A stretch of 63,536 nucleotides of DNA, counting the filler, from Olpidium bornovanus S191 (lineage: Eukaryota > Fungi > Olpidiomycota), in the NCBI GenBank assembly GCA_017911155.1. It is 26 parts of 26 records of this genome, joined end to end, with 100 filler letters (N's around TTAATTAATTAA, not from the genome) between each part and the next. Parts side by side here need not be neighbours in the genome. Positions count along the whole stretch, not along the records: positions 40,518 to 42,513 come from JAEFCI010002119.1; positions 42,614 to 46,278 come from JAEFCI010001450.1; 24 more parts are not named here. One strand, given 5' to 3'. Of this stretch, positions 1 through 63,536 are shown one piece after another (position 1 is the stretch's first letter; the number at the start of each line of letters is the position of its first letter). The notes under the pieces were generated by a model, which was given only the letters and a program-made list of their open reading frames with translations, had not been told where the DNA came from and made no database searches. The translations under genes and the position numbers were made by a program.

Positions 1-95
1 GAAGGAAGGAAGGAAGGAAGGAAGGAAGGAAGGAAGGAAGGAGGAAACGAGGAAGGAAGGAAGGAAGGAAGGAAGGAGGAAACGAGGAAGGAAGA
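1..95. repeat. (GAAG)n microsatellite at a contig end
   Basis: Near-perfect GAAG/GGAA tandem repeats with two GAAAC interruptions. Confidence 0.95.
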
Positions 96-962
96 AAGGG
101 GGCACGCTGCTGTGAACCGCAAAGCCGCACACAACGCGAAACGTCCCCAACGCCCTTGCCATGAAGGAAGGAAGGATGGGCACAATGCCACACACGACGC
201 AAAACGTCACACGGCGCTGGCGCCAGGAAGGAAGGATGGATGGATGGATAGAGGGAGCAAAGGAGGGATGGGGCAACGCAGCAAACCGCAACACCTGCCC
301 CCCGGGTGAGGACGGCAAGAAAGAGAGAGAGAAAAAAAAAAAGATGCTGTCGCTGATGACCACTTGGCCCAGTTGATCTTGGTTATTTGCAACTTGTCTG
401 AGAAAAATTTGTTAAGGTGTTGCGAATGCTGAACACGAGCGGGTGAAAGTAGAATTCGCAAATAGTTTTTGTGCACACGTTGAAAATAAACGAATCCCCA
501 AAAACCAGTCCATATATTGATGCGGCAAACTCGGTTTTCAGGTCATCTACAGTTTTGGGCCTGTTGCGGTTTCGGAACTTTTGAGTGAAACAAGAGCAGT
601 CACAGTTGGTTATTGTCGGAACAAACCATTTGGTCCCTGTGTAAAATTCTTGCAGGTGTTTTGATAGATCGGCGTACGTGGCATAAAAATGATTCTTGTT
701 CATGTTCATGTTGAACGTTCATGTTGACCGAAAGCAAATCAGAGTGCAGTTCGGAATCCCTGAATGTCTTTACTGTTGAAAAACGAATTAGAATAAGGGG
801 GGGTTGAAGGGTGGCCGGGGAGTTCGGGTTCAAGGGGGGCGGGGGGGGGGTTCGGGTTAAAGGCGGGTTGAAGGTGAGCGGCGAGCCGAGACACTGCAGA
901 AAAAAAAGCAAGGCTCCAGCTGCTCTGTGAGCCAAGGTAGGACACGGTTTTTCCTGAACCTT

Positions 963-1380
963 GGTAGCTAACCGTCACTCTAAAACCTCCTCCAGCTTGT
1001 CTCGCAAGGCATGGGGAGCCAGGACGGGCTTGAGCATCCAAGGGCGATGCTCCGCAGTAAATATAACCATGGGAGCTATTACCTTCGGATCGACATATCC
1101 GATCTCCTCAGTCGAGAATACGAATACGCGCCCATGCCAACCGATCATCCTTTGGAACTCCGCTTCCTCTTAAGTAGTAAGGAGGTCATTTCCTCTGATC
1201 CTCATACTCGGCAAGGTGACCTCCACAAATCAATGTCCAATCCCTGTGGGGTCGCCCAGACAGCGCTCGATTAGCGTTAGCTTGATTTGTTCATGGGCGT
1301 CGGACGGCAGCACGGCCGCCACTGGCCTCACCTTCCTGTCTACCGTCTTGTATACAGCGTTCACGCGAGACTCCTTTGCG
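963..1380 (-). mobile_element. Decayed Ty3/Gypsy pol fragment (region upstream of RT)
   Basis: My translation reads AVYKTVDRKVRPVAAVLP...GH*...T*EEAEFQRMIGWHGRVFVFSTEEIGYVDPKVIAPMVIFTAEHRPWMLKPVLAPHALRDKLEEVLE*R. It resembles the YKxVxxKVxPV...FAFxxxExG...PxxIxTxxHxPW segment that precedes RT in fungal Gypsy elements. Three in-frame stops. Confidence 0.6.
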
Positions 1381-1396
1381 CCCGGGCTGTCCCTCG

Positions 1397-1437
<41 letters not shown>

Positions 1438-1441
1438 CCCG

Positions 1442-1494
<53 letters not shown>

Positions 1495-1502
1495 GCGCCC
1501 CC

Positions 1503-1602
1503 NNNNNNNNNNNNNNNNNNNNNNNNNNNNNNNNNNNNNNNNNNNNTTAATTAATTAANNNNNNNNNNNNNNNNNNNNNNNNNNNNNNNNNNNNNNNNNN
1601 NN
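1503..1602. other. Artificial 100-nt contig spacer N44-TTAATTAATTAA-N44 (first of 25)
   Basis: Same-design spacers start at 1503, 3253, 7111, 8994, 11069, 13460, 15597, 17098, 19350, 21028, 23281, 25092, 26756, 29860, 34150, 40418, 42514, 46279, 47734, 52603, 54900, 56834, 58021, 59478 and 61987. The core has stops in all six frames. Confidence 0.99.
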
Positions 1603-2467
1603 CATGACGGCTATGCCCCGCGAAACCATTTCGTAGACCGGGACGCCCGAGTACACGGCCGTGTAGATATTGGTGTTCGTCGGGTCTGCCTCCTCGGTGG
1701 TTGAGACGACGTCGGCCGACGCGGGCGGCGGAGTCCTGGGGATTTCGGGCGAACCCGGGTAGCTTGCCGGAGGCCCCGCGGGAGGGTACTGAGACGTCGC
1801 GTGCTGCGGTTCTGAAAAAATCCGCAGGCGAACGTGGTCAGCCTCACGAGTTTCGCGTCAGCCGCGCCGCGAACAAACGACAAAAACGGCCCTTCTTTTC
1901 CCCCGGCTCTCTTCCCCCTCGCCCCCTCCCCCCTCCACCCAACCAAAGCGAACGACCGGAAAGGTCGCCTTTGGCAGCGCCGTTGAAACCGCCGGTGGGC
2001 ACCGCCACTTTACCGGGATGACTTGGCAGACGCGAACGGAGGCCAGCTGACGGCCCCTGGTGATCCTGCGCGTGCTGACCGGGCGAGCGCGGACGGGGAA
2101 GGTGGTCCTGACCTTGCGCTTGGCGGCCGTCTCTCTGCGACACGACGTTGGGCGAGTTCGCGAACGCTTCGGCAGAGGCCGGCTGCGGCAGGACGGGCGT
2201 CGCTACGGAAGGGGTCGGCTCGCACCGGTCCGCAGACTGGCGCCGCTGCGGCTGCTGCGGCTGCTGCTGGTGCTGTAGCTGTTTCTGGTGGTGGTACGGA
2301 AGATATCCGTAACCGGGCGGCACGCACTGGACGGGCGAGACCTCTGACAGCACGCCGGCCATCGACGGCAGAGTCACCGCCGCGGGGGACTGCGGGACGG
2401 GCAGCGGCATCTCCGCACGGTAGAAAACCTCTTGCATGCCGGGATAATCACCGGCGGCCTTGCTCAT
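1603..2467 (-). CDS. SBF/MBF-type APSES (KilA-N) transcription factor, Mbp1/Swi4/Res family; 5' part (exons 2467-1939 and 1811-<1603)
   Basis: ATG at 2467; a phase-1 GT-AG intron at 1938-1812 joins the frames. Exon 2 ends NIYTAVYSGVPVYEMVSRGIAVM at the contig edge, matching the (I/V)YxAxYSGVxVYExxxxGxAVMRR start of the Mbp1/Res DNA-binding domain. Confidence 0.85.
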
Positions 2468-2655
2468 AACGGGGGAGTCGCGTGTGCCGCACGCACGCCT
2501 CCTGGAAGGTCGGTCACGCGAAGCGGGCTCGCCGTCTGATTTTCCTCGACGCTTGATAACGGGAAACGTGAAAAAAAGAGCAAAAAAAAAAACGAAAACA
2601 AAAAAAAACCAAAACAAAATTAACGCGAGGTTCGCGGAGAACGGCTTCTGACCGG

Positions 2656-2782
2656 CAAGGCCACGCCACGTTCTCTCTCTTTCTGTCTGTCTCTCTCCGT
2701 CTTTTTCTTTCTTCCTTCTTTTCAAGGCCACACCACGTTCTCTCTCTTTCTGTCCGTCTCTCTCCGTCCTTTTCTTTCTTCC
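2656..2782. repeat. Two-copy ~67-bp pyrimidine-rich tandem duplication upstream of the APSES gene
   Basis: CAAGGCCAC(G/A)CCACGTTCTCTCTCTTTCTGTC(T/C)GTCTCTCTCCGTC at 2656 and 2723. Confidence 0.8.
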
Positions 2783-3367
2783 GTCCTTTCTTTTTCTCTC
2801 TCTCTCTCTCTCTGCGGTCTCTCCGGTCTTTCTCTCCCTCTGTCGCTTTTTCTCTCCCCGCTGGCTGAAGGCTCTGCCGGCGCCGCGCGGCGTTCCCTCG
2901 TCCCCACTACGCGCGCGAGAGCGCCGCCTTTCCAATCTGTTTTCGGAGCACGGGGAGCCGCGCGCGCGGGGCCCTTCTTTTCTTCTTCTTCTGCACTCCC
3001 CCGCTTTCCCTCGGTGCTTCGTTTTCCCAGAGCGGGCCCGCCGACACGTACAAGAGAAGACACTCCGGGGAGGGTGCGCGGTTATCAGGCGGTTCCGGAG
3101 TTGACGCGTGCGTGCGTGCCGCAAGGCAGGCGTCCGGGGTTTGGCAACGCGCGGCGCAGAAGACGGGGGGATAGCCGCGCGCGCGCCGCGCGTCCAAAGA
3201 AGGGGGGGGGGGTGTGCGCGCGTCGCCTGCGGAGTGGTTGGGGGGTGGGGCGNNNNNNNNNNNNNNNNNNNNNNNNNNNNNNNNNNNNNNNNNNNNTTAA
3301 TTAATTAANNNNNNNNNNNNNNNNNNNNNNNNNNNNNNNNNNNNNNNNNNNNGGGGTGTGGTGTGGT

Positions 3368-3436
<69 letters not shown>

Positions 3437-3737
3437 TGGACGGAGTAGGCAGAAGCCGTTTTTTCAAGATTTTTGTAGCAAAGCCCGCGGCCCAAAAAAA
3501 ATTTTGCGACCCGCGTCAGCTCGAACGTGGCGAAATACGTTGACGTTCGAAACTCAGTCGGAATTGCGGAACGAAAAACGGCTTACGATCCGCGCAGTCG
3601 TGGTGAAAGCCGTTCGCGTTTATAAAGAAGCGTCGGGGGCCGCGGGGAGAGACAATAGAAATCAAATCCCGCGGCAGACAAAGAAACGAACAAAGGAGAA
3701 ACTTCTGGAAGTTTCGGGGGCACAACAGAAACCGTAC

Positions 3738-4239
3738 TGTCGGACACGGGAAGTTGGCTTCTTATCTGATCGTTGTCGTCGCAGAGCAAGGTCCGTATGA
3801 CGCCGACAAGTTTGTTTGTAATAGCCTCGGCCACGCTATCTTGTTTCCCGAGTTCGTCTGACAGCACGACCATAGAGTCCAAAGTTCCGGTCTGTTGTTT
3901 AATCGCCAAGGGATCGTCATATCGTTGAGACCTGTGAGGCCGGGGTGGATCACTCCAGCAGCCTCCAGGGGCAACAAAAAGAAAGAAATAAAAATAAAAA
4001 AGTAAAATAATGATAATAATAACAAAGAAAGAAAGGAGCAAAAGAGAAAAAAAGAAAAAAGAAAAAAGAAAAAAAAACCAATGTAAAAAGACTCCCGCCT
4101 AACTCGCGAAAACTACCTTGAACTCTGGTATGGTGAAGTGGTTTACGTCGCCGTATTCTCGCAGCAGCAGCTTGAGCATGCTGTACGTCGTGGCCTTGTC
4201 GCTTCCAGCTGGGACAGCGACGCACCAGTATACAGGCAT
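3738..4239 (-). CDS. VMA5: V-ATPase V1 subunit C, exons 1-2 (4239-4117, 3891-3738); the rest is not in this contig
   Basis: Spliced product MPVYWCVAVPAG...VNHFTIPEFK|TGTLDSMVVLSDELGKQDSVAEAITNKLVGVI matches the subunit C N-terminus (FxIPxFKxGTLDxLxxLSDELxKxD). GT-AG intron at 4116-3892. Confidence 0.92.
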
Positions 4240-4861
4240 TCTTTTAGAACGGAGCTCCGGCAGGCGGGCGTCCCGCTCGAAGGTGTAAGTCGGTAGGTGG
4301 GTAAAGCGATGCAGGTAGGAATAGCCGGGCGCTCGCGGCAGTCGGGCGACGGTGCGCTGCCGGACCAACAGACGGCGCGTGGAAAGGAGGAGGGGTGCCG
4401 AAGGGGAGGGGGGCCGAAGGGGAGGGGGGCCAAAGCGGCGGGGGTGGTCGCGCCGGGCAGGGGGTGCGTGTGAGAGAGAGTATGTGGGTGTGCGAGTGGC
4501 GGGTCGGTGGGGTGAGCGGGGGGGCTGGGTTGCCTTTTATTTTTTTCTTTTTTTCTTTTTTTCTTTTTTTTTTCTCCTTTTCCGACTGTACCCGTTGTTT
4601 CTTCTGACGGTGCTGCTCCGGAAGGAGAGAAGAAAGGGGGCGGGGGGGGGGGGGGGGGGAGGGGGGGGGGGGGGGGGGGGGGGAAGAAGAGCGTGCGCGC
4701 GGGCGCGCGCGAGATGAGAAGAGAGGAGAGAGAGAAAAAAGAGAGAAACAAAGTAGAGAAAAACGAGAGAAGAGAGAGAGAAAAAAGAAAGAAAAAAAAG
4801 TAGAAAGAAACGAGAGAAGAGAGAGAGAAAAAAGAGAGAGAAAGACGGGGAGAGAGAGAGC

Positions 4862-4923
<62 letters not shown>

Positions 4924-5145
4924 GCGCCCGTGCGCGCTGGGGGGGAGGGGGCCGGGTGTGCGGAGGAGGGGTGGAAAACGCGAGCGAAAGGTTGGGGGGG
5001 GGGGGGGGGGTTTGGCGCAACGGTCGCCGCTCCTTCCTTTCTCTCTGCTTCCTTTTTATATTTGGAACTACTACCGTACACCGTAGGCGTACAGTGTATA
5101 TAAATGGAAAATGGAATTTGGACTCAAACCCTGTCTCGAACGATT

Positions 5146-7102
5146 CCCGAGCCACGTAGCAAGCTTTGAACTTGTTGACCGTAAGATCAGCATGAAATCT
5201 TAATTTGTAAACCCAGCCGGCCTTGAGGATCTTGCCTGCGGGCCGGAGGACAAGTTCGTAGACATAAAGGGCGGTCAGTGAATGGATTTCAGCTTCCGTT
5301 GCAGCATGCCATTCTGCGGCATATGCAGAGGCCATGGCTTCATCATAGGAATGTGGATCTGGATCGTAACGTGGGGAAGCAGTCGGAATGCCGGCGGCGG
5401 AGAGAATAATATCTTCCGCCGTTGCCGCGAGATGCAGGGGTATTGGCAAGCGCTTACGGCGATTGTAAGCGCAGATTCTGGACGGGCGATCAATGAAAGA
5501 TTCAGGCTCCCACGAATCGTCCTCAGGACCATACCTTTTGAGGCGCACGAGGTATTCAGTCTCGGATCCCGGGACAGAACGATGATTCATACCGCGATCA
5601 ATGATAAAATGGCCGCCATGATTTCATGGAGGAATCGAAGTGGGCAGGATCATTAAAGTCTTGAGGATGAAAGAGACGGGATTCGTCGAACACAACATCG
5701 CAAGACTCAATGACCTTGTCTGTCAGCAGGTCCCACAGCTTGTACCCATCATGTCTGCGATCAGAGTAACCGAGCATAACATATCGCTTGCCCGGCATGA
5801 CGAGCTTGAAGTAGACTCGTAGGCCATGAAGAATGGCGAAGGTAATCGAAAACAAAAATTCTGAAGCTCCGGGAACGCAGAGGGTGTCTTGAAGCGCAAG
5901 GCGACCATGTTCATTCCCAAAGACCATCGTACCGTGGCCGGAGATCGGTGTCTTGCTGCCATCGGCAATGGAAAATGCAGAAGGCGCCTCTTCAAAGTCC
6001 TGAAGGTCATACTCATTGGGAAGATGTGATGAGTGGATCCGGAGTCCACGACTGCACGGATCTTACTTGTAGACACTCTGCGCACGGTTGGTAAATGGAC
6101 ATAATTGGTGGGATAATTAGCCATTGGTGCACCATCGAAGGCTATCGCCAATCGAGTTGCACGGGCAGCGCGCGGTGGCGGGGCTTTATCTGCCTGTTGG
6201 GAAGTGGTCGTATCGGCGTTTGCAGCCTGTCCCGCTTGTCCCGCTTTGTCTCGGTGACGTTTAAGAGCCTTAAGTGTCGGGCAATCAGCGAAGAAGTGCC
6301 GGGCATCACCGTCACAACACTTGCAGACAGGAGGCAGGCGATCAGTCCCGTCAATCCCATTTCCACGGCCGCGGCCGCCGCGGCCGCCGCGAGATTTGCC
6401 ACAAGCGCTGCCATGGTTGGTCCCATTGTTTGCCTTTTTCTTCTTCTCATTATTGTTCTCTTGTCCTTGTCAGCGGCACCACGGCGGCCGGAGCTGCCGC
6501 CTGGCCCGCTGCCAGGGCAGTGTCATAAGGCGATCTGTTGCGCTCAGGAGAGGGAGTTGAGATGCATAGGGTCACATTTCATGTAAAGACTGGACTCGGC
6601 CATGGAGATTTGAGAGGTAAGTATCCAAAATATTAAAGTCATCAACCTGATGAAGCTGAACCCGCAACTTCTCGAAAGCTGCATTGTATGCTGCAACCGA
6701 ACCGAAGTTCATGTGTTTACATTGGCAGAGCTCATGCCAAATGCGTGATTATTGATCAGGGAGGATGAATTGTTTTTTCATGACGTTCTTGAGTTTGAGC
6801 CACGTAGTGATAAGGCCGGTCGTCCGCACCGAATCCCACCAGACCGAGGCGTCTCCATCTAACCGATTAGCGGCTGTAAGAACTTCAAGGCGATCATCAT
6901 GAAGCATGGCCGCTTCGAAATAATCTTCGACCTTTTGTAATGTCGAGAGTCGCTCTGCGCCATCGCGTCCTGTGAACCGGGGTATAGGATCATGTAGTCC
7001 TTTTATACAGGTTTGGGCGTACGAAGATGAAGAAGATGAGGACCGGCCCGAAGCAGCGGCTATATCAGACGTCGTCGAAGCCTGATCTTGACGAGGAGCC
7101 AA
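5146..7102 (-). mobile_element. Decayed, internally deleted Ty1/Copia-type LTR retrotransposon: gag, Zn knuckle, protease, integrase C-terminus, chromodomain, RT start
   Basis: In order on the minus strand: capsid (IPRFTG...KVEDYFEAA...AANRLDGDASVWW); RGG tract; CKCCDGDARHFFADC; Copia protease VVDSGSTHHIFP and LQDTLCVPG; KLVMPGKRYVMLGYS...GYKLWD...SCDVVFDE; chromodomain; RVT_2 start PHSYDEAM...EWHAATEAEIHSL...GWVYKLR...KFKACYVAR. Stops and frameshifts are present. Confidence 0.9.
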
Positions 7103-7659
7103 TGCAGCAANNNNNNNNNNNNNNNNNNNNNNNNNNNNNNNNNNNNNNNNNNNNTTAATTAATTAANNNNNNNNNNNNNNNNNNNNNNNNNNNNNNNNNN
7201 NNNNNNNNNNCATGTGTTCTGCCTGAGTGGGAGAAAGGGGCGGCTTGTGACAGCCGTCGGATCCTTCCGTCAAAGACTGATGGACGAAGAAAGCGAGCAG
7301 TTTCGAGTCATCGTCGCGCCGCCTTTTCTGCGCCATTACGCTCCTGGCTTTCGCGGCGCATCCCGTTTTGATAGAACCTTTCGGACGGTCCTACGTTGCC
7401 GCCGACATCCCTCTCCCTAAAGGATATGCAGACGGTTCCGCACTTATTGACGCCCACCGCCGTGGGAGGGTTTCCCTGTTCGAATCCCGCCGTTTTCGCC
7501 GGGTACGGCCTTCCATCTCCCGCATTATTTTGGCGGGTTTTCTACGGCGCCACTCCGCCGTCCGAAACGGACTGAACACGCCCGGATCCCAAACACACGG
7601 AGCAAACGAGACGGTCGTCGGATACCGAAGAACTCCGCCGCCTATTCCGCTCTTTTTTT

Positions 7660-8313
7660 TTGTCGGCAGCCCCGTGGCGAAGAATGGCAGCCGCGCTGTC
7701 TCCGTGGACAGGTTTTCTTCCGCGGAGCTCCGTCCGGAGTTTGGCGAGCGCGTCGAGATTCCGCAAAACGCCGTCGCCGCCTTCCGGCCAGTCGACCGTC
7801 GAGTCCGCCCAATACAACAGTCCCGAGGCCACGTCGGCGCAGGGCCGAGAGATCCCGCCTCTTCACACGTATTGCAGGTTGCGGAAAGAACTCATGCGGA
7901 ACCAACCGCCCCCCGAGCCGCCGCACGTACACGCAGCCGGGACGGAGGAATACGAACAGGAAGCCTCCTCACAGACGGAACGCGCTCGCAAGCTCGCTGA
8001 CAAGCTGAGAGTACGCGACACCGTGCGGCCCTTGCCGAGAGGGGCGATGCCACCACGGAAGCCGCTGGTGCCCACCTCTCCATGCCAGGCGACGCCGTAC
8101 GGCCCAGGCTCTGGCGCAGAGGCTGAAGAGGGGTTTGAGGAGGGGGAGCGGAGAACCACCGCATCGCCGCCTCTGAACGCGCCGCGGGCGCTTCGGCACT
8201 CGCCACCCCGCGATTTCCCAAGGCTGCCGGTAGATCCGCTGGGCTCCGGCGGGATTCGACACGCTACGGTCGTATCATCGAGTTCGTTCCCAGTACCGAC
8301 CAGGGCTCAATGA
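7660..8313 (+). CDS. Hypothetical protein, probable terminal exon
   Basis: 217-codon open frame after a T-rich tract and CAG acceptor at ~7670. No family recognised. Confidence 0.3.
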   Translation: MSAAPWRRMAAALSPWTGFLPRSSVRSLASASRFRKTPSPPSGQSTVESAQYNSPEATSAQGREIPPLHTYCRLRKELMRNQPPPEPPHVHAAGTEEYEQEASSQTERARKLADKLRVRDTVRPLPRGAMPPRKPLVPTSPCQATPYGPGSGAEAEEGFEEGERRTTASPPLNAPRALRHSPPRDFPRLPVDPLGSGGIRHATVVSSSSFPVPTRAQ

Positions 8314-9093
8314 GCCGGGCTGCGTTGAATAAGCCGGGCCAAGACGCGGCGCGACCCCGGTTATCCACCACTGGTCCGACCCAACCCCGTCCCCATCTGC
8401 GTGAAATACCATTTACCCAACCCCGGTTGCATTTCGATACGGCGGGCATACCCCCAACCCGGCCCGTTTGACTGTTACGGAGGTTTTCGAAGTGTCCATT
8501 TCGGGAGCAGGGCCGCATAACTTTATAGGAAGTATCCATCGACTGGTGTACGTTTGAGGTGATCGGTTAAACTGAAGAAATTGCTACGGAACGAGAACTT
8601 TTCCATTTCCGTCTAACAATATTAACTATTGGCTTTGGCGATGAGGAAGGCGAAACGCATCGTCAACTCCGCACCCGCTCTGTCTGCGGCAGCTTCCTTC
8701 GGCCGGCGGCTTCCTTCCTCCGCATTCTGCCCTCACCTCGAACGAGCGTCTCGCGAGCGCGAGGTCCACTTCAGGGAGGACCCCGCCGGCCGCCAAGTCT
8801 TTTTAGAAAAAAAAAAAAAAATCCGCCAATAATACACTTTGCCACGTGACCATCCGGGCGTTAGTCCGGAGCGATCGGTCGACCTGTTTTCTGTGACGTC
8901 ACCGCGGACGACAACGCCACACTGGACTTCGCAGAGAGACTCTGCGGGTCTCTCAAAGCCATCATCAATCTCTCGGGGGGGGGGGGGGGGGGGNNNNNNN
9001 NNNNNNNNNNNNNNNNNNNNNNNNNNNNNNNNNNNNNTTAATTAATTAANNNNNNNNNNNNNNNNNNNNNNNNNNNNNNNNNNNNNNNNNNNN

Positions 9094-9927
9094 AAGGACG
9101 TTTCGGAACCGCCGGGGTCGAAGCCGGAACCGCCCGCGCCGTCGCGGCCGAGGAGCTCCCGGATCCGAAACGCGATCGCGGCTGCGGCCGCTTCCACCGC
9201 GGCCGCGCCGCATGCGCCCGCGCCCGCTGCGAACCCCGCCGTCACGGAAGGTCAGATCGTCGGCTCGCCTGAGGCGATCAGCGAACCTCCCGAGGCGGAG
9301 GCGGCGGCGGCGGACGCGAAGGAGGCGGAGGAGACGGACGTCAAGGCGGAAGTCGGCGGCGGCGGCGGAGGCGGCGGCGGCAGCGACGAAGAGCCGGACG
9401 CTGACCTCTTCACACCGCCGCCGCCCGACCTGGTGACGGCCGTCGGGTGGACAGAGGACGAGTGCTACCTGGCCGTCGTCGCGTTTCGCATGCTCGGCCG
9501 GGACTTCGTCAACGTAGCCCGCATGATCCGGACCAAAAATCCCGACCAGTGCCGCAACTTTTACCTGAACTTCCGCCGGAATTTTGGCGAAGTCTCCCTC
9601 GCGCAGCAGGCTCCGCCCAGGGAGAGGTGGGATTTGCCGCCACTTTGCGGCCAGGTGGGGAAGAGGCACCGGAGCCGGAAGGGCGGCAAGCGGAAAAAGG
9701 GGGCCTCTTCCGGCAAGGACAGGGACAGGGACAGGGACGGCGACGAGGACGAGGCGGCGGCGCCGGCGGCGTCCGGGTCTGTGTCTGCGGCGGCGGCGGT
9801 GGAGGACGTCGACATCGAGGACGAGGGGACCACGAGCGGGCCCGATCCCGAAAGGGACGCCATGGAGCTTCTGGGGGCTTTGGCCACCACCGTCACGCAT
9901 CCACAAGAATTTTCGTCTCCCACGTGA
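9094..9927 (+). CDS. SANT/Myb-domain protein (N-CoR/Snt1-like), C-terminal part
   Basis: Frame open from the contig start to TGA at 9925-9927. GWTEDECYLAVVAFRMLGRDFVNVARMIRTKNPDQCRNFYLNFRR fits the SANT consensus WTxxE...GxDFxxIAxxxxTKxxxQCxNFY. Confidence 0.85.
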   Translation, partial: KDVSEPPGSKPEPPAPSRPRSSRIRNAIAAAAASTAAAPHAPAPAANPAVTEGQIVGSPEAISEPPEAEAAAADAKEAEETDVKAEVGGGGGGGGGSDEEPDADLFTPPPPDLVTAVGWTEDECYLAVVAFRMLGRDFVNVARMIRTKNPDQCRNFYLNFRRNFGEVSLAQQAPPRERWDLPPLCGQVGKRHRSRKGGKRKKGASSGKDRDRDRDGDEDEAAAPAASGSVSAAAAVEDVDIEDEGTTSGPDPERDAMELLGALATTVTHPQEFSSPT

Positions 9928-10004
9928 CTTTGGTTGCGTTTCCCCCACCCCCTTGATGCGTCAATCGCCGCCCACCCACGTTCGCCACCCGGAACATTCA
10001 TGCG

Positions 10005-10046
<42 letters not shown>

Positions 10047-11001
10047 CTCTTTCTCTTTCTTTTCCCGCCCAGATCCGCCTCCCCTCCCTCCCTTCGCCGC
10101 ACTCCGCCGGTCCGCCCTCCGCCACGCGCCAGGTAGCAAGCTGTGCCGCACGCTGTAATTAACAACCGAAAATACCATACGCACAGTAGAGCGAAACCCC
10201 TTTTCCCGCCTTCAAAAAATTCGCCATCCGAGTTTGCGAGGAAATCTCATTATATTACAGATCATTAATTTTTTTTCCCGAACAAACAAAAAAAAAAAAA
10301 AAACGAGAAACGGAAAAACTACAAGCGAAAGCTGCCACCTCCCACCACAAACGCCGCCGCCGCCGTCGCCACCCGTCCGTCGCCAATGCACAAAAGGGAG
10401 CAACTTTTGTTACAAGTAAAATCACGAGACTCTGGCCTATAATGTTGGCTGGGGGGGGGGGGGAAAGGGGTTATGCGTTTGGTCTGGGTTTGGTTTTTCG
10501 AGAACCATGAAAAAGAGCGGGCCTTTAAATGCGAAGCCCGAGACGTTTGTGGAACAGCCCCTCGCGTGCGATATACGTGCACGCGTGTGCAATTTGGGGC
10601 GTTCCTCGACAATCGGCGCGCGTGTTCCCAGGCCCGGAGGCCAGTCTCCTTTCATCGCCCTCGTCTCGCCCGCTTATTTGGCCGAACTCCGCCGCGGCGC
10701 CAAGGGATGCAACCGCGCGGAGGTGTTCGGCAGAATTTTTTTTTTTTTTTCATTTTGGAAAAAAACAAAATCAACCCCGTACACCAGATGAAACGAGCCG
10801 CGTGACCGTGGGGTCGCGAGCCGGACTTCCGGACGCGCTCCCGCGGGAAGGCGATTTCTTCGTGGCCTTCGTCGTTGGTTCCTTTCGCCTTCCGCTGCCG
10901 GGCGTCCGGGGCGGGCGTCCAGAGCGGGCGGGGGGGAAGGCGGCGAGAAGCGGTCGAGGGAGAGTTGCGTCACGCGCGTCTGCGGCGGGGTGAGCGGGGG
11001 G

Positions 11002-11042
<41 letters not shown>

Positions 11043-11720
11043 CCCGCCCCCCCCCCCCCCCCCGCCCTNNNNNNNNNNNNNNNNNNNNNNNNNNNNNNNN
11101 NNNNNNNNNNNNTTAATTAATTAANNNNNNNNNNNNNNNNNNNNNNNNNNNNNNNNNNNNNNNNNNNNCCGACATCCAGCGGAGCTCGCAACATTATTGT
11201 TCAGCTGTTTACCAATGATGTTTTCTTTGTTTTTGTGCTGAGGCCGTCTGGTTTAGAGCGGGTCAAAAGGTGTTTTTGGTTTGATCATGTCGACCGTTGA
11301 GTTTGCCGCAAGTTCTTCCGGCGCACAGCACCCGGTGCGGACGGGCGGGGGCAGGAGCCAGGAGCGCCGCGCCGGAGAAAGCCACCCAAATTGTGCGGGG
11401 TGGATAATAATTGTCGTGGCGGAAAAAAAAAAAAAAAAAGAAATCGCAGGTCGGAGAACCCCCCCCCTAATTTCCCGCCTGCGCTCGAGAACCTCAAATC
11501 CGAACGGTTCGGTTATAATAAAAAAAAAAAAAAAAAGAAGAGAGATAAGGAGGCAAGACGTCGTTTGCTCAGAGGCGCCAAGTCACCGACACCGGTCTGT
11601 TACCTTCTAGGCGGTGGGTGTCCCGCGGCTGCTGCAGGGACGGACGAACGCTTTTCCTACCTCTGGAACCTTGGCCCACACGCGGGCGTGTGTTCGCTAA
11701 AAGCTAGGCAGCACGGCGAA

Positions 11721-13428
11721 ATGACCGGGCTATGGGCGCATTTCGGTCGGCTATCTCGGCGCCCACGGCCGGCACTGTGCATTGCACTGCTCCTGCTCGC
11801 CGCCGCCGCTCCGCCGCGCGCTTCCGCCTCCGCCTCTTTGGTCCAGTCCGTCTCTTTCGTGTACGAAGATGTCCTTGCGCGTCCCCACTTTGACGTGGCT
11901 CTAGGGGGCCACGACGATTTGGTGTCAGAGGCCCAGCTACAGTCTATGTTAGAGAATTATGTGCGACAAGCCGCAGCCCGAAGGCAGCAGGAGGAAGCCG
12001 GCGAAGAACGAAGTCGGACGGCGAGTGAGGCCAAACGTCCCAGCACTGGAGAGCTTGGGGAGCGCCGCCCGGAGAAGCCCGTAGATTTGCACCATGTCAG
12101 GAAGGTAACGCGCGTCCGACTTTCGCAATTGTGTTGACCACAGCTGCTTCGAGCCCTTCTCGTTCCGGGAACATATTCTAACAGGTAGCTTCTTTGATCC
12201 CCTTTTTTTCGATCAGGAAACAAGCGAGCCTCGAGCATCCCATCCTGAGTCAGAAAAGGCAATCCTTAAAGAACCCATCGTAATGCGGGCTGCAACCGGA
12301 CAGCGCTATGTCTGCCTGTTACCGCAGCCAGCTCCTGCGCAAACTGAAGGTGAAGACTTCACAGACGAGGAGAAGATTACTTCAAATGAGGACGCCGCCG
12401 CGTCAGAATCAAAGCGGAGAGAGGCTTTGGAAGCAGGCTTGTCGCTTCTCGATGGAATGGAAGGCCACTGTCTCTACTTGGTGAGGGCAGCTCTTTTACA
12501 TCGGCAAACCAAAATTCTGTCAGCGTTCTTCAGGCGATATCGCTGGTTTTGCCGTTGACGTCTCTATGCGCCACCTCATGCACTCTTCATCGTGGAGTGC
12601 AGGTGTTGGGTTGGTTCACTGTGGAATATTGTCACAACGCGCACATTCGCCAGTATCATCAACCGGCGACGGTTTCCGAGGTGCACGCTCCCGCACCGCA
12701 GGACGAGCAGACGGATGCTCCTACCTACAACTTCTACTTGGGACGGCACAACCGGCTGCCTAAGTCGTCGGTGAAGCATGGCATGTCTACGTCTTTCACT
12801 GGGTCCAAAGCTCTCCCACCCGAAAAGCAGGGCCCCGCAGCCGAGAACACCTCGGCTGTCGGTCACGTGACTGAGGATACTGACGTCAGGTCGATGGATG
12901 GTCGACTGTTCATTTCCCTGCGTTGTCATGGGGGCACCATATGTGACAAGACCGGGAAACCGCGAACAACGGAAGTGCAGGTATGGATAACAATGCGAGG
13001 CAGTTTTCCGTCATGGTCCTCGCCTCGCACATGTTCACGCGCAGAATTACCTGCCATATATCCAGTTCTTCTGCAACTTGCATCAACCGGAACACATATC
13101 TCAAGTGCTGGAACCATCAACATGCAAATACATCATCACCATCCAAACCCCGAGACTTTGCCGGGACGCAGCGTTCGTCCCCCCTCAACTGCCGGAGGTA
13201 CACATGATAAAATGCAACCCCGTTGTGTCAAACGAGTACCATGCGCTAGCGTCGGAAAAAAGCAATAAGCTGGAAGCGGGTACCACTGATGCCTCGGGAA
13301 GTGTCAAAACCGGCGCCGGGACGGACGCCAAGGACCAGCATGGCCAACACCAGCGGGCTGCCGCGGACGCTGAGGAGGATGAGGGGAAGGGAATGCACGA
13401 AATGAAGCCGGCCGTTGACTGGAAGGCG
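11721..13428 (+). CDS. YOS9: ER lectin Yos9/OS-9 (MRH domain); exons 11721-12104, 12217-12480, 12603-12980, 13066-13428; 3' end missing
   Basis: Signal-peptide-like LCIALLLLAAAA; GQRYVCLLP; CLYL|VLGWFTVEYCHNAHIRQYH; GTICDKTGKPRTTEVQ|FFC; EPSTCKYIITIQTPRLC. All inferred introns are GT-AG and phase 0. Confidence 0.93.
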
Positions 13429-16400
13429 GTGAGTCTGCGCCGCGACCCGCTCACGGGCANNNNNNNNNNNNNNNNNNNNNNNNNNNNNNNNNNNNNNNNN
13501 NNNTTAATTAATTAANNNNNNNNNNNNNNNNNNNNNNNNNNNNNNNNNNNNNNNNNNNNAGTCACCAAACTGTTATTTGCTCAATCCATTAAGGGTTTCT
13601 TTTGGATAGAGAAAGGGAAGTTTGTCAAACGCCTGGACGCGGTGCTTCCTGGTCTGCGCCCTCTGCAAGTTTGACATGATATTTGCAGAGTGCCCTGTTT
13701 CCTGAAAACGAGGATTTTTTTTTCTGCGCTGGCGCCCCCGGTTTTGATCAGGTGGTTAGCGGTTCCCGGCTTTGTTCCGGTGGTTATCGCGGCGGAGGGC
13801 GACGGTTCGGGTCCGCCTCGAAGTCGGCTTACCCCTTTATCGCATGATAATCGAAAACCAACTCGAGCGGCAGACCCAGATCTCAGGTGGAGTGATTCAC
13901 GTGAGTGTTGAGTACGGTCGCGGGGAAATAGCAATGGGAAACCTACGATTTTGGAAAAGTGAATGAACGCGCCCGCAGACCCAAACCTAACGGAACGGAT
14001 TGTGGCAGGAGAACAGGTGGTTCGCGAACGTGGCTGCGGGATCGCGGGGACCCCGCTCCCCTCAAGCGCGCGCGCGAGGAGTGAGGAGATGGAGGAGGAG
14101 TGAGGAGGAGGATCCTTGGGGGAAGGTCGCGCGCGTCTGACGGCGAAACGCGCGGGGAGATCTCGCGAGGCGGCGGCGACGCGGCTGCTTGCGGCGAGAA
14201 GGTTGCGCGACGGGAGGCGCGGGAATGACGGGCGCAGCCGGTGGGTGGAGCGGGTGGGTAGGCGGGCCGGGGAATTGGGTGGGGGTTGGGGGTTATTTAA
14301 GCGCGACGCGCGCGTGGGGGGAAAAGGCGGCGAGGGGAAATACCCGCGTGACAGAGAGAGCTTCGACGTCATATTCTCGGCCCCTTCTTCCTCTCCCGCC
14401 CGCTCTCGTCGCGGTCGCACGGCATTGCGCGCAAGCGGCCGCGAGACGCGGGCGGCGGCGGCGGCGGCGGCGGCCGAGAAGACCTGCAGTGCCTCCCTGC
14501 TGGCGCAGCTCTGCCTCTCTTCCGCGGCGAGCCCGCCCCCGTCGCTCTTGCCGTGCCTCCGGGCGCACTATGATTATTATAGATATTATCATGTATTGTA
14601 CCATAGTGAGTTGGGCATTGTCCCCCCCCCACACACACACCGCGGACGGCCCCTTCCTCCCACGCCTCAACCCAAAAAAATTAAACACGAAATACTCTTC
14701 TTCCCGGCGGGGTCGGGACGCCGCGCGCCGTGCGAGGGGAGATCCCGCCCCCACCACGGCAATGCTTCGCGCCGGGAAGGCCTCAATGCCGGAAGGCCGA
14801 GTCCTACGGCGGAAAACTCGGGATGAGCAAGATGTCCGCCCACACCCCTCCCCGCCGAGACCCGGCGGCCGCAAACGCCGGCGCAGTTCCGCTACGGGAG
14901 ACTGCCCCCGGCTGTTGGTGGGATGTCAGAGGAGAGGAGGAGGCTGACTTGCCGAGGAACTTCCCCCGTGGGGAAAAGCCCGGCTCGTCGCGGTTGGAAA
15001 ACGCTTTGCTGCACACCGTTGTGAATCACGAGAGGGGGATTTGATGTGTCGCGTTTGCGCAGCGGAATTTGGTTCGAATAGAAAATTAAATTGCGGCGCG
15101 AGAGGCTAAAGAGGGGGAAAGGAGGGGGAGCGGCAGGGCGGCTGGGCGGGCCATTTAGTCGCTCAGGATCCACACACACACACACCACCCATCTCCCCGC
15201 CTCGCCGTGCCGGCTCGCCGGGTTAGCCTCTTTCTTCGAACGGGTTCGGACTACCCGCGTCGCGCCAGATGGCGTGGGGGTAAGGGAGGGGAAGAAGGAA
15301 ACCGACCTTTTCCCACCACGACGTCCCCCCCACCGCCCGTTAAGGGCAAGACATAGAAGGCGGAGTGCCGCCGGAAAAACAGCCGAAAGCGACGCGTGTC
15401 CGGAAACGGATGAGATGCAAAACTTTGCCAGTTGCGGCTTGAACCGGCAAAAGACCGGAGGGGAGGAAGTGGAGGTGGACACCCGCAGAATCCCCTCGTC
15501 AAAGCGCGGTCGCGGCCCAGAAAGGAGGATTTTCGGCGGGCGGGCGGGCGTGCGCGCGAACGCGATCGGGGGTGGGGGAAATGGCGTGGGGGGGGANNNN
15601 NNNNNNNNNNNNNNNNNNNNNNNNNNNNNNNNNNNNNNNNTTAATTAATTAANNNNNNNNNNNNNNNNNNNNNNNNNNNNNNNNNNNNNNNNNNNNCACT
15701 ACGCACACCAGCCCCTGTGCGCCCTTGTAGAATCGCCAGATCCCCGACATATAAAGTAGACCTCGCCGAGCTAGAAAGTCGACAACAATATACAGTTTTC
15801 TTCCTTCTACCGGTCTTTTGGGTTCACCGCTCCTCCGCCTGCGGGTTCCCGAATTCCCTCTCGGCTCTTCTTTTATAATAACCCTTCCCCCCCCGCCCCA
15901 ATCACAGGACGACTTTGTAGATTATGCGTTGCCCTCGCCCCCCCTTGCAGGTCGGTGGCCGCTGCCCCTTCTCCCGTTCTCTCGTTCTCGGCGGAGCTGT
16001 CAGGGCTCGTTACGCCTCGCCGAGCCCCTCGCCCGCCACTGACGGCTCCCTCTCCTTTCCATACCAGCTGTCTTCTTGTTGGTTTTTGGTTTGTTTTGTT
16101 TTTTTTTTCTTCCGTTCGGGTCAGCGAGCTGCTTGTCGTCCTTTCGAAGACGTCGCTCGGCGCCGGCGTCACGTGATATCATTTCGCAGACGGAAAACGC
16201 GAACACCCCCCCGTCGGTAAACATTGTTGCCCCGTGGAGAAGAGAGGGCCCACCCAGCCAGCCCGGGGAAGAGGACAAGACAGGACAAAACCGTGGTCGC
16301 ATTCGCGGTCGAAGGGCGGGCATGACCTTTTGCACGCAGATCGCCGCCCCGCCCGTCTTTCCCAACTGGTTCGCCTCAAAAACTATGCCGGTCCAAAGCG

Positions 16401-16819
16401 GACGACGGCGCCGACCCTGGGTGACGAAGGCGCCGAGAGGGCGTGCCAGGCGACTTCGGGCCGCCGCGCGTTTGGGTTTCCCTGTGAAGCAGGAAATCTC
16501 GTCCGCGAGCAGAGCAGACGGCCGTGCTACACGTTTTTAAATGCAACGCTTTCTTTCCCGGCTCGTCCCCGACCGTGCTTCCGCGACGACGCAGTTTTCC
16601 TGGGCTTCGGAACTTCGCGCGGACTCGGGTTCACGCCTTCCACGGGCCTCCGGCGGCCGACGCTCCTGCAGGGACCTCCACCTCCACCCGCCGCGGCCGT
16701 CACCAGAGAGCAGGAAGAAAAAAATAAGATTTTCGGTTGTTGGTGCTTTCGGGGTCTCAATCGCGTTCGGAACGCTTACGCAAACCTCAATTGTCGTTGC
16801 ATCGACATGAACGCGGACG

Positions 16820-17097
16820 TAGACGACGTTGATGCCCTCTCTGAACTGAATAAAGTTCGGTGCGCGTAGGCCTTTTGTGAATCCGTCTGCTAAAATTTTT
16901 TGATGCGACATCGATAATGCTGACCTGGCCCGCGTCGTGGCACTCGCGAACGTAGTGTTCCCGGAGCTCCACGTGTTTTGACCTTTTGAAAAGTTGCTTG
17001 TTGTTTCGGACTATCATTGCTGAGCTGCGGTTTTCGATATGTAGCGGGATCGCATTGTGGTCATTGAGGAGTGTGTTTGAGAGCCGTCTGGACCATG
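16820..17097 (-). mobile_element. Ty1/Copia RNase H C-terminal fragment (frameshifted)
   Basis: IENRSSAMIVRNNKQLFKRSKHVELREHYVRE...IIDVAS, frameshift, then LADGFTKGLRAPNFIQFREGI. Matches the Copia DNxSA...RTKHIxxRxHxxRE...ADxFTKxL motif. Confidence 0.85.
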
Positions 17098-17205
17098 NNN
17101 NNNNNNNNNNNNNNNNNNNNNNNNNNNNNNNNNNNNNNNNNTTAATTAATTAANNNNNNNNNNNNNNNNNNNNNNNNNNNNNNNNNNNNNNNNNNNNCGC
17201 CGCGG

Positions 17206-17257
<52 letters not shown>

Positions 17258-19449
17258 CGGCGACGTCTCTTCGGGGTGCGCGAGTGGCTGCGTCCACGCA
17301 GCTTTACAGATCGCCGACTGCTGCCATCCCTTCGCTCTTCCCCGTATGTCGGTCTGTCCGGGCAAAGGCTGTGTCGCTCGAAAACGCGCGGAGAGCAGAC
17401 TCCGCAATCGGCAGCGCGCTTCGGGCCGCAAGTCGATCCGCCCCTCCCACCCACCCCGGCCCGCCGCTCGCCGCGTCAGTTTGACTCCGCAGAGCGCCAG
17501 CGGCCGCGGTTGTTTCGAGGTGCCGGAAAGTTTTAATGGGCAGTCCAGGGAGAAACGCGATGGCACTCAACGCGGCGCGGCGCAGCACAGTGATTTCAAC
17601 GGGTCCAGGATAGCCATGCGCACATGGCACTCGCTCGCGCCAGTTCCCTTTCTCGGCGGTGCGTTCAGTCCCAGCGTTGCTCCTCGAAATTAAAGGGATT
17701 GCGCTGCTGCACTTCTCTAGAACGGTCGCCGGTGTTCTGGGATTTGCCAACCTGACCAATATCTTTCCGTCTTCCGCACAAGCACGGCCGCGATTATCAA
17801 CCTAAAAGTGTTTGGGGCGTTTCCGAAATCTTAGGAGACATTGCGTGTTGCGCGTAGAACCAGTGGTCACGCAACGGCTTCCCCGGCCAGCCCGCCCCTT
17901 CACCCTTCCGTCCCCTCACCCGTCGTTCAAAAAAAAATAAAATAAAAAATAAAATGACACCAATCACACATTCGCACCGCTCGTTACATAACATTTAGTT
18001 TACAGGCGCGATTCGGACCTTGCGAAAACTAAAACAGTTGAGCCCCGTGATAGCTAATCATTTTACAACCGGACAACGTCGTGAAGTAGAATGTTGGCAA
18101 GGGCAATCTGCAGGAGGGTAGGCGAGAAGAAAGCTGCGTTTGTTCCGATTCAAACAGCCGAACTGCCCGGCAGTAATTCCAGAAACTCCGCCCGGCCAGA
18201 AGCCTCTTTCTTCTCATCAAGATACGTGGTGAGCGCGCAAAGCTCTATGGGGGTCTGTCTCTTTTTCATATCGCGGATATCTCTGTATTCCCCCGAAGGG
18301 TTGGGATGCGAATCCTCGCCACGCACGAACGTTTCCGCCGCAAACGATGCTTGAGATTCGTTGCTGACGAGAAAGCCCATTAAGTCCCTTTGACACCGGA
18401 TATGTATTTTGGAAAGCTATGGAAGGATACCGCAGGATACGGCGGAATGGGGTATAACCTGGGGAATACCCGATACCGCAGTTGTACTGCCAATGCGATT
18501 TGACATACGCAACAGTGTCCAAAACACAGCTTTTGCAAACCTTCGCGCTGCATGCCTGCGGCGACAAAGACGACGGCCGGCAATAATCCTGCATGCGGCG
18601 CCGGCCGCGCAAGTCGCGCGCGGAGAACTCAGCGCCAGAAACGGAAGCGACGCGCATTGCCAAAAGGGATTTCGCTCTTTTCCGGCGAAGTCCGGGGGGA
18701 CGCAAGCGCGTCCCCGCGGTTTCCTTCCGCTGCGAGCTCGGCACGCGGGCCGGGTCCGTTGGCGGGGGGAGGGGAAGGCATAATCTACTGGAATCTTTTC
18801 GTTGTTGTTTTCGGATTGAGCATCGCAGTGCCGTGGGCACGCTGGTGTGAGTGCATGGGAATGTGTGTGTGTGTAAGTGTGTGTGTCTGTTGGTTTTCGG
18901 AAAGCGAGATTTCCCTACGTGGTGCTCCTCCAATCGCGTCCGTCCCGCCGGCGATCATCCTCATCAACTCTATCAACGCTTCGTTTGCGTTGAGTAAGAT
19001 TAGTGGCAGTAAGCATCTTGAGGATTTGCCCAATGCAGCCATCACCCTTTTTCGCACGGACCTTGTAAACGCCCTCCCACGCACGCAGCTGCAAAAGGTG
19101 ACCGACATGCTTGCAACGAAAATGCCCGTCTCTCCTTCTACGAAGGCGCTCGGCGCTCGCCACATCCTTCAGTATCTCGGGCTCCCTGCCTAAGCCGGTA
19201 AAGCAGTGTCTCGACGCCGGCCGCCTGTCATGGCTGGCTTACAGTAATCCATCGTACGTCCACAGCCAGTTCCAGCTCGCCCGGAACGAGTCCGCGGGAC
19301 TCGACGAGGGCGCCGCGCAGCCCCTGCGGACGGCCTCCGAGCTGCCGGANNNNNNNNNNNNNNNNNNNNNNNNNNNNNNNNNNNNNNNNNNNNTTAATTA
19401 ATTAANNNNNNNNNNNNNNNNNNNNNNNNNNNNNNNNNNNNNNNNNNNN

Positions 19450-21027
19450 CCAGGTCTTCAAGCAGCTTTTCCTTTTCGACGATCTGCGCTTTCAGGTTTT
19501 CGTTTTCAGCCCCCAGCTGCTTGATTTGGAGGTGGTCAGATTGGTGGAGGATCTGTCGTGCGCAGCATGAGCACGAGAGGTTACCCACACTGGTCAATGG
19601 AAGAAATGCTGAAGTAAGCAAAGGTTAAATGGCGGTGGGCCCGCACCTTGGTTTTTCTCCAAAGGGCCTATCGACCATGGAGAATTCGCGGCGTCCCGTT
19701 AGCAACAGCCCCACCTCGGCGACGGCGAACGGTCCACAAGACCCTCAGGCCAAGATCGCTTACGAGGTAGTTCTCTTCGTTCTGACAATAGAAAGCGTAA
19801 GAGCCAAATCGATAAAGCAAAAGACAACTATTTTGACCCCACGGCGTGCCGCGGTTCCTACTCACTCGGACGGGGAAGGACGAGATGGTTTTGAAGCGCT
19901 GCAGAATGCTGATTATGTTAAGGTTCTGAAAGTAATCGTTCCGGTTTGAGAGATGGCCCAGGACAGCTGCCCAGAGAACGGCCCGGCCGCCAAACGCCGA
20001 CGGGCGAAAGGCTTGTTTAACGTTCTTCACGGCCTCATCAACAAAAAAAAAATGGTTGGGGGGATGGAACCGATATTATTTTGCCATCGGCCGGCTACGA
20101 ACCTACAGGTGTACGCATTCCCGCCAAGGGCCTCGGCCTGTACCAGCAGGAGCGTCAAAAGAGAATCTCGGCCGCTCACGACGGCCGAGTCCTTTCCGGC
20201 CGTCAGCGTGCGAACTGAGTTGGAAAACGCAACGACCGGCTGCAGGAATCCCGGCGGGTACGACTTTGTCCCGGCGGTTGCCGCCGCAGGGAGGAAAGAT
20301 CCCGGCGGTTCTGCGTCCGCGTTGACGGTCGTCAGGACGGCATCGAACAGGTCGATGAACGCAAAACGGGATATCAAGGTCGTTTCCGATCCCGCCTGTT
20401 CCGTTTCGCCGGGTAATTCACAGCCCCCAGGAATGCAGCGAAGCAGTCAGTGACGTCCTGACGTTGTTCAATCACTATCCGGTAAACCAGCAAAAACGTC
20501 TCGTATAAAACTGTACGTTTACCAGATTGTCCGGCGATTTTATCCCGACTGAGTCAGTCGGGTGTATGACTTGACGTAGCTCAAGAAGGTAGGCTGCCGT
20601 TACCAACTCCTGGTAATGGAAGCGATCGCGGCTTTCTCTCGCCTGCAGATGGACATCTGAGTGATGCTGCCCGCCACAAGCAGCCGAAGAGCTAATGGCT
20701 GCTGCAGCTCGCAACTCGGGAAAGCACGCACCGTGGCAACCACTTCCATAACGGCTTCAGGTCCCCGCACTTCAACGCTGGTAAGGCCGACGATTCCAAA
20801 ACCGTCGTAGTGGCTTATATCAATTAGCTGTTTATCGTTTTCTGGAGAGTCCTCGCCTCCCGCTGCGGCCGCGCCGTCGACTTCCCAGTCGTCCGGGTCG
20901 AGCAGATCATGGATGCGCTCGCCCGGGCCAACGGCCACGCAGCTGACGTTCAGCTTGTAGACGTTCTGCTCGGTTGCGCGGCGCGTCTGCTGCTGACCTG
21001 GCGGCTTCTCGGATTTCCGAGAATCCA
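19450..21027 (-). CDS. Kinesin-like protein with a degenerate motor domain followed by coiled coil (partial, several exons)
   Basis: YKLNVSCVAVGPGERIHDLL; GIVGLTSVEV; SRFAFIDL; GRDSLLTLLLVQAEALGGNAYT; VLGHLSNRNDYFQNLNIISILQRFKTISSFPVR; then KQLGAENENLKAQIVEKEKLLEDL. Order and spacing follow the C-terminal half of the kinesin motor. Confidence 0.8.
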
Positions 21028-21149
21028 NNNNNNNNNNNNNNNNNNNNNNNNNNNNNNNNNNNNNNNNNNNNTTAATTAATTAANNNNNNNNNNNNNNNNN
21101 NNNNNNNNNNNNNNNNNNNNNNNNNNNTCTGATACAGTACCATCTCTGT

Positions 21150-21262
21150 TTATGACGGCCTCAAAGGAGAACACTGACAATGACAACCGCTTCTTTATGG
21201 ATTGCGCGTGTAGCAATCACGTTACCTTTCGGAAGGACTGGCTCCATGACTCAAAGGATTAG
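21150..21262 (+). mobile_element. Short Copia-type protease remnant
   Basis: NRFFMDCACSNHVTFRKDWLHD* resembles the Copia WxxDSGASxHMTxxxxWF motif. Confidence 0.5.
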
Positions 21263-21452
21263 GCCTCCATCAGTGCTATGAGTTATCCCTGGCTGTAAAA
21301 ACACAGGGGCCGGTTTCCCGCTTTCTCTCTCCCCCCCCCCTCAAAAAAAAAACACGTCGAACTTAAAAACGATCAACCACCGAATCGCCACACATAAACG
21401 AGTCCCCGGGGGGAGATAGCGCACGCGGCGACCACCAAAAAGGGCGCGGCCT

Positions 21453-23049
21453 CTATTTCTGACACAGCGAGCTGGCGTCGGCGACCAGCTCGTCAACGCT
21501 GAACTCCGCCGGGCAGCGGTGGAAAGTCTCCAGCAGGGCCCTCGCGCGGGGGCCGCCGGTGACGCCGCCGTAAAAGCGCTGCACGAGCATGGCGAGGAGG
21601 TGCGCGTTCGCCGCGCTGACCAGGCCCGCCCCGCTTCCGCCGCCGCCCTCGGTGATCTCCCCGCGCATCAGGACGATCCCCTTCTCCTTCGCCAGCTCGC
21701 CGTGGTGCGTGAGCGTCAGGTGCGGCCGCGCGGCCTCCGCGCCCGCCGCCTTGACCTCCGCCAGCGACGTCAGGTAGCACGAGGCGAAGCTCCACTGCAA
21801 GACGTAGAGCTCGTACTCCGAGGCCGACCGGCCGGGGACTGGTAAAATGAACTGGAAAAAATTTGGAGGGGGGAGCCTCAGTAAAAAACCTCTTTTGGAC
21901 GCGGCGAACGCCGCGCTTCCTTGATAACGCTACCCCCCCCCTTCCCCGGCGTACCATCGGGAACTCCTTGGCGCGGGCCATGAGAACCTCGTATACCTTT
22001 ACCGGTATCACCGCGGAGAGCACGTTCGGCTTCGTCGCGTGGTACGCCGTCCACATGTTTCCGATGTCGTCGCCGGAGATGCCGGAAGACCGGATTTTGT
22101 CCAAGTCCAGGATGTGGCGTAGCGCCTGAACAGGGGGCGGCAGGCGAAGCGTCGGCCTTTCGAGGTTTCACTCGCCGCGAAAACTCCCGCTCAAATCTAT
22201 TATTGATTTCGGACCTTCACACCCGACGGCGAAGAAACCGGACCCGGCTCCGCCGGCGGAGGGGTTTTGGACCGCCCGGAAGCGCGGTCGAGATTATTTT
22301 GGCCGGGCGCGGAGCCGCGCTCGGCCTCGCGGTGTTCGCCTGCTTCTGCTCGCTCCGCTTGTCGCCTCCGCGCCAGGAGATCTTCTACGGACGAGACTCC
22401 CTCGCTGAAACGGAGCAACAATCCCGTACTGGGTCAGGGGCGATGGTCCTCCCGGGGGGAGTAACGTTCCGGCAGAAAAAAAAAACGGGCTCCCCGCCGT
22501 CTTTCTGGGAATTGGAGAAAAATATACTTACGCAGCGGACTTCTTTTTGAGCTTCTCTGCACCAAGGGCCGGGAGAGAGCGGGGAAGTTTGGTCAGGTGC
22601 ACGTCCGGCGAAGCTCATCCCAGCCGCGACGGGGTTGCCGGACGGAACCCGGCCGGGCCCCGCCCCCCTTGCGCACCCTGGTACTTGGCGAAGTACTCCT
22701 TCCGCGACTCCTCCGCGGTCCGGAAGGCGCTTGCGTTGCGCGTGCCGGCGTACGGCGCGCCCGGGAACGCGGCGGCGCGCGCGGCTGCCGGCGGCGGCGG
22801 CGGGCTCCAGAGCACGTGCGCGGGACGCCGGCCGGTCGTCAGCGGGGCCGGCGCGGTCGGCCGCGGAAATGACGGCGCGGCCGGCTGCCCGCCGCCGGAG
22901 AGTTTGTAAAAGTCGCGGCGGCGCGCGGCTGCCGGAGGCCGGTCCGCTGTCCGTGTCGCCGTCGCCGTCGCCGCCGCCGCCGCCGCCCTCCGGCGCACGG
23001 CCGCGGCCGCCGCGAAGGCGGCTGCCGGAAGCGCTGCTCCGTGTCCCAT
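21453..23049 (-). CDS. ATP11: Mitochondrial F1 ATP synthase assembly factor 1 (about five exons)
   Basis: Ala/Arg-rich presequence; YFAKYQEKLKKK; ALRHILDLDKIR...IGNMWTAYH...LSAVIPVKVYEVLMARAKEFPM; ELYVLQW...YLTSLAEVK...PHLTLTHHGELAKEKGIVLMRGEI...LVQRFY...LLETFH. Confidence 0.93.
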
Positions 23050-23099
23050 ATCCCTTGTGGGTCTGCGGGGTGGGGGAGTGGATGGGGTGCAAAAGGCGA

Positions 23100-23141
<42 letters not shown>

Positions 23142-23466
23142 AAAAAAAAGGCATTACATATAAATAGAATTAAATATCAATGCAATAATATCTTATATAA
23201 AAGGTTCTACCTAGTAAATAATAAAGTATTTACCTATAATTATTGCACACTTAAAAGAAAAAAAAAAAGAAAAAAAAAAANNNNNNNNNNNNNNNNNNNN
23301 NNNNNNNNNNNNNNNNNNNNNNNNTTAATTAATTAANNNNNNNNNNNNNNNNNNNNNNNNNNNNNNNNNNNNNNNNNNNNCCCTCCCTCGTTTTTTTTTT
23401 CTCCACCTCCAACCCTCACCCTGGCCCTTTCAGGGGATGGGAAAAGGGAACGGGAGGGAAACCGAC

Positions 23467-24444
23467 CTTGATGTCGTCAATCTTCTGCATCTCGAACTTC
23501 TGGACGGTGTCCAGGAGGGACAGGTTGGAATGCGTCACCTCGTGAGCCGCGCCTGTCAGTTCGAGCTGGTGCTGGGTCTGCGCGAACGTTTTTTTTTTTC
23601 GTGGTGCCGGGCGGCGGCGGCGGCGGGGGCGGGGGAAGGGGAGGGGGGGTGGTTGTGGTGATTGTGGTGATGATTCAAGTGAGAAGGAGGCGTGGGGGGT
23701 TGGGTTGGGGAGATGGAGGGGTGCCATGCGCAGTCAGGGTGAACGAACGAACGGAAAACGAACGGAAAAGCAGGGGAAAACTCATTCCGCCGCGGTTTTT
23801 TCTGTTCAATTTCATTCTAAATTCTTTCTCCTCACGATTTTGTGCCGGTTGCCGGCGTCGCGAATCGCTATGGAATCCAGCTGGGCCTTCTTCTGCTGCT
23901 CTCGCTTGATGGCGGCGTCGCGGAGCTTGAGCTCGCCCTTTTTGTTAGTATTATTTTTGTCACCGAAACGAACACCGCGCGGCGAGAGCGGGGAAAAGAA
24001 AATGAAAATAAAGTAAAAGGTGTCAGGACCATCATCGTTGCTGGTGGAGGGGGTTGGGAGGGGGGAGGGGGGAGAGCGTTGTATTGTATTACCTTGACGG
24101 CTTTTGACATATTGCTGGCAATCAGGAGTGCAGCGAAAGGAACGGAGGGGAGGGTGGGAAAATGCGGGGTTAGTCGAAAACAAATTAGACGCTCAAGATT
24201 TCCATCCGGCCCACGGCTATATCTGTGTTTTACTCATGAAATAGCACGGGCTGGGGGGAAGGGGGGAAACGCCTCCAGCTCACCGATAAATGCTGAGAGG
24301 CTCTCTCGCTCGAAGTTCCAGCCTCTCTTGCTTAGTGAGCCAGAAAAAAAGAGAAACGCGTGTGCGGTTCCAAACCGAATGCAAGTAGAATAATAAAAAA
24401 AAAATCGTGAGTCGCGGGCAGGACGGGGCGCGGCTTGCTCCGCC

Positions 24445-24480
<36 letters not shown>

Positions 24481-24908
24481 CTGGAAAGCCTGGAGAGAGC
24501 TTCCGGCGACAAAAACTCTCCAGACTTCGGCGTCTGGCGTCGGGCGGCTTCCAAAACCGGAACCTTTCTCGCGAATCTTGGGACGCGGGGGGGGTGAGGA
24601 GGAGCGGGGAGGGGAGGGAAAGGAAAGGGTGGGAGAGGGTACGAACTGCGCGCGGACACGCGCAGGTCCTCTTTTTTTTTGGACCACCTACCATAATCCG
24701 CCCGTTGCCGCTCGATCTGCATCTGCAAGCGGCCGATTTCTTCGCGGAAATGCTTGATCTCGGCGTTTTTTCTCTCCATGGCCGACATCACTTCTTCGAG
24801 CTCTTTGCTCAGCACGGGCGCCTGGTTCGCGGCCTGGCCTGCGTGCGCCATCGCCGCCGCTTCGAGTGCGCTCGAGATGCGAGACACGCGGCGCGCCTTG
24901 TGAGCCGG
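23467..24908 (-). CDS. FAM92/CIBAR-like BAR-domain protein (internal exons ~24908-24680, a short exon near 24100, 23937-23836, 23577-23467)
   Basis: ...QRADYG...GELKLRDAAIKREQQKKAQLDSIAIRDAGNRHKI|TQHQLELTGAAHEVTHSNLSLLDTVQKFEMQKIDDIK aligns by eye with the FAM92 pattern YG...KxDLK...RE...QL...DRxxI...ExEL.......L.ETI.xFExQKIxDIK. One acceptor has a TACTAAC branch point. Confidence 0.7.
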
Positions 24909-25002
24909 CTAAAAAAAAGGAGGGAAAAAAAAAAGAAGAACGACGGTGGAACGTTTGACATATGTCTTTTGCCGGAAGGAAACGGGGGCCGGGGGGCGGT
25001 AA

Positions 25003-25050
<48 letters not shown>

Positions 25051-25416
25051 GGGGGGGGGAGGGGGGCGGGGGGGGGGGGGGGGGGGGGGCGNNNNNNNNN
25101 NNNNNNNNNNNNNNNNNNNNNNNNNNNNNNNNNNNTTAATTAATTAANNNNNNNNNNNNNNNNNNNNNNNNNNNNNNNNNNNNNNNNNNNNAAAAAAGAA
25201 AAAGAAAAAAAAAGGTACAAAAAAAGAGGCGGATATAATTAGAAAAGATCCCTAATCGGGCAATTGCGTTCGCGGGATCTGCGGGCCTGCGAACGACCGC
25301 AAAGCCGGGAGTCTGGACATCGGACGTGCGGCCGAGGGCTGAGAGGACGAAAACTACAGTCGGTAAGGAGCACGTTCCCGGCAGGTTTCGGGGCGTCACC
25401 CGCTGCGAGTCCGCGC

Positions 25417-26334
25417 TTACCTGCGCGGAAGACGCGGCGATCCCGAGCCCGGCCGAGAATATGCTGTTGTCTCGGTTGCTGCCCCCGCTCCTGGTGGAAT
25501 GTAGAGAAGACCCGGGCCCGCCGAGCGCCCTCGGCCTAGCGCGAGTTTTAACCGCGGGTTTGGTTTGACGGACTGCGCGCGCAACATTTCCGAGGGGAAG
25601 CGGGGGGGGGGGAATAAGAAAATGAAAGCGTTGATCAGCTCGAAGTCGCTTGGGACCACGACTGGGACAACAGGACCGCACATACCCAGGTCGACGTCCA
25701 ATTTTAAAGCGTTCCGGTTGACAACAGCAGGGACAGGGATCTTCGTCACGCTGGCGCCGTCTGCGCCCATAATTCCCCTCATCTTCGCCCGCCCGTTGTC
25801 GCAATGAGACTTCCGACGCACTGCGTCTTCGTCGTCCGATTCGTGCTGCGCTGCCGAACTTCCGGCCCGAGAAGCGATTTTTCGCGTTCCGCCCGCCGTC
25901 CTCCCGCCGGCCGCACCGGAATTTCCGGGCGCCGCGGGCTTCGCGGAGACCATGCACCCTGGCCGCGATTTCCGGTCTGCCGCGCGAGCCGCGAGCGCGA
26001 AACCGCGCGCGCCAAAATCTCCGGGCGTCGACTGGGCTGGTGTCGCGAGGCGACTCGCAGACGACGACTTTTTGTTGATCGCGCAGGGCGAAGTGGTGGC
26101 CCCTGCATCCCGAGCGGCGTGCAAAGACGGGTCCCCGCATCTTCCGGAACTCGGCCCCCTGTCGTCCGCGTATCGTGCTTTTCCGCCGGTACTCGTCGGG
26201 GTTCCACCGAAACGGGAAACACTGCCGTCGCCTGCGTTGCGCTTGTCTGCCGGCCATCCGTCGTCCATTCCTCCCATTTCCAACGAGGCAGGCGGCGGCG
26301 CGGGACCGATGCCGGCGGCGCTCGAGTGCTGCAA
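25417..26334 (-). CDS. Hypothetical low-complexity (Ala/Gly/Ser-rich) protein fragment
   Basis: 305-codon ORF with protein-like composition. No domain recognised; exon limits uncertain. Confidence 0.3.
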   Translation of the reverse strand: MQHSSAAGIGPAPPPASLEMGGMDDGWPADKRNAGDGSVSRFGGTPTSTGGKARYADDRGPSSGRCGDPSLHAARDAGATTSPCAINKKSSSASRLATPAQSTPGDFGARGFALAARAADRKSRPGCMVSAKPAAPGNSGAAGGRTAGGTRKIASRAGSSAAQHESDDEDAVRRKSHCDNGRAKMRGIMGADGASVTKIPVPAVVNRNALKLDVDLGMCGPVVPVVVPSDFELINAFIFLFPPPRFPSEMLRAQSVKPNPRLKLALGRGRSAGPGLLYIPPGAGAATETTAYSRPGSGSPRLPRR

Positions 26335-26889
26335 AGACTGTTAACGAGCCAGGCATCACCCGAGAGCTGAGGAAATATCTAAACGCTCACCATCTGTGCT
26401 AGGTAATGCGGACTGTGGAACTTCGGCTGGGGAAGACGCGACGGCGTAGCAGCAAGGTTGACTGGCTGCGGCCGGGGAGGATTATTTCGTCCGGCGCTGG
26501 ACTGCGCTATAGACGACGGCAGAGGGATGCTCGAAGGCGACACCGGTCGTCCGTCGCTTGCGCACGCCGGCGGTTGAGTGCGCCTTGTCACCGCCAGCGG
26601 TGTCTCCAGGCTCCAGGCGCGGCCCGCATAATTGCATGTTGGTTCGTTTCCTGCGAACGGGTTCGCCAACGGCTTGTTGTCCGTTGTCGAGGTGACAAAT
26701 AGGGAGTTTCCAGATGGAGAAAACAGGCAAGAGCCGCCTGTAAAGCAGTATGTTANNNNNNNNNNNNNNNNNNNNNNNNNNNNNNNNNNNNNNNNNNNNT
26801 TAATTAATTAANNNNNNNNNNNNNNNNNNNNNNNNNNNNNNNNNNNNNNNNNNNNAAGGCAAAGTCTTGGCGAAAGCTACCCCAGTGAT

Positions 26890-27624
26890 ATGCTTAATTG
26901 CCTGTCGTACCGTCTGCCTCACATTTCAGAGATGTCGACAGCGTCTGGAATTATCCGAGAGAGTTCTGTCTCCATGAAAGAAATCAGGAAGGCCAGGAAC
27001 GATTTGTCTAAAGTACTTTCCAAAATAGTTGTTGCTATACGGACTTCAACCGAGTTTGGCCGTCCCAGAATAACCATCAAATTATTGGAGGATGCTTTTT
27101 CGTGCCTTTCCTTCGGAACCTCCTCTCAGTTACAGAACGCGGCCACATCTCCGTTTCCATCCCTCGGAGACATATCAATGCGGTTCCAGTTAAACAAACT
27201 GCAGCACGTAGCGTTTGTTCTTTTTGCAGCTCCACTTATGTACAAATTAGCCGGAATCCAAGAAAGTGACGTCAGTTCAGTTCTCACAGATGGCTCCCCC
27301 CTTCTTGTGACAGGACCTGGAGGCACCGGGAAATCTCACGTAATTGCCGCCATTCGACCTCATTTGCGTGCATGGAACAGGCAAGATGCTCTCCGAGTGG
27401 TCGGTACGACAGGTGTATCAGCTGTACCTTTGGAAGGAGCTACATTGCACTCCGCACTTGGCTTGCCGACAGAAGGTGCCAGGAACGCCCCCGTGCAGGT
27501 TGATATGACTTCTACTGGACGTGCGTGCTGTACCACCGAGGACACCTGCTGGGAAACCGTTGGTGAAAAGATTATCTGTGTCTGCTGCGGAATGTCAAGG
27601 TCCCGTCGCCCCGGTTGCGGCTAG
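26890..27624 (+). mobile_element. Truncated PIF1-family helicase, probably Helitron-derived
   Basis: LNKLQHVAF...LLVTGPGGTGKSHVIAAI (Walker A at 27313-27336)...VVGTTGVSAVPLEGATLHSALGL. Similarity stops before Walker B. Intronless and lower in GC than the host genes. Confidence 0.75.
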
Positions 27625-27812
27625 GAAACATTTCTGTTCTGATCTGCACTCCCGCATACGGCAGACAGGGGCAGACATCGCAACGGACGCAGCTGCAGCT
27701 GCCTTGGATGCTACAAACCTCCCGCCTCTTTTCCAGTACCCACAGGAGGGATTTGACGCACAGATCCCTCCCTCGACAGATAAGACAAATGCCGAAGTCT
27801 CCATTTTCTTTG

Positions 27813-27942
27813 CTTAATCCGGAGAGATCTGGGACCGCTCATCAACCCTGCTCACAGATGCTTGTCCCTTTATGGTCGCTTCCGGAGAAATCTAGGACCG
27901 CTCATAAACCCTTCTCACAGATGCCTTTGTCTTTATAGTCGC
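27813..27942. repeat. Two-copy ~66-bp tandem repeat downstream of the PIF1 fragment
   Basis: TCCGGAGA(G/A)ATCT(G/A)GGACCGCTCAT(C/A)AACCCT(G/T)CTCACAGATGC...TTTAT(G/A)GTCGCT occurs twice. Confidence 0.85.
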
Positions 27943-28428
27943 TGAGGCAATTTCCCTAAATCGGGGTCGAACCGAATCGATGGCACGGAGAATCGATCCG
28001 GCCGACGGGCGGGGGGGAAAGAGCGGGGGGGGAGGGCCAGGAATAGCCGGCCTCAGGCTCACAAGGACAAACGGACGATCGTTCGCGCGGCGGGTGCGTC
28101 AATTCACTCACACCTTCACGTTCAAGGCGCAGACGTCTACGAAGCGATCACGAATGATCGGCGGCCCAGCGGAGGTGCGCACGGGCCGGCGAAGAGGGCT
28201 GCTGTGGCGCGCGGGAGCCGTCAGAAGCACGACGATGGCAGTGACTCGGCGGAGCAATCAGCGCGGGCGGCTCGTGGGTGGCGCGGCGGGGACCCGCGGA
28301 GATGGAGGACACATGAAACACGTGACATGGAGGACACAAAACACATGAGAACTGTGCGCAACAAAAAAAAAATAGAACTTCGCGCTCTTTAATAAAAATC
28401 GAAAGGGTGGGGGGAAGGGTTTAACTCC

Positions 28429-29859
28429 TCAGCATTTTTCGTCGAGGCCCGGCTGCGGGGCGGCCGCCTCGCGCTCCCAGACGCCCGCGACCTCTCTGGC
28501 GTAGTAGCACAGGGTGGCGCGCGCGTAGTAGTCCGGGCAGATCTCGACGTTGTCGATGACGGTGTCCAGGAGGTGTGCCCGGCCGGCGTCAACGCCGGCG
28601 TCGAGCTGGTAGTGGGACACGTGAACATGGAGGTGGTAGTAGGACGGTTGGTAGTGGAGGAAGAGGCGCAGCTCGTCGGCGCGGACGCCCGGGAAGGAGC
28701 GGGGGACGACGTTACGGACGTCGTCGCGGATGCGGCGCAGCAGCGGGAGGTGCTCGGCCCGAATGTCGCGCAGGCTGCGCAGCGAGCGGTCGCGCGTGAT
28801 AGCGGTGAGGTAGAGAGCGCTCGTCGTCTTCAGGTCCCACTTGCTGATTGTTGGTTTTTTTGTTTTTTTGCCGCGCGCCGAAAAAATCAAATTTGATTCC
28901 GTCGACCCTATGCAATGCGATTTGCAGGAAGAACAAACCGGTTCCCCTGGCCCCCCCCGCTTTCCACTCTCAGAACGTCCGCCTTACAGGTCAGGCAACA
29001 TGACATATCCCTGGTCGGTTCCGGGGACGCTGTGGACGACCTTGTCCGCTTCGGCTTTTCCTTCAAGAATGTTCTCCACCCACTCGGTGCGCGACGGCGG
29101 AAAGCTTTCGATGTAAGGCTTGACCCGGTCGGCGTAAATTTGGGGGGTCTCCTTGAAGTAGAACACCGGCTGAGGCAAGTACTTTTTGATGTGCTGTGAC
29201 GAAACGGTTTTGCGGGGCTCGGTGAAACGAAATCTTTTTGCGTCATCCACAACGCGCACGGAAAATGCGCCTTTCTGATGCCTCAATGACCGCTCACCGT
29301 CTCGGTCGCCGGGTGGATCAGAAGAAATTTTACGTCGTGAGCCGGCTTCGATTTCCCCCCTTGCTTCGCCTTGAGGGACGCGAAGTGCGTGTGGTAGCAG
29401 CTGTTTTCCTCGATGAGCACAGTCGACGCAAGGCGCTCCGCGGTAAAAGACGGTATCTCGTCGGCGTCGAAGTGCGTCTTTTGCAACTCCAGAACGGCCG
29501 GCTGCTCGCGCAGGGTCCCCTCCAGCCAGACAGTCTTCGATTTTGGGGCTTCCCGCGGGACGGGTAGGAAGGACGTCTCGCCCGAGTCAGGGGCCGCGCG
29601 TCATAGACCGACGCGGAAACGCTGGAGAAGAGAGTGTTCGAGAGTTCCCTGGCCGACGGCGCTGCGTTCGACGGTTCCCCCCCCTCCACGTCCTCCCGCG
29701 CGAGGAACGGGCCAACCGGTGAGGTAGGGAGGGGGGGTGGGGGGGGGGGGGGGGGGGGGGGGAGGGAAGTTTCGGTGCTCCCACCGTCGTTGAGCAGCCT
29801 TTTGAAGACGAAGCCCGACAGGACGTGCGCGTTTTCCTGCGTGGTGACAGATTCGTCCG
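28429..29859 (-). CDS. DCS1: m7GpppX scavenger decapping enzyme DcpS (HIT family), nearly complete
   Basis: GFVFKRLLND; AVLELQKTHF; LLIHPATE; HIKKY...ETPQIY...PYIE...WVENILEGKAEADKV; YVMLPDL|KWD...LYLTAI...LRSLRD...HLPLL; HIT motif HYQPSYYHLHVH. Confidence 0.96.
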
Positions 29860-30067
29860 NNNNNNNNNNNNNNNNNNNNNNNNNNNNNNNNNNNNNNNNN
29901 NNNTTAATTAATTAANNNNNNNNNNNNNNNNNNNNNNNNNNNNNNNNNNNNNNNNNNNNTCCAAAAGGACGTAGGCAGCCAGAAAACTTCAGACGGGTGC
30001 CGGCTGTGGGTTCTTTCGGCAGGCGGATTCGGGAAGATGACGTGCGTAAAACGTGACTCGCAATACG

Positions 30068-32420
30068 TTAGAATTGCATGGCAGCCCCGCACTTGGCCTT
30101 TGAGTAGACGTGACACCTGCAGATACTCCATTAAAGAGAAGGATAGTAGCACGATTCCGGACAGATTACAAAGCACGCGACTCACTTGTGGGCATGGCGA
30201 AACCACATGACGAGGTTCCTGCGTTTGGCGGATGACACGACCACCCACTGTCCACACTGGTGGCAAAGGCCTTCCACAACGTTGCTGTCAACGGTACGCT
30301 TTTCGATGGGGTCGACGAACGTGTTTCCCGAGACAGAAGATATGCCGTGGTGAAATTGCTTATGGTACCTACAGCATAAAAACATGCCGAATTCCACATT
30401 TAAAATTTGAAGCAAGGTTCCACTTTTCGCCGGTCTCCTGGCACAACTCCAAAGTGCAAATCGCCTGCACTTGGCAACTCACCAGTACGCGCTGTTCTTG
30501 AGCTGCAGCCACTTCCCTGGGTCGCACGTGTCGCAGAAGCCCTCCTTCGCTGCGCCTACGTTCCGGACCCACTTCGGGGTGTACATGTCCCCAGGGTACC
30601 GGAGTCGCTGGCGGCGCGGGACGAATTGAGTATTGTCCGAATCATCCGGCGATGTCTCGAAACTGGGTGTGGACGGAATATTTTTCCCGCTTAGGGAAGG
30701 AGGCGGATGATGCAGTCCTGAGGTAATTATGGGGACGCTGTACGAGTGCAAGACATCGTGGTGGGATAAATGGCTGAAGCTCGCGTCGTTCAAGTCCAGA
30801 CAGGAGTTCGGGGGGTTTTGGAAAGAACAGGGTTCCGGCCGGCCGGACACGCGAGCGAGCGCATCCGTCATTTCGCTGACTAAATATGGCTGAAGGTTCT
30901 GGTACGCGCCAATGTGGGAGACCGAGTTGTTTGTCGGCATGCTGTAGGCTGCGGTCAGGTCGAACGACCGCGACCGTTTCCGCTATAAAGGAAAGAATGC
31001 CGTCACAGCGTTGGCTTACAGACACACAGATACTAGGGCGCAAGACCGAACAGTTGGTCCTTACAAAATCGGGCAGGCCATCTTCCGAAGGCGACGTAGG
31101 ATTGTAGAAAACAAGCTGATTGTCTCTCTCGTCAATTGAACGCTTCCTCGGATACCGCTTGCCACAGTCGGCAGACGGAGGTGGAGTAGGAAACATGATC
31201 GCCGGGTGGCTTTGCCCGGGAATCTCGTAGGAGACATCCTCCAAATTACTCTGGGGGACTCGGAAGAGTACAGGGCCACGCGGTGTGCGCAAGGCTGCCC
31301 CCTTGGTTGCCCCCGCGAAGGAATGCCTCCTGCGTTCGAGAAGGCCAGGGAACCTCAACGGCGCGCCGATAGTGTCCGTCGCGGGGTTGTCAAGGTTGTC
31401 CTGCATGTGCTGCCCGGGAGTTGATACGGGCAGTCGTGATCTCTGGTCGGGATTGTTGGAAACAACACTTTGAACGTGTTGAGCGACAACAGGCTACGCA
31501 GAATGACGGAACTCAGAAACAACATCATGAATCACTGCACACTGACGTCCGGTAAACTGGTAAATTCCGACGCATACGTTACAACAGTATCCTGCGTGCA
31601 CGTCGTCGGAATACCCGTTTCCTTCGGACCACGGAGACCAGACGGCAGACATAACGGGCTCCGGTTTTGGCTGGCAGTCGCTCGACGCCTGAAGTAACGG
31701 CTCGCTTGGCACAATCTGGATAGCAGGCTGCACAATAATCTCGTCACCGTATTGGCCTAACAAGTGGGGGTTACCGTTCACACCTGGACGGGCGCGTTGA
31801 CGTGGTGCGAAGCGATAAGGACAAGCACTGGTGCACGGCCACCGTATGACGCCATATCGGACAAGGAATTCGCTGGACAACGACGCAAACATACCGGCTC
31901 CCGGTTCGGCACCAACAGACTGCAATTCTGGACTCATGGCCATCAACAGCATGTGCAGGGCACCAAAGTTCAGACTTCCGGGAGGTTGAGCGCCTTCACT
32001 TTGCCGAACTGGAGACGGGGCGCTCAAGGTCGGGGAGGTCCCGGGCAGACTTTCCCCGACAGGTCCCGATACTGCCGCGCCGTCGCAAGAATACCCAAAA
32101 GACGAGCTGACACTGGCGCCACTGAGCTGGTCCGGGTTACCAGCGCTCTCCGAAGGAGAGCGGATGCCGGTGGGAGTCTGCAGCGAACTGCGCAGCGACG
32201 ACACGTCTGTAGCGGGCGAGCCGAGGGTTCCTAACAGTGACGCGTCTTTGCGAAGACGCGTTCTTTTACGGTTGACGATGTGGAGTAAAACTTCACGGCG
32301 GGCTCGCCGGATCTTGTGACGTACCTTGCGCACTGGCTGGAGGCCAGTCGTATGGAGACGGCGGGTACAGCATTTCGAGTCGTCCAATGCTAGAGCCCCG
32401 GCGAGGTCAGACAAGGCCAA
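30068..32420 (-). CDS. Fungal transcription regulator with a Rua1-like (DUF4451) C-terminal domain; 5' end uncertain
   Basis: RYPGDMYTPKWVRNVGAAKEGFCDTCDPGKWLQLKNSAYW|YHKQFHHGISSVSG...VEGLCHQCGQWV...WFRHAHK|CH fits DLYTPRxxR...xEGxCxxC...WxxLKNSxYxYHxxFxHGIS. Stop at 30068. Confidence 0.85.
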
Positions 32421-33611
32421 GAATCGTGGAACACGAACCCAACCGTAGCTCTGACGGCGTCGGGGTTCTTCGAAAGAGCGTCTAACAGCTTTTCTTCGAC
32501 CCTGCGGAAGGGGCTTAGACAGAAGTCGAAGCCTGCTGTCAGTAGTTTACCCGCAAGCTTGGGTAGCCGCCTCCGCAATGGATCTTTTTAAGTGTGGGGA
32601 CAACCGGAGGGGAAACGAAAGACCCTTCAAAGCGAGTCCGGTGAAGTCGCTCAGCAGTCAGCCGTGCAGGGCATTTCGACCGTCGTGGAAACGAAGGTTG
32701 TCGAACCAAGGGAGCGCTCTGCTCAGGTGCACACGGGGAAGGGGGAGACCCCAGTGAAGTCGTTCATCGCGAACAAAGAGGGAGCGCGCCTGAATCGCAA
32801 GCGGCGGTCCCTTCCCCCCCTCCCAACCCCCCACCGACCCCCTCTCCCGCGGATCATCCCGTACCGGTTTAACAAGCGCCAATACGAACCCCCGTGCACA
32901 TCAGCACGCGACGCGTGGGGGTCCCCGTCTGCCGCCGAGTCGGGCCGCAGGGCGTGTGGCGGCGGCGCGCGATACGCGCCGTCATCCTCCTGCGGGGCTT
33001 AGTGATGTTTCGTGCGGGCGTGTGGAGAGGCAATTTTGGGACGGTAGCGCGCGGGCGGTAGGGTGTGAGGGGAAGGAGGGGGGGGGGGGGAGGGGGGGGG
33101 GGGGGGGCAGTGGAGCGAAAAGGGGGCGAAAAGGGGGAAGGGGGGAGAGAGGGAGGTCAGGGGGGGAGGAATCCCGTTCTTGGAACACACAAAACGCCCG
33201 TCCGCACAGCCTCCCCGCCCCCCCCCCCCTTCGTACGCAGCACGCGTCACACGTTCCGTTCCTTTTTATTTTTGCTGCCATTTCTAAGTTTAGGTCTCGC
33301 GATCCTGCTCGTCACATTACGTGCGACCTGAGACGCCTCCCCCCGCCCCGCCCCCAAACTTAAACACACGCCTACCACGCCCTCAAATCCAGCTTTGCCC
33401 AGTGTTTGTCGAGATCACAGCTGGAAAACGCGCGAGGACTTCGGCGGTCACCAAGACACAGGCTTCGGGGGGTGGTGACTGCGGGGTCAACCGGCTGCGT
33501 TTTCATTGATTCACGAAAATGTCCGAATTTTATTCACGTAATAACGCGGTGCGGTCATCCGACATCACAAGACAGAAGTGGCTCCTTTATAAAACTAGGA
33601 ACCTTTTGCTA

Positions 33612-34149
33612 CTACGGCGAATCGCATTGGCGGCGCCTAGAATAGCTGGCGTCGTGGGAGGAGATGTGCGGCGCATTTAACCCCGTCAAACCGGCAAAGT
33701 CCAAAAGTCCATCACGACTGCAGAATGGGAGAAAAATCGTACCTTTCCGGGATGGGCCTGCCAAGCGCATTCGCGACGTTTTTCCACATGCGGACCTGGC
33801 TGAACGGGTTCTCCGCGAACCCGGCCGGGTCCAGCAACCGTGCTGCGTGCAGCTGTAGGAAAAACACCGGAAGCGGTCAGCCCCGAGAACAGGGTTAAAG
33901 CCGAAACTGCGGCGAAACGGGGGATCTGTGCGTCGCACTTGTTCGTGAGTCGTCCAGCCAGTGCAGAGGGTATAAGCATGGTAGCCCGTCAGGGATCCGA
34001 CGGGAATCACGGCAATCAAACTGTAGATCATGAGGATGAAAGTTCCCGGGTACCACGCGATGGCGCGGCCGAAACCGACGCCTCCCGCGGTGGCCCTGTT
34101 GGCGTCCAGCCAGACCAGCACGAGCATAGCGATGCAGGTGACGAGCACA
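33612..34149 (-). CDS. DHHC palmitoyltransferase (Erf2-like), C-terminal exons
   Basis: Two TM helices, then LTGYHAYTLCTGWTTHEQ (TTxE motif), ENPFSQVRMWKNVANALGRP and PESY. The DHHC motif itself lies beyond the contig edge. Confidence 0.75.
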
Positions 34150-34249
34150 NNNNNNNNNNNNNNNNNNNNNNNNNNNNNNNNNNNNNNNNNNNNTTAATTA
34201 ATTAANNNNNNNNNNNNNNNNNNNNNNNNNNNNNNNNNNNNNNNNNNNN

Positions 34250-34322
<73 letters not shown>

Positions 34323-34335
34323 GAGAGAGAGAGAG
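34250..34335. repeat. (AG)n microsatellite; similar AG/CT tracts at 4870-4920, 10010-10043 and 34490-34534
   Basis: Direct inspection. Confidence 0.95.
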
Positions 34336-34487
34336 GGTTCCCGCTTGCTCCGCCCCGCCGCCGTTTCTCTGGGCCCCCACTCCAACAACGAAAGAAAAAG
34401 GAGAAGAGAAAAAGAAAAACACACGTTCCAGGCGCCGTTCTCCGCTTTCTCTGCTTTCGCTCTCTCTCTCTCCATCAAACACACACA

Positions 34488-34539
<52 letters not shown>

Positions 34540-34616
34540 CCCTCTTCTCTTCTTCTCTCCTCCCCTCGTGTTCCCCCACGCACGCCGACCGTCTCCGCTC
34601 TCCCCATTCCCGTAAA

Positions 34617-37600
34617 ATGGCGGAAGACGGCTTTAGCCCGCCGGAGCTGGTCGGCAGGCCCCCGAGCCCCGCGCCCCGAGCAGCCTGGAGCCGCCAAGTA
34701 GATGTTCCCCCGGGAACGCAGCCGCCCGCCGCGCCGGAACCAGGCTTTCCCGGGCCGCCGCTGCCACCGCCGCAGCCGGTGAACGGAACGAAGGGGCCTT
34801 CTGAGCAGGCCGCCGCGGCGTCCTCGCTTTTCCAAAGCGCCGGCAACGGCGCGTACTTCTCCCTCGGCGGAGCACCGGAGACGAGTCAGCTGCGGCCGTC
34901 GCAAGATCAGCAGCAACAACAGCAGCGGCAGCAACGACCGCAGCAGCATCTGCAGCCGCACTACCATTATCAGGGCGAGCCCTTGGCGCTACAACAACCA
35001 CAACAGCAGCAGCAGTACAAGCATCTTCACGGCGAGCACCCGGCGCTGTCGATCCAGGGCCCTGCAACACCGTACACGCCTGTCAGTGCAGCGTGCGGTG
35101 GATTGCCTACCCCGGGCGAGACCTTTTCACCTGCGATTTCGACAAACACGAGCGCAGCGGCGGGCGCGAACGGGAACGGGAGCACCGGTGCAACGTTTTC
35201 TGATCAGTATCGTCCCGCCCGACAGCATCAGCAACTTAGCGGAGGCTGGCAGTCTGCAGATTATGGTGCGGAGACGCCTGGTTATACCGCTCCGTGCGCG
35301 GGCGGGTATAGCGTGGAACCCACGTCGTCGGCCGCGTACCCTGCGGCTACGGGCTCGAATGAATATCATCAGGATGCGTATTATGCTCATCAAGTTAACG
35401 GATACTATTCGGATACGCAAACGCTGCCGTCTACGGTAGGCGGCCTTAGTTTCACGCGCCTGCCGCTTGTGAGCAACTTGAAGTGCCGGCAGCGGCTGAC
35501 TGCGTCCTGCCGGCAGAGCAGTTCGCGTATGCCTCCGTGGCCGATTCCGCGTTCGGGGCCTCCGCCGATCCATCCACTTTTTCCGATTCCGGGGCCGCGT
35601 CATATTATCACCGGGAACCACTGCTGGAAGAGCAGTCGCTGGCGCCGCCGCACGCGCAGGACCAAAATTCATACTACTCGTCGCCCGCATTTCGCCAGCA
35701 TCCACTGCGAACCGAGGTCAGCGAGCATCGCGGGTACGATCCAGCTTATGGTGAACACGGATCTCCGTCGACCGCATATCAAGAGGCGCAGGGCGACCAG
35801 TATACTTGGTCGCAACCCGGTGAGCGACTCGAGCATCATGCCGCTGGGGACACGGGGCAACCGCATCTCAGCACGTTCGGCGCCGTTGTCGATTCGTCGG
35901 TTTCCGTGGCTACCGCGCACAATACTGCTTTCGCGCCGGGCAGTGCTATGATTCCGCCGTCCACGGTCGCGGATGGATCAGGTAATGCAGCATCGTTCTT
36001 TGGCCAGATCGAAAATACAGCTGGTCAGTACTGTAACGCTGAGCATCAAGACGGCGGAATTGCCTTTTATGGTTCTGCCACAAAGGAAAACGAAATTGGA
36101 GTTTATGTTTTTAAGGCAGAAAAATCTGAACTATCAGGGAAGGTCGGGGACGGAAATGACCAGGAAATGACACACCGCGCAGACGCGACCGGCGAATACG
36201 TCGGGGACCAGTCCGTTTGCACTCCGTCCGGGTACTATTATAATCAAGCGGATTCCTGGCAGCAAAGTGTTACGGCCACCTCAGAATACCAACACGACCA
36301 GACTGACGTGGAGTTGATCGCCCAAGTCGCGGAGGACGCCGACAACGGGGCGGAAATGGCCGGCGCACTTGGCCCAATGATGTCCATCAACCAGCCGCCA
36401 GCTTCCAGCGCGGATTACAGCAACGATCCGTCGGCGGGGTACTTCTACGACCCAAAAACCGGGCAGTACCACGCGACGCACTCGGCGCCTGCACTCCCGG
36501 AGCCGACCGAAGACCGGGGGGCCGTTCCGCCGCCCGAAAGAGCTCGGGCTCCTGCTGTCGAACACCCTTCGATGCCGTCTGCGCAGTCGGTGTCCGAAGA
36601 TCCGCTGAACCGGAGAAAAGGTTGTCCAATCGTAACGTTTGGGTTTGGAGGTGAGCCGCCCGTGCCTTTATAGAGAAATGCTTGAAGATCCGAGACGGCT
36701 AACGGCTCCAGTCGGCACGACCCACGGCAGGAAAGGTTTGCGTGATGTTCCCGCGAACGATCCACCGCCTCGGGCCAGGACCGCTCACGCCCGAGCCGAT
36801 GGCGGACGTGTGCCCCGGGGATGTGGTAATCACGTGCTTGTTTTCTTTTATGACGAGAGAAAAAATGGGAGTGCCGGAGAACCTTGGACCTTTGCCGGTG
36901 GATGGGCCCGGGAGCGTTCGTGAAAGGAAGCGCAGAGAGACAATCGACCTTGCAAAGCGCAAGGCCAACGAGGAGGGAGAAATGGCAGCACTTTCCCGCG
37001 ACGAAGACGTTCAACGGCGGTACGCGGGGCGCTCGCTGTTGTGGGAACTGCTTGCAATAGCAGCAAATGAAGGGGCGAGCGGCAAATGGGACGTAGCCGC
37101 AAGACGGGTGCTGTTGGAGGAGGGCGCGGAGAAGGAGGCGAGTCGAACGGGCACTAGGGTGTCACCAGATTCCGACGGGACTCAGGCTGCTCAGCCGACG
37201 ACGCTGGCCGACCTGGGCTGGAAAGAGCCACCGGTCGTCACGTTCGAAGCCTACGCGGCGCTCGAGAAGTGTCTCCTCGTTGGAGATCAGGTGGCGGCAG
37301 TTCAGATAGCCGCCCGCTACGAGCTATGGGCCGAGGCGCTCCTTATCTCCCGCTCCGTGTCGCACGAATTATTTGCCAAGACTACCGGACGCTTCATCCG
37401 CAGTACGCTCGCCGACGCCGAAGAGGACATTTCCCTCGACGGCCGCCGGTGGGACGGCCTCCGGATCGTGTATGGGCTCATGGGAGGGATGGGCCCAATG
37501 GCTGTTGACGAGTTGCTCGATCCACCCCGAAAACCGTCCGCAGTGGACTTGTCGGACGACGCGGCTGCGGAGAAGGCCGAAAGCCGATTTAACCATATTC

Positions 37601-40110
37601 CCGCGGAGGCAAACCAGGGGGAAGGTCGGGCGAAGGAGAATGACGGCCCTGCGGCGGGGAATCCGATATTAGAACACGGCGATGACGGCTGCGGAAACTC
37701 CGCCGAGGCGTCCGCGCTGGTCCGCAGGTTAGAGCTGCTCGCGGCCGCCGCACACGAGGAAAGGTCCGATGCCGCCCGGCAGTGCCGGGAGCGTAAAGTC
37801 AGAGCGCTGCAGAGCTGGAAGAAGGACGTCGCCCTGATCCTCTCCAATCAACCGACAGATTCCGCAGCGCTCACGGCGTTCGGCGACGCGCTCCGTCTGG
37901 CCGGGCTAGTCGAGGCTGCACATTTCTGGTAAGCGGGACCCGAACTATACCCCTACGAGTTGGCGTTCGCTCTAGCGTTGATGTACACCTAACATCCGCG
38001 ATGCGCGCGAAAATTTTCTCTGTTCCAAAGCTACATGCTGTCACCCCGCGCTCCTCTGACTGGGGGCCTGGACTCTCCGAACGTCCGCATCGTTCTAGTC
38101 GGCGCAGACCACACGACGAGCTCTTTCCACAGGGAGCCCGACGCGCTGCTCCGATCCGAAATTTTGGAGTTTGCGTTGACGTTTCCGGCGGCTTTGGGCT
38201 CGCAAAAGGGCGGCGACGTGCCGCTTGCGTCTGGCGTGATGCCGCACCTTCAGGCTTACAAAGTCGCGCACGCGTGGAAGCTGTGCGAATGCGGGCTCCT
38301 CGCCGAGGCGATGCGGTACTGTGAGGCGTCGCTTGCGGCCGTCCGGGCCGGGGCGCCGGCGCTCGACCCCCGCGCCGCGCCGGGCCTGTCGTATTGCAAC
38401 GCGGCGTTCCGGCACGCGCTGCGGGAGCTGTACTGCAGGATACAGGAAAGCGGGCTGGCCGGCGGCGCGCAAGACGAACGGCCCCTGCCGAGCTTCGGCT
38501 GGTTTTTAGACGCTCTCGAGTCCGTCGCCGGCGGCGACGGCTCGACAGAACCGACGGCAACAGCGGCCGAATCCGGCGCGGTTGCTGCGGGGCGCACGCC
38601 GAACGGGCCGCCGTCAGGAGAGGTGCCGGCGAGCTCATCCCAGCCGTCGGTTCTGCAGCAGGCGCAAAATGCTTCGCATTCCCGCCCCTCAGGCGCGGAG
38701 TACCCCTCGAGATCGCCGGAAGCGGCCGCCGGCTCGACCCAGGAGCACGGCCCCCGGGTTCAGCAGAACGGAATCGCTTGGTACTTGCAGCAGCCCCGAC
38801 CTGGGGAGCAGCCGGCGGCGGCTTCCGAGCGACAGGATAAGGACGAGGGGCAACACCAGGAATCCAAACCGGCATTCCACCGCGGCCCGCCTGCTCAGAC
38901 GCCGCTGCCGACTGCCCGGACGCAGCCCCCGTCGCAGCAGCCGTTCGCGCCGCCGGATTACGCGCTCGCCCAACCGCGACCCGCCGGCATCAAAACCGCG
39001 CCGCCAATGACGTACCTCGCCGCGCTGGCGGAAACCCCGCCGATGTACGCTGCGGCCCCGCAGCAAACGTACGCGGCGGAACCCGTTGATGCGGCCGCGC
39101 AACCGGCCGCGGGCCCTACGTTCTACAACCCGTTCGGGATCGCTCAATATTCGAACCCATACGAGAACGCACAATTCTCCGATCAATACAAGATTGCGCA
39201 ATTCCCCGATCAATTTGAGAACGCTCGATTTGGCCCGCACGAGAACGCCCACGCGCGCGCCGGCAGTTCTCACGACTTGCCGATTTCCGCACAGCAGGAG
39301 CGCGACGAGTTCGGCCAGACCGTTCAATGCGCGGCCGCCGACGCTGCCGCCGGCGAGACCGAAGACCTCGGCTTCGCAAACTCTGCTTTTTGGAAGTCCG
39401 GGCCTTCGCCGCCGCCGCCGGCTGCTGGTAGCGAGGATACCGCCCAAGGAACCAAAGGCCAGGACGCGAGGCCGGCGGACACGGACGACAAGCCGGAGGA
39501 AAGCAAACGTAAGCTGGTTTTTCCGGCGTCATGCAAAGAAAAAGGTCGCCGATCAACACGGGGGGGGGGGAGGGAGGAGGGGAGTTTGTCGGATATCTGG
39601 TAACACGTTGCCTCGCCCTTGCCAGCGCAAGCGTCCCAGTCGTCGTATCTGGGGTTGCTGAAATCGCTCTGGCCCATGTCGAAAAAAAGGAGCGACGACG
39701 CGTCGTCCGCGAGCAGCGGAAGCGGGTCGAAGGCGAACCTCGGAGAAAAATCGAGTTTCTACTACGACGAGGAGCTGAAGCGGTGGGTCAACAAGGCGGA
39801 CCCGTCGTTTGGTCAAAAACCCGCGACGCCACCGCCGCCGCCTCCGAGCGCGGGCCAGTCGCCGGTCTTGGGCCGGACGGCGTCCTCGGTCTGGCCGGCG
39901 TGTTCCTCTCCTCCTCCTCCGTCCGCCGGGCCCGGCGCCCCAGGGGGGACACCTACTCCAACGGCGAACGCCGCATCCGCGCCGCCGAGCCCGCTGTCGG
40001 CAAGGTTCTCGCCCGGCAGCGGTCGAAGCACACCAACAGGCTCCGGCGCCCGCAAGCGGCCTGTGCGGAGCCGCTACGTAGACTTGGGCCCTGACTTGAC
40101 GTCGCATTAG
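34617..40110 (+). CDS. SEC16: COPII/ER-exit-site scaffold Sec16 (multi-exon, apparently complete)
   Basis: Disordered N-terminus; GCPIVTFGFGG; LLWELL; LLVGDQVAAVQIA...LWAEALLI; WKKDVALILSN...AFGDALRLAGLVEAAHF; IVLVGADH...SEILEFA...HLQAYKVAHAWKLCECGLLAEAMRYCE; C-terminal ANLGEKSSFYYDEELKRWVNK. Confidence 0.95.
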
Positions 40111-40331
40111 ATGTGCCGGCAGTTGCGTTCCCCACCCGTTTCCCTTTCCCCACAAAAAAAAGGAAGAAAACCACCACGCACACACCCCCCCCAAAAAAAG
40201 AAAAGGTTCTGCGCCGCGCCCTGTTTGCCGCAATGTTGTTAGTTTTTTTTTGCCGTCTCATATGTCGGCGGTTTTTCCCCGTCGTGACTTTCTTTTTTGT
40301 TTCTTCACAAGTGCCGCACCGAGAGGCCCCG

Positions 40332-40389
<58 letters not shown>

Positions 40390-40517
40390 CCCCCCCCCCC
40401 CCCCCCCCCCCCGCGCCNNNNNNNNNNNNNNNNNNNNNNNNNNNNNNNNNNNNNNNNNNNNTTAATTAATTAANNNNNNNNNNNNNNNNNNNNNNNNNNN
40501 NNNNNNNNNNNNNNNNN

Positions 40518-41171
40518 ACACAGTGGAAGGATTGGGGCGGCGCAACGACGAAAGCGCTCGCTGAACTCGATCGGCAAGGCGGGTTCCGGCTCGTGCAGAA
40601 GCAAAAAACATTTATGTCGAAAATCAATAAAATTGTCAGGTCGCGTTCTACCGAAGGACTACAGAGGTTAGTTACAGAGGTGTGGAGATTATTTCGGGAA
40701 GCACTTGTCATGGATTTGCTAACGAACGCCATTTGGATCGAACTTTCAGATATGGTGAGGCGAGGGCTGAGGGTTTACGGAGACGTCGGGCAGCCCGCGT
40801 TGAGGTTCGCCTTGCGGAACCGGGGGGCCTCGGCGCTGGAAGACGATGAGGGCACGTTTGTGGTGCGCGTACGCGGCCTTTGCCGTAAGCTCCTCCTCGC
40901 CGTTGGCCTTCTGTGCACGACCGAGGCTCGTTACCACGAGATCGCCACTCGGTTGCGAGCCTTCCCCTGGCTCAGGCCGTTTGTTTGCAGCTGGGAGGAG
41001 ATACGGCGGCTGCGCGGTGGGCACACGACGATGTCTGAATTCCTGGACGCGGCGGGAGGTATTGTTGTCCCGCGTCGCGCCACACGCCAGGTTCGCTTAC
41101 AGCAACCAACCCCCGAGGCCATACTGGCTGCAGCGACCGAGGAAGAACTGGCCTGCGGGCCAGGGTTTTAG
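40518..41171 (+). CDS. Unknown protein A (5'-partial), paralogue of the convergent gene B
   Basis: Frame open from the contig start: TQWKDWGGATTKALAELDRQGGFRLVQKQKTFMSKINKIV... to TAG at 41169-41171. The 3' end may be spliced. Confidence 0.7.
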   Translation, partial: TQWKDWGGATTKALAELDRQGGFRLVQKQKTFMSKINKIVRSRSTEGLQRLVTEVWRLFREALVMDLLTNAIWIELSDMVRRGLRVYGDVGQPALRFALRNRGASALEDDEGTFVVRVRGLCRKLLLAVGLLCTTEARYHEIATRLRAFPWLRPFVCSWEEIRRLRGGHTTMSEFLDAAGGIVVPRRATRQVRLQQPTPEAILAAATEEELACGPGF

Positions 41172-41175
41172 AGCA

Positions 41176-41323
41176 AAAGCTACCTAAAGGTATGTAACTG
41201 CGGTGCGTATCTATCGTCGGTACGATCCGACGGTGTATTCGATGTGAGTTTGCAAAGACCAGCTAAACAGTGCCGTGCTTCCAGCAGGAAATAGCTAAAG
41301 CTACCTAAAGGTATGTAACTGCG
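41176..41323. repeat. Perfect 27-bp direct repeat pair (41176-41202, 41297-41323) between the convergent paralogues
   Basis: AAAGCTACCTAAAGGTATGTAACTGCG occurs twice, 121 bp apart. Confidence 0.95.
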
Positions 41324-41338
41324 TCTGTATGTACATAA

Positions 41339-42512
41339 CTACCCTCGTCGGCGAGATCTCGTAGCTCGCCCTTCGTTGTGCTCGATGGCCTGGATAACCG
41401 GTGGGACGTCCATTTCGACGCCCGTTGACGTCGTTGCCCAATCGGGGGGAGGGATCCCCTGCAATGCTTCCGCGGCTCCCGCCTGTGTCTGACCTCCCGC
41501 CTGTGTCTGACGCGTGGAGCGGACCTTCCGCCGCTTTCCGGCGCGGTCGGTGGCGCTGGACGTCGCCTGGGCGACACCGCTGCGGTGGTCAGCGCACCGG
41601 TCTGATCCCTTTTGCGTCCCGAAGTTGTTGCGCTATAACTTACCACCCCCGTACGTTCCGCCTGCGTTTCTTCTGAGGGTCCCGCAGTACCTTCGGGGAC
41701 CGGTATCTCGGTTATCTGCTAAGAGGAGCGTGGAGTTAGCTGCAGCCCGACAACGCACTGTCAGAAGTTGTTGCCCGACAACTACTCACGGGAGATGTTC
41801 CGGGTATCTCCGTTATTTGCTAAGAGTGGCGAAGAGTGCCGAGTGAGCTGTGGCACGATCAAACTCTCCGCCCGAAGTTGTAGCGCTACAACTCAACACT
41901 CACGGCACAGGTTACATCAGGCAACTCCGGCCAGTTTCGTTCCTGGCAGTCAATGTGCGTTTGTCAAACAGATAACCAACAGGTGGCGTGACCAAAAAGG
42001 GATTTGCTGCTACTCACTTTCATATCTTGGAGGTGCTGTTTGAGCGACCCCGCTTCGTCGCCGTGGATGCCTGCGTATATCTCGATCATACCGTCCACGA
42101 TTGCCGGCGCTCTGAGCGACGCGCGATACTGCCCGCAAATATCGTCGTGGGCGCGTAGATGCTCTATAAAATTCTTTCGCCTTTCGGCGGGGACGCAGCG
42201 CCACCAATCGTAGGTTCCGATTGTTGGGCTATCGTCTGATTCGAATACCAGCGCCAACGTCCCTACGCCACAGCGCGCCGCGAGCTCCGCAAGGAACTCA
42301 CCCACAGCTCTTTTGGCCGACAGCGCCGGCGCTCCTAGCTCCTCCCCCGTTGCTATACGATACACGGTGTTTACGATCTTGTTGACCTTGGCCATGAAGG
42401 TTTTCTGTTTCTGTATCAGGCGAAACCCCACCTTCGCATCCAGTTCCGCAAGCGTCGCGGCCGTCGCCCGACCCCATTGTTCCCAGTTGGTACTTTTTCC
42501 GCTGCGTAGATT
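41339..42512 (-). CDS. Unknown protein B (5'-partial); predicted exons >42512-42018, 41942-41904, 41819-41790, 41718-41644, 41566-41339
   Basis: NWEQWGRATAATLAELDAKVGFRLIQKQKTFMAKVNKIV... Four short GT(G/A)AGT...AG introns (75, 84, 71, 77 nt), all phase 0, give ...DMK|ERNWPELPDVTCA|QITEIPGTSP|QITEIPVPEG...|ATSSATDRAGKRRKVR...RRRG*. The last acceptor is ambiguous (41580 or 41567). Confidence 0.65.
41621..41893. repeat. Three copies of a 20-bp palindromic motif, one near the 5' end of each of three consecutive predicted introns
   Basis: GAAGTTGTTGCGCTATAACT (41621), GAAGTTGTTGCCCGACAACT (41764), GAAGTTGTAGCGCTACAACT (41874, containing a perfect 18-bp palindrome). Confidence 0.85.
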
Positions 42513-42622
42513 CNNNNNNNNNNNNNNNNNNNNNNNNNNNNNNNNNNNNNNNNNNNNTTAATTAATTAANNNNNNNNNNNNNNNNNNNNNNNNNNNNNNN
42601 NNNNNNNNNNNNNGAGAGAGCA

Positions 42623-42666
<44 letters not shown>

Positions 42667-42681
42667 AACCGCCGAGCAGCA

Positions 42682-43560
42682 ATGGCCGCTGCGCAACATA
42701 GAGCGGCGCCGGAAGCGCCCGGGGCTGTGGCAGAGGAACGGGCCGCCGCCGCTGGAACGCGGCCGGACGCGACAACGTTTGCTGCATCGGACTGGCCTCG
42801 CCGTACGTTAAACGGCCCCGTCGGCGGGTTGGACCGACGACAGCCGGTGTGCTTTGGCCAACAGGAGCCTGACGTTCCCGTCTGACGTTGCCTCTCCCCT
42901 TTAGCCGCCGGGGTCCAAAGCGCGCTTTCTGGGAAAACGGCGAAAGCAGTGAGGAAGCCGTGCCGCGTCTGCGACGACTTCCGGAGCTGGGCGCACGAGA
43001 GGGGCAAGCCCGGAACACCGCCTCCGGCCGGCCCCGGTAGCGGCAAGACCGACGGCAGTTCGAGCAGCAGTGCCTTCGCCGGTGGCGCTGCGTTGGGTTT
43101 GGGTTCCCTCGCCGCGCTTGGCGGCGGCACACCCGGCGGCGCGGGCGCGCCGGGTCCCGAAACCAACGGCCTGTCCGCTGCACCGCCACCGCCGTACTCG
43201 GACCCCGCCACGGGGAAGTTCCCATGTCCGCCCGAGAAGGACGACTTGGGTCGTGCAACGTGGACGTTCTTACACCCCTCGGCAGCATATTACCCGAACA
43301 AGCCGACTCCTTCGGAACAGGCGACCATGCGTTCGTTCCTTTCGAGCTTTTCACGAATATACCCATGTGCACCGTGCGCCGAGCACTTGCGGGCCTACAT
43401 GAGTGACAACCCGCCGGACGTGTCCACCCGCGCTGGCATCAGCCTGTGGATGTGTAGGGTGCATAATGAAGTCAACGACCTGCTTGGAAAGCCCGTGTTC
43501 GACTGCTCCAAGGTCGACGAGCGGTGGAAAGACGGCCCTGCCGACGGGAGCTGCGACTGA
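42682..43560 (+). CDS. ERV1: Mitochondrial FAD-linked sulfhydryl oxidase Erv1/ALR (exons ~42682-42802, ~42905-43560)
   Basis: KPCRVC shuttle motif; CPPEKDDLGRATWTFLH; YPCAPCAEH; SLWMCRVHNEVNDLLGKPVFDCSKVDERWKDG. Confidence 0.96.
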
Positions 43561-44987
43561 AAGCGGAAGAACCGAGAAGAGCGAGGAAGGGCTTGGGGGT
43601 GTGGTGGGGGACACAGGGAAGCAGCGAACTTTGGCTTACGGCGCGGGAACTCAAGAGCTAGCCGAACCATCTGCCGCGAATATTTTCGAATGACCAAGGC
43701 AACTTCAAAGTTCGGTTGATCTGCGGTTTAGAAAAAATGTTTGTCCGCTGTGATAAACATGCTCCCGAAACTTTGGACGACGCGGGGCTCTTCGATTGCC
43801 ATTGTGACAGAAGCGGTGGAAATCACGAATTTTGCGTATGGCGGAAGTATATTCACAGAGAATTCGGGAAGGGACTACAATTGGCGGACCCCGGGAATGT
43901 ATGCGGAAGCACTTGCGACACTCGGCACAATTCCAAAAGCGTTAGGTCTAGGCGCCCGGACCGAGTTGAACGGTCAGTGGCGTGCGGCACCGTCAGCGGA
44001 GATGCGCTGTCTCGGCACACACGTTGCTTCATCGGCGGCATTCTGTTTGTTTACATATTTATTTGTTTCTCCGCCGCAACCGCTACACTTTCCTCCAGTG
44101 TGACCGGTGGTTATTTCGAGCATACGTCGCTCGCCTGCACCCCCAGTCCTCTCCGCGATATTTTTGATGTAGTCCTTTTCCCATCTGCTTGCCAGTCACC
44201 GGCCTGCCGGATTGCGGATGAAACACGCCTTTGGCCGTCCCTTGGACGTGTGTACCCGGGGCGCCGGCGCGTGGTGAATTCTTGGTCCAGGCTCGGGGGC
44301 CACGTGGTCTGGCGGTGATTTTCCGCTTTCCCTCCGAACCCTTGAGGCGGAGCCACCGCCGCGACATGGCGGTCACGTGATCGCTTGATTGCGAAACGGG
44401 CGCATTTCCTCCGCGGAACTTACTTCCCGTGCGGCGAACGTGCAGGAGCCGGGCGGGAGACGCTTGCCGAAAGAGCAGCCGCTCCGTCGCGCCTTCCGAG
44501 CCGCCGACCGCAGCCGACGCGCGTTGGCCGTCGTGCTCGTCAGCGTAACAAATAGCACATAGGGCAATCAGTGGCGGTCGTCGTGCGCCCGATCATCACC
44601 GCCCGTACACCCCCGCCGCAAAGGCGACCCACACCGCGGAACAACGGCCTTCGCGGAGCCGGCGCCTCAGCCGCAGCCGTCGCTGTTCTTAGACAGCCGC
44701 TGGCAGCTACTTTTTCGGCGGCGGCACCCAGGGACGTTGTGGAAAGCCGCCCCAACTCACTCGCAGGCGGGAGCACAGTGCCACCGACGACAAAAAAAAA
44801 AAATTAAAAGAAAAGTTGACTAGGAAAGTTGACTCTAGCGGTAGCGATTCCGCTTGAAGCTCGGCGCCAATTTGGCGCCAAAGACGGCATCTTGCGCGCC
44901 CGTACGCGAGTCGCCTTATGACCGGGCCGGTGCACCAACGACTGGCTGTGGGTGAGCCCTAGCTCCGTTCCGGTTCCCGCATTGACA

Positions 44988-46156
44988 ATGCCGAACCCGG
45001 ATACAGATTCGCAACAGCAGGTAAAAGGCAAACGGAGCACCATTTGTGCTCAAACGCGGAGGGAGCTTGCGTTCGTCATTCACACGAATGCCGAGCACGC
45101 TGTGCGCGGTGCGGACTTTGACGTTTTCGAAAAAGAGTTTTTAGCTCCGCGTTTTTGTTGTCCTCATCAACTCCCTCGTTGGCATTCCCACTTTCGGATC
45201 GCGGCCAGCGACTAAGAAGCGCCGTCCACTTTGTTTGCGGAAAAGTTTGCAGGGAGGAGGGTACGACTTTCGTACTCTATAAATATGTATTTTTCTTGAC
45301 CGCCTCTATTCAAGCCTTTGTAGCTTGGCCAGAGGTCGAACGGATTCGGTTCCCTTTCTTCAAATCCCGTTGAACTCAGAGATTGAAACCGGGATCGCGT
45401 GCTCGCCTGAATTTATCGCGGGACTTGCCGACGTGGTCTACTTCCAAGCGGGTATGTAGGGAGCGAACGCGCGGGTGAAATCCCAGTGTTTGACCCGAAA
45501 ATGTATGCGTCTGGCCCACCTCCCGATCTCCCGCGTCCGTGACCGGCGCTGATCCCAATCATCTCGTGCGCCGGTTTCCGGCAGAGACGATGGCCAGAGA
45601 CGTAGAGTTTTTTGCAAAGTAAGTGACCCTACGGACTTCTTTCTTGATTGGGCCCCATTTCAGACCCGCTGTTGCGGGAGACGAGTGTGACCCGAGCTCG
45701 GCGACAGTGACACAGCCCAAACGCTCTCTCTCCCTGGTCTCGCTCACCCTCCCGGAAGACACGCGAAGAGGTCAACCGTATCGGTCGACGACGTGAAGGT
45801 ATCGACCAATTTTTCCTTTCACAGCTGTCCGTCCCGCCTATTCACAAACACGTTAACTTAGCCCGGGCCTCTTTAAAATCTCCGCCAGTTATGTGCTCGA
45901 CGAAATCCATTTTTGGTACGCAAAGCTGGTGGCAGAGAAGGAAACTTTCGGCTTTTTGCTCGCGGTAGGGGGCGGGGAAAAAAAAAGACAATGCGGTAAA
46001 CCGACTTCTGTCCTGATAACGCTTTTTAAACGGTGGTTGGGGTTGGTGCGTGGACGCGGCTTCAAGCGTGACATTCTCTCCGCCGAGGCGGAGTGTCTTC
46101 TACGGAGCAAACAGGAGGAAAAGGAGAAGAAGCGCAAGAAGGCGCATGAGACGTGA
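44988..46156 (+). CDS. MHF1: CENP-S/MHF1 histone-fold protein encoded by seven short exons
   Basis: Spliced product ...Q|RLRSAVHFVCGKVCREE|EIETGIACSPEFIAGLADVVYFQA|ETMARDVEFFAK|HAKRSTVSVDDVK|LCARRNPFL|RDILS... matches the CENP-S motif DLExFAxHAxRxTIxxxDVxLxxRRN. Confidence 0.92.
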
Positions 46157-46538
46157 TCATGCTCCGCAAAAAATAAAAAAGTCGCGCCCGGATTTCTTGC
46201 GGTTTCGGGAGAGGCGCCCGACAAGGTTATTAACGTCTTCGGAAACACGCCACCGCGCTTTTTTGTCAGTTCTGCACCNNNNNNNNNNNNNNNNNNNNNN
46301 NNNNNNNNNNNNNNNNNNNNNNTTAATTAATTAANNNNNNNNNNNNNNNNNNNNNNNNNNNNNNNNNNNNNNNNNNNNCATGTGATGGGAACGCACCAGG
46401 TGAAATAGTCCTTACTAGGGTAAAACGAATCCGAAAAACGAAGGAAGACCGAGACGAAGACGGAGGAGACAGAGACAGAGACATAGACGGAGGCGCACAA
46501 CTGAATTTGCGCAAACACGCAAATTCCTTTCTCATTTC

Positions 46539-46945
46539 GCACAGCGAGATCTGGAATCGAGGAAAGCACAGCACAGCAAAGATCTGCAACACCGTGCACA
46601 CGCGTTACAAGCACCATTGAAATGCAATTTCACGAACACGATTGACGGTTCTTGATGTCACGTCTTTTTGTGCACTGGTGGCTCGAGGCTCGATGGCCCA
46701 TCCAGCACAGCGTGATCTGGAGTTGAGGAAAGCACAGCACAACAAAGAAACTGCAACGCCGTGCACACACGTTACAAGCACCACCATGGGCCCGCCATGC
46801 CTCCATCGTGGTCGTAAGATTTTGACGGCAGAAAGACGCTTCTTGATGTCACGTCTTTTTGTGCACTGGCGGCTCGATAAGCCGCCAGTTCCGGCTCATT
46901 CAGCACAGCGTGATCTGGAGTCGAGGAAAGCACAGCACAACAGAA
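46539..46945. repeat. Imperfect tandem repeat, ~2.5 units of ~165-200 bp
   Basis: GCACAGCG(A/T)GATCTGGA(A/G)T(C/T)GAGGAAAGCACAGCAC at 46539, 46705 and 46903; TTCTTGATGTCACGTCTTTTTGTGCACTGG at 46649 and 46840. Confidence 0.9.
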
Positions 46946-48019
46946 GAAACAAAGGCTTTCTTGACTTTAATAAATCAATCAATTTCCGACGCCACAATAA
47001 TCCGAAAAGTTATACCCTCCGATAGGGGAAAATCCGTCCAGACGGGGCTATAACATCGATGAGGGAAGACTGTAATGCCAAGTGATCATCTGCCTCAAGT
47101 CTTACGGTTGGTATGGCTTGCTCTCATCGTTTACGGGTAAAACAGGGTGGGTTCAGTGTGCAGCAATATGTGTACTCAGTTAGCCACATCTTTCCGAATA
47201 TATCCGGTGTCAAAGAGACTGCAGGGGTTTTCCATCATTTTTCCCTTTGAACACAATGACCACGACGACGACGACCATCGCCATCGTCGCCAGGCAGCCA
47301 TCCCATCCTGAGATCCCCCCCCGGCGTCTTGCCGCTACGGCCTGAGCTTCCGCCAGGATGTGCTGTAGCACGGCCCTCAAACCGCCCGTCGACCGACGCC
47401 ACGGAAGGCAGGCGGCGGGCGAAGGCGGGCGCAGGGCAAAGGGCAGCAGGGCAACGGGCGGCGGAAGAAGGGCGCAGGGCAAAAGGCGAGAGGCGGTCGA
47501 AGGGCGGAAGCGGCGGCGGCGGGATCGAGGGCAGGACGGCCCCCGAACCCGGGGGTCGACCAATAGAATAGCCCCCCTCGAAGCCCGCCAATCAAAAAGC
47601 GCTTCCCCCCTTCCCCTCTCGAAGTCTGCCAATTGAAGGGCTTCCCCCTTGCCCCTTTCCCCCCCCAGAGCCGCACGTGGGAAACCCCACCAACCGTAAC
47701 CCCCCCCCCCCGCCCCCCCCCACCGCCCCCCCCNNNNNNNNNNNNNNNNNNNNNNNNNNNNNNNNNNNNNNNNNNNNTTAATTAATTAANNNNNNNNNNN
47801 NNNNNNNNNNNNNNNNNNNNNNNNNNNNNNNNNCATGATCTCGGATAACAAGCTCACTGCTCTTTGCGGCAACCCGACTCGTGGGGATTCATCGTGAATC
47901 CTCGAACGATTAGGCTCTCGGCCGTTCAGGCCAACCCGACAAAGAACGAGAGGGACTCGTAAACCCACCTCGAATACTTCGATGCCAACTGCGCCGCCAC
48001 TGACCCAGCGGCACGCATA

Positions 48020-49165
48020 AATTCCAAACTCGGTGAGCTGCGGGGGCCCCTTCACAAGTGCTACGAAGATCTCCTTCTCCGCTTCGCTCCTGTCATGCCG
48101 GACAAGCTGCCGCCGGTGGCACAGCTGTCCTCGACTGCCGAGCACAGAATCAACTTAGAACCTGACACCAAGACTAAGTCTTTCCCGTTGTACCACCTCT
48201 CCGAGCTGGAACCCGGGAAGATGAGGCAACAACTGACCAAACTTTTGCCCGCCGGGCACATACGTTACAGCAAGTCTTTGTGGGGGGCACCCGTCCTCTT
48301 TGTTTGCAAGGCTAATGGCAAGCTCCGCATGTGCATGGACTTTCATTACCTCAACAAGGCAACCGTCAAGGACGCAACCCCCCTCTGAAGGATCGACGAA
48401 ATTTGCCAGTGCCTTCGCGGCACGGTGTCGGAGGGCAATGTGCTCTCCCTTGGCTGTGCCCCCTCGTTTTGCGCCCCCCCCCCCCCCCATAATAGCCTGA
48501 CTTGCGCATAATCCGCCCCCCCCCTAGCTACTTGCAACTTCCGGATAGCGAAAATAACAAAAACATACCGCCTGTGCGCATTTTTCCTGGAGGACGGCTT
48601 GCAACTGCGACTCCCACGGCGGAGGGCGGCAGCTCCTTGGGTCCGGTAAGGGTAAGAACGTGAGAGGCGGAGCAAGCTGAGCTCCCTTTGGAGGGTCCTT
48701 CGAGCACCCCTTCCGAGGTCCCTCCTAATGCTCCTCGGCACGGACGTAGACGGCGACGGGAGAGGCCAGCTGACACTGCAGGACGCCTTGCAACAAGAGC
48801 CTCCGCTGTCCTGTTTTCCTCCTCCTTTTTCTCGAGGTTGGGCTGTTTTAGACCGACAGCGGCGCGTTTCTCGGCATTCGACCTGATGTCTGGCTACCAT
48901 CAGCTCAGGATCCGAGCAGAGGGTGTCTCAGAAACAACCTTCAACACCTGCTACGGTCACTTCCAGTGGGTGGTGATGCTGCTCGGCCTCTGCAACGCTC
49001 CGGCAAACTTCCAGTGCTGGATCACTCAGATCCTAAGGGACTTGTTGGATACGTGTGTGATTGCCTACCTCGACAGCATCCTCATCTATTTCAAGGATGA
49101 GGGTGAACATCTCCGGCACCTGGAACTCATTCTGTCGCACCTCCGGAACGCGGGCGCCGTCCTCA
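48020..49165 (+). mobile_element. Decayed Ty3/Gypsy reverse transcriptase, split by an insertion
   Basis: EHRINLEP...SKSLWGAPVLFVCKANGKLRMCMDFHYLNKATVKDATPL*RIDE, insertion, then FSAFDLMSGYHQLRI...TTF...GHFQWVVMLLGLCNAPANFQ...IAYLDSILIY (YLDD decayed to YLDS). Confidence 0.92.
48426..48858. mobile_element. 433-bp probable solo LTR inserted in the Gypsy RT
   Basis: Termini TGTCGG...CCGACA, flanked by ACGG (48422-48425) and GCGG (48859-48862). Removing it restores the frame CLRGAARFSAFDL. Confidence 0.85.
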
Positions 49166-49791
49166 ACCACCGCCATGCTGCGCCACCGCCCTTTCTTCCG
49201 GCGCGCAGGGGAGGGCGGAGGAGAGAAAAAGCGGCGGCAGGCGCGCGTGCCGGAGGGGAGGAATAGGAGAACGCGGGCACCGCCCAGAAATTACCGTCCG
49301 ACACCCCATGTATGCACCCGCCCCCCTCCCCTTCCCCCTCCCCCCAGTGTATGTACTTACGTACTTTACCCAGGCGGGCCCCTCTGCTCCCCTATCCCCG
49401 TCCGCCCGCAACTCCTTTTTTTTTTCTTATTTTCTTTCTTTTTTCGGCTTCGGTTGTCTGGCGCGCACGCGCGTTTGTCGCGCCTCTTCGCGCCGCCGGT
49501 GCGAACGAGTATCCTTTTTCCCCCTCGCGGGCGCCCGCGCGCCCCCGCCCCGCTTCTCTCCCCGAGCGCCCGCCGCGACGCGCGCTCGCGCGGAGGAGAG
49601 GTCGCTCGCGGCGAAGGAAGGGGAGGAGGCGGAGAGAGCGGGATAGAGAGAGACGAGAGAGAGAACGCGGCATCGGAGCCGCGGGGCGAAAGAGAGAAGC
49701 CCGAGGGTGGCGAGCCGGGCGCCGGTGGCTGCCCCGCTTGACCACGGCTAAAAAAAAAAAGTTCCCGTCTTCGACGCCGCCGCTGAGCCCC

Positions 49792-52182
49792 ATGGCCGCC
49801 GCGAACGTCCCCGCAGCGCTGACCAGCCTGACCGCCGCGGTCGCCGGCCTGCCCGTCTCGACCCCGCCCGCCCTTTTCCCGGCGGCGATAACGAGCGGCC
49901 CGCCTTTCGACGTGACCGCCGCGCAACCGAGGCCGACCGACCCAGCGGACGGCCCGCGGAAGAAGCCGAAGAAGACTACCGATTTGCCGCCGTCGCCCCA
50001 GAGCACCACCGCGGCAGAGACCGGAAGCCAGAGCGCGCCGCCCCCGCGGCCGACGGACAAGCCGGCGGCGTCGCCGACCGCCCCCGCCGTCGCCCCCGCC
50101 GTCGCCCCGGGCGGCCCGAGCGCGGACGAGCCCGGCGCCGTGTCGCCCGCGCTAGTCTTCGGGCTCCTGATTTCGATCATGGTGTTGATATCGGTGACGG
50201 GCGTGTGCCTGCACCGGCACAGGCGGCGCCGCCAGGAGCGGAAGCTGAACGAGGAGCGCCGCCTGCGCTTCCTGGACGAATGCGACGCCGACGGACTGCG
50301 GGGTTCCCTCATGCGCGTCGGGAACGGAACCGGGGGCGGAATCTCTTCCGTGGCGGCACCGAGGAGGAGCGGGATCTGCAGGCAGACGAACCCGTATCCG
50401 TACAGCCAGTGGCACCCGTCGTTGCCGTCCCTACCGGTCAGTCGACAGCAGTCCTGGAGCACCGCGACCGGGACGGCGACGATATCAGGCCACGAACCGG
50501 AAAAGGACGACGCGTTGCTTCCCCGGGTAGCAAAGTCCGCGATCGGCCCGTGGGGGCCCGGCGCCCCCAGGACCTGCTGCGTCCCGGCGTCAGGTCTCCT
50601 CGCCGCACCTGTCGCCCCGGGCGTCCACCACCACTACCGGAGTTCGGACAGCCGGTTCTCGCGCGCGTCGGTCACCCTGCCGGATTCGGACGCGGGCGGC
50701 GCGCCGCCTCTGCCGGCTGTCGTCTACAACGGCAAGGACGGCTGCACGGCGGTGCACGTGTACGCGCCGGAGCCGGACCCCGTGGCCGCCACATTCGCGC
50801 TGCCGGCCGACGCCATCGGCACTTGGGACGGCCAGGCGCCGCCCGGCGGGTGCTACGACGAGCCCGGCACGGCGCTCGAAGGTTACGCCGAAAAAGTGTT
50901 TACGGAGGCGGACAGGGCCGAAGCCCTCGAGTGCGTGAGCCGCGCCCAGAGGAGGATCACCCGGCCGAGCGGCGCCGGGGCCGCCCGCGACGGCGAGACG
51001 GGCGCGTTCCGCTCCGCCTCCTACCCCGTGTCCGTGCCGTGCAGCCCGTCCGCCGCCGTCAAGTTCTCCTCTTCGGCGGCCCCCGCGGAGCACTGTAGGG
51101 GACGCCGCAGGCGGCGACTTTCCCGAAGGGCTACCGGGGCTAACGTGGCCGGAGATCGCCGCCGATCAGCCGAGGTCTCCGAGCCGAGGTGGAGGCGAGG
51201 TGGAGGTCTCCGCCAATCTCTACCGAGCTCCTGGTCCCGGGAGGAAAAGGAAGGCGGCGGATCAAAAGGATCCGCCAGCGCGGTTGCCTGCGCCGCCGAG
51301 CCTGACGGTTGCGGCTGCAACGCGCCGAGCTACGCCGACTACGAATGCAGCTGCAGCTGCGCGGGCGACAGCGAGACCGAGGATGACGGTCTGACGCCCG
51401 CAGCGTCCCGGAGCGGACGAAGCGGCGAGGTCGACGGCGGCCACACTACGCCGCTCCGGAGCCCGGGCGTCCAGGACCCGCCCGGCGTAATCTCGCCGAT
51501 GGACATCCTCGGAACGACTTTCCCGGCCGGCGCGCAGCCGCCGCGGCCGTCCGGCGGTAGCAAACAACGCCGGTCCGCCGACGGACGGACGGGGCCGGCC
51601 GGCGCACCCCGCGAATCGGACAAAGCTTCCCGACGAAAAGAGGCCGGCTCGGAACCAGAAACCGGCAAGAGGACGGGCTCGCCTTCCCCCTCCTCCTCCC
51701 CCTCCTTTTTCTCCTCTTCCACTTCGTCCTCCCCCTCCCGCCGCCGCCGGCCTCTGCGGGAGAGCGCCGGGCCGCAGGAAATTTTCTTTGGCTGCCCGAG
51801 GCGCACGCGCTTCTTGCCGGAGGAACCGCACCTGCTGCAGGCGGGCCAGACGACGACTGCCCCGCTGTCCCGGCGCTCTTCGGGCTCCCCGCCGTCACCC
51901 GAGCAGCGGCGTTCTGCGGTGCCGGCACGCGGCGAACTCCCGGCCGCTTCCCGCGCGCCGGTCGCCCTTGGTGGCGGGTGGAGCAACGCCTACGGCGAGG
52001 GCTCGCAGACGGGCGGCCGGCATTTAGCCACCGCGATTCCGCCGCCGGCGACGGCGGTGGTAGACGGCGGTCAACCGCAGGGGCGGAGCCAGCGGCAGCA
52101 ACAGGAGGCGGACAACGGGCGCATGTCGAGAAATCTGGGGATATTAATAATGCTCCGCGCGAGCGACGACGACAACAACTAG
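49792..52182 (+). CDS. Intronless single-pass membrane protein: P/T/A-rich N-terminus, one TM helix, long disordered tail
   Basis: ATG at 49792 opens 796 codons. TM helix ALVFGLLISIMVLISVTGVCL is followed by HRHRRRRQERK. No family recognised. Confidence 0.7.
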   Translation: MAAANVPAALTSLTAAVAGLPVSTPPALFPAAITSGPPFDVTAAQPRPTDPADGPRKKPKKTTDLPPSPQSTTAAETGSQSAPPPRPTDKPAASPTAPAVAPAVAPGGPSADEPGAVSPALVFGLLISIMVLISVTGVCLHRHRRRRQERKLNEERRLRFLDECDADGLRGSLMRVGNGTGGGISSVAAPRRSGICRQTNPYPYSQWHPSLPSLPVSRQQSWSTATGTATISGHEPEKDDALLPRVAKSAIGPWGPGAPRTCCVPASGLLAAPVAPGVHHHYRSSDSRFSRASVTLPDSDAGGAPPLPAVVYNGKDGCTAVHVYAPEPDPVAATFALPADAIGTWDGQAPPGGCYDEPGTALEGYAEKVFTEADRAEALECVSRAQRRITRPSGAGAARDGETGAFRSASYPVSVPCSPSAAVKFSSSAAPAEHCRGRRRRRLSRRATGANVAGDRRRSAEVSEPRWRRGGGLRQSLPSSWSREEKEGGGSKGSASAVACAAEPDGCGCNAPSYADYECSCSCAGDSETEDDGLTPAASRSGRSGEVDGGHTTPLRSPGVQDPPGVISPMDILGTTFPAGAQPPRPSGGSKQRRSADGRTGPAGAPRESDKASRRKEAGSEPETGKRTGSPSPSSSPSFFSSSTSSSPSRRRRPLRESAGPQEIFFGCPRRTRFLPEEPHLLQAGQTTTAPLSRRSSGSPPSPEQRRSAVPARGELPAASRAPVALGGGWSNAYGEGSQTGGRHLATAIPPPATAVVDGGQPQGRSQRQQQEADNGRMSRNLGILIMLRASDDDNN

Positions 52183-52702
52183 GAGGCCTGCGCGCCGCGT
52201 CGAACATTCCAGAGGCGCGCTCTGGTTTCCTCTGGACCACCCCGGTGACACACCCTGCCGTGCCTTCCCCACCTAATTCCACGCCTTGTCCGCGTTTCCG
52301 CGGTGGCCTGCGGATTCGCGGCCTCAACCCCACCTTCACCCCGCCCCGTAATATTATGGCTGGCTCCGTTCCCCCCCCCCCCCCTTCCTCCTTCCTTTCT
52401 CCTTTCCGCAGCACTGTCACTTTTGCAACACAGGGCAATCGGTTTTTTTTATTGAAGAAACCACTGATCGAAATCAGCAAATCTCCGGCAATAATTCTCC
52501 CTGGGGGCTGTTACTTTTTTACGTTTATTTTTTAATTTTCTTATTCTTACCTGGCGGCGATTCCGCGCCTTTCTGGTTGGCTCGATTGGCCTTTTTTCAT
52601 GCNNNNNNNNNNNNNNNNNNNNNNNNNNNNNNNNNNNNNNNNNNNNTTAATTAATTAANNNNNNNNNNNNNNNNNNNNNNNNNNNNNNNNNNNNNNNNNN
52701 NN

Positions 52703-53621
52703 CATGAAAAACGAGGGGTCGATCGGAGGAAGCCTGATCCCTGTAAGTTTCACGAGTTTGAGATATACGCCGCCAAGGACAAACACATTAACCTACAGGA
52801 AAGAAAGCGGGCGGTGAGCATCACGGAAATCGCCGCTGAAAAGCGCTACCCCCGGAAAACGACGGTACGCACACGAAGAAGTTCCGAAAAGTCGATAAGC
52901 ATCTTATTGCCGCCCTCCTGGCGGCAGGCGGCGTACAGGCAAGCTGCCGCAACGTGCTCGGTGGAGCGCCCCTTTGTAAACCTGCTCGCCAGCGCCAGGT
53001 TGTAGTATCTCATGCCGGCGTCGGTGTAGCGCTCAGTTAGGTTCAGGCCGTTCGCAAAGCGAATGATGTAGCTCCGACCTGCAACAGCAGACACTTCTCA
53101 ACGACCAAGCACAGGGCCAACCTGCGGTCGCATAAAAAGGGAAATTCCCAACGCTCCGGCTTTACCGTTCTGAGCAGACTGCTCGTTTGCGTTTCCTACT
53201 TGCTGCCGACGGCCACCAGGCCCAACAACGGCGACACCGACTGACGCAGAGAAAAAAAGCGCCACTCGTCAGGCATGCGGCCATAAAGAACGACCCGAAA
53301 TTCAAAGTCCTTCGCACGGAGGCAATACGCGGCGGAGCCCGAGGCCACTCACACTTATTGGCTCCGACATGGCTGCCAAACACGGTCGCCTGCCCGCTGG
53401 CGCTTTCACCAAAAGTAACGTCGTTTACCACGGCGTTTTCCTCGAGGACCTTTAAAAGCAAACCGGGCGTTCGATGACTCGGGAACGCGAAGGCCCCCAC
53501 CCCCCGGCTGAAGGCACCCAGGCGTTAGGCGGAAACTTACAAGGCCGCAGTCTCGACAAAAGGAGTTGCCTTCGGCCGGGTTGTACTCCACCTCGCTACC
53601 TTGGCAAGCCGGACACGGCAT
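52703..53621 (-). CDS. BRF1: RNA polymerase III initiation factor TFIIIB Brf1, 5' exons
   Basis: Zn ribbon MPCPACQ...GNSFCRDCGL|VLEENAVVNDVTFGES; YYNLALASRFTKGRSTEHVAAACLYAACR...MLIDFSELL|VNVFVLGGVYLKL...IDPSFFM. Confidence 0.96.
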
Positions 53622-55001
53622 GGTTCCCGGACGTTCCTGGGTGAGGGGAGGGAAAAGGGGGGAGTAGGGGTGCAAAAAGGGAAGAGCCAAAAACGTGAGT
53701 GTTTCGGCAGCAGGCCCTTTGCTCCCGGACGTTCCCGACCGGCTCTCTCCGGCCTTCGGGGCGCAATCCGCGTCGCGCAAAACGTACGCCTGCCGACCAG
53801 CCACCTCGCAGACGCAGTCGAGGTTCTGACACAGGGCGGGGGAAGGTACACGCCCCGTACGCCGGCGCTGCTGCCGCCTCCCGTCCGGCACACGCTTCCC
53901 ACCTCCTTCTCCCCCCGTCCCCCCCCGGAACCTCGCGTCGCCACGTCGTCGGGCACACAGAAGCGCAAGCCCTAGAGGTCCGCCTTCCCCTTTTGCTTAC
54001 CCGTCACACAGGTCAAAGTGCTCGGCGATGGCAGAAGGGCGGGTCGTGCGTCCGGCGACGGCCGAAAAATAAGGGGTGACGACCGGGCTCGTCCCAGCGG
54101 GTTGCCGGAGCTGACTTGTGCGACCGTTGCAGGGCGGGGGGGGGGGGGGGGGGCGCGGGGGGGGGGGGGGGGGGGGGGGGAGGACCCGGAAGGGCGTCCT
54201 TCGCCGGTACGGAAAGTCGAGGTCTGTTTCTGGCTCAGCACCGCCGCTTCTCTACGTTCTCCTCGTCGTCCTCGTTGTTGTTTTATTGTTGTTGGGGTAT
54301 GTCAAACCCTTTTTTCTTTTTTCTTTTTTTTTTCTATAAATTTCCCCCCCCCACCGTTTTCCTGTGCGCGTTTCCGCGGGTCCCAGCGTTGGTCAGTCAG
54401 GCGCGCGCGTTTTCTCGGCGCGAAAAAAAAAATAACCAGAAAGGAAAAAAAAAAAAAACCCCCACCCCCTGAGAAAAACAAAAAAAAACCACAGGCGGCC
54501 GACGCCTGCCTTGCCCCGCCTGCCAAAACAAGGCGGCGTGAGGTGCGAAGGATGCCGCCTCTGTAGGAGATGGTCGGAATTGTAGCCCGCGCGCAGCCGT
54601 TTGGCGCCTTCGTTGTATTTGGTAGAAAAGGAGGAGAAGGCGGGTTCTCGTTTGGAACTGCACGCTGCGCTGCGCTTCATGTTGGCAATAAAGTGGTAAA
54701 AAACGGGGAAGGCTGAGCCGCGGACGCACTGCGCGCGCCAGCCCCTGTTGCCCCTTTGTAGAGCCATTAGTTACCGGCCATGTAAAATAGGTTTAGAACG
54801 GATAGCAACGCAATGCCCTGAATACAGTTCTCTTTCGCTCTTCTCCTCAGGGGCTAACTAAGGCTTCGCCTGCAGGTTCTCCTGGTTCTCCTTCCGGCAN
54901 NNNNNNNNNNNNNNNNNNNNNNNNNNNNNNNNNNNNNNNNNNNTTAATTAATTAANNNNNNNNNNNNNNNNNNNNNNNNNNNNNNNNNNNNNNNNNNNNA
55001 T

Positions 55002-55081
<80 letters not shown>

Positions 55082-55198
55082 CTTTTTTTTTTGCTTTTTT
55101 TTTGTTTCTTTCTTTTCTTCTTTTTTTCCCCCCCACTCGCCCGCGCCAATATTGACGCCTTCCTCCCGAACCATTTTTTTTGATTTTCGCGGACAAAG

Positions 55199-56174
55199 AT
55201 CCACACCTTCGACTGCACCGGCGCGTGGAGCCACAATTCCACTATATTCCATCCCTGGTGCATCTCCGGCGAGGACAAAATTGAGTACGGCAGGAGGTAC
55301 ATGCGCATGTCGAGCATCGTGAAGGAGCTCGGAATAACAGGTATTTCCGTGCTCAAAATCGACGTCGAAAAGTAAGTGGTATTGTTTTTTTTTCGTTGTT
55401 TCTTTTCCTCGTTACGATTTTGCGTATCTCGACGCGCCAAAAAATAAAGCCACCAAAGCACGCGGCGTCCCGTTTTCCGCACTCAACGTTAAAACGTCGT
55501 TTCTCGCCCGTCCGCTTTTTTTTTTTTGCACGAACCAACCGCCGGCTTTCCCACACGCTTTCCCCGCTTACTTCTCCCACGTTTCAGCTTCGAGTGGCCC
55601 TTCTTCGTCGACCTCGAGACACAGGACCCGCTCAGCCGCCCGATTCAAGTCCTAGTCGAGTTTCACGCTGGATGCGGGAGCGCCCCGCAAAACGAACCTT
55701 TCAACCTGGCCCCCTCGATTTTCGCAGACTGGGGAATGAACTGGGCACGTCCCGTTTTGAATATGATGCGGTTGATCAAGAGACTTGGATACAGGATCGC
55801 GTTCCAAGTGCGTTTTTTTGTTTTCTTTCTCTTTTTTTATTCTTTTTTATTTTGTTTGCGCGCGCCGTGTCGGTGGCTGTTTGCCTGCCGGTTAGGTCCG
55901 CGGAACTTTCGGATTCTGACGATTGCGGAATACGCGAATTCCTAAAATCGAACGGGTGGGGGGGTCTTGCACGCTACACAGGACAGGTGAGGCGATTTTT
56001 GCTTTCGCCCGCATCATATTCGGCAGAAAGACGGGAAGGGCCTTATCCTGAACCGTACTTGTTCCTCTTTTTTTTCTTTTTTTTTGTTTTGCTTGCCCGC
56101 GAGGGCATTCAAACAGGAACCCCCTTGCGGAGTGCGCGTCCGAGTTCGTGTTGATCCACCAGAGGGGATTTTAG
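55199..56174 (+). CDS. Methyltransf_22/FkbM-like SAM-dependent methyltransferase, 3' exons
   Basis: IHTFDCT...FHPWCI...SSIVKELGITGISVLKIDVE|xFEWP...PIQVLVEFH...LGYRIAFQ...RNPLAECASEFVLI. Confidence 0.75.
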
Positions 56175-57163
56175 CAGTGTGTGTGCGTGTGTATGTAGGA
56201 GTGGGGGGCGCAGTAGTTTATTGCCTGGAACGGCGACGAAAGCGGAAGAAAACGCGCAATGTCTATTTTTGTTTTTTCTTTAAAATATACACCTAAAAGA
56301 CGGCCGACCCCTGCCGGAGGTCAAACTGCGCACTGCCACATTGCCGAGCACAGCACTCTGTTATTCCACAATTGTCTCGTGCGGACCTCAAATACTTCCC
56401 TCCATATTCGCTAACGCTCGGAGTCTCAATTGTAGAAATCTCGTTACCAAAACCTCGTCCTTCCCTCGCCCACTTTGGGCCGAATCTGTTTTCGCTTATA
56501 TTCACATCCCCTGCCCCCTTTCTGGTGTGGGTTGGGTGGCGCAAGCGCGGTGCTGAACGGAGGACGACACACCGCAGTCATAGCACGCCAGGAGCCCTTT
56601 AAACGTCCGGGCGGGAGAGAATGATGGAGCATATGCTTACTACGTCACGGCTGAGAAAGGACAGACCCCGACGCCGGGCGCCACAACGACCGGCGCCCCG
56701 GAGCAAGTCCAGAGACTCCGCTTTCTCACAAAACTCCAGGACGTCGAGACTGCCAACGAACTTTCAAGGGATTGCGGACTCCGTCCTGTTCCAAAGGTGG
56801 AAGGCGAGACGGGAGACAGAGAGTCAGACCATGNNNNNNNNNNNNNNNNNNNNNNNNNNNNNNNNNNNNNNNNNNNNTTAATTAATTAANNNNNNNNNNN
56901 NNNNNNNNNNNNNNNNNNNNNNNNNNNNNNNNNCAGAGGGAGAAAAGGAAGGAAAGGAAGGGACAAAAAAAAAGATGGCAGCCGCCGCACTTTCGTCCGC
57001 TGTTGCTTCGGCCATCGTGGCCGTCCGCGAGTACTGGCACGTCCCCGAAGCATGGCATAACGACAACACGCGCCGTGGTCTGCGCGTCAAACTTGAGGTG
57101 CGGGCAGAGGCTGGACAAATTCACGGGCATCGCCACACGCAGTGCCACACAAAGCGGAAGCAT

Positions 57164-57477
57164 GGAAGACCGAAGGCAGCTCTCCCGGGGTACGTGTGGG
57201 CGCGGGTCTCTGACGGCTGGCCACCGGAGCAGAGGTCCCAAACCCACAGCATTATCCAGGGGCCGCCAGGCGTCCTTCTCGCGGAGGCTTCTTGTAGGCG
57301 CGGCTGTGTGCGCAGTCGTGTGCGCAGGCTGTGGATGGGGTGAATGCTCGGAGGACCGAAGGTGGCTCTCCCGGGGTGCGTGCGGGCGCAGGTCTCTGAC
57401 TGTTGGCCACCGGAGCAGAGGTCCCAAACTCGCAGTATCATCCGGGGGCCGCTAAATGCCCTTCCCGCCGAAGCTTC
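57164..57477. repeat. Two ~128-bp diverged direct repeats, 186-bp period
   Basis: GACCGAAGG...GGTCTCTGAC...GGCCACCGGAGCAGAGGTCCCAAAC...GCTTC at 57164-57291 and 57350-57477. Confidence 0.9.
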
Positions 57478-58120
57478 CACCCGAGGCCTTTTGGGTTATT
57501 TAATCTGCGCGGTCTCGGACAACCATGCCTGATGTATTTCCCGATTTCCGTCTTTTCGCGCCCCGGGGCAGATCTTGGTCAACCTCCTCGACAAGGTGAC
57601 GGTGCCGGGGGGTTGGAGGTGTTGCTTGCCGACCGGGAGAGCCTGCAGAAATGGTGCCAACACACGTTATCCTGGCCTGAGGAGACATGCGTGTGGGACC
57701 GTTACGGGGCCCTCCTCGGAGGTCGGGAGCTCCGCTACCCTCGTGTGCGAGAAGCTTGGGGACGTCGAGCCAAGCCTGGGTGCCCGCGGGCCATGGCGCG
57801 TCGCCAGGGAGCTCTGGTCTGCCTCAATCTTCCGCATCAACCGGAGCTGTGCGCCCGGTGCCTGGGGAAGTTCATGTCAAGCCTTCCGTGCGAGAAGGTG
57901 CCCGCGACCTCAGAATGCGTCTCCCTGTCGTGCCTGCGGGAGATCGATCCGGAGCGCAAGATTTAGGAATGCTGGATCTTTGATGCGGACACCATGGCCG
58001 TCGCCGGGGGCTTCCGGCGGNNNNNNNNNNNNNNNNNNNNNNNNNNNNNNNNNNNNNNNNNNNNTTAATTAATTAANNNNNNNNNNNNNNNNNNNNNNNN
58101 NNNNNNNNNNNNNNNNNNNN

Positions 58121-58197
58121 GCCTGTAGTCCGGAATGTTGAACTTCTGGATCTCCTGCACGTAGTGGTACGCCCGCGGGGTGTACATCCGTTTTATG
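58121..58197 (-). CDS. DRS2: Single exon of a P4-ATPase (Drs2/ATP8A) C-terminal tail
   Basis: Long polypyrimidine tract plus CAG, then IKRMYTPRAYHYVQEIQKFNIPDYR, matching the Drs2 tail KRMYxPxxYHxxQExQKYNIxDxRP. Confidence 0.75.
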
Positions 58198-58592
58198 CTG
58201 GGGGAGGAGGGAGGGGAAACGGGGGAAGAGCGGGAGAAAAGGAAAAAAAAAAAAAATAAAATAAAATAAACCAAAAAAGGCATAAAAAAAATTCCGGGAC
58301 CGCAATACGTTTTATCGCCCGCTTTTCATTTGCGCCCCGCGAGTGCCGCGTGGCGCGCGCCCGCGTCAGAACCCTCCCCGCAAAACACTCAACCCACCTC
58401 CCCCGCATCCCTCCCCCCTTACGCGCGCGTACCACATGCACACACCCCCCTCCAGTCCGCTCGCTCCGCCGGAAACGGCCAAAACTAAGCGGCCCCCGTC
58501 GAACTTATCCGCTGTGTTTTTGCCCGCCGTTTCCTCACGAGCTCGCGAAAGGGGAGAGGCCTAAAATTCCACCCCGCGCCCTCCCTGGCCGA

Positions 58593-59365
58593 ATGGACGA
58601 TGAATACCTTGCGTTCGACGCCTACCGGGAGACTGCTCAGTGGCCTGCCGGGGACCAGGCCGACGACGACGTCGTCGACGGCGACTGCTTCCTCGCGATG
58701 GGGTACCCGGAGAGCGACGGTTTCTTTGACGAGCCGAGGTCGCCGATAGCCCTTCCCTTCGACCGCCCGCCTGGGCCCGAGAGGCCCTGCCTGCCCGCGG
58801 ACGCCGCCCGGGCGCCGCCCCGCGGATCTGGCGACCTCGCGGCTTCCCGCCTGCCGCCGGCGGCGCCGGTGATCCCGTTTTCCCCGTGGCAACAACGGCC
58901 CCCCCCCCCTCCGACGGTCCGCGGGAACCGGGACGCTTTCCCCGGGTTTGCGGCGCGGGCCCCGCCGGCCGGCGGCCTGGCCGCGGACCCGCATCTCGTC
59001 AGCCTCCCGGGCGGCGCCCGCGCCCCCCCCTGGCCGGATCACCGCGCCGTTCCGCCCGATCACGCCGCCGCGCCGCCCGACGCGCGGCCGTTCGAGGCGT
59101 TCGTGCCGGCCGCCGGCGAAAGAGCGCGAACCCCCAGGCGGGCGTCCGCCGCGCTGTCGTCCTCTTTCTCCTCGTCCACGACGGTCGGCGGCGTCGACGC
59201 CGCCGGCGACCGCCGCTCCCGGAGAAATTTCGGGACCGTAAACCGGACGATGTCCATGCGCGGCAGCAGGGCCCGGGTCTCCAAAGTGCGCGTCGTGAAC
59301 AAGGCCGACTCCAAAAGCTACTTCTCCGTCGAGAGGACGATGTACCAATGGATTTACATGTTTTT
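58593..59365 (+). CDS. DUF202 (Vtc1-like) protein with a long disordered N-terminus; 3' end missing
   Basis: ATG at 58593; frame ends in NKADSKSYFSVERTMYQWIYM, resembling the DUF202 motif EPKxFFANERTFLxW. Confidence 0.55.
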
Positions 59366-59577
59366 GTGTGCGCGCGTGTGTGCACCACGGCGCGGTTTGA
59401 AGAAGAATAAGCAAAAGCGCTTCAGCCGTCGCGCGATTCCGCCAACGGACGTAGGAAACGCGTTCCCCGGCGCAAAANNNNNNNNNNNNNNNNNNNNNNN
59501 NNNNNNNNNNNNNNNNNNNNNTTAATTAATTAANNNNNNNNNNNNNNNNNNNNNNNNNNNNNNNNNNNNNNNNNNNN

Positions 59578-59616
<39 letters not shown>

Positions 59617-59619
<3 letters not shown>

Positions 59620-61125
59620 CTCGCCGAAGCGTCCTCCGCCGCCGACTTGTGCTGCCGCCTGCTGACCCAGGGGACCCTGCCGCGTGAACCCCGCCGCCCC
59701 CCCAGGAAGCCCGCCGTCGTCACCCTGCGGAAGCCCGAGCCTCCGCCGGTCGACGGGATCCTCGTGCCGGCCGGCGGCGGGGAAAAAGGGGCAAAGCCTC
59801 TCGCTGCCGCCGTTGTCCCGATGTCGCCCTCGGCGGCGTCCTCGTCGTCCTGCTCCTCGAGCGGCTTGGAACCGGACTCCGCCGGGTCGTCGTGCTCGGC
59901 TTACACCGCGAGTTCGGCCTCGACCGAAGCGGCGGCCTCCGAGCCGCAGAGCCCGCCGCCGGCGGCGGCGCCCGCAACGGCGTCACCGCCCCGCGGGGCG
60001 AGCTTCTCGGCGGATCTGCTCGATCGCTTCCGGGCGGCCTTGGTCGAGATCCTCCTGGAGCGCTGCCGGTCGTCCCGCTGGGACCCGCGGTACCCGATGC
60101 TGGGCAACGCGTACAGGGCCATCTCGTGCTTCTCGCCCGGATGCAGTATGGACCAAGCGCTCCTCCGGGCCGCCGAGGAGGCCGGCCTCGGCGCCGACGT
60201 GCTCCGCGAGTGTCTCCCGAAGGACTTTATCATCTGGGTGAGTGTCAAAAAAAAAAAAAAAACAGAAAAATCTGTGCCTCGGTGCAGCCGCCTTACGAGA
60301 GTAGACGCTCGCTCCGTCGTGTCACCGGACGCGCGGTTTTTTGCGGCTTTTTCTGCGGGCCCGGTTTTCATGTCGACCGCGGTCGTGCTGACGGCGAACT
60401 GTCCCTCTCTTCTCGTCGCTCCCGCGGCCGTTCCTTCCCCCCCCCCCACCCGACCCCGCCAGATCGACCCCGGCAGCGTCTCGTACCGAGTGGGCGACCA
60501 CGGCGCGACTGTGACCCTGATGGACCAAGGCCGCGTCATCCCGCCGACGACGACTCCGCCCTCGGCCGCGCTCGCGGTGCGCTCCCCCTCCGCCGGCCAG
60601 CCGTCCAGGCAGCAGCCGCTGCTCGCGCCGGGGTCGTCGGCGGCCGCCGGGTTCCCGTTTTTGCCGAGCCCGCAGCCGCAGGCCAAGCGGGCGAACCCGT
60701 ACGCCGCGCCGCCCCGCGGCGCGAATGTCCCGGCGCCGGCGGGACTTCCGCCGCCGCGGCAACAGCGGCAGCAGCAGCAGCAGGCCGGCGCGTGGCCGGC
60801 GCCGCCCCAGGCCGCCTTCCGGTTTGCGGACTCGCCGCCGCAGGCGGACGTTCGCCTGCAGCAGCTGCTGCAGCTGCTGCAGCAGCAAAGCCTGCACGGG
60901 AAGCCCTCGCAGCCGGCCGCGACGTTCTCCGGCTCGCAGCAACCGTCGGAGGCGATCCCGCAGCAGCTGATGCCGGCGCACCAAGCGCAATTTGGCCTCC
61001 AGGCCCATCATCACCTCGCCGGCATCTTCGTGCAGCCCCAAGCGGTGCCGGTCAAGATCTCGAGCCCGCCGTCGTCGCCGCACCAGCCGGCGTCCAAGCG
61101 CCCCGCGTACATCATGGCCAACTAG
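59617..61125 (+). CDS. BTG/Tob family protein (exons 59617-60237, 60463-61125)
   Basis: MLAEASSAADLCCRLL...LDRFRAALVEILLERCRSSRWDPRYPMLGNAYRAI...DQALLRAAEEAGL...LPKDFIIW|IDPGSVSYRVGDHG matches BTG boxes A and B. Q/P-rich tail. Confidence 0.88.
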
Positions 61126-61661
61126 AGAACGGGGGCTTTCCCTATCTCTCTCTCTCTCCCTCTCTTTTTTTTTTTCCATCCGCGGAACGAGATGTCGCGG
61201 ACACCGCGGCTCCCATCCCCCCCCCCCCCGGCCTCCCCGCCCCGATTTACCCCGCACTCCCTCTTTCTTTTTTTCGCATCAGAACCGTTCATGTTATCAT
61301 GCATTATTGTCCCCTGTTTTTTCTTTTTATCGTTACTTTTTTTTTATGTTCTTATGCTTCTTTTTGCCAATCAGTTTGGTCGCGAACGCTCGGCTCGATC
61401 TCCCCGTTTTGATTTCTCGTCTGTTTTTGTTCGCACTGCGGCCGTAACCGACCCTTCTTTTCTTTTCTTTGGTGTTTTTTTTTGCATTTCTCCGTACGGA
61501 AACATTCGTAAATCCCGCTTTCTTTATTTTGGCCCGCACCGCCGCCAGACGCTTCGTTTGCCGACGCTCCCCGCACGCGCGCGCCGCTCCCGCACACCCA
61601 ATGGCTCCGCTCCGCTCCCCCCCCCCCCCCCCCCGCGCCCCCCCCCCCCCCCCCCCCAACG

Positions 61662-61715
<54 letters not shown>

Positions 61716-61805
61716 ACACACATCTTCCTCGTCGCCCGCCGTCCCCAACATTTTTCCGCCCTCCGGCTAGAGTTTGCACGGCCTTGCGCGATTCACGGTT
61801 TCCGC

Positions 61806-61900
61806 CTTCGCCCAAGGGCAGTCCACCCATCACGGGAAGAAATAAATCTTCGGCTTCGCCCAAAGGACTGTCCACGCATCACGGGAAGAAATGAATCTTT
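61806..61900. repeat. Two-copy 48-bp tandem duplication
   Basis: CTTCGCCCAA(G/A)GG...GTCCAC(C/G)CATCACGGGAAGAAAT(A/G)AATCTT occurs twice. Confidence 0.85.
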
Positions 61901-61946
61901 TTGTTTACTGTTTTTTTTTGGCCGCTCTCGTGTGTCGCCACCGCCG

Positions 61947-61986
<40 letters not shown>

Positions 61987-62244
61987 NNNNNNNNNNNNNN
62001 NNNNNNNNNNNNNNNNNNNNNNNNNNNNNNTTAATTAATTAANNNNNNNNNNNNNNNNNNNNNNNNNNNNNNNNNNNNNNNNNNNNCACTTTTTTTTTTT
62101 TTTTTTTTTTTTTTTTTCCCGCACATCGACTTCAGCCTCCGCCCTCCCGCTCCACTTCCCACTTTCCGGCGCGCGCTCGCCCGCCCGCCCGCCCGCCCGG
62201 TCGGGCTTCCCGGACTCCTCTTGCGTTTGCCCCTCCGGCCGCAG

Positions 62245-63500
62245 ATGGCAGACCCGCTCCTGTCCAAGATACGGCGGCACCTGAATCCTGGCGCCGCAGC
62301 GTCTCCCCCATCGGGCCCCGTGCACGCCGGCGGCTCTTCGTCTGCGCCCCACGTCACCCCCTCCGCCGCCTCCAACGCCGCGAGCCCGACGTTCGCAGGC
62401 GTCTCCAACCTTGCGTCTCCCGCCGGAGCGCCAGGCTTCCCGCTGCAACAGCCGCTGCTGTCGCCGATCCCGAACCTCTTTGGCCTGGTTGATCCGGCCG
62501 CTTTCCCAACCACTTCCTCCGGACCTGCCCGCGCGGCGTCGTCGTTGCTTTCGCCTTCAAGCTTTGTCAACCAGCAGTATAGCCTTTACGGTCACAGCCA
62601 ACCGCCGCGGGCGTTGAACCACTATCGGCCGGTGACGACGCAACCGTTCCAGGATCATGCTCCGGGTTTGCAGCCATCCAAGCTGCATCCGTCGTACGTC
62701 TACGGTCCCACTCTACTGGAGCAACACCAGCAGCAGCAGCCGCAGCTGCTGGACGACCTGCACGAGGGCTGGAGGCAGTTGCGATGGCGAAAGGCCGCAA
62801 ATTTGCAGTCATCACCGCCGACCTCCAGTCGAGGCGCGCCCGCAACGAATGATCAAAGGAAGCGCGGTGCCAGCAGCGCTTTTGCCCAGCTCGGCGGTAA
62901 AGCGTTTGCGCCCGTGCCCCGCGGTTTAGAAGCAAACGATGCTACCAGGACTCCGGAAGGTCATTCCGAGGACGTGCCGGCGGCCGACGAGACCGCAGAG
63001 CGGGGCGACGCGCCCGATTTGCTGTCTAATATTCGGGAAGTGACGCATTTCGCCAGCCGCACCGATCTGCAGAAACAATTGCCAGAACGTGACTACTCTG
63101 CGAACTCTGAAAGCAGCCTCAGCGATCGCTTCCTCAGCGAGAGCGGCAGCAGCGTGACACACAGCCTTGGATGGAGCTCTCCAAGCTGCGGTAGTCGAAG
63201 TCAGGCCTTGGACTATGGCAGCAGCAATCTCAGCATGGTGACGGCGACAACCACGTCTTCGTGGGACGGCCACGAGCATGTATGTATTCCGTCACCTGTC
63301 GAAAAGGGATCGTTGTCAATTCCTGTAATTGTGATCTGGCTTTCGGTGCCGCCTTGAGCTTACCCTTAGATGCGACCAATGCACTAATTTGTTGTAAGTG
63401 CAATAAATCTTTCGTCCGTTTATAATTTTACAGGACTTCGACAAGAAAGCCACTTCGTCCGTGCAGGAGATGCTTGAAGAATTGGAAGCTTATCTTTATG
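62245..63500 (+). CDS. FAM149-like (DUF3719) protein, 5' exons (62245-63279, 63434-~63500)
   Basis: S/P/Q-rich 345-codon exon, GTATGT...TTTACAG intron, giving TSSWDGHEH|DFDKKATSSVQEMLEELEAYLY. This resembles the DUF3719 motif SSW...EFDxxAxxxVxxMFEEIxxxLY as I recall it. Confidence 0.55.
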
Positions 63501-63536
63501 GTGGTGTGTGATTCTTGACGGCGTTGCCGATTCATG

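Follow-up and report, generated by a model that had tools for sequence, protein, structure and literature searches.

Two convergent, partially paralogous genes in a contig of Olpidium bornovanus and the very rare protein family to which one of them belongs

A contig of 2 kb that begins and ends with the same short protein motif, on opposite strands and pointing inwards, raises the question of whether it carries a pair of related genes, a mobile element or an error of assembly. The window, meaning the whole stretch of DNA that was analysed, comprises 63 536 nt (filler included) of joined records from the fungus Olpidium bornovanus S191, and the contig in question (JAEFCI010002119.1, hereafter the piece) occupies positions 40518-42513. 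On the plus strand, the 3′ part of gene A (40518-41171) is an open frame of 217 codons that runs from the edge of the piece to a stop codon at 41169-41171; no other open frame in the piece is as long. Gene B converges with it from the minus strand, where the frame is open from 42512 to a stop codon at 41964-41966 (182 aa) and where the main visible exon (42018-42512, 165 codons) reaches from the edge of the piece to a GTGAGT donor at 42017. For both genes, the N-terminus lies outside the piece. Each gene contains a shared block of 42 codons, located at 40518-40643 in A (plus strand), where it is conserved up to the residues KIV at 40637, and at 42366-42491 in B (minus strand). The block is followed in A by a specific tail of 175 residues (40644-41168, plus strand), which is all-helical by prediction, and in B by a core (residues 50-165; 42018-42365, minus strand) that is conserved in relatives from the Logan assemblies and absent from A.

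The initial annotation of this DNA had quoted the motif correctly, with its position at both ends and its inward orientation. Residues 1-42 of A align without gaps to residues 8-49 of B, with 27/42 identical and 33/42 positive positions (BLASTP E = 1e-16), and the A-B block scores 71 bits in tblastx. It was also proposed that the two copies differ mainly at third codon positions as a result of protein-level selection, rather than being a recent inverted repeat, and the codon comparison bears this out. The block is 63 % identical at the DNA level, mismatches by codon position number 13/4/30 (chi-square p = 1.5e-5), the codon differences divide into 18 synonymous and 15 non-synonymous, and no inverted repeat between the two blocks was reported by blastn. 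This level of identity and this distribution of mismatches therefore point to an old duplication under protein-level selection and not to a recent inverted repeat or fold-back. A dN/dS-type check of the block by the Nei-Gojobori method gave a pN of 0.21, with synonymous sites saturated. Given this saturation, prolonged free drift of one copy should have pushed pN well beyond 0.2, so both copies of the block must have been under constraint during most of their history. At the level of substitution patterns, purifying selection on the block is demonstrated for both lineages, as is a real and ancient paralogy of A and B.

The same comparison bears on the quality of the assembly. Two unlinked loci could have been placed tail to tail by a chimeric contig or a fold-back artefact, and the short length of the contig (1996 nt), with homologous sequence at both ends, would be compatible with such an origin. 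However, fold-back or strand-switching gives near-identical arms, whereas the arms here are 63 % identical and diverge with a codon period. Furthermore, the approximately 800 nt between genes A and B are unique sequence, with internal repeats of their own and no abrupt break in composition. We regard an assembly artefact as very unlikely.

The motif had been given a length of about 40 aa. The conserved stretch is real, but the 42 residues found here (~40 aa for A) are a lower bound, because the edges of the piece cut both genes at the block, and the similarity of B to one of its relatives reaches at least 7 residues further upstream. Given that the N-terminal parts lie outside the piece, homology between A and B may also run further upstream, in which case the term ‘partial’ would apply to the 3′ side only. 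On that side the proteins had been described as diverging completely after KIV, and neither BLASTP nor profile comparison found A-B similarity beyond this point.

An exhaustive HMMER (phmmer) search with B against 1.84e9 representative proteins produced two matches, both of them unnamed: P0001, with 49 % identity over B residues 40-137 (E = 1.9e-23), and P0002, with 34 % identity over B residues 3-123 (E = 2.5e-13). Both originate from short contigs in the Logan assembly of run SRR10938843, and the P0002 locus also occurs in SRR10938823; the family clusters P0001 and P0002/P0003 correspond to loci L002, L001 and L003 of the Logan assemblies. A profile built from B and its relatives recovered only the same two clusters in the protein search, and two matches in a collection of this size accord with the earlier description of the genes as lineage-specific. 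The three-sequence family alignment contains 24 invariant columns, and the core of B carries the family signature ...VG(K/E)FL(T/A)(E/Q)LAA.CG.G...D(F/W)WR.... Across 104 ungapped codons, B and L002 show mismatches by codon position of 35/25/65, with a pN of 0.30 and a pS of 0.72. L002 itself has one frameshift inside the block and one in-frame stop, and is apparently a broken copy; the presence of such a copy in the family also fits a repeated element.

The relatives resemble B in possessing block and core together, with one intron donor position in common, and they have neither a name nor a Pfam domain. By contrast with the piece, the contigs of L001-L003 show no convergent A-like partner, and the tail of A is absent from all of them. 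In hhalign, A matched the B-family profile with 98 % probability over 41 columns, and no alignment was obtained for A residues 42-217. The relatives match B after the block, so it is B that carries the family core and A that is the odd copy. By these alignments, B is a regular member of a family that is very rare and taxonomically restricted. A, in turn, is a paralogue of partial or chimeric type, with the block joined to an unrelated helix-rich tail. The initial annotation had placed a selectively conserved motif within a two-gene module. This view stands for the block, which is under selection, but does not extend to the pair as a unit, since the relatives also conserve the part of B beyond the block (49 % and 34 % identity) and A is a copy of partial or chimeric type.

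The absence of a described family, as first reported, was upheld by every library consulted. Pfam, PHROGs, NCBIfam and PADLOC contained no match for A or B, with the best scores at chance level (LETM1_RBD, E = 0.053; DUF6196, E = 0.13) and nothing in PHROGs below E = 0.19, and the PDB gave no match to either protein by sequence or by profile. Word-indexed protein searches with either protein as query found no relatives, and scans for degenerate patterns of the block and the family profile found nothing in IMG/VR, JGI metagenomes or GTDB genomes. No exact 41-mer of the piece is present in GTDB, the exact products of A, B and a 113-aa ORF are not on record, blastn found no match among plasmid and phage records, and Rfam and tRNA scans of the piece were empty.

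The relatives were also informative about gene structure. Long ORFs in L003 and L001 are joined in phase by three GT-AG stretches (63, 55 and 67 nt) that all contain stops, and in two of these predicted introns a TACTAAT or TGCTAAT sequence lies about 20 nt upstream of the acceptor. A GT donor is found at one aligned position in B (42017, GTGAGT), in L002 (GTGAGT) and in L001 and L003 (GTATGG), at the point where the similarity along the uninterrupted frame breaks off, and the 67-nt stretch in L001 that begins at this common donor joins two ORFs in phase. In-phase GT-AG introns and a donor position in common with B therefore indicate eukaryotic multi-exon genes, and an intron-containing gene structure of eukaryotic type is established by these predicted introns.

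As B has its donor position in common with relatives that contain introns, the end of its apparent ORF is probably intron sequence. Candidate intron 1 of B (41943-42017, minus strand; 75 nt, GTGAGT...CAG) is in frame, has a donor at the position seen in the relatives and an acceptor picked by eye, and contains the stop at 41964-41966 that closes the apparent ORF. It is followed by candidate exon 2 (ERNWPELPDVTCA; 41904-41942, minus strand), which is short, has an uncertain 3′ end and bears a weak resemblance (WP.LP / ELP) to the post-intron sequence in L002 and L001. A 97-codon open frame (41339-41632, minus strand) may be the last exon of B. It holds the sequence GKRRKVR (about 41517-41537) and an 18-nt perfect, in-frame tandem duplication (41476-41511), and its GC content by codon position (0.67/0.63/0.71) is not informative. 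Among 93 enumerated GT-AG chains starting from B, 58 arrive at this frame, and for that reason its reachability does not discriminate. GKRRKVR had been cited as an NLS-like sequence of gene B; it does exist on the minus strand, but it lies outside the continuous ORF of B and would reach that gene only by way of several candidate introns.

The block had further been thought to recall Myb/SANT-like or trihelix DNA-binding domains, which would make the proteins nuclear transcription factors. It is similar to Myb/SANT and plant trihelix domains in being short and predicted helical, with two tryptophans and basic residues, and the L001 gene and possible downstream exons of B contain basic, KRRK-like runs. 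Myb repeats have three aromatic residues spaced about 18-19 apart and a three-helix fold. In the block, however, the tryptophans are in a W-x2-W arrangement (block positions 3 and 6 only), three residues apart and not ~19. Moreover, Pfam searches with A, B and their relatives produced no Myb, SANT or trihelix model even at E ≤ 1, there were no sequence matches in the PDB, and GKRRKVR is tied to B only through several candidate introns. The resemblance is thus without support, and we consider a DNA-binding role of this kind highly improbable. The structural comparison suggested in the initial annotation was carried out with AlphaFold and Foldseek, and no fold could be assigned: single-sequence models, in which the block is predicted as two helices around a GG/VG turn, reached a pLDDT of 48 for A and 41 for B, both low-confidence, and Foldseek returned only designed, generic helical repeats for A (E > 0.6), a result that carries no meaning because the single-sequence model is poor.

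The coding nature of the tail of gene A was judged only from ORF length and GC content by codon position. The latter (0.66/0.50/0.66) follows the same pattern as the validated coding part of B. The tail is rich in Leu, Arg, Glu and Ala, with 13.7 % Arg and a single Lys (0.6 %), and no relatives of it were found by word-indexed protein search, Pfam, the PDB or IMG/VR pattern scans. Gene A could, in principle, be a non-functional relic of the partial duplication, its frame open by chance in GC-rich DNA, with only B working. This would be in keeping with a tail that has no homologue and is Arg/Leu-rich and Lys-poor, with non-coding frames of the piece that run to 97-137 open codons, and with a GC dip just past the block that contains intron-like signals (GTTAGT ... 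TGCTAAC ... CAG). It is difficult to reconcile, however, with the 175 further open codons that make A the longest open frame of the piece, or with a GC3 > GC2 pattern that holds in frame; the low Pro and Ser and high Glu content of the tail is also unlike random GC-rich translation. In addition, the block of A kept 64 % identity while synonymous sites became saturated, which needs long-lasting constraint on the A lineage. We therefore rate the relic explanation as unlikely. The Arg/Lys composition of the tail is partly what GC-rich non-coding DNA translates to. An 83-nt intron in A immediately 3′ of the block, using the signals named above, was considered and rejected, being unsupported and out of phase with the long frame that follows, which has coding-like GC3.

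We consider it probable, although by no means certain, that the piece comprises the 3′ portions of two convergent, intron-containing eukaryotic genes derived from an old, partial, inverted duplication, with B as a family member and A as a partial or chimeric copy. The duplication would have left A and B convergent, with A keeping the first part of the conserved region, the block, and continuing into its unrelated helix-rich tail.

The non-coding DNA of the piece contains repeats that allow a different reading. A 20-nt palindrome, AAGTT...AACTT (family D1), is present at 41622-41641, 41765-41784 and 41875-41894, the second and third copies each with one mismatch to the pattern, and these three matches compare with none expected in the piece. 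The same arms occur three times in L001, even though protein identity is as low as 34 %, and in this feature of its non-coding DNA L001 resembles the piece; L001 and L003 differ from it in GC content (50 % versus 58 %). Hairpin stability is low (-4 to -6 kcal/mol), IMG/VR contained no copy of the palindrome, and literature searches for AAGTT...AACTT palindromes and for the run accession found nothing. A 31-nt direct repeat (D2, plus strand) has its first copy at 41172-41202, starting on the base right after the stop codon of gene A, and its second, 97 % identical, at 41293-41323, 16 nt past the stop that closes the 97-codon frame on the minus strand. Inverted pairs within the piece were weak (best 14-23 nt at 74-87 %), and the ends of the piece lie inside both genes, so that the termini of any element would fall beyond it. 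Giant viruses have palindromic 3′-end signals (the ‘hairpin rule’). Short palindromes that recur near gene ends at two related loci are reminiscent of these signals and of miniature inverted-repeat elements, but the arm sequence itself is conserved here, the hairpins are weak, and no viral gene or element boundaries were found.

Genes A and B might accordingly be cargo or core genes of a multi-copy mobile or virus-derived element, with the palindromes and repeats as its regulatory or end signals. Several diverged copies are known, one of them (L002) apparently broken, and all lie on short contigs of 1.7-2.7 kb; the piece stops at the homologous block at both ends, as happens when an assembler meets a repeat; and the palindrome is present three times both here, where none is expected, and in L001, alongside further local repeats. 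However, no transposase, integrase, recombinase, polymerase or capsid domain was detected in the ORFs of the piece or of L001-L003, all of which are short contigs, and the best candidates for terminal inverted repeats are unconvincing at 14-23 nt and 74-87 %. IMG/VR contained no protein relative and no palindrome copy, phage and plasmid records gave no match, the genes bear ordinary short predicted introns of spliceosomal type, and only three distinct loci are known. We find this reading improbable, and the transposon or virus origin first floated for the pair received no support from domains, from terminal inverted repeats within the piece, or from IMG/VR and PHROGs. A more specific version, in which the pair, its relatives and the palindromes form an undescribed repeated element of mobile or viral ancestry in a little-sampled microbial eukaryote, is in our view quite unlikely. 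In such an element the palindrome would serve as its own recognition or transcript-end signal, and the block would be the part of the family protein that must stay while C-terminal parts are swapped between copies. If a bounded repeated element using a conserved palindrome were true, the significance of this locus would rise.

A further suggestion had been that A and B are an antagonistic pair, which would here mean a poison-antidote system or a killer meiotic driver. The general picture of two adjacent, partly homologous, lineage-specific genes is consistent with this, but PADLOC and every other library were empty, there is no sequence sign of toxicity, and L001-L003 each show a single family gene with no convergent partner within the contig. 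For a toxin-antitoxin or defence pair in particular, NCBIfam and PADLOC were empty and the genes carry predicted introns of eukaryotic type. We see an antagonistic pair as extremely improbable.

Returning to the partial inverted duplication, the block may be a small helical module, with an interaction or structural role, at the beginning of the conserved domain of the family, making the same contact in A and B; we offer this tentatively, as a possibility that is on balance doubtful. Both proteins would then use the block to bind a common partner, or each other, with C-terminal parts that differ, and A would serve B-type proteins as an alternative or competing partner and would not be an independent enzyme. 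Microbial eukaryotes commonly have orphan families and partial duplicates, and the locus is comparable to such orphan families and chimeric genes in having no homologues outside a narrow source and in its part-length, adjacent, inverted paralogues. These are a category and not a family, and the comparison says nothing about function; the donor of the tail of A was not found. Nothing here points to an unusual mechanism.

In summary, our study describes a protein family that is new to Pfam, NCBIfam, PHROGs and the PDB and that is represented, among 1.84 billion representative proteins, only by two unnamed clusters from assemblies of raw reads. The result can be used to annotate the locus and to seed a family profile, and it provides a clean case of partial paralogy, in which a short N-terminal module is kept under selection on two different C-terminal bodies.

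The contig at positions 40518-42513 of the window (1996 nt, GC 57.6 %) carries two convergent open frames, gene A on the plus strand (217 codons, from its first base at 40518 to a stop at 41169-41171) and gene B on the minus strand (182 codons, from 42512 to a stop at 41964-41966), the 5′ side of each being truncated by the contig edge. The initial annotation had described a motif shared by the two on opposite strands, and BLASTP recovered it: residues 1-42 of A aligned without gaps to residues 8-49 of B, with 27/42 identical and 33/42 positive (E=1e-16). At the DNA level this block (40518-40643, plus strand; 42366-42491, minus strand) was only 63 % identical, and blastn within the contig returned no inverted repeat at this place. 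Its 47 mismatches were distributed 13/4/30 over codon positions 1/2/3 (chi-square p=1.5e-5), and 18 synonymous and 15 non-synonymous codon differences were counted. Nei-Gojobori estimates gave a pN of 0.21 with saturated synonymous sites, the pS >0.75 being an artefact known to arise when two-fold sites saturate. As synonymous sites are saturated while pN is still ~0.2, constraint must have acted on both lineages during most of their history after the duplication. This upholds the earlier proposal that selection on the protein, and not a recent inverted repeat, accounts for the pattern. The same figures exclude a fold-back assembly artefact, which would have given near-identical arms. Judged from these alignments, the paralogy of A and B is real and old. 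No A-B similarity was found 3′ of the KIV that ends the block by BLASTP, tblastx or profile comparison, in agreement with the divergence noted initially. The contig ends lie at, or ≤7 codons from, the block start (40518-40523; 42492-42512), and CAG acceptor-like sequences stand just 5′ of the block (ACACAG|TGG in A, CGCAG|CGG in B); this could reflect the edge of an exon, or a repeat at which the assembly broke.

Word-indexed protein searches with A and B returned no match, and an exhaustive phmmer search of 1.84 billion representative proteins with B returned exactly two. These were P0001 (101 aa, 49 % identity, E=1.9e-23, B residues 40-137; locus L002) and P0002 (191 aa, 34 % identity, E=2.5e-13, B residues 3-123; loci L001/L003, clusters P0002/P0003), both unnamed, without a Pfam domain and originating in Logan assemblies of SRR10938843; a second run, SRR10938823, also contained the P0002 locus, one substitution apart. 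Because both relatives match B 3′ of the block, the post-block region of B is conserved coding sequence. B and L002 differed by 35/25/65 mismatches by codon position over 104 ungapped codons (pN 0.30, pS 0.72), and in P0002 the block was conserved no better than the remainder of the family region. By these comparisons B belongs, as a regular member, to a small family; the conserved region of this family spans ~165 residues and begins ~7 residues before the block. A keeps only the first ~42-49 residues of this region, followed by 175 unrelated residues. The sharing behind the proposed two-gene module with a conserved motif stands, but the picture differs, as B is an ordinary family member and A only a partial paralogue. 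Upstream of the block, similarity between L002 and L003 could not be detected, so the conserved part of the family starts with the block; for the A-B pair, the upstream sequence lies outside the contig. An upstream exon of L003 (1-277) encodes an acidic, repetitive segment of EEHGAAEE-like units, so family proteins are much longer than the portion visible in the window. The GC content of L001 (50 %) and L002 (60 %), both from SRR10938843, differs by 10 points, which may indicate more than one organism in the run or a compositionally heterogeneous genome.

By their sequence organization, the relatives of B are eukaryotic multi-exon genes. Three GT-AG stretches (63, 55 and 67 nt), all with stop codons inside, interrupt the coding frame of L003/L001, and their removal links long open frames precisely in phase; TACTAAT or TGCTAAT precedes the acceptor by ~20 nt in two of the three. 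By protein alignment, the donor of the last such intron is matched in position by one in B (GTGAGT, 42017) and one in L002 (GTGAGT), so the final 17 codons and stop of B are probably intron. A candidate 75-nt intron (GT...CAG, in frame, 42017-41943, minus strand) would be followed by an exon beginning ERNWPELPD, with faint likeness to the next exon of L002 (WPGLP) and L001 (RELP). The NLS-like GKRRKVR assigned to B in the initial annotation is present, in a 97-codon minus-strand frame (41632-41339) that may be a further exon of B. Splicing from B can reach this frame, but as many as 58 of 93 enumerated splice chains do so, and its codon-position GC is uninformative. The frame also contains a perfect, in-frame 18-nt tandem duplication (two copies, 41476-41511).

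The tail of A had no relatives by word-indexed protein search or IMG/VR pattern scan, and no domain in Pfam, PHROGs, NCBIfam or PADLOC. A coding tail is favoured by its frame, the longest open frame of the contig, by GC1 > GC2 < GC3, as in the validated part of B, and by a helical composition rich in Leu/Glu/Ala and poor in Pro/Ser. Against this stand 13.7 % Arg with only 0.6 % Lys, and a GC dip with intron-like signals directly 3′ of the block.

Several repeats lie between the two genes. A 31-nt direct repeat (two copies, 97 % identical, 41172-41202 and 41293-41323) begins at the first base past the stop of A, its second copy lying 16 nt beyond the stop of the 97-codon frame. It contains the near-palindrome TACCTAAAGGTA and GTATGT, and a 6-7-bp stem (CGTCGG/CCGACG) lies in the 90 nt separating the copies. 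The contig also has three copies of a 20-nt palindrome whose arms are AAGTT/AACTT (41622-41641, 41765-41784, 41875-41894; 0 expected in the contig), within a ~100-110-nt unit repeated two to three times (41600-41910; repeat families D1, D3, D4 and D8). Each unit has one palindrome plus GTGAGT or GTAAGT on the minus strand, and the units may be either duplicated exon-intron units of B or a non-coding tandem repeat. The same arms recur three times in L001 (1871-1890, 2609-2628, 2643-2662), although B and the L001 protein share just 34 % identity. The palindrome forms weak hairpins (-4 to -6 kcal/mol) and was absent from IMG/VR and the searchable literature. Its conservation lies in the sequence, which would suit a binding site or a small dispersed repeat more than a generic terminator. 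In L002 (480-560, 890-950, 1370-1400, 1535-1555) a motif ATTTACGC(G/C)CG... occurs many times, some copies forming the palindrome TTTACGCGCGTAAA, which differs from that common to the contig and L001. Just 3′ of the gene's stop in L001 (1040-1265), three ~35-nt copies of GAATACC(C/T)TCACAATT... lie ~60-125 nt apart, paralleling the repeat-rich 3′ region of B.

The shared palindrome is the only feature hinting at anything held in common beyond the protein family, and is the basis for the less likely view of A, B and their relatives as parts of a mobile element. L002 looks like a damaged copy, with one frameshift within the block and one in-frame stop, although the GT-AG-bounded insert holding this stop may instead be an intron. 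Together with the short contigs and the palindrome, this broken copy keeps a mobile element in consideration as an improbable explanation. Against it, the contig and L001-L003 yielded no gene for a transposase, integrase or capsid, and the contig, which ends inside both genes, had no convincing terminal inverted repeats. No relatives were detected in IMG/VR, JGI metagenomes, GTDB genomes, phage records or plasmid records. The transposon, virus and antagonistic-pair interpretations suggested initially were without positive support, PADLOC giving chance-level values only. The initial failure to recognize a family was confirmed, as A, B and the relatives reached only chance level against Pfam, PHROGs, NCBIfam and PADLOC, and sequence and profile searches of the PDB returned nothing. 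The suggested Myb/SANT or trihelix likeness had no positive support: models of these domains gave no match up to E ≤1, and the two tryptophans (W-x2-W) are not spaced as in Myb repeats. Single-sequence AlphaFold models were of low confidence (pLDDT 48 and 41), so the Foldseek result carries no information.

Taken together, the most likely interpretation is a very restricted but ordinary eukaryotic gene family, of which B is a regular member and A a partial or chimeric paralogue, the two lying tail to tail. Within the conserved region of the family, the block forms the first part, predicted as two helices, and, more tentatively, might act as a common module, for interaction or structure, joined to a different C-terminal body in each protein.
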